Source: an uncultured archaeon (GTDB lineage Archaea; Asgardarchaeota; Lokiarchaeia; Sigyniarchaeales; SOKP01). Taken from it: a stretch of 27,880 nt of DNA. Position numbers and translations under genes: made by a program. Below the pieces are notes generated by a model. That model saw nothing but the letters and a program-made list of their open reading frames with translations. It was not told the DNA's origin and did no database searches. This document shows positions 1 through 27,880 of the stretch, piece after piece (positions within the stretch are counted from its first letter, which is position 1; the number at the start of each line of letters is the position of its first letter). The DNA lies in assembly GCA_964447495.1 (NCBI GenBank), contig CAYUTF010000038.1:1-27880 (forward strand), in the 5' to 3' direction.

Positions 1-1231
1 GAAAGAGAATTTGGATTAATTTTTCTGATTCTGGTTTTAACATTGAATCTTTGATGATATATTTAATTTCTTCAAACGATTTATCTGAAAGAAGTAATTT
101 TATTAAAAGTGAATTAGGTATTTGAACATCGCAACTTCCTGCGGTAGGATATCCTTGCATTACCTCAACATTTGTAACTTTTCCATTTTTGAATTGTAGA
201 GTAAAACTTTCCCTATAATCACTTATTACAATATCTTGAGACAATCCTTTATGGGAAGATTCTTCGATTCTTTGTACTAATATCGGAATAATAGCTCGCA
301 AAAATGCTCTGATATTTGGGATTCTAATTTGCCAGCCGTAACCTAAATCTTTCTGTCCTCCTATTGAGCAAATATAATGGCCAAAATTGGTGTCTGAATT
401 TACGTGAAAGATAATTTGCTTCTTTTCTGCATTCAGGTTTTTAACAAATTGTAAAATCGAAATCATAATCTCTTCATTGACTTCCGGAACGATAAGTGAA
501 AAAGCAACATTGTCATAAGACATACCAAGAGAAAAAAAGGAATTTGGCTTTCCATTTATCTTGATTAGAAATGTGCTTAAAAAATTATTGTCAAAATCAT
601 CATTCATGAACTTATACATGAAACAATCTGAATTGAATCTATTTGAAATAAAAAACTTTTCTTTTTCTTTAGTGTAAACCGATTTAATAAAAGTTAAGTC
701 TTGTTTCGTAGCTTTTTGAAAAGAAATCTTTTCGATTTTTCTCGATGGAATTTTATTGTTATTTAATAGGATACGCTCATCAAGATTAAAAGCAAATTCG
801 TATCCAAATCTTCGATAATAACAGGGAATACCTCTAAGTACAGAAAGAAGATATCCTTCTTGTTTCATAATTTGTTCATATAATTTATTCATTATTCCTA
901 TAAGCCCCGTATTTCTATACTCCGGGAGAGTTCCTACAAGTCCCATTTCACATAGAGGGATTAGTATCGCATTAAAATTCCATTCTAAGGGCATTAGAGT
1001 AATTGAAGACACTATTTTATGAGAATTATTTTCTTCGATATAAATCCAATAAACTTCGTCTTTCTTTGGATGCTCTATATACAAGCGACTTATATATTTT
1101 TTTAATGATTCGTCTTGATGCACAATTAGATTAAATGAAAGAAATTTTTGTAGTTCTTCTGTACCACCAATAGAGACTCGTAAAGTTAAATTATCTCCAA
1201 TGTTTTTAAAATATCCTTTTTTTATCTTCAT
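1..1231 (-). CDS. GNAT-family N-acetyltransferase (Eis-like), 3' end runs off the window
   Basis: Not in the ORF track. Manual reading from ATG (cat at 1229-1231) gives MKIKKGYFKNIGDNLTLRV...IPLCEMGLVGTLPEYRNTGLIGIM...LRGIPCYYRRFGYEFA. VGTxPEYRxxG (acetyl-CoA binding) and YYRRFGYE are GNAT/Eis hallmarks. The same frame is open at the window edge (...YIIKDSMLKPESEKLIQILF); the middle was not read codon by codon. Confidence 0.8.
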   Translation of the reverse strand, partial: MKIKKGYFKNIGDNLTLRVSIGGTEELQKFLSFNLIVHQDESLKKYISRLYIEHPKKDEVYWIYIEENNSHKIVSSITLMPLEWNFNAILIPLCEMGLVGTLPEYRNTGLIGIMNKLYEQIMKQEGYLLSVLRGIPCYYRRFGYEFAFNLDERILLNNNKIPSRKIEKISFQKATKQDLTFIKSVYTKEKEKFFISNRFNSDCFMYKFMNDDFDNNFLSTFLIKINGKPNSFFSLGMSYDNVAFSLIVPEVNEEIMISILQFVKNLNAEKKQIIFHVNSDTNFGHYICSIGGQKDLGYGWQIRIPNIRAFLRAIIPILVQRIEESSHKGLSQDIVISDYRESFTLQFKNGKVTNVEVMQGYPTAGSCDVQIPNSLLIKLLLSDKSFEEIKYIIKDSMLKPESEKLIQILF

Positions 1232-1398
1232 TAGCGTCTAAATAAGAGAGAATTTCATTGAATAAGTAAATTTATAATATATTAAAAAATTTTTATGAAT
1301 TCAAAAGTGAAATATGCAATTTAGCCATTAATAAAGGAGCTATTATAATCAAATAAAAAAATTAAAATTGAAAAAAAATATTAAAAACTTTTTATCAC

Positions 1399-1426
1399 GT
1401 CTGATTAAATTAGTCTGATTAAATTA
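1399..1426. repeat. Perfect tandem duplication of GTCTGATTAAATTA (2 x 14 bp) at the acyl-CoA dehydrogenase stop codon
   Basis: gtctgattaaatta at 1399-1412 and 1413-1426, read directly. Confidence 0.85.
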
Positions 1427-2719
1427 GCTGACGGACATTTTATAAAGCTGTCTCAATGAAAGTGACATGATATATTGCTGTATTTGTCTGCTTCCTCCTA
1501 CTATTTCCTGGATTCTTGAGATATTCAAGTAGTCATGCATTAAAGTATTATCGCATAAACCAGCGCCACCCATAGCATTAGCACATTCATAGCATACTTT
1601 TTTGGAAAGTTTTGCGGCTTGATATTTAAATTGACTTGCTGAGGCAACCATGGCTTGAGAAATGTTCTTTGGTATATCTCCACCGAATTTCTCATACTTC
1701 TCATCGAAAGATTCACAAAATTTCAGAAGACCTATTGTCAAATTGGTCGTACGAGCCCATAGATCAGCCAATAGGAACCCAACTCCTTGGAATTTGAGAA
1801 TTTCTTGATTGAATTGTTTTCTTACATTCGCATAGATGACAGCGTGAGAAAGAGCGCCCCAACATTCACTCACACCCATAATGGCAATCGAGATTCGTTC
1901 AGGTACGAGACCCTCAAACATATGTTCACGTCCTTTTCCTACTGGTCCTAATATATACTCTTTTGGAACCCTTACATCATTTAGCGTCTCTTTGCCTAAG
2001 AAAAGTTTCGGAACCCATGGAATATTAACCCGCTCAATTCCAAAGCCCTCCCAGCCAGTATTTATAAGAAACTGAGCCATCAGGTTTCCATTATTTTCCT
2101 CTTGAGTAGCATAAGCTACGACCCATTTAGATCGGGGGGCATTAGTATTAAATATCTTAATTCCGTTTAGTAGGAAGCTACCATCATCCTGTGGAGTGCA
2201 GGTGGTCAACTGGTGCACTGCATCAGAGCCCCGTTCCGGTTCGGTGATGAGAATTGCTCCAGGAGAAACTCCCGTGACCATATCCTTTAGAGCTTCCAGT
2301 CTTTGAGGAACATTCTCATGATGCTCATATACGGGATTAATGGCAAGTACGGTCGCCCCGCCACCCATCGCGAACTGTGGGTCAAACATATCAAGAGCTA
2401 TGTTTCTCATCAGGTCAGCTGCTAGCCCCCAGTCATCATAATGCACATCGCACACATCAAAGGTGTGCTGTCTGGTGATGTAGCCTTTTTCCCCGAAATC
2501 TTTTACCCAATCATAGATATCCTCATTGGGTCCGTGCGTGATATTATTTTTTTTCTCATAGCGCATACAAAATCGCTGAACTTCTCTCAAGAAATTGAAC
2601 TCTTTTGGAGATAAAATCGAGGTAAGATTGTTATTCAGAAAGGCATAGCGATTTTTCAAATTGAATTTTTCTAAAATTTCATCATTAATAGCTTGGACTT
2701 TAAATTTTCTTTCGCTCAA
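1424..2719 (-). CDS. Acyl-CoA dehydrogenase family protein
   Basis: Motifs ITEPERGSD, LNGIKIFNTN, RKQFNQEILKFQGV, AMGGAG, IVGGSRQIQ. The C-terminal YEGT glutamate is absent, but GLVPERI matches the helix-G glutamate of isovaleryl-CoA/long-chain type ACADs. TTG start with GTGA 6 nt upstream. Confidence 0.9.
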   Translation of the reverse strand: MSERKFKVQAINDEILEKFNLKNRYAFLNNNLTSILSPKEFNFLREVQRFCMRYEKKNNITHGPNEDIYDWVKDFGEKGYITRQHTFDVCDVHYDDWGLAADLMRNIALDMFDPQFAMGGGATVLAINPVYEHHENVPQRLEALKDMVTGVSPGAILITEPERGSDAVHQLTTCTPQDDGSFLLNGIKIFNTNAPRSKWVVAYATQEENNGNLMAQFLINTGWEGFGIERVNIPWVPKLFLGKETLNDVRVPKEYILGPVGKGREHMFEGLVPERISIAIMGVSECWGALSHAVIYANVRKQFNQEILKFQGVGFLLADLWARTTNLTIGLLKFCESFDEKYEKFGGDIPKNISQAMVASASQFKYQAAKLSKKVCYECANAMGGAGLCDNTLMHDYLNISRIQEIVGGSRQIQQYIMSLSLRQLYKMSVS

Positions 2720-2945
2720 ATTTGATCACAACTTGGAATTTTTAAAATTGTTTGAAAATACATAATCACAAATATGATTTTCTTTTTTAATTTTTGTTCA
2801 AAGAGTCATTTATAAGAAAAAAGAAACTCTAAATAATGACTCGATTAAGAGCAAAAGCATATGATCTATCTATATGGAGTGATAAGAAAAGATAAAAAGA
2901 GTAAAATAATAGAAAAAAATAAGATTAAAGTTAATTTAGAACATT

Positions 2946-3161
2946 TTAGTCCTCGTCTACTTCATCTTCTCCCAATAGTTCTTCGATTTTATCTTCTAGC
3001 TCTTCTACTTTCTCGTCTATTTTAGCAATTTTCGCGTAAGTCTCACAAGTGTCGCACCCGTCGTCTTCCTCGCATCTTGGGAGGGTATCGCATATTTCCT
3101 CAAGTTTATCGCGTTCTTCTAATAAAGTGTCAACTTGGTCTTGAAGATCATCAATGCTCAT
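2946..3161 (-). CDS. Small acidic coiled-coil protein with central C-x5-C-x5-C-x2-C motif (putative metal binding)
   Basis: 71-aa ORF with ATG start and GGTGTGA just upstream. Heptad-like helices flank ICDTLPRCEEDDGCDTCETY. Confidence 0.75.
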   Translation of the reverse strand: MSIDDLQDQVDTLLEERDKLEEICDTLPRCEEDDGCDTCETYAKIAKIDEKVEELEDKIEELLGEDEVDED

Positions 3162-3299
3162 ATTTCACACCTTTTTAGGTAATTATGATAAATCATGCAT
3201 AATTTAATTTTTTTTCTATAAAAAGATCGAACATAAATTTATTAATTAAAATAGGTTTAAAAAAAGAGGAAAAAATAGGCGAAAGGCAAAATGAACTCA

Positions 3300-5345
3300 T
3301 CAGGCTTTCAATTTATTCATTTGATTGTCAATAGTTTTGTTTAATTTAGTTATTTCTTTATCGAGAGTTTTGAGTTCAAAAGAAATAGTTTCATACGTAT
3401 TCTCTTGATCATTAAGCTTTTTTACATAGCGTTCTTTTAAGGTAACCGATTGATTATCCTCACCCAGAACGGAAATATTGTCGCGGAGTCGATTTTGCTC
3501 ATCCGTCATCATATCTCGTTCTTGATAGAGTTTCTCTCGTTTGTCTTTTAACTCATTGAAGTGTTGGACTGATTCTGCGATCTCTTTTAATTGAGTTTCG
3601 ATATTAGCATCGATAAATTTTTGTTTCACATAAAAGGTTGTTTTTCGCATAAAGTCCTCTTTTGACCAATTCCATAGATAATAACTGGATGATATTTCGC
3701 GTTGTTCTTTTAGATTGAAATTAATTACTGCTTTTGGTTTTAATGTTAATTTAAAGCGCCAATAATTGGGAGTTTCTTCGGGTTCAATTGGTTTTTCGAT
3801 AAATTTATAGTCATACGATTTAGGATGGTCTAGATACAGCACTTTTTCGTCATTGGTTTTATTATTTATTTTATAGGTGGTCATTTGATTTGTAAAATAG
3901 TATTCTGTGGCATTTCCTCCACCAAAGCTCACTTTATGAATATTTTTATTCTCAGATTTTACCTCATGATTAATAATTACCGCTTGTTCAACCGCGTAGT
4001 TCAATAATCGTGTATCATCCTTGTTTAGGAAGGGAATTATTGCTTCCCCTGCTAAGTTATCATCATAAATTATGGTTACTGGCCCTCGTTCTAGGGTGAG
4101 ATTGGTGTTATTGGTGATTTCTAAACAGACATTTGGGTTTTTACCATACTCGTTCTTATTGTAAAGTAATACCCGCTTTGCTTTTATAACCTCGGTTAAA
4201 ATTGGCACTAAAGCGGATTGTTTTCTTTTTATGGATACCGGGTTTGAGATATTATATTCGAATAATTCTCCTAAATCCTTGGTTTGAATATTGGTTTGAG
4301 CTTTGAACTTATCAAATACCGCTTCATCGGACATGACTGATCGCATTGCTCCAAGACCTGCTGTTCCACTTGGGGCGGGGAGTGGTCTTGATGCCATTAC
4401 TCCTGCCCTTTTCATCATCTTTGCTGCAGGTCGAGCCTCTGCTTCAGCCATGGCAAAGTCTTCATATCGCTCTGTTTCTAAACCTTCTTCAATTTCAGTT
4501 GGTTGAACACTTAACACTTTTGGGGGTTTAATGACGGGTCTTTGGATAAAGATTGGTCGGTAAAATTCATACTTGAAAGATACCGGCATACCAGCGACCA
4601 GGGTTACCTCAATATCTTCCCAATCTTGATTTGTGGTGTTCTCTATAAGACTCCACCCTGAAAGTAAGCATTTTTCCTCGGTTGCTTGTTCAACGCTCAT
4701 AATTAAGCGATATGAAGTTTTCCAAATGGGGCTTTCTCTGATATAGGAAACAAAGATATTTCTTTCGACATCATCTTTACCTCCCGATTCGCAGTTGATG
4801 AGAATTTTCTTCGCATCTTTTCTTTTTCCAGCAATCACTGTGTTAAGAAAAAATTTCAAGTCTTTCTTTATTTCCTCGTTTAAAATATCAACGGATTTGA
4901 TCTCATCGAATGAGTGTTTCGAGATAACATCATCATCTTGTAAAATGATTAAGATTTTATCAATCACTTTTTCGGTCTTTACTATCTTTTCGCTTTCTTC
5001 AATACCCATTATCCTACCAGATAAACTCTTGTTACCACTTATTGTCACGTTAACTTGAGCACCCTTAATCTGACTGATGAGTGAAGTGAATGAATTGATA
5101 TCAGGAATATTAAGCATAATTGACTTCAGCAATTGAGAGGTGTCTAATGCCGCATCATAAGAAATTGAGCTAATATAGCCTTTTTCACTGGTATCTAATA
5201 CAAAAAGAGATTTTAAAACATCGTCCATTTCGTCGATTTTAAACTCAAGTTCAAAATTATCAGAGCCTTTCAGATTTCCTTCGAGAATGTAATAAGAGAC
5301 GCCATGTTTAAATATTATAACTTTTTTAACTTTTAGTTTGGACAT
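3300..5345 (-). CDS. DUF4139/DUF4140-type protein with C-terminal coiled coil
   Basis: N-terminal KVIIFKHGVSYY and MDDVLKSL; PIWKTSYRL; ENTTNQDWEDIEVTLVAGMP; GELFEYNISNPVSIKRKQSALVPI; C-terminal EQNRLRDNI coiled coil. Family recognised from motifs only. Confidence 0.75.
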   Translation of the reverse strand: MSKLKVKKVIIFKHGVSYYILEGNLKGSDNFELEFKIDEMDDVLKSLFVLDTSEKGYISSISYDAALDTSQLLKSIMLNIPDINSFTSLISQIKGAQVNVTISGNKSLSGRIMGIEESEKIVKTEKVIDKILIILQDDDVISKHSFDEIKSVDILNEEIKKDLKFFLNTVIAGKRKDAKKILINCESGGKDDVERNIFVSYIRESPIWKTSYRLIMSVEQATEEKCLLSGWSLIENTTNQDWEDIEVTLVAGMPVSFKYEFYRPIFIQRPVIKPPKVLSVQPTEIEEGLETERYEDFAMAEAEARPAAKMMKRAGVMASRPLPAPSGTAGLGAMRSVMSDEAVFDKFKAQTNIQTKDLGELFEYNISNPVSIKRKQSALVPILTEVIKAKRVLLYNKNEYGKNPNVCLEITNNTNLTLERGPVTIIYDDNLAGEAIIPFLNKDDTRLLNYAVEQAVIINHEVKSENKNIHKVSFGGGNATEYYFTNQMTTYKINNKTNDEKVLYLDHPKSYDYKFIEKPIEPEETPNYWRFKLTLKPKAVINFNLKEQREISSSYYLWNWSKEDFMRKTTFYVKQKFIDANIETQLKEIAESVQHFNELKDKREKLYQERDMMTDEQNRLRDNISVLGEDNQSVTLKERYVKKLNDQENTYETISFELKTLDKEITKLNKTIDNQMNKLKA

Positions 5346-5426
5346 AGAATTAATATAACCACATGAAAATTTAAATTTTGATGAAAAAAGAGGGAGGATT
5401 TAGAATCAAATTAAGCTTGAAAAAAC

Positions 5427-5933
5427 TCATTGATTCTGTTGTAATATTGCTAAGAGATCTTCTTCAAGTGTAGATTGTGTTTTAGGGTTCTCTACTATAA
5501 CCCCCAGTAAATTTCTAGAAGAATTGAAGAAATAGAACGTAGGAATGGCTTTCAAATCAAACTTTGGGTCAATCACTTCGGGAGGAGATCTTGTTTTATG
5601 CCATAACGGTTCTCCGGGTTTATGGAGAGCATTGACCATAATACCATATAGTATTTTAAAATCAAAATCTAGATTTTTTAAAGTTCTAATAATTTTAATC
5701 ATCCGAGGTAAATTTCTATTGCAATCTGGACACCACTCTGCACCTAAGACAGCAATTCTCAACTTTTCTTTTCTTGAGGTTAAAAAATTAGTTATCTGTT
5801 CGAGAATTTCTGTTTTGGGCTCATAAGTTTCATAATTTAGCTTAATCTTATCCCAAAACTTATTCATATAAGCCTCTGGAGTCATTGTAGGAGATATAAT
5901 ATCTTCCCAACTCAAATCCGATTTGGCATTCAT
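5427..5933 (-). CDS. Thioredoxin-family protein (WCPDC)
   Basis: GAEWCPDC active-site motif and the cis-Pro loop AIPTFYFF, followed by GVIVENP. Confidence 0.85.
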   Translation of the reverse strand: MNAKSDLSWEDIISPTMTPEAYMNKFWDKIKLNYETYEPKTEILEQITNFLTSRKEKLRIAVLGAEWCPDCNRNLPRMIKIIRTLKNLDFDFKILYGIMVNALHKPGEPLWHKTRSPPEVIDPKFDLKAIPTFYFFNSSRNLLGVIVENPKTQSTLEEDLLAILQQNQ

Positions 5934-6086
5934 TGTTGTTAAACACGATTTATAATATAAAAAAATTTTTTTAATAGATCATAAAAAAGTTAGGTTTACT
6001 TGAGCTTATAATAAAAAAGAGATAGAATCATAAATACAAAATGAATTTTATTTTGCATTACTAAAACCGTTATGATGTGAAGAGAG

Positions 6087-7925
6087 ATGTTAAAAGCATT
6101 CAGAGGAAAATTATTAAAAGTGGATTTAACCTCGAATAAGATTTCGACTGAGCAATTAGATGAGAATATAGCCCGTTTATTTCTTGGAGGTGCGGGATAT
6201 GCTTGTCGCTATTTATACGATAAAATTGAGAAAGATACGAAGCCTCTTTCTCCAGACAATATCATCATGATTATGAACGGCCCTTTGAATGGCACTTTTG
6301 CTCCAAATACGGGGCGATGGGTTATCTGTTCAAAATCGCCCTATACAAATATCTGGGGGGAGTCAAATTGTGGTAGCTGGTTTGGAGCGGAGATTAAAAA
6401 AGCGGGTTATGATGGAATCATAATTAGGGGTAAAGCTAAAAGTCCAGTTTATCTTGAAATTAAGGATGAAAATGTCTTGATTAAAGAAGCTAATCTGTTA
6501 TGGGGTAAAGGAACAGCATATACAACAAAGAGATTAAAAGAACTATTTGGAAATGAGAAAGCAATTGTTGCGTGCATAGGACCTGCTGGCGAGAATTTAG
6601 TAAAGTACGCTAATATTATCTCTGAGGAACGGGCTGCTGGAAGAACGGGCATGGGTGCTATTTTTGGCTCAAAAAATTTGAAGGCAATAATTGTTAAGGG
6701 ATCAAATACTAATATTGAGGTTCATGATCCTGATAAATTAAAAATAGCAATAAAAAATGCAAGAGATACGGTAAAGGCATCATTTGGGACTCAAGTACTG
6801 ACAGCATTAGGAACTTCGGGAGGTTTGGATATGTATAATACTACAGGAGAATTACCGATAAAATATTTTACAGAAACAGAATGGGAAAAAGCATATAATA
6901 TTTCAGGCGCAACAATGGCAGAAACTATTTTAACAAAAAATAGATTTTGTCATTCTTGTGTTATTGGGTGCGGACGTCGCGTCAAAATAGAAGAAGGAAA
7001 ATATAAAACTGAGGAAATAGAAGGTCCTGAATATGAAACAATTGTTAGCTTTGGTAGTTTACTTTTGAATGATGATCTGAAAGCAATAGTTCATTTGAAT
7101 ACCTTATGTTTTGATTACGGGATTGATACCATCAGTTCTGGCGGTACAATCGCATGTCTCATCCATCACTATGAGTTAGGAAATATTAATTCTGAAGAAA
7201 TCGATGATCTCAAACCACAGTGGGGAGATATTAGTTTAATTGAGATTTTATTAAAAAAAATTTCATATAGAGAGGGAATTGGAAATGTATTAGCAGAGGG
7301 TTCAAATGTTTTAGCAAGGGAGTTTAATATTTCTAAGGAAGAAATAGCTACTGTAGTTGGATTAGAGATAACGTATCATGACCTTCGTTCTAATTTTGGA
7401 ATGGCTATAGCTTATGGTATGGGTGCAGCATATAGAGGTCCCTCTCATAATGCTTGTGATCCCTATTTTACTTTAGTTGGAGTCCCATTAGAAGAAATTG
7501 GTATGGAAATTATAGATAGATATAGCGATGGTGAAGGTATGGCAAAATATTGCAGTATTGATATGGATTATCGGGCATTATATAGTTCTATGATTATGTG
7601 TTCTTTTTGTAATCCATTACCCTCTCAAAATGCGGCAATAATCGAAGCCGCGACTGGAATAAAATGCGATATTAATCAAATCAAGCTCTTTGGAGAGCGT
7701 ATTTTGACAATGAAACGACTATTTAATCTTAAAATGGGACTTAATATTGCCAATGAACACCTGCCCAATATATTGTTAAAACCATTTAAATCGGGTGGTT
7801 CAGCAGGAAAAACACCTAACTTTACTAAACTAAGAAAATTGTTTTATGAGTATCGTGGATGGTCTATACACTCGGGGAAACCCTCAGAAGAGAGATTAAA
7901 AGCTCTAGGTCTCATTAATTTATGA
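6087..7925 (+). CDS. aor: Aldehyde:ferredoxin oxidoreductase family protein (W/Mo-pterin, 4Fe-4S)
   Basis: GKLLKVDLT, KSPYTNIWGESNCG, CIGPAGEN, AAGRTGMGAIFGSKNLKAI, FeS motif CHSCVIGC, EGPEYET, GIDTIS, C-terminal FYEYRGW...GKP. Confidence 0.93.
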   Translation: MLKAFRGKLLKVDLTSNKISTEQLDENIARLFLGGAGYACRYLYDKIEKDTKPLSPDNIIMIMNGPLNGTFAPNTGRWVICSKSPYTNIWGESNCGSWFGAEIKKAGYDGIIIRGKAKSPVYLEIKDENVLIKEANLLWGKGTAYTTKRLKELFGNEKAIVACIGPAGENLVKYANIISEERAAGRTGMGAIFGSKNLKAIIVKGSNTNIEVHDPDKLKIAIKNARDTVKASFGTQVLTALGTSGGLDMYNTTGELPIKYFTETEWEKAYNISGATMAETILTKNRFCHSCVIGCGRRVKIEEGKYKTEEIEGPEYETIVSFGSLLLNDDLKAIVHLNTLCFDYGIDTISSGGTIACLIHHYELGNINSEEIDDLKPQWGDISLIEILLKKISYREGIGNVLAEGSNVLAREFNISKEEIATVVGLEITYHDLRSNFGMAIAYGMGAAYRGPSHNACDPYFTLVGVPLEEIGMEIIDRYSDGEGMAKYCSIDMDYRALYSSMIMCSFCNPLPSQNAAIIEAATGIKCDINQIKLFGERILTMKRLFNLKMGLNIANEHLPNILLKPFKSGGSAGKTPNFTKLRKLFYEYRGWSIHSGKPSEERLKALGLINL

Positions 7926-8092
7926 AAAGTTGTTGAAGGTGACTTAATTAGTAAGAATTATAATATACATTTTAATATGAAATTAGGTTAATTAGTATTA
8001 AAAGACAAAGAGATCATAGCAGAATATGATAAAAAACATTAGTTTCCTACTTTTTATCAAATATTTACAATTTTTATTAGCCCTATACTTTT

Positions 8093-8269
8093 TTATTTTT
8101 TTTTCACTAATTCTTCCCATTCTTTAAAATATCTATCCAATGAATTCAGCAGTTCATCGAGATTATCTCTATTAAAAATAATATTTTTATTATCTATTTT
8201 TGCCCCAAATTCTCTTGCTAACTTAACCACACGATTATTGAAATTTTTTTCTATTAGCTCATTGGTAAA
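8093..8269 (-). pseudogene. Probable gene remnant (58 sense codons, no in-frame ATG)
   Basis: Minus frame reads FTNELIEKNFNNRVVKLAREFGAKIDNKNIIFNRDNLDELLNSLDRYFKEWEELVKKK*. It is preceded directly by TAG (8270-8272). Composition is protein-like; only an internal GTG could start it. Confidence 0.4.
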
Positions 8270-8361
8270 CTAGAATTCTTATGATTATTTTTGAATTTCT
8301 TATTATATTTTTTATTTAAATATAAAGAAATTATGGGAAGAATAAAAGTCATACTATAAAA

Positions 8362-8994
8362 ATGAATTTTAATTTTAACAGTCAATATATAGAGTTTGAT
8401 TCAGAAGATATTCCATACAGCATATATGAAATAGAGGGAGTAAGTAAAATAACGGAACTTTCACGACAACTTCGTACATTTCTAAATTATAAAGCTGCTA
8501 CAATTCATTATAGGTTTCAACCTAAAACTGTTTCTTGTTGCTATCAAACAAAAAAAAGTATCAGTGAAATTGAGGTTAAATTAAAAAAAATTACTTCGAA
8601 GTTTATAAACTTACTAATTCAAATAAAAGGTAATTCAGTATCATACGAAATTGAGCTCAAAAAAAAAATCCTTGGTCTTTTAGTAAACGAAGATAATAAG
8701 AATCAAATCAAAGATTTAAGGAATCTAACGAAAAAATTATTCATGATTATTCATCTACTTTCAGAGCAAGAAATTTACATATATCCACTATTACTTAAAT
8801 TTATATTAAATTTGTCTCAAGAAGCATGTATCGTTTATAAAATTCTTAATAAGTGGGCTTCAGGATATTATGATGAATTAAGGTTAAACTACGCTCAATT
8901 ATTTAATGAACTAAAAGAATTAATACAAACAAATCAAACTTATAAAAATTATAAAAAGGAACACCGAGATTTAGAGGTGAGATTAAAAGAATGA
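8362..8994 (+). CDS. Hypothetical protein, translationally coupled to the downstream 829-aa gene
   Basis: 210-aa ORF. Its stop overlaps the next start (ATGA at 8991-8994), with GAGGTGA upstream of that start. Confidence 0.7.
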   Translation: MNFNFNSQYIEFDSEDIPYSIYEIEGVSKITELSRQLRTFLNYKAATIHYRFQPKTVSCCYQTKKSISEIEVKLKKITSKFINLLIQIKGNSVSYEIELKKKILGLLVNEDNKNQIKDLRNLTKKLFMIIHLLSEQEIYIYPLLLKFILNLSQEACIVYKILNKWASGYYDELRLNYAQLFNELKELIQTNQTYKNYKKEHRDLEVRLKE

Positions 8995-11480
8995 CAATCT
9001 ATACAAAAGTAAGTCGAAAAAATCTTAATGAAGACAGAGTTGCAATATGTCCTCAAATGGGTTGTAAAACTATAGAAAGAGTAAAGCCTCTAAAACTGGG
9101 TTTTTTAGGATTTGGAAAGTGTCCCAAATGTAAGCAGCATAATCTTCCCTTAGTATATGTAGAGGAAAGAATCGGTGAGGTTGTTAGTGCGGCATTAATA
9201 TGTCTCTTTGACAAAAGTGGGCTTCCACCTAAGAATTTACTAAAAATTATTGAAAAGAGGTACCCTAATGAATTAAATACTTTTATTAATAGTTGGATTT
9301 ATTGTATAACAATTGGTAGAGGAGCAAAAGTCATCTCAAATTATATGGATTCTTTATCGAAAGCTTATTTAAAAACTATTACTAAGAAGCAGTTAAGGGA
9401 TATTAGGAACCAAAAAAGTACTGTGCATCAAGCAATCAATAATGGTATTAAAGAGATTACTATGCAATTTGAACGTTTATTAAAGCATCTTCGAAAACAT
9501 TCTGAAGTGTTTTCTAATACTAAAAAAATCGGATCACCATCAATTAGATTAAGGCATTTATTAACTTCTTGGTTAGAAAAATCATATAGTGAAGAAAAAA
9601 GTTTATTGAAAAATGAAGAGAAAAAAGAAATTTCACTATTAGAGATAAAAGAATATTACGATAACATCTTAAATACAGGTACTTGTAGATGTTTACTAGG
9701 ACTCGATCCAATCCAAAAGAGTGATAAAGAATGTCTTTTATCTGCATTCGATAGATTTAGTGCATATTTTGAATTTTGCGAGGAAAATCTAACGCAGAAA
9801 TTTACTAAAGCTGATGTAGATACCTTATATAGAAAATCAAATACCAATATGACTATTATAAATAATTTTACCGAAGAGGAGCTAAAATTTATTGAAAAAA
9901 ACCATATTAATATTTCAAATTTGAATACTAGGTGGGCATGGGTAAATAGTAAAGAAATAGCATTAAAATTTTATAAAGAAGTTATTTTACTTAAATTTGA
10001 AGATAGTCCGAAATCTCATGATATTGATGAAATTGGGTTTAGAGGATTTAGAGCAGCCATTAGTAAGTTGGGAATCGGGGTTAACGATCTAACTAAAGCT
10101 GCTGGTTTAGAACCTCATTTTGAAGAGAAATATACCGGTATGAATTATAATGATCTACTGAATTTATTTAAAAATAAAATTTATCTCGAAGTAAAAATTA
10201 AACTCAATTTAAAGAAAGGAGAAGCTCCAAGAACTCGAGATTTAGAAAGTAAAGAAATAGGATATCGGGGATTTGTCGATAATGTAAGAAAAGCTTCAAA
10301 AAAAGAAGGAATACTTAGAAATGCTTGGGGTGAGTTTGTTAAAGAAGCAGGTTTAATACCAAAAAAAGAATTATATTATCAAGGAATGGACTTTCCTGAA
10401 TTAATAGATATCTATGTAAAGGAAATACACCCAAGATTAAAAATGAAGTACAATTTAAAAGATAAACAAGCTCCCCTTAAAGAACAATTGATCTCAGAGT
10501 ATAGTGGGTTTCGGAACGCAATAAGAAGACTAGGATATAATCTTTCAGATTTATATTTGATTCTTGGATTTGAACATAAATTTTGGAAGATTTATAATAA
10601 TAAATCCTATAGGGAACTCATTAAGTTTTTCAAAGATATCATACGACCTTCATTACAAGATATTTATGATTTCTCTGAGAATGAGGCACCTGCCTACGAA
10701 GAGGTTGAGATTAATTATCGTGGTTTTATAGAAGCTCTTAAACGTCATGGGAAGAAATTTTCAGATGTGATTAAAGAATTAGGATATATTCCGAGAAATT
10801 TTTCAAATTTGGGAGTATTAACTCATTCAATTATGAATTTATTATTATCTTATTATATAAATAAAGAAGAATTCCCATCTACTTATTATTCAGAAGTAGA
10901 ATTGTTTTCTTCCTCAAATCATCGGATCGATGGGTTTCAATTTATAACTAAATCTCTAATTTCATTAATCAATTTAAACATACAGAAATATCAGTTTTCT
11001 AGGAGTAAAGAAGAAATTGAAAATATTAAATCTGTTATTAGAAAAATAGAGGGAAAACAACATTTACTTATAGATTTTTCAAATGGATTTTTTAAAAGAG
11101 GAAAAACCAACTCAGAATTAGTTGCAAGTAAAATAAAAAAATATCTTGATTATCCAAGTTCATTTTTAGTTTTAATAGGAACTAATTGGAATATTTCAAA
11201 ATTGATAAAAAGATTACCTAACTCGGTAAAATATAAGAATCAATTTTTAAATACATCAGATTCAGCTTTAATAAGTCCAAAATTATTTGGAATTTTATTT
11301 GGAATGAAAGGTACATATTATGAACTATTGAATGATATAATTTTAAATAATAAGCAAGAAAATATTAAAAATTTAAATAGAATATATAAAAAACTTATGG
11401 GAATAAATAAAATTAATTACTATAGTACTGATGATTTCAATAAAGTAAAAGGAAAAAATACATTAATTAAATGGTTGTGA
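8991..11480 (+). CDS. Multidomain hypothetical protein: N-terminal Zn finger, four helical repeats, C-terminal PD-(D/E)XK-like nuclease domain
   Basis: CPQMGC...CPKCKQH near the N-terminus. Four 55-80 aa repeats (about aa 315-601) with the pattern P...(Y/F)xGF...G(L/F/Y)xP. C-terminal GVLTH...EVEL...RIDG...LIDFS...KIKKY. The ORF is secure; domain calls are inferred. Confidence 0.65.
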   Translation: MTIYTKVSRKNLNEDRVAICPQMGCKTIERVKPLKLGFLGFGKCPKCKQHNLPLVYVEERIGEVVSAALICLFDKSGLPPKNLLKIIEKRYPNELNTFINSWIYCITIGRGAKVISNYMDSLSKAYLKTITKKQLRDIRNQKSTVHQAINNGIKEITMQFERLLKHLRKHSEVFSNTKKIGSPSIRLRHLLTSWLEKSYSEEKSLLKNEEKKEISLLEIKEYYDNILNTGTCRCLLGLDPIQKSDKECLLSAFDRFSAYFEFCEENLTQKFTKADVDTLYRKSNTNMTIINNFTEEELKFIEKNHINISNLNTRWAWVNSKEIALKFYKEVILLKFEDSPKSHDIDEIGFRGFRAAISKLGIGVNDLTKAAGLEPHFEEKYTGMNYNDLLNLFKNKIYLEVKIKLNLKKGEAPRTRDLESKEIGYRGFVDNVRKASKKEGILRNAWGEFVKEAGLIPKKELYYQGMDFPELIDIYVKEIHPRLKMKYNLKDKQAPLKEQLISEYSGFRNAIRRLGYNLSDLYLILGFEHKFWKIYNNKSYRELIKFFKDIIRPSLQDIYDFSENEAPAYEEVEINYRGFIEALKRHGKKFSDVIKELGYIPRNFSNLGVLTHSIMNLLLSYYINKEEFPSTYYSEVELFSSSNHRIDGFQFITKSLISLINLNIQKYQFSRSKEEIENIKSVIRKIEGKQHLLIDFSNGFFKRGKTNSELVASKIKKYLDYPSSFLVLIGTNWNISKLIKRLPNSVKYKNQFLNTSDSALISPKLFGILFGMKGTYYELLNDIILNNKQENIKNLNRIYKKLMGINKINYYSTDDFNKVKGKNTLIKWL

Positions 11481-13803
11481 GATTAAGTAGTTTTTTTAGA
11501 AGAAAAAGTGCTCCCGTTTTGTCTAATGGCTCATTTCTATTCCCACAGCGGCTAGACATTATGCAAGCTGGACAGCCATTTAGAGTTTTACAACTACATG
11601 ATTCGATTAACTTGAAAGTAAGCTCCAATAATTCTTCTAATTTCTCATATAGCAGTTCAGATATTCCAATGCCTCCTCGATATGCATCATATATATAGAT
11701 TATAGGGTTTTGTTTTACTGGATCAAAATCTATTGAAACCCCGCCTAAATCCCAGCGTGATATCTGAGCTAAGGCCGGTGCCATAGCGATCATTGCATGT
11801 TCAATCGCATGGATAGTTCCGCCTAAATCATAATTGTCTAATTCTAATTGTTTTTGAATGTCAAATGGGATTTCAAACCATACTGCCTGTGTTTCAAACT
11901 CGATAAGGGGGATATCATCTAAAGGATTCCTTGAAATAGTTTCTTGAGTGAGGGTATCAATTACTTTATAGGCATAATATTCATGTTCGACTTTCACGTC
12001 CCCAAAGAAAGCATCAATATTTTTATTAGGACCGATAATTTTTGTTGAAACGACTTGAAGCGGAAAAATGTTTGTATGTTTTAACGATTGAGTATAATAT
12101 TCCACATCATTTCGAGATACATACACTATTCGATTCTGTATGTCTAAATCATTTACCACGTACGTTTCTGCTTCATAAAGATAGACTGCTCCAGGATGTA
12201 GATCGCGAAACACATAGCTTTCATCCTCGACGGTTAGGGTCTGATCTCCAAATCCATTATTAAATACTACCTTATAACTCTTATTGGAAAGATCATTTAA
12301 TCCATATTTCTCATTTGGGAAAAAAGCCCCTTTCCAGTAATATCTATCTCCACGTTTCATCAAAAGGGAATCCAATTCTAATTCTTCTAAGTAACCTTTG
12401 AAAAGATCTCGATTTTGAACATCAAATTTCACATAGTCATCAAGATTTAGAGGAATTTCTTTCGAGGCACAACATAAATGATTTTTAAGAATATATTTAT
12501 TATTTAATGATATTAATATTTCTTCTTGAATTGGGCCAAAGAGCTTTTCGGGATTATGCACATAAAATAAATCGAGAGGGTTTTGCATTGGAATATATGT
12601 CGAAATTGATAGTGCCGTCCCTCTCCCTGATCTTCCTATTTGTTGCTTTAAACTCGATACAGTTCCTGGAAAACCTGAACTTATGGTTGCGTCCAAAGAA
12701 CCGATATCAATTCCTAATTCAAGAGCGTTTGTGGAACTTATCCCCAAAATTTCCTTATTTTTAAATTTCTGTTCAATTTCTCTTCTTTTCTTTTTGCTAA
12801 TTCCAGCTCTATAGCTATAAATTTTATCTTTCATTACAGGTAAGGCTTTTCTTACCCATATTGCTTGAAGTTCAGCCATTTTTCTTGAGAGGGTAAATGT
12901 GAGCGTCTGAATTCCATTCTTGTACTTCAAATGGCTGATAAAGAGATTTTTGGTCTCTTGATGTGCGGATCGATATGTTGCCGAGATGTTGTCATAGAGT
13001 AAGTCCCATAAAATCACTTTTTTCGCTCCGGATGGAGAATCGTCCTTATCAACTACAACGAATTGTTCTCCGATTAATTTCTTACAGAATTCACCCGGTT
13101 TATAAATTGTAGCACTTGATAAAATCCAAATGGGTTTAACATTGTATGAATCTAATATACGTTTTAATCTTCGCATTAATAAAGCAAAATTAGAGCCAAA
13201 TACTCCCCGATACACATGAATTTCATCTAAGACGATATATTTTAGATTTTGGCAGATCCTTCTCCACTTTTGTTTAAACCATGGTAAATAAAAATGTAAT
13301 CCATAGGGATTGGTAATAATGATATTCGCATTATTAAGGATTTGTCTTTTCGCTCCGGAATCTATATCACCATCGTAGACACCAGCACGATTTTCTTTAA
13401 TATTAGTGTCTTTTAATAGATTAGATAGCGTTACAAACTGATCCCTAGCTAATGCTTTTGTAGGAAAAATGTAGAGCGCAGTTGATTTTTCGTTATTAAG
13501 GAGCGTATCTAATACTGGTAAGTTATAGCATAGAGATTTCCCAGAAGCGGTCGATGTGACAATAACAGTATTGTTTCCCTCCTGAATAGAATTAATAGCC
13601 TCAGCTTGATGGCGCCATAGATTGATATTATTGTTATTCAACCACCGTTGCAATCTTTTCCTTAAAGGTTTATGTAAATTATCGTATCGGGCTTTAAGTT
13701 CTGGTAAATGCTCTACATGAGCAATTTGACCAGAATAATAATCCTGAGATTTTATATAGTTAAGAAAAGCGTCAAAATCAAGCATAGATAGAGTCACTAG
13801 CAA
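11467..13803 (-). CDS. DEAD/DEAH-box helicase with C-terminal DUF1998 Zn domain (Hrq1/MrfA/YprA family)
   Basis: Q motif LWRHQ, Walker A TSTASGKS, FPTKALARDQ, DEIH, SAT, TNALELGIDIG, QQIGRSGR, DUF1998 HAIEHAMI and YDAYRGGIG, CSCKTLNGCPAC...CGNRNEPLDK. The true start may be the ATG at 13785. Confidence 0.92.
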   Translation of the reverse strand: MLVTLSMLDFDAFLNYIKSQDYYSGQIAHVEHLPELKARYDNLHKPLRKRLQRWLNNNNINLWRHQAEAINSIQEGNNTVIVTSTASGKSLCYNLPVLDTLLNNEKSTALYIFPTKALARDQFVTLSNLLKDTNIKENRAGVYDGDIDSGAKRQILNNANIIITNPYGLHFYLPWFKQKWRRICQNLKYIVLDEIHVYRGVFGSNFALLMRRLKRILDSYNVKPIWILSSATIYKPGEFCKKLIGEQFVVVDKDDSPSGAKKVILWDLLYDNISATYRSAHQETKNLFISHLKYKNGIQTLTFTLSRKMAELQAIWVRKALPVMKDKIYSYRAGISKKKRREIEQKFKNKEILGISSTNALELGIDIGSLDATISSGFPGTVSSLKQQIGRSGRGTALSISTYIPMQNPLDLFYVHNPEKLFGPIQEEILISLNNKYILKNHLCCASKEIPLNLDDYVKFDVQNRDLFKGYLEELELDSLLMKRGDRYYWKGAFFPNEKYGLNDLSNKSYKVVFNNGFGDQTLTVEDESYVFRDLHPGAVYLYEAETYVVNDLDIQNRIVYVSRNDVEYYTQSLKHTNIFPLQVVSTKIIGPNKNIDAFFGDVKVEHEYYAYKVIDTLTQETISRNPLDDIPLIEFETQAVWFEIPFDIQKQLELDNYDLGGTIHAIEHAMIAMAPALAQISRWDLGGVSIDFDPVKQNPIIYIYDAYRGGIGISELLYEKLEELLELTFKLIESCSCKTLNGCPACIMSSRCGNRNEPLDKTGALFLLKKLLNLTTI

Positions 13804-13984
13804 TAATGAAATATATAAATTAAAAATTGCAAAAGGGAATTGATTTTATAATTTTTTTGAATTTAGGATTATATTTAAAAACGCTTTCCGATATAATTGA
13901 TTTCCTCCTACTAAGGTTTAAATAAAAAAAACTTTTTAATGATATCAAATCATTTTTTATAATAAAAAGGTTATTATTTACATT

Positions 13985-14992
13985 ATGTCTGATTCTGAAT
14001 GGACAAAATTAGATTTCCAATCTTTCGTTGATAAATATAATAAAGATATTGTCGTTAAATCTGCTCCAACCTTTCTCTATTCTAAAAAAGACAAAGAACA
14101 TGAGGCATATAATTCGTTGATAGCTTTCTTTTTTCTCCTAGGTTTCATGTTCATCTACATTGCTTTGACCATTTTTCTAATGCCAGTATATTATAATGTA
14201 ATTCTTTTTCTTGTAATTGTAATAATTTTATCAGCTACGAATAGTATTTTAATCATTAACTTTCTTTTAACTAATGTGCCAATTAAACCGAAAGAGAATT
14301 GGATTGAAATCTATAAAGGTAAAAATATCAATGATATCATTTACTTTTGTTTAGTTTATTATCCTATTTTTTCAGGCAAATGTCACCCAAATAAAGCTAA
14401 AAATGTAATTTATAAGTTATACCAAAAAGAAGTTTTGCAGACTAAAATTGATATAGCTCAAATTGAAGTGTATATAAAATTAAAAAGTACAAATGAACCT
14501 GACTATTCAATTATTGGCTATTTTTTTCAATATGGCAAAGGCCAACGATTTAATGATGAAGAAATAAACAGACACTCTTGGCGATTTTTCCCTTATGATA
14601 GAAATCTAAATGATAATTATTTAGCAATCGCTAATTGGGATCATCAGTTTGAATGGCTTGATGATTTAGAATTAGATTATGATAAACTTCATAATTATGC
14701 CCCTTGGGTTATTCAATCTTGGAATGAGCAAAATATTAAACCATTAACCGAGATTTTTAAGAAAAAAATAATGTGGGATTTGAGAAAAATTGAATCCTTG
14801 CCAAAAATTGAACCTTGGAAGCCAAATTTCAATGCTACTTCTTTTGAGAGCTTTAAAGCCTATAAAGATTTACAGATAGTAAATGAAGTGATTGAAAAGT
14901 TCGTGAAATACGATAAAGAAATTAAAAAAATAAAAGATATTAAAAAAGATTTATTTAAAATTAAAGCTTATTTTAGGGATTTAAAGACTTAA
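13985..14992 (+). CDS. Hypothetical membrane protein (two N-terminal TM helices, soluble C-terminal domain)
   Basis: Hydrophobic segments LIAFFFLLGFMFIYIALTIFL and VILFLVIVIILSATNSILIINFLL. Overlaps the convergent kinase gene by 20 bp. Confidence 0.75.
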   Translation: MSDSEWTKLDFQSFVDKYNKDIVVKSAPTFLYSKKDKEHEAYNSLIAFFFLLGFMFIYIALTIFLMPVYYNVILFLVIVIILSATNSILIINFLLTNVPIKPKENWIEIYKGKNINDIIYFCLVYYPIFSGKCHPNKAKNVIYKLYQKEVLQTKIDIAQIEVYIKLKSTNEPDYSIIGYFFQYGKGQRFNDEEINRHSWRFFPYDRNLNDNYLAIANWDHQFEWLDDLELDYDKLHNYAPWVIQSWNEQNIKPLTEIFKKKIMWDLRKIESLPKIEPWKPNFNATSFESFKAYKDLQIVNEVIEKFVKYDKEIKKIKDIKKDLFKIKAYFRDLKT

Positions 14993-16547
14993 ACATCTTT
15001 TTATTCCGCTTATAAACCTTGAGAAATTGAGTAAATAATTTATCATACACTTTAGTATTCTCTGAATTTGGGTTATAGGAGTTTTCAATCTTTATCAGTG
15101 GGATTGCTTCTTTTAGATCTTCAATTATTTTAAGTCCTAAAAGTGCAACAACAGCAGAGCCTTTTGCACTTCCTAAACTTGGATTTTCCATCTGGTTTAT
15201 TTTTCGTTCCAAAATATCAGCTAAAATCTGACACCATACATCTGATTTTGCCCCTCCTCCAATTATGTTAATTTGATCACTTTTTCCTACTAATTTCTCC
15301 ACAACTTGCAATGCCCATTTGATATTAAACGCAATTCCTTCATAAGTTGCTCTTAATACATCGTTCCTAGTTTGTTCGAGACTAAGGTTATAAAATCCTC
15401 CTCTTACGCTAGGATCATTGAGAGGGCTTCTCTCACCAAACATCCATGGCGTAAAAATTAAATTATTTGAGCCGGGAGGAGTGTTTAATACCATTTCATC
15501 TAATTTTTTATACATTTCTAGACCATGTTCCTTATAGTTCTCCACTTCATACTTAAATAATTGATTTATTATCCAGTCCAAGCATACCGTACCTGTTTCT
15601 TGTTTTGAAATACAGAGATACCTTTCGCGAATCGATGTGATAGCACCAGTATAATTCATAATATCCCTTAACCTCTCATAAGTATGAGCCGCAACCCAAT
15701 CGGCCGTTCCCAAACTAATATGGATTTGATTCTCAATGAGTGCCCCCGATCCAATCGCAGAAGATATCAAATCAGCAGATCCAACGAAGATAGGAATTTC
15801 ATGCGCAGAGGAATATTCTAACCCTAATTCCTTAGCAGCTTGAGGAGTTAGATATCCCGCGATTTCTGTCGCATCCTTTATTTCAGGTAATTTTTCTTCA
15901 TCAATTTTAAACTTTTTTAGGATTTTTTCACTCCATCTAAAAATACCAGGGTTACTATTCATCATCCAAGAAGTATGAGCTAAGCCTCGTGATATGGTTG
16001 TATTATTAGTGGATTTATATACCACATAATCTTTTACACTTAAAAATTTATAGGTCTTTTCATAAATTTCTGGTTCATTTGCTTTGATCCAGATGATATG
16101 AGAAATGGGATCCTTGCCATTTAAACCTGGAGCGCCTCCAGTAATTTTAAGGAACATTAATAGTTTTCGCATACCATATCCGGAGATTTTTATGATTCCT
16201 TTTTTGTAAAGATGCGTTATGTTCGCTGCTCGAATATCAAGCCAACTGATGCATCGCATTAAGGGGGTCCCATTTCTATCGATAGGTACCGTACAATTTG
16301 CTTGCGAATCAAAAACAATCCCTAAGATATCTTCTGATTTAATTCTTGTTTCTTGAAGTAATTTATTAGTTGTTACCTTTACTGATCTCCAGTAGTCGTC
16401 TGCATTTTGTTCTGCACAACCTTCTTTTGGATAATATATAGGATAACTATCTGAAACTTGAGCAATTAGATTTAACTTAGTGTCAAAAATAGCCGCTTTA
16501 TTGCCTGAAGTTCCAATATCATAAGTAAAGATATATTTGCCATTCAT
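14973..16547 (-). CDS. FGGY-family carbohydrate kinase (xylulokinase-like; substrate uncertain)
   Basis: DIGTSGNKA, ISWLDIRA, FLSVKDY, SLGTADW, PWMFGERSP, RATYEGIAF, GGGAKSDVWCQILADI. Confidence 0.9.
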   Translation of the reverse strand: MNGKYIFTYDIGTSGNKAAIFDTKLNLIAQVSDSYPIYYPKEGCAEQNADDYWRSVKVTTNKLLQETRIKSEDILGIVFDSQANCTVPIDRNGTPLMRCISWLDIRAANITHLYKKGIIKISGYGMRKLLMFLKITGGAPGLNGKDPISHIIWIKANEPEIYEKTYKFLSVKDYVVYKSTNNTTISRGLAHTSWMMNSNPGIFRWSEKILKKFKIDEEKLPEIKDATEIAGYLTPQAAKELGLEYSSAHEIPIFVGSADLISSAIGSGALIENQIHISLGTADWVAAHTYERLRDIMNYTGAITSIRERYLCISKQETGTVCLDWIINQLFKYEVENYKEHGLEMYKKLDEMVLNTPPGSNNLIFTPWMFGERSPLNDPSVRGGFYNLSLEQTRNDVLRATYEGIAFNIKWALQVVEKLVGKSDQINIIGGGAKSDVWCQILADILERKINQMENPSLGSAKGSAVVALLGLKIIEDLKEAIPLIKIENSYNPNSENTKVYDKLFTQFLKVYKRNKKMFKSLNP

Positions 16548-16649
16548 TTTTTCTTCTTTATAAATTAATAATTTCTATAAAAAAGAATTAATTTGATTCT
16601 TTTTAATTATATAATTATTAAAAAAATTAATCATTAAAATGAAATTCAA

Positions 16650-18062
16650 ATGGAAACTATACAATCGGTAGAGCGGCTTATAATTGCCACAAATAATATG
16701 TTTTATAATAAAAAGACTGAAGTACTCTCAATTCATTTAGAGGACTTTACCTTTATTGGAAATTATAAAAAATCGACTAAAATCAGTAAAATATTAGATG
16801 ATTTGTATAAATCTTTGGGGGAAACTCCACTTAGAAGAGAAGATCTCGCAATTGTTGATTTTGTAACACAAACATCACTTTTAGAAAATACCAAATTAAA
16901 AAAACTTAAGTTGATTTCAAACAGAGAGAAGGAAAAAGAGGAATTAAAGAAAGAAGTAAAAAAAGAAGAGGAGGTTCGAGAAGCAAAACAACTAGCACCT
17001 AAAGAAAAGGCGAAAGCTGGTAAAAGCAAAAAAGTAAGTAGAGCAAAAGAAGTTGCTGAGGAAAGTATAATCGAATACGAAGAAGAAGTAGAAGAATTAC
17101 TATCTAAAGATGAAGATATGGACCAAGCGGCATATAAAAAAATGAAGGATGATTATGATAAGGAACTTTATGAACCTGCTGAGAGATTTCGTTCTGCACC
17201 ACAAGCCCCTCCAAAAGCAGCGCCATCAACTGCACCAAGTCCTCCTCCTGGAGCAGGTGCTCCAGTAGACGATGCCCTTACAGGACCTGGATTGCCCCCA
17301 CTGAAAAAAGCTGAAGAATTGCCCGCCAAACGAGATACTTCTGCTTTAGAAGAGGAAAAACCAACCGTTTATGAGATCAACATGGGTCTTCAATATTATT
17401 CAGTAATGATGGAACAAACCAGTTATTTATTCTATGTATATTTCTCTCATAAAGAATTAAAAATAGTTGATGAAGAAGGTAAAACTATTTTTGAAACTTC
17501 CTTTGTTATCAAAACCACAAAAAAGGAGCCTCCTGTGGTCGATTTACGAGTGGAAGGAGAAGGGTTTGAAGTTCATCCATTAAATGGTAAAGTTGTGATA
17601 AAAAAAGACGCAATTAATCCTCCGGTTATGATCTTTTCGGTACTTCCTACGAGGAAGAAAAGAACAAAAAAAGATAAAAAAGAGGGGGAGCGCCGTTACT
17701 TAAATGTGTATATTGATTTTGAAGGAAAAACAATCAATCATTCAATTTTATCCATTATCGTGCAACCGAAACATTTTCATCTAGACATCGGTCCTATTCA
17801 TCTGGATATCAGTAAGAAAGCGGCAGTCACTGTCTCAATGATTTCCATTTTAGTAGCGATTGGATCCTTAATCTATACTTTCCTATCAATCGATCCTACA
17901 TCATCGTTCATTGACATCGTAAGTAATTTCTCCCCAGGCTTAGGAGCGTTTTTATTTTTTGGAGTCTTTTTACTAACACTATTCAAGGAGGGAATTTATC
18001 CCCTAAAGGAAAAGATAAGTTATTTCTTAAATTTCGATAAATCGGGTATAATTATAAAATAA
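16650..18062 (+). CDS. Hypothetical membrane-anchored protein with Lys/Glu-rich and Pro/Ala-rich linker and two C-terminal TM helices
   Basis: 470-aa ORF with the low-complexity segment SAPQAPPKAAPSTAPSPPPGAGAP, a beta-rich domain, and hydrophobic AAVTVSMISILVAIGSLIYTFL and GLGAFLFFGVFLLTLF. Confidence 0.75.
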   Translation: METIQSVERLIIATNNMFYNKKTEVLSIHLEDFTFIGNYKKSTKISKILDDLYKSLGETPLRREDLAIVDFVTQTSLLENTKLKKLKLISNREKEKEELKKEVKKEEEVREAKQLAPKEKAKAGKSKKVSRAKEVAEESIIEYEEEVEELLSKDEDMDQAAYKKMKDDYDKELYEPAERFRSAPQAPPKAAPSTAPSPPPGAGAPVDDALTGPGLPPLKKAEELPAKRDTSALEEEKPTVYEINMGLQYYSVMMEQTSYLFYVYFSHKELKIVDEEGKTIFETSFVIKTTKKEPPVVDLRVEGEGFEVHPLNGKVVIKKDAINPPVMIFSVLPTRKKRTKKDKKEGERRYLNVYIDFEGKTINHSILSIIVQPKHFHLDIGPIHLDISKKAAVTVSMISILVAIGSLIYTFLSIDPTSSFIDIVSNFSPGLGAFLFFGVFLLTLFKEGIYPLKEKISYFLNFDKSGIIIK

Positions 18063-18063
18063 C

Positions 18064-18978
18064 TCATTTTTTTATCTTTTCTGTTTTTTTTTTAATATAT
18101 TGCCAAAAACTCTTCTTAATTCCGCTCAGATCTAATTCTTTTAGTTTTATAAAATATAATTTCCGTTTGGCTATGACGGGATATTCTTTGATATTAAAAG
18201 TTTTTATTAAATTTGCCTTTTCTGATCTATTTACCATCATTTCACTCATTACACTTATGTAATTAGATTCATTAACTGTTGATATTATTGAATCATTATC
18301 ATTCATCTCAAGTTTAATATTGAGTTCATTATAATCCTTAAATTGCTGTTGAAAAATATCTCTCATTCCTGAGCCTTCTTCACGCCAAATAAATGGATAT
18401 GGAATGATATCTTTCAACGTAATTTTCTTTTCTCCTTTCTTCAATAATTCATGGGTAGGAGAACAAATAAATTTGAACTCATCTTCACCTATTTCAATAT
18501 AGTCAAACTTTTCTTTTTCATAATCCATAAAACTGCCGATACCTGCAAAGTCAGCTTTTTTTTTAGTCACATTTTCAATTGAAAGTTGAGAATTGTTGAT
18601 ACTTACATTAAAAAGGACATTTGGGTGAGCATTTTTAAAGTCGGTAATTAGTTTTGGTAATATATGAGAACCAGGAATTGTAGAAGCCGATATAACAATA
18701 GGTTCAGACTCTTGAGATTTAAATTTTCTAAGTTCCCTCTCACAAGAATTATAAATTTCAATGAGTTGCCTAGCATAAAGAAGAAATATTTTTCCTGCTT
18801 CTGTCAATGCGAATTTTTTAGTAGTACGATTAATTAGTTGAATACCTCCAAGAGCTTTTTCTATTTGAGAAATTTGATGTGATAAGGTACTTTGGGAGAT
18901 AGAGAGATCATTTGCTAATGCTGAAAAGTTCTTGTACTCTATTAACTTGATAAAATTCCTTATATATTCAATTTTCAT
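18064..18978 (-). CDS. LysR-family transcriptional regulator (CysL / selenium-metabolism-associated type)
   Basis: wHTH NFSALANDLSISQSTLSHQISQIEKALG...LINRTTKKFALTEAG; SASTIPGSHILP and REEGSGMR in the effector domain. Confidence 0.9.
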   Translation of the reverse strand: MKIEYIRNFIKLIEYKNFSALANDLSISQSTLSHQISQIEKALGGIQLINRTTKKFALTEAGKIFLLYARQLIEIYNSCERELRKFKSQESEPIVISASTIPGSHILPKLITDFKNAHPNVLFNVSINNSQLSIENVTKKKADFAGIGSFMDYEKEKFDYIEIGEDEFKFICSPTHELLKKGEKKITLKDIIPYPFIWREEGSGMRDIFQQQFKDYNELNIKLEMNDNDSIISTVNESNYISVMSEMMVNRSEKANLIKTFNIKEYPVIAKRKLYFIKLKELDLSGIKKSFWQYIKKKTEKIKK

Positions 18979-19194
18979 TTTTTATTCTTCAAATTTTGAG
19001 ATCATAACTAATTACAAAATTAATCATTACTACAGATTAAGTTTTCATGCTAATTATTTATTTCATTAATATTGTGATTATAACTTCATTTTACTCATTA
19101 TAAAAAATATTTATATAGGTTTAACATGAAATTATAATTTACTTTAGGTTAATTAATTGAGATCGCTTAGATTTGATGCTACTTAAAAATCAAT

Positions 19195-19210
19195 GAAAAA
19201 CTATTTAAAG
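19195..19210 (+). promoter_or_regulatory. Candidate archaeal BRE/TATA promoter for the his leader transcript
   Basis: GAAAAACTATTTAAAG: purine-rich BRE-like run followed by TTTAAA. Weak, because the region is very AT-rich. Confidence 0.3.
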
Positions 19211-19292
19211 CAACTATACTAATTTACATTAAATAATATAAGGGATAAAAACCCTTTAGTTAAGAATATCTTAAAAAACTAGTGAAAAAATT

Positions 19293-19457
19293 TTGATTAA
19301 TAGAAAAATTTCAAAATTAAATGGAATTTACTATTATTTTAGATATTCTTTACATTATAGTTGTAATAACTATAATTGTTTTCGGACTTATGATGCTGGT
19401 GTAAACTTTTTAAAAGAAGATAATCACCATTTGCATCATTGCCTAAGAAATGAGTAG
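19293..19457 (+). CDS. Putative His-rich leader peptide (uORF, 54 aa) upstream of the his operon
   Basis: TTG at 19293 with GTGA 7 nt upstream. Reads (M)INRKISKLNGIYYYFRYSLHYSCNNYNCFRTYDAGVNFLKEDNHHLHHCLRNE*, with His codons CAC CAT TTG CAT CAT at 19425-19439. Confidence 0.4.
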   Translation: MINRKISKLNGIYYYFRYSLHYSCNNYNCFRTYDAGVNFLKEDNHHLHHCLRNE

Positions 19458-19497
19458 TTTCAGTTAACTATTTCTTGTTTAATGACAATAGGATGAT
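19390..19497 (+). promoter_or_regulatory. Attenuator-like leader RNA with mutually exclusive hairpins and a U-tract
   Basis: ATGATGCTGGTG (19390-19401) pairs with CACCA-ttt-GCATCAT (19425-19439). ATCAT-tg-CCTA (19435-19445) alternatively pairs with TAGGATGAT (19489-19497). AAGAAA-tgag-TAGTT (19445-19459) pairs with AACTATTTCTT (19466-19476). U-tract TTTCTTGTTT at 19471-19480. Confidence 0.4.
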
Positions 19498-19543
19498 TGG
19501 AACTCGACTTTATAAATATTAATTCAATTTTGAGGTTATATAT

Positions 19544-20707
19544 ATGATATTATTGGAGGTGGATATAAATTATGTTGAGAAGGTGTGCAAGATTTCAGAT
19601 TTTTTTGAGAAAGTTGTATTAGAGAGAAATTGGGATACTTTTATCACTATAATATTAGATGGAAATAAAGAGAGCATCGTTAATATAATTCAAAACCAAT
19701 TTCTTAAAAAGATTTGCAGAAAAGTTAATATATGGGTGAGTTTAATTCCAGAAACTTATCCTTTTGCGAAAGAATTATTACAAAGCGGTGTAAAAATGAT
19801 AATTTTCAATTCAGGTTTTCAGTTTAACCAATTAGATGAAATCCCTAAAGCCCGTAAAATATGTTTAATTGAAGATTTAAATGATATACTTCGAAATAAT
19901 TATTCAGATATTATAGGAACTTATTCAAAAGTCATTCTTAATATAAATGATACTACTTTTTTGGAAAAAGGAATTCAATCCATGATTTTTAAATTACGTT
20001 CAAATATATCCATGCCTATTATTCTAGCTTTTCGTGATATCTATCCATATTTTTCGAGTATTGCTTCAAATGGAGCAGATATTTTAATTTACTTTGATTT
20101 TAAGCTGAAACTGTCACTAATAGATACATTATTGGTAAATATATTGGATTTTAAAAAAGTTAATGGGTTAATACCAACAATTGTTCAAGATCAATATAAT
20201 AATATCCTCATGCTGGCATATTCATCAAGGGAATCTCTTACAAGAACACTTGAAACCAGAGAAGCAACGTACTATAGTAGGTCACGAAAAACGATTTGGA
20301 TAAAAGGTGAACAATCAGGCAACTATCAGGATGTTGTAAGAGTTTATTATGATTGTGATGCTGATTCGTTAATATTTAAAGTAAAGCAAACCAATTTTGC
20401 GTGTCATACTGGGGCTTATTCATGTTTTAATGATTCAAGTTTTTCGTTTGGGTTCCTTTATGATATAATCATCGATCGTATTCGGAATTCTTCGAAATCC
20501 GAATCATATACAAAGAAATTAGTAGAAAATCCCGAATTATTACTTTCCAAAATTGAAGAAGAAAGTCTTGAAGTAATTAATTACAAGGATTATGAGAATT
20601 TGATTTGGGAAATTGCAGATTTAATGTATTTTTTGCTTGTGCTAATGGCATCGAAAGAGATCTTTCCTAACGATATTCTTAATGAATTATGGAGGCGTAA
20701 CAAGTGA
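19544..20707 (+). CDS. hisIE: Bifunctional phosphoribosyl-AMP cyclohydrolase / phosphoribosyl-ATP pyrophosphatase with ~200-aa degenerate HisA/HisF-like N-terminal domain
   Basis: HisI: GLIPTIVQD, ILMLAY, YYSRSRKTIWIKGEQSGN, DCDADSL, ACHTGAYSCF. HisE: SYTKKL, KIEEESLEV, WEIADLMYFLLV. Confidence 0.92.
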   Translation: MILLEVDINYVEKVCKISDFFEKVVLERNWDTFITIILDGNKESIVNIIQNQFLKKICRKVNIWVSLIPETYPFAKELLQSGVKMIIFNSGFQFNQLDEIPKARKICLIEDLNDILRNNYSDIIGTYSKVILNINDTTFLEKGIQSMIFKLRSNISMPIILAFRDIYPYFSSIASNGADILIYFDFKLKLSLIDTLLVNILDFKKVNGLIPTIVQDQYNNILMLAYSSRESLTRTLETREATYYSRSRKTIWIKGEQSGNYQDVVRVYYDCDADSLIFKVKQTNFACHTGAYSCFNDSSFSFGFLYDIIIDRIRNSSKSESYTKKLVENPELLLSKIEEESLEVINYKDYENLIWEIADLMYFLLVLMASKEIFPNDILNELWRRNK

Positions 20708-21714
20708 ACGAAGAATTACATGGTTCTGTTTCAACTTATAGATCAAGACCAATCAGACTAGCTATCCCTTCAAAGGGAAGGATGGAATTAGAAACTCAAG
20801 ATTTTTTAAAGGCTTGTGGATTTAATTTACGAAGAAATAATAGACAATATATTGGATATATTCAAGGTCCCTGTAATATTCAGTTAGTATATCAACGTCA
20901 ATTAGATATTATTCGTGGGATTTTAAATGGTACATTGGAGTTAGGAATCGTAGGTTATGATTTAGTTTTAGAACATTCTCCTGCAGAGGAAAATGATTTG
21001 ATTGTTATTTTAGATGCATTAAATTATGGTATTTGTAACCTTGAAATAGCTATACCTGAAGAGTGGAAAGAAAACTCATTACAAGATATTAAGGAAAGAA
21101 AAAAAGAAAAGATCAGAGTTGCAACAAAATTCCCAAAACTTACTAAAGAATTCTTGGATAAAGTAGATATTCCATACAAAATTGTTGAAGGAAATGGTTC
21201 TATCGAAGTCTATCCTGAACTTGGTCATAGCGATATTATAGTTGATCTTGTATCCACTGGTCAGACATTGAAGGATAATCGGTTGAAAAAAATTAAAAAT
21301 GGATGCATAATGAAGTCAGAGGCCGTTTTAATAGGTAATCGCACGGCTTTAAGAAACGCAACGGTTCTCAAGATCACAAGAGAATTAATTGAGTATTTTG
21401 AGGCTAGTTTAAGAGCTGAAAAATTTGTTTCTGTTTTTGCAAACATGCGAGGAGAGAATAAAAAGCAAATAATGAATGCAATTTACGCAAAAAAAGGTCT
21501 TGAAGGCCTTCAAGGACCAACCATATCACCAATTTTAACAAAAAGTGGAGAGAAAATGTATGCAATCCATGTTATTGTTGAAAAAAGTAAATTATATCAA
21601 GCACTAAATAATTTACGTGCCATAGGAGGAAGTGGTGTGGTAGTAGCACCTACACTTTACATTTTTGAAGAGGAACCATTGAAATTTAAAGAATTACTAA
21701 AAAAATTGGGGTAA
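20704..21714 (+). CDS. hisG: ATP phosphoribosyltransferase, long form
   Basis: RLAIPSKGRM, LGIVGYD, RVATKFP, GSIEVYP, DIIVDLVSTGQTLKDNRL, C-terminal regulatory domain GLQGPTISP. GTG start overlaps the hisIE stop (GTGA). Confidence 0.95.
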   Translation: MNEELHGSVSTYRSRPIRLAIPSKGRMELETQDFLKACGFNLRRNNRQYIGYIQGPCNIQLVYQRQLDIIRGILNGTLELGIVGYDLVLEHSPAEENDLIVILDALNYGICNLEIAIPEEWKENSLQDIKERKKEKIRVATKFPKLTKEFLDKVDIPYKIVEGNGSIEVYPELGHSDIIVDLVSTGQTLKDNRLKKIKNGCIMKSEAVLIGNRTALRNATVLKITRELIEYFEASLRAEKFVSVFANMRGENKKQIMNAIYAKKGLEGLQGPTISPILTKSGEKMYAIHVIVEKSKLYQALNNLRAIGGSGVVVAPTLYIFEEEPLKFKELLKKLG

Positions 21715-21717
21715 AAA

Positions 21718-23088
21718 ATGCTCAAAATATATTCTTTAGAAGAGGCTAGAAAATCGATTTTAAAGCGGGATTCGTTATTATCTGAAGATATACCATTACC
21801 AATCAAAAATGCGATAACGATGGTTTTTGGGAAAAATCTCACGCCTTTAGAAGTCGTCAAGTTAATTATTGAAGATGTCAAAAAGAGAAAAGATCAAGCA
21901 CTAACAGATTGGACAAGCAAGTTAGATAACGCAGTGTTAACCCAATTTGAGTTTTTCGAAGAAAATTTAGATATTTATCTTACACTAATTGACCCAAAAT
22001 TACGAAGGGCTATGGAAATAGCTCGTGATAGAATTTTAGCTTTTCATCAAGCGCAACCTATTATCAATTGGATGCGATATGATCTTGGTGGAAATTTAGG
22101 ACAAAAAATTACTCCAATTGAAAAAGTTGGAATTTACATACCTGGAGGTAAAACTCCGTTATTTTCTTCAATATTGATGTCTGCGATTCCTGCAATCGTC
22201 GCGGGAACAAAAGAGATAACATTTACAACGCCTCCTGACGCTAAAGGGGAATTATGCCCCGAAATTTTAGCGGCTTGCAGTTTAATAAAAAATTTTAACG
22301 TAACTATAAGATTATTTAAGTTAGGGGGAGTTCAAGCGATTGCAGCATTAGCTTATGGGACGGATCAAGTCCCAAAGGTGGATAAAATTGTGGGTCCAGG
22401 TAATATTTTTGTGAATTTGGCAAAAAAAGAGGTCTATGGAAAGGTTGGCATAGATGGAATATATGGTCCTACAGAAGCTTTAATTATTGCAGATGAATCT
22501 GCAAATCCTAGTTTTATTGCTTCAGATCTTTTAGCTCAAGCTGAACATGATTATTTTGCAATTCCTATTTTATTAACCCATGACAAATCTTTAATTTTAC
22601 GTGTTCAAGAGGAACTTAATAGACAATTTGAGCTGCTTGAAAGAAAGACAATAATAAAGTCCGCTTTAGAATATAAGGGAGGAATAATTTTTACAAACTC
22701 TTTAAGTCAGTCAATCGAAGTTTCAAATGAATTTGCCCCTGAACATTTATCTTTGATGATTAGAAATCCTTGGGAAATATTAAACAAAATCAGAAATGCA
22801 GGAGGTATTTTTGTTGGCGAGAATTCATATGAAGTATTAGGTGATTATATTGCGGGACCCAGTCATATTATGCCTACGAGTGGGTCAGCTCGATTTTCAT
22901 CGCCTTTATCAGTTAATGATTTTATAAAAATAACCAATATTGTCTCCTTAAATGATTCTGATGCTCAATTTTTATCTGAGTTTGCGGAAATATTTGGAAA
23001 AAGTGAAGGCCTGACAGCACATTCTAATGCAGTTAATCAAAGGCGGATATATTATAATTTAAAATTAAAACTACAAGAGGAGGATTAA
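21718..23088 (+). CDS. hisD: Histidinol dehydrogenase
   Basis: VGIYIPGG, GGVQAIAALAYGT, KIVGPGNIFV, GPTE, DLLAQAEHD, APEHL, GDYIAGPSHIMPT, EGLTAH. Confidence 0.96.
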   Translation: MLKIYSLEEARKSILKRDSLLSEDIPLPIKNAITMVFGKNLTPLEVVKLIIEDVKKRKDQALTDWTSKLDNAVLTQFEFFEENLDIYLTLIDPKLRRAMEIARDRILAFHQAQPIINWMRYDLGGNLGQKITPIEKVGIYIPGGKTPLFSSILMSAIPAIVAGTKEITFTTPPDAKGELCPEILAACSLIKNFNVTIRLFKLGGVQAIAALAYGTDQVPKVDKIVGPGNIFVNLAKKEVYGKVGIDGIYGPTEALIIADESANPSFIASDLLAQAEHDYFAIPILLTHDKSLILRVQEELNRQFELLERKTIIKSALEYKGGIIFTNSLSQSIEVSNEFAPEHLSLMIRNPWEILNKIRNAGGIFVGENSYEVLGDYIAGPSHIMPTSGSARFSSPLSVNDFIKITNIVSLNDSDAQFLSEFAEIFGKSEGLTAHSNAVNQRRIYYNLKLKLQEED

Positions 23089-23089
23089 T

Positions 23090-24229
23090 TTGAATAGATC
23101 AGAAAGTATATGTCCAACTCAAAATATAAAAAAGATAATTGAAAGTGGAGCATATATACAAAAGCTAGCAAATTATACAATAGATAATTTATCAGATGAG
23201 AGTATCAGATATTTAGATAAAAATGAAAATCCATTTGAGACACCAATAAGTGATTTCTCAACTTCAGAAATATTACAAGATTTAAGAAGATATCCTGACC
23301 CCTATTGCAACACTCTTCTGAATTCTATCTCTAAAGTTATAGATATTCCCAGCTGCTATTTATTATCCGGTAACGGTTCAGATGAATTGATTGATATGAT
23401 TATTAGAGCATATAGTGAAGAAAATGATACAATTTTGAGTGTATCTCCATCATTTACGATGTATAAAATATATGCTCAAATTAATAGAACATCATTTATT
23501 TCAGTTCCTTTAAAATTAAAGCTAATTCACTCCAAACGAATTGCGATATACGATTTAGATGAAGAAGAGTTTTTAAGAATTGCTAAGTTAGCGAAAATAA
23601 TTATTTTAGCTAGGCCAAACAATCCAGATGGGAATGTTTTGAGGTTAAGTTTTATAGAAGAACTCCTAAAGTTAAATAAGTTGACAATTATTGATGAAGC
23701 ATATATTGAATTTAGTAATGAACCTTCTCTGGTTAGTTTAGTAAAGAAAAATGAGAATCTAATTGTATTAAGAACTTTTAGTAAAGCATATGGATTAGCA
23801 GGATTACGATTGGGTTATGGAGTAATGAACCCTTCAATAAAAGATGTATTAATTCAAATTAAAAGCCCTTTCAATGTAAATAGATTAGCTTCCAAATTTG
23901 GAATTAAGATACTTAAATCTCAAAAAGCAGTTATTGAAAATATAGAAAAAATCAAAATTATTAGGGATGAATTTTTCAAGAATTTGATTCAGAATCAGGA
24001 TATTAACCAAAATTATCTAGTTCATCCAAGTGAGGGAATTTTTGTGTTAATTAGATTTATGAATACAGAAATAGCTAAATCCATTTATGAGTATCTATTA
24101 AAGAATAAAATAAAAGTTCGAAAGTATGAAGAAACCGAACTTTCTTCATGTCTACGAATTTCCATAGGGCTTCAATCTGATATGAATGAAGTTCTCTATA
24201 AACTAAATTCATTTTTTAAGGTGATATAA
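23090..24229 (+). CDS. hisC: Histidinol-phosphate aminotransferase
   Basis: LDKNENP, RYPDP, GNGSDELI, PNNPDG, DEAYIEF, PLP-lysine motif RTFSKAYGLAGLRLGY, LRISIG. TTG start after GAGGAGG. Confidence 0.93.
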   Translation: MNRSESICPTQNIKKIIESGAYIQKLANYTIDNLSDESIRYLDKNENPFETPISDFSTSEILQDLRRYPDPYCNTLLNSISKVIDIPSCYLLSGNGSDELIDMIIRAYSEENDTILSVSPSFTMYKIYAQINRTSFISVPLKLKLIHSKRIAIYDLDEEEFLRIAKLAKIIILARPNNPDGNVLRLSFIEELLKLNKLTIIDEAYIEFSNEPSLVSLVKKNENLIVLRTFSKAYGLAGLRLGYGVMNPSIKDVLIQIKSPFNVNRLASKFGIKILKSQKAVIENIEKIKIIRDEFFKNLIQNQDINQNYLVHPSEGIFVLIRFMNTEIAKSIYEYLLKNKIKVRKYEETELSSCLRISIGLQSDMNEVLYKLNSFFKVI

Positions 24230-24230
24230 T

Positions 24231-24848
24231 ATGGAAAGTGAGATGGAACGAAAAATAGAATTAGAACGGAAAACTAATGAAACAAACATTCATATTAAAT
24301 TAAATATTGATGGGAAAGGAAATACGAATATTGATACAAAACTTAAATTTTTTGATCATTTACTAACTCAAATTGCGATTCATGGTTCTTTTGACTTAGA
24401 AATAAAAGCAGTTGGCGATTTAGACGTAGATACTCATCATCTTATCGAAGATACCGCAATTATCTTAGGAAAAGCCTTTAGAAAAGCTCTAGGCAAAAAT
24501 GTTGGAATAAATCGAGTTGGGCACTGTTATTTTCCTATGGATGACGTACTAGCATTCGTTGCTATTGATATCTCATCAAGACCTTTCTTTGTTCAGGAAA
24601 TAAAATGGGTCAATCCTTTTTTAGGATCGTGCGAAGAAAATATAATCCCTGTTGATTTAATAGAACACTTCTTATATTCTTTCACAATTAATGCTCAAAT
24701 TACGGCCCATATAAAGCTTATTTCAGGCAAGAATAATCATCACATTGCTGAAGGAATTTTTAAAGCATTTGGAAGAGCTTTAGATCATGCTTCAAGATAT
24801 GATAACAAAAGGAGGGATATAATACCATCGAGTAAGGGAATATTATAA
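24231..24848 (+). CDS. hisB: Imidazoleglycerol-phosphate dehydratase (monofunctional)
   Basis: RKTNET, FFDHLL, GDLDVDTHHLIED, PMDD, NNHHIAEGIFKAFGRAL, PSSKG. No N-terminal phosphatase domain. Confidence 0.95.
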   Translation: MESEMERKIELERKTNETNIHIKLNIDGKGNTNIDTKLKFFDHLLTQIAIHGSFDLEIKAVGDLDVDTHHLIEDTAIILGKAFRKALGKNVGINRVGHCYFPMDDVLAFVAIDISSRPFFVQEIKWVNPFLGSCEENIIPVDLIEHFLYSFTINAQITAHIKLISGKNNHHIAEGIFKAFGRALDHASRYDNKRRDIIPSSKGIL

Positions 24849-24861
24849 AAGGTGAATTAGG

Positions 24862-25461
24862 ATGATAACAATCGTTGATTATGGTACTGGTAATCTCCGC
24901 TCAATTCAAAAGAGTCTAGAGCGATTTTATCCAAAAGTTGAAATTACAAAAGAGTTAGCATTAATTAAAAAAGCAAGTGGGATTATACTTCCAGGAGTAG
25001 GGGCATTTGGGGATGCTATTGAAGAAATTCAAGAAATGGGGTTATTTAATTTCTTAAAAGCGAGTATTGGTAAAATTCCTACTTTAGGAATATGTTTAGG
25101 TATGCAATTAATGTTTTCAACTTCAGAAGAGTCATTAAATACTGATGGCCTTGATATCATTTCTGGAAACGTATTAAAATTAAACAATATGAATTCTGTA
25201 CGAATTCCTCATACAGGATGGAATCGTTTGATCCCTGTTTCAAAACCAATTGTTACGGGGTATGCATATTTCAATCATTCATATTATTGTATACCAAATG
25301 ATATCAATGTAATTAATAGTTACGTTCTACACGGTAAATATATTCCATCCATCATCAAAAAAGGAAATATTTTAGGAACGCAGTTCCATCCCGAGAAAAG
25401 TAAAGAAGCAGGAAATACTATATTTAATTACTTTCTTTCTATAGTAAAGAGTAAAAATTAA
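24862..25461 (+). CDS. hisH: Imidazole glycerol phosphate synthase, glutaminase subunit
   Basis: DYGTGNLRS, LPGVGAF, GICLGMQ (catalytic Cys), PHTGWN, YFNHSY, QFHPEKS (His/Glu). Confidence 0.95.
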   Translation: MITIVDYGTGNLRSIQKSLERFYPKVEITKELALIKKASGIILPGVGAFGDAIEEIQEMGLFNFLKASIGKIPTLGICLGMQLMFSTSEESLNTDGLDIISGNVLKLNNMNSVRIPHTGWNRLIPVSKPIVTGYAYFNHSYYCIPNDINVINSYVLHGKYIPSIIKKGNILGTQFHPEKSKEAGNTIFNYFLSIVKSKN

Positions 25462-25462
25462 A

Positions 25463-26965
25463 ATGAAAAAGATTATACCAGCAATAGACCTTTATAATGG
25501 TCAAGTTGTAAGATTGTATCAAGGAAGTTTTCACAAAATTAAATCTTATTCCAACGACCCAATTAAAATTGTTGAAAACTTTCTAAAGCAAGGTATCAAT
25601 TACTTACATCTGGTAAACCTAAATGGAGCAAAATTAGGAGAATTTGAGAAGAGTCCTAATTATGATATCATTTTAGCACTTATTGAATCTTGCAAGAAAT
25701 GGGGTTGTAAAATTCAAGTGGGAGGGGGTATTAGAAAAGAAAAAACAATCAAGGAGCTCTTGGGGAAAGGTGCTGATAAAGTTATACTTGGCACGCTCCC
25801 TATTGAAAATCAGAATTTATTAAATTCTTTAATTCAAAAATATAAAAATGAGATTCTCGTAGCTTTAGATGTATTAAATAATAATATAATGATAAAAGGT
25901 TGGCAAAATAACACGAGTATTAACTTATTTTCAATATTGAAAAGATTAGAAAAGATTGGAATCTCACATTTTATAATTACGGATATTTCTCGTGATGGCA
26001 CGGCTTCGGGTCCAAATTTTAACTTATATAAAGAACTTTCCATTTTGAAAAAAGAACAAACAGAAATAATAGCATCTGGAGGAATTAGAACAAGTAAGGA
26101 TATTGATAAAATATTAACATATTCGAATGGGATAATTATTGGAAAAGCGTTATATTCAAATAAGATAGCTAGAATGGAATTATGTTCTTTAAATATAAAA
26201 TATAATCCAACTAATTTAACTAAGCGAATAATTCCCTGTCTTGATGTTAAAGACGGAAGGGTAGTTAAGGGGATCAACTTTAAAGATCTAAGAGATAGTG
26301 GAGATCCAGTAGAACTTGCTAAATTTTATGATGATGAGGGAGCAGATGAATTAATCTTTTTAGATATTTCAGCAACTTTAGAAGAGCGCCAGACTATGCT
26401 AAAAACATTAAGTTCTATAGCAGAAGCCATAAATATACCCTTTTCTGTTGGAGGAGGAATAAAAAGTCTTGATGAAATGGTTCAGATTATAAAATCAGGA
26501 GCAGAAAAGGTAAGTATAAATACTGCTGCTGTTAAGAATCCTTCGATTATAAATAATGGTGCCCAAAAATTAGGGTCACAGAGTATTATAGTCGCTATTG
26601 ATGCAAAAAGAACAGATACAAATTGGGAAGTCTATAGCAAATCAGGGACGGAGCCAACCGGTTTAGATGTATTAAATTGGACAAAGGAAGTTGTAAGGAG
26701 GGGGGCAGGAGAGATTCTTCTTACAAGTATGGATAAAGATGGGACGAAAACAGGATACGACTTAGATCTAATTAAAATACTGTCGAATGAAGTTAGTGTT
26801 CCTATTATCGCATCAGGAGGAGCTGGAAATTTTGACCATTTCCTTCAAGCGATTAATGTAGGCGCCGAAGCAGTTTTAGCGGCCTCCTTATTTCATGATC
26901 GTATCATGTCGATTAAAGACTTAAAAAATTATCTCAAAAAACAAGATATTGAAATACGAATCTAA
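25463..26965 (+). CDS. hisA-hisF: Fused HisA (ProFAR isomerase, aa 1-~245) and HisF (ImGP synthase cyclase, aa ~251-500)
   Basis: HisA half: IIPAIDL..GQVVRLYQG, IQVGGGIR, VALD, KGW, TDISRDGT, ASGGI, IGKALY. HisF half: LTKRIIPCLDVKDGRVVKGINF, GADELIFLDISA, VGGGI, KVSINTAA, VAIDAK, LTSMDKDGTKTGYD, IASGGAG, LAASLFH. No stop at the junction. Confidence 0.93.
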   Translation: MKKIIPAIDLYNGQVVRLYQGSFHKIKSYSNDPIKIVENFLKQGINYLHLVNLNGAKLGEFEKSPNYDIILALIESCKKWGCKIQVGGGIRKEKTIKELLGKGADKVILGTLPIENQNLLNSLIQKYKNEILVALDVLNNNIMIKGWQNNTSINLFSILKRLEKIGISHFIITDISRDGTASGPNFNLYKELSILKKEQTEIIASGGIRTSKDIDKILTYSNGIIIGKALYSNKIARMELCSLNIKYNPTNLTKRIIPCLDVKDGRVVKGINFKDLRDSGDPVELAKFYDDEGADELIFLDISATLEERQTMLKTLSSIAEAINIPFSVGGGIKSLDEMVQIIKSGAEKVSINTAAVKNPSIINNGAQKLGSQSIIVAIDAKRTDTNWEVYSKSGTEPTGLDVLNWTKEVVRRGAGEILLTSMDKDGTKTGYDLDLIKILSNEVSVPIIASGGAGNFDHFLQAINVGAEAVLAASLFHDRIMSIKDLKNYLKKQDIEIRI

Positions 26966-27067
26966 AGAAAAAATTTAGGAAATTTTTTTTTTTAAGAAAG
27001 AGAACTCTCCAACCAAAGGCAGCTTAACAACAAGTAAATTGCGCTAATAAATTTATTACATAAACCA

Positions 27068-27088
27068 TTTATCGAATATTTAGATAAA
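27068..27088. promoter_or_regulatory. LysR-type operator TTTATC-N9-GATAAA upstream of the tusA-like gene
   Basis: Perfect 6-bp inverted repeat containing ATC-N9-GAT (T27072-N11-A27084), about 65 bp before the tusA-like ATG. Confidence 0.5.
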
Positions 27089-27152
27089 CTCTTACAAAAA
27101 AATTAATAAATATTTTTTTATTCTTTTTCACATACAAATAATAAGAATAGAA

Positions 27153-27380
27153 ATGCCAAATAAGTATAGCATAGATTGCAATGGGCTCGTTTGCCCCTTA
27201 CCTGTCGCTAAAACCAGAAAGAAATTGAGTGAGTTGAAAAGTGGCGAAATTCTCGAGATTTTTGGTGATTTCGGCGATTCAGGAGAAAATATCGTTGTAT
27301 TTTGTGAGAGTCAAGGCTATAAGATTTTAAAGTGCCAAATCGAGAAAGATAAATACCATATCAAAATTCAAAAAGAATAA
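27153..27380 (+). CDS. tusA: TusA/SirA/YedF-family sulfur carrier protein
   Basis: IDCNGLVCPLPVAKTRKKL (CPxP motif), GEILEI; 75 aa. Confidence 0.88.
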   Translation: MPNKYSIDCNGLVCPLPVAKTRKKLSELKSGEILEIFGDFGDSGENIVVFCESQGYKILKCQIEKDKYHIKIQKE

Positions 27381-27418
27381 TTTTAAAAAGGTACCACTCT
27401 ATTTCTAAGTTGATTAAT

Positions 27419-27625
27419 ATGCCCATAGTTCATGTAAATATGTGGAAAGGAATTTCTGAAGATATAGTCGAAAAAATTATCGCAGGAATAACTCAAGTAT
27501 TTGTTGATATGGGAATCCCCGCTCATGCTGTTGAGGTTATCGTACATGAGATTCCAAAATCGCATTGGGGTATCGAAGGTAAACCCGCAACAAAAACCCG
27601 TCCAGATGCAGAGCTCCCAAAGTAA
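27419..27625 (+). CDS. 4-oxalocrotonate tautomerase family protein
   Basis: Start corrected to ATG 27419 so that Pro follows Met: MPIVHVNMWKG...VEVIVHEIPKSHWGIEGKPA (catalytic Pro1 and the WG.GG-like end). Confidence 0.88.
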   Translation: MPIVHVNMWKGISEDIVEKIIAGITQVFVDMGIPAHAVEVIVHEIPKSHWGIEGKPATKTRPDAELPK

Positions 27626-27836
27626 CGTAGTTGAAAATTGGAATGTTAAAACTGTTATAAAAATAATGAGATTAATGTATTTTTGCCCAAATCTCAATAT
27701 ACTTTAGATCTAGGGATGATGTTTCACCTATAATATTATTCCATTTTAACTTTTATCTCTTTTTAGTATTCAACTCTTTAAGCAAATTTTTTCGAAAAAT
27801 TTTTTGTATTTGCATTCCTTTTTTATATGGTATGAA

Positions 27837-27880
27837 ATGTCCGAAAAAGTCGAAGATCGAATAATAGAATTAGAAGAACG
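27837..27880 (+). CDS. 5' end of a gene running off the window (MSEKVEDRIIELEE...)
   Basis: ATG at 27837; frame open to the window end with coiled-coil-like sequence. Confidence 0.5.
   Translation, partial: MSEKVEDRIIELEE

Follow-up and report, generated by a model that had tools for sequence, protein, structure and literature searches.

A conserved histidine-codon leader upstream of the his operon of an Asgard archaeon, a candidate leader-peptide attenuator

The his operon of an Asgard archaeon is preceded by a short upstream open reading frame (uORF) that ends in a cluster of His codons, and this cluster lies among conserved, covarying RNA helices. We interpret the leader as probably a ribosome-mediated histidine sensor, that is, a leader-peptide attenuator, which as far as searched occurs in two genera of one Promethearchaeota (Asgard) family. 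The sensor part of this interpretation is well supported and the effector part is not. Leader-peptide attenuation is a textbook bacterial device that needs ribosomes close behind the polymerase. A search of the openly accessible literature returned no paper on leader-peptide attenuation in archaea. If the interpretation is correct, the His leader and the similarly laid-out Arg leader of relatives would show that Asgard archaea, the prokaryotes most closely related to eukaryotes, employ coupled translation for metabolic sensing, and would open a way to study how archaeal polymerases come to stop early. The leader would also be a compact, testable cis-element for genetics in archaeal model organisms. 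The core idea of the initial annotation, which had read the letters of this DNA as a candidate His-sensing leader peptide in an apparent archaeon, is upheld by the conserved His-codon ORF, the covarying stems and the Asgard host.

The locus and its host

The window, by which we mean the whole stretch of 27,880 nt that was analysed, is AT-rich (GC 0.23–0.38). Pfam matches and ORF coordinates place a his operon on its forward strand at 19544–26965, comprising hisIE (with an N-terminal extension), hisG, hisD, hisC, hisB, hisH and a hisA-hisF fusion; hisIE is the first of these seven his genes and has its ATG at 19544. The host genome is 3.8 Mb in size and 98% complete. It contains two TBP genes, a family that among 14 control genomes matched only the four archaeal ones, and same-genus Promethearchaeota metagenome-assembled genomes carry a homologous locus. 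The host is therefore an Asgard archaeon, and the archaeal affiliation that had earlier been suspected is borne out. Targeted family searches of this genome, read against its completeness of 98%, gave no match to ArgJ, Chorismate_bind (TrpE) or LeuA_dimer; with its full his operon, the host may be able to synthesise histidine while lacking the usual routes to arginine, tryptophan and leucine.

At the operon end (26966–26996), an A-rich/T-rich inverted repeat occurs with T12 (26985–26996), which is a clear oligo-T terminator signal. Genome-wide, T runs of at least 6 are present in 33% of 80-nt stretches after genes compared with 8% inside coding sequence. T4 runs are common throughout the genome and occur in 56% of any 80 nt of coding sequence.

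The leader ORF

The leader ORF occupies 19293–19457 on the forward strand and has 54 codons, with a TTG start and the ending KEDNHHLHHCLRNE (NHHLHHCLRNE). Its stop codon, TAG (19455–19457), lies 86 nt upstream of the hisIE ATG, and a Shine-Dalgarno-like GTGA (19282–19285, forward strand) stands 7 nt before the TTG. The His-codon cluster CAC CAT TTG CAT CAT (19425–19439, forward strand), which is also arm B of the helix A:B treated below, places four His among the last 12 codons. The start, GTGA spacing, HHLHH tail and distance to the first his gene that had been read in the initial annotation are all confirmed from the sequence. Small-ORF tails in non-coding DNA up to 200 nt upstream of long ORFs were scanned genome-wide, and only three places in the 3.8-Mb genome have at least four His in the last 12 codons, the window leader being one of them. 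This rarity, together with retention of the cluster in all leaders compared below, argues that the cluster is not due to chance. A de novo search of the host genome for other cognate-codon leaders was too noisy to read for common residues.

A promoter-like element at 19195–19210 (forward strand; GAAAAAC and TATTTAAAG) is the putative BRE/TATA of the leader transcript. It aligns with the AACTTTTTTAG block of relatives, which is strongly conserved and lies about 85 nt before the uORF start. A small 5'-proximal hairpin, GGG-ataaaaa-CCC (19242–19254, forward strand), folds at -4.7 kcal/mol and is not significant alone (z -0.53). At the same place, one relative (L025) has GGGC-atta-GCCC, and small hairpins of other kinds are seen in others. 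A further helix surrounds the start of the uORF.

Conservation and distribution of the leader

Related loci were fetched with HisIE as the query. The His-tailed uORF is present in four same-genus genomes, in 12 of 12 Promethearchaeota loci from a species-representative collection and in 18 of 80 metagenome loci; the other 62 metagenome loci have more distant HisIE forms or do not have hisIE as the first gene. Promethearchaeota genomes and metagenomes together yield 26 other distinct homologous leaders, or 27 with the window. All 27 have an open frame of 36–54 codons with 4–6 His in the last 12, and the frame stays open despite indels, while the other two frames contain 2–13 stops. The start codon is ATG in 22 leaders and TTG in five, which eases an earlier caveat about the non-ATG start of the window uORF. 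GTGA precedes the start in 26 of the 27, L025 being the one without it. Absence of the His cluster from orthologous leaders had been named beforehand as evidence that would count against a sensor, and a conserved His-codon cluster with covarying stems upstream of homologous his operons as the pattern to look for; the cluster is present in 27/27, and the stems covary.

The length of the frame, which exceeds that of classical leader peptides at 36–54 residues, and its conserved C-terminal His motif would also suit a functional small His-rich protein (e.g., a metal-binding one) that is co-transcribed with the operon. We find this reading hardly credible because beyond the His cluster the sequence either varies freely or tracks RNA helices, because some relatives have a 12-residue internal deletion in the uORF, and because the ORF always sits before the his operon. 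A frameshift in His-hungry cells that would carry the ribosome to the first gene was also considered and is ruled out by early stops in the other frames. In the window, both non-uORF frames stop about 7–9 codons past the His cluster, and in another leader (L002) the +1 frame stops in the loop of helix P2.

A covariance model (R1) was built from 25 distinct 3' halves and covers the His cluster, helices P2 and P3, the Shine-Dalgarno sequence and the ATG. It matches exactly once per genome in 15 of 135 family genomes, these 15 coming from two of 13 genera, and it matches 41 of 86 collected loci. In every locus inspected, the match lies directly before hisIE. Window positions 19413–19546 score 85.4 bits (E 1e-13), a value that follows by construction since the window is in the seed alignment; independent support for its membership comes from alignment with relatives recovered through HisIE. 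BLAST of the leader DNA against 42 genus genomes gave low-complexity noise only.

Searches beyond the family bear on the origin of the leader. R1 has no match in 90 bacterial and other hisIE loci. An Rfam cmscan of 18000–21000 with E values up to 10 returned no His_leader (RF00514) and only two chance matches to other families. The window leader is not a member of Rfam His_leader, and the proposal that it is a bacterial attenuator imported with the operon finds no support in either search.

Helices around the histidine codons

Arm A of helix A:B (AUGAUGCUGGUG, 19390–19401, forward strand) pairs with the His-codon cluster at 19425–19439. The segment 19386–19443 has a folding energy of -15.3 kcal/mol (z -3.84), a value as good as which was found in 0 of 200 shuffles, and is the strongest local fold of the leader. 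The fold of 19380–19546, which contains both A:B and P2, has a z-score of -2.62. A:B is in the minimum free energy (MFE) structure of 22 of the 27 leaders. The remaining five consist of four deletion variants without arm A and one leader that pairs A with the second His pair. Covariation is evident in pair 39–90, which is AU in eight leaders and GC in seven, and in compensatory changes in the helix extension. The number of A:B cells changed on both sides is 30, compared with 17.7 ± 3.3 in shuffles, and 0 of 500 shuffles reach 30. The first stem of the initial annotation, in which the His codons form the 3' arm, has thus proved to be in the MFE structure, conserved and covarying. A rival pairing of the His region with 19489–19497, also proposed there, fared less well: it occurs in one MFE structure of a shorter segment and is displaced when the upstream arm is included. 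Within the uORF, a further helix, P0 (AUUAUAGUU / AACUAUAAU, 19354–19376, forward strand), has a counterpart of the UCUAAUAAC / GUUAUUAGA type in the MFE folds of relatives; the window segment 19348–19380 folds at -6.5 kcal/mol (z -2.11).

Much of the apparent peptide conservation coincides with helix arms, and the sequence of P3 is almost invariant. Both features would fit a structured 5' UTR RNA, either protein-binding or riboswitch-like, in which the frame and the His codons are by-products of A:B (CAUCAU/AUGAUG). Several observations make this very unlikely. In every leader the frame survives indels, while stops abound in the other frames; in-frame His codons persist at the second His pair, although it has no part in A:B; the four deletion variants without arm A still have the His cluster; and both the ribosome-binding site and the start codon have been conserved. 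A matching codon logic is seen in relatives, in the Arg-codon leader of argJ that is described below.

Helix P2 and the stop codon

The 5' arm of helix P2 (C, 19456–19466, forward strand) begins inside the uORF stop codon and pairs with the 3' arm (D) at 19494–19504 on the same strand. In the window, the P2 segment 19452–19508 has a folding energy of -13.3 kcal/mol (z -2.16). Across the family, P2 has 13 pairs that are 95.6% paired, six of them changed on both sides, and it is the best-supported structural element. P2 and P3 taken jointly are 94.1% paired with seven pairs changed on both sides, and 0 of 500 shuffles reach the observed covariation.

The initial annotation had placed a second hairpin at 19445–19476 (forward strand), which holds the stop codon and is mutually exclusive with P2. 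This hairpin can form, and it is weak: the segment 19443–19482 folds at -6.4 kcal/mol with a z-score of -1.24, and 22 of 200 shuffles are as good. A mini-hairpin of 5–6 bp on the stop codon is also possible in relatives because the P2 arms are near-palindromes. The effector that had been built on the second hairpin, whose opening was to expose a U-tract and cause termination, is not sustained. The hairpin is no better than shuffles, and the U-tract TTTCTTGTTT, part of the variable loop of P2, lacks conservation.

Helix P3 and the divergent window copy

A third hairpin, P3 (ACUGAA...UUCAGU), is nearly invariant in 22 of 25 leaders. It is followed by U3–4 and then directly by the G-rich hisIE Shine-Dalgarno sequence (G5). 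The U-run after P3, 3–4 long, is short compared with T12 at the operon end. P3 was considered as a generic module and rejected as such: the motif is single in each genome and occurs only in the his leader. The search pattern matched in four of five genomes, and the fifth has a variant Shine-Dalgarno sequence that the pattern excludes.

The window and two relatives (L105 and L025) are without the P3 5' arm. The last 57 nt of the window leader (19490–19546) are unstructured (z +1.49), and they include the conserved block ATTCAATTTTGAGGT (19522–19536, forward strand), which aligns with AATTCAGTTTTGGGGG of relatives and is made up of what is left of the P3 3' arm, a U4 run and the Shine-Dalgarno sequence of hisIE. 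The distance from the last His codon to the stop is 18 nt in the window, compared with 3–9 nt in 22/22 leaders with P3. The window copy is a divergent variant in which P3 and the stop-proximal His codon are lost, and this P3-less form narrows the possible essential core of the element. An earlier remark that the attenuator might be decaying applies to the loss of the P3 5' arm in the window lineage and not to the uORF, His cluster, A:B and P2, which are kept.

A LysR-family gene (HTH_1 and LysR_substrate in Pfam) lies at 18064–18978 on the reverse strand, divergent from the his operon. The spacer between it and hisIE is 565 nt long and contains the leader element. The gene is missing from the corresponding place in L025 and other relatives, where there is an unrelated gene or a same-strand membrane protein. 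Additional or replacement control of the window operon by this LysR-family regulator is possible. The stronger proposal, that the leader has partly decayed into a relic in the window lineage and that the divergent LysR-type regulator has become the main control of the operon, could draw on the presence of that gene 565 nt upstream in the window and its absence in L025 and other relatives, and on the loss of the P3 5' arm and of the stop-adjacent His codon in the window and L105, whose sequences are 94% identical. We consider it distinctly unlikely. HisIE of the window and of L025 are only 59% identical, yet the uORF, His cluster, A:B and P2 are intact in the window, L105 and L025; in the window, A:B is the most significant local fold (z -3.84); and the two controls are not mutually exclusive.

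Proposed mechanism and searches for a switch

Under the leader-peptide interpretation, the leader transcript would start upstream of the uORF and a ribosome would translate its 54 codons. When charged tRNA-His is scarce, the ribosome would stall at the His cluster, which forms the 3' arm of A:B and lies just before P2. Footprint arithmetic suggests that a ribosome stalled there would leave the P2 5' arm free or nearly so, and P2 would form; a ribosome that reaches the stop codon would cover the 5' arm and free the 3' arm. The level of hisIE would then be set by which state holds while the polymerase transcribes the last 50–90 nt. The most likely output is transcription read-through into hisIE, with transcription ending early under ample histidine. 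The P2 3' arm, once freed, could in the window pair with UUCAAUU just before the UUU and Shine-Dalgarno sequence.

A switch dependent on ribosome position, in the sense of a mutually exclusive terminator and antiterminator or sequestor and anti-sequestor, was sought in equilibrium folds and not found. In the 22 leaders with P3, the equilibrium pairing probability of this hairpin stays near 0.95 in three states (ribosome absent, at the last His codon or released) and is 0.91 when a ribosome occupies the stop. Accessibility of the Shine-Dalgarno/AUG region in equilibrium folds of 25 leaders is likewise unchanged, with a mean of 0.35–0.38 unpaired in four states, and no conserved anti-Shine-Dalgarno pairing was found among the leaders. 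Two further pairings were tried and rejected. The first, which joins the P2 3' arm and linker to the P3 3' arm and U-run, is 84% paired, a level that shuffles match, and 14 of 25 leaders have its central pair broken; for these reasons it was not retained as a conserved antiterminator. The second, between the His codons and the 5' arm of P2, is 79% paired and does not surpass shuffles either. Neither pairing covaries more than shuffles do.

Window-type leaders, represented by three sequences, offer another candidate (D:F), in which GAUUGGA (19495–19501) pairs with UUCAAUU (19524–19530) just before UUU and the Shine-Dalgarno sequence. L025 has a compensatory version, AAUUGGG with CUCAAUU, which is in its MFE structure with a ribosome placed at the stop. 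D:F is not in the MFE structure of the window or of L105.

An arginine leader in relatives

Eight relatives have a conserved Arg-codon leader (...ARRRL*) before argJ. Such leaders were seen at L237:2650–3075 and in L238–L245 upstream of argJ, and the operon is argJ-argB-argD-argC-argG. This leader is found in the same host family as the his leader and is like it in placing the cognate codons 1–2 codons before the uORF stop. Its first hairpin begins at the stop codon and shares the letters UAAUUC...GAAUU with the his leader; GAAGUGA/UCACUUC forms a second hairpin, after which come U5–U8 runs and then the first gene. The two leaders differ in that this one has Arg codons and in that U5–U8 after its second hairpin is a far clearer terminator-like signal. 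The Arg leader is not in the window genome, which has no ArgJ at 98% completeness.

Transcription attenuation is the favoured output of the his leader because, by analogy, the Arg leader, of the same layout, has a hairpin followed by U7–8 runs and because the freed arm of window-type leaders can pair with UUCAAUU, with a compensatory change in L025. A rather unlikely alternative keeps the sensor and moves the output to a post-transcriptional step, where stalling would alter hisIE translation initiation or downstream mRNA stability and not termination. The position of P3 hard against the Shine-Dalgarno sequence is consistent with this, as is a U-run too short to resemble the clear terminators of the genome; P3 forms at any ribosome position, which speaks against a terminator switch, and the window copy keeps the sensor without P3. 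Against a post-transcriptional output stand the constant accessibility of the Shine-Dalgarno/AUG region (0.35–0.38 unpaired in all four states across 25 leaders), the lack of a conserved anti-Shine-Dalgarno pairing and the long U-runs of the Arg leader. A broader proposal, held tentatively, is that Asgard archaea might gauge amino-acid supply by translated leader peptides with an effector unlike the bacterial terminator/antiterminator. In that scheme, the lead ribosome would either establish or melt a helix that begins in the stop codon, with an effect on the archaeal RNA polymerase, on its termination factor or on initiation of the next gene. If so, the leader would give direct genetic evidence that coupling of transcription and translation serves regulation in this lineage.

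Comparison with known attenuators

The his leader of E. coli and Salmonella has consecutive hairpins, A:B, C:D and E:F, the final one followed by a U-run. The Asgard leader is similar to enterobacterial hisL in having a short His-codon-rich ORF directly upstream of the his operon, in placing the His codons within a chain of consecutive hairpins (A:B, C:D, E:F), and in ending with a hairpin and a U-run just before the first gene. It differs from hisL in many respects. There is no sequence or structure homology by Rfam; the ORF has 36–54 codons; the His codons occupy the 3' arm of their helix, with the next helix adjoining the stop codon; no support was obtained for alternative B:C or D:E pairings, and the U-run is 3–4 long; and the host has an archaeal RNA polymerase with TBP.

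The logic of trp-type attenuators (trpL 1:2, 2:3, 3:4) is available to the window leader. On stalling, segment 2 (C) would pair with segment 3 (D); with a ribosome at the stop, segment 2 would be covered and segment 3 could pair with segment 4 (UUCAAUU, then the U-run). Unlike that of trpL, the 3:4 pairing of the window is weak (7 bp including two G-U pairs, with a 22-nt loop), is not in the window MFE structure, and draws its support from a single compensatory change in a single relative. The leader is also similar to translational attenuators with leader peptides, such as those of the ermC/cat type and the mycobacterial Cys leaders (bioRxiv 10.1101/834739), in which a stalled uORF ribosome remodels downstream RNA and alters expression of the next gene. 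It differs from these in that no ribosome-position-dependent sequestration of the ribosome-binding site was computed.

Set against the attenuator class, the leader has a cluster of codons for the pathway end product in a short ORF upstream of the biosynthetic operon, conservation of cluster and open frame in orthologous leaders (27/27), and regulatory codons in conserved covarying helices (A:B, P2). Mutually exclusive structures chosen by ribosome position, the two-structure switch that defines the class, did not emerge from the equilibrium folds. In its logic, the leader would resemble the class.

Additional observations

Where relatives have a longer form of HisIE, the spacer is short and the uORF is absent. 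In the same genus as the window, five loci with this longer form (L007–L011) have a conserved block of the AATTCCACGAGAATAAA type in a 110–190-nt spacer upstream of hisIE, and this block may be a different control element. HisIE of the window (19544–20707, forward strand) has an N-terminal extension of about 220 residues with a conserved RNWD motif, for which Pfam gave no match; an insertion of about 90 residues (positions 90–180) distinguishes this HisIE from homologues in the same genus. The last gene of the operon (25463–26965, forward strand) encodes 500 residues with two His_biosynth stretches, in keeping with a hisA-hisF fusion. The uORF is overlapped in another frame by an ORF of 27 codons that starts with ATG (19321–19404, forward strand) and whose predicted product, MEFTIILDILYIIVVITIIVFGLMMLV, is very hydrophobic.
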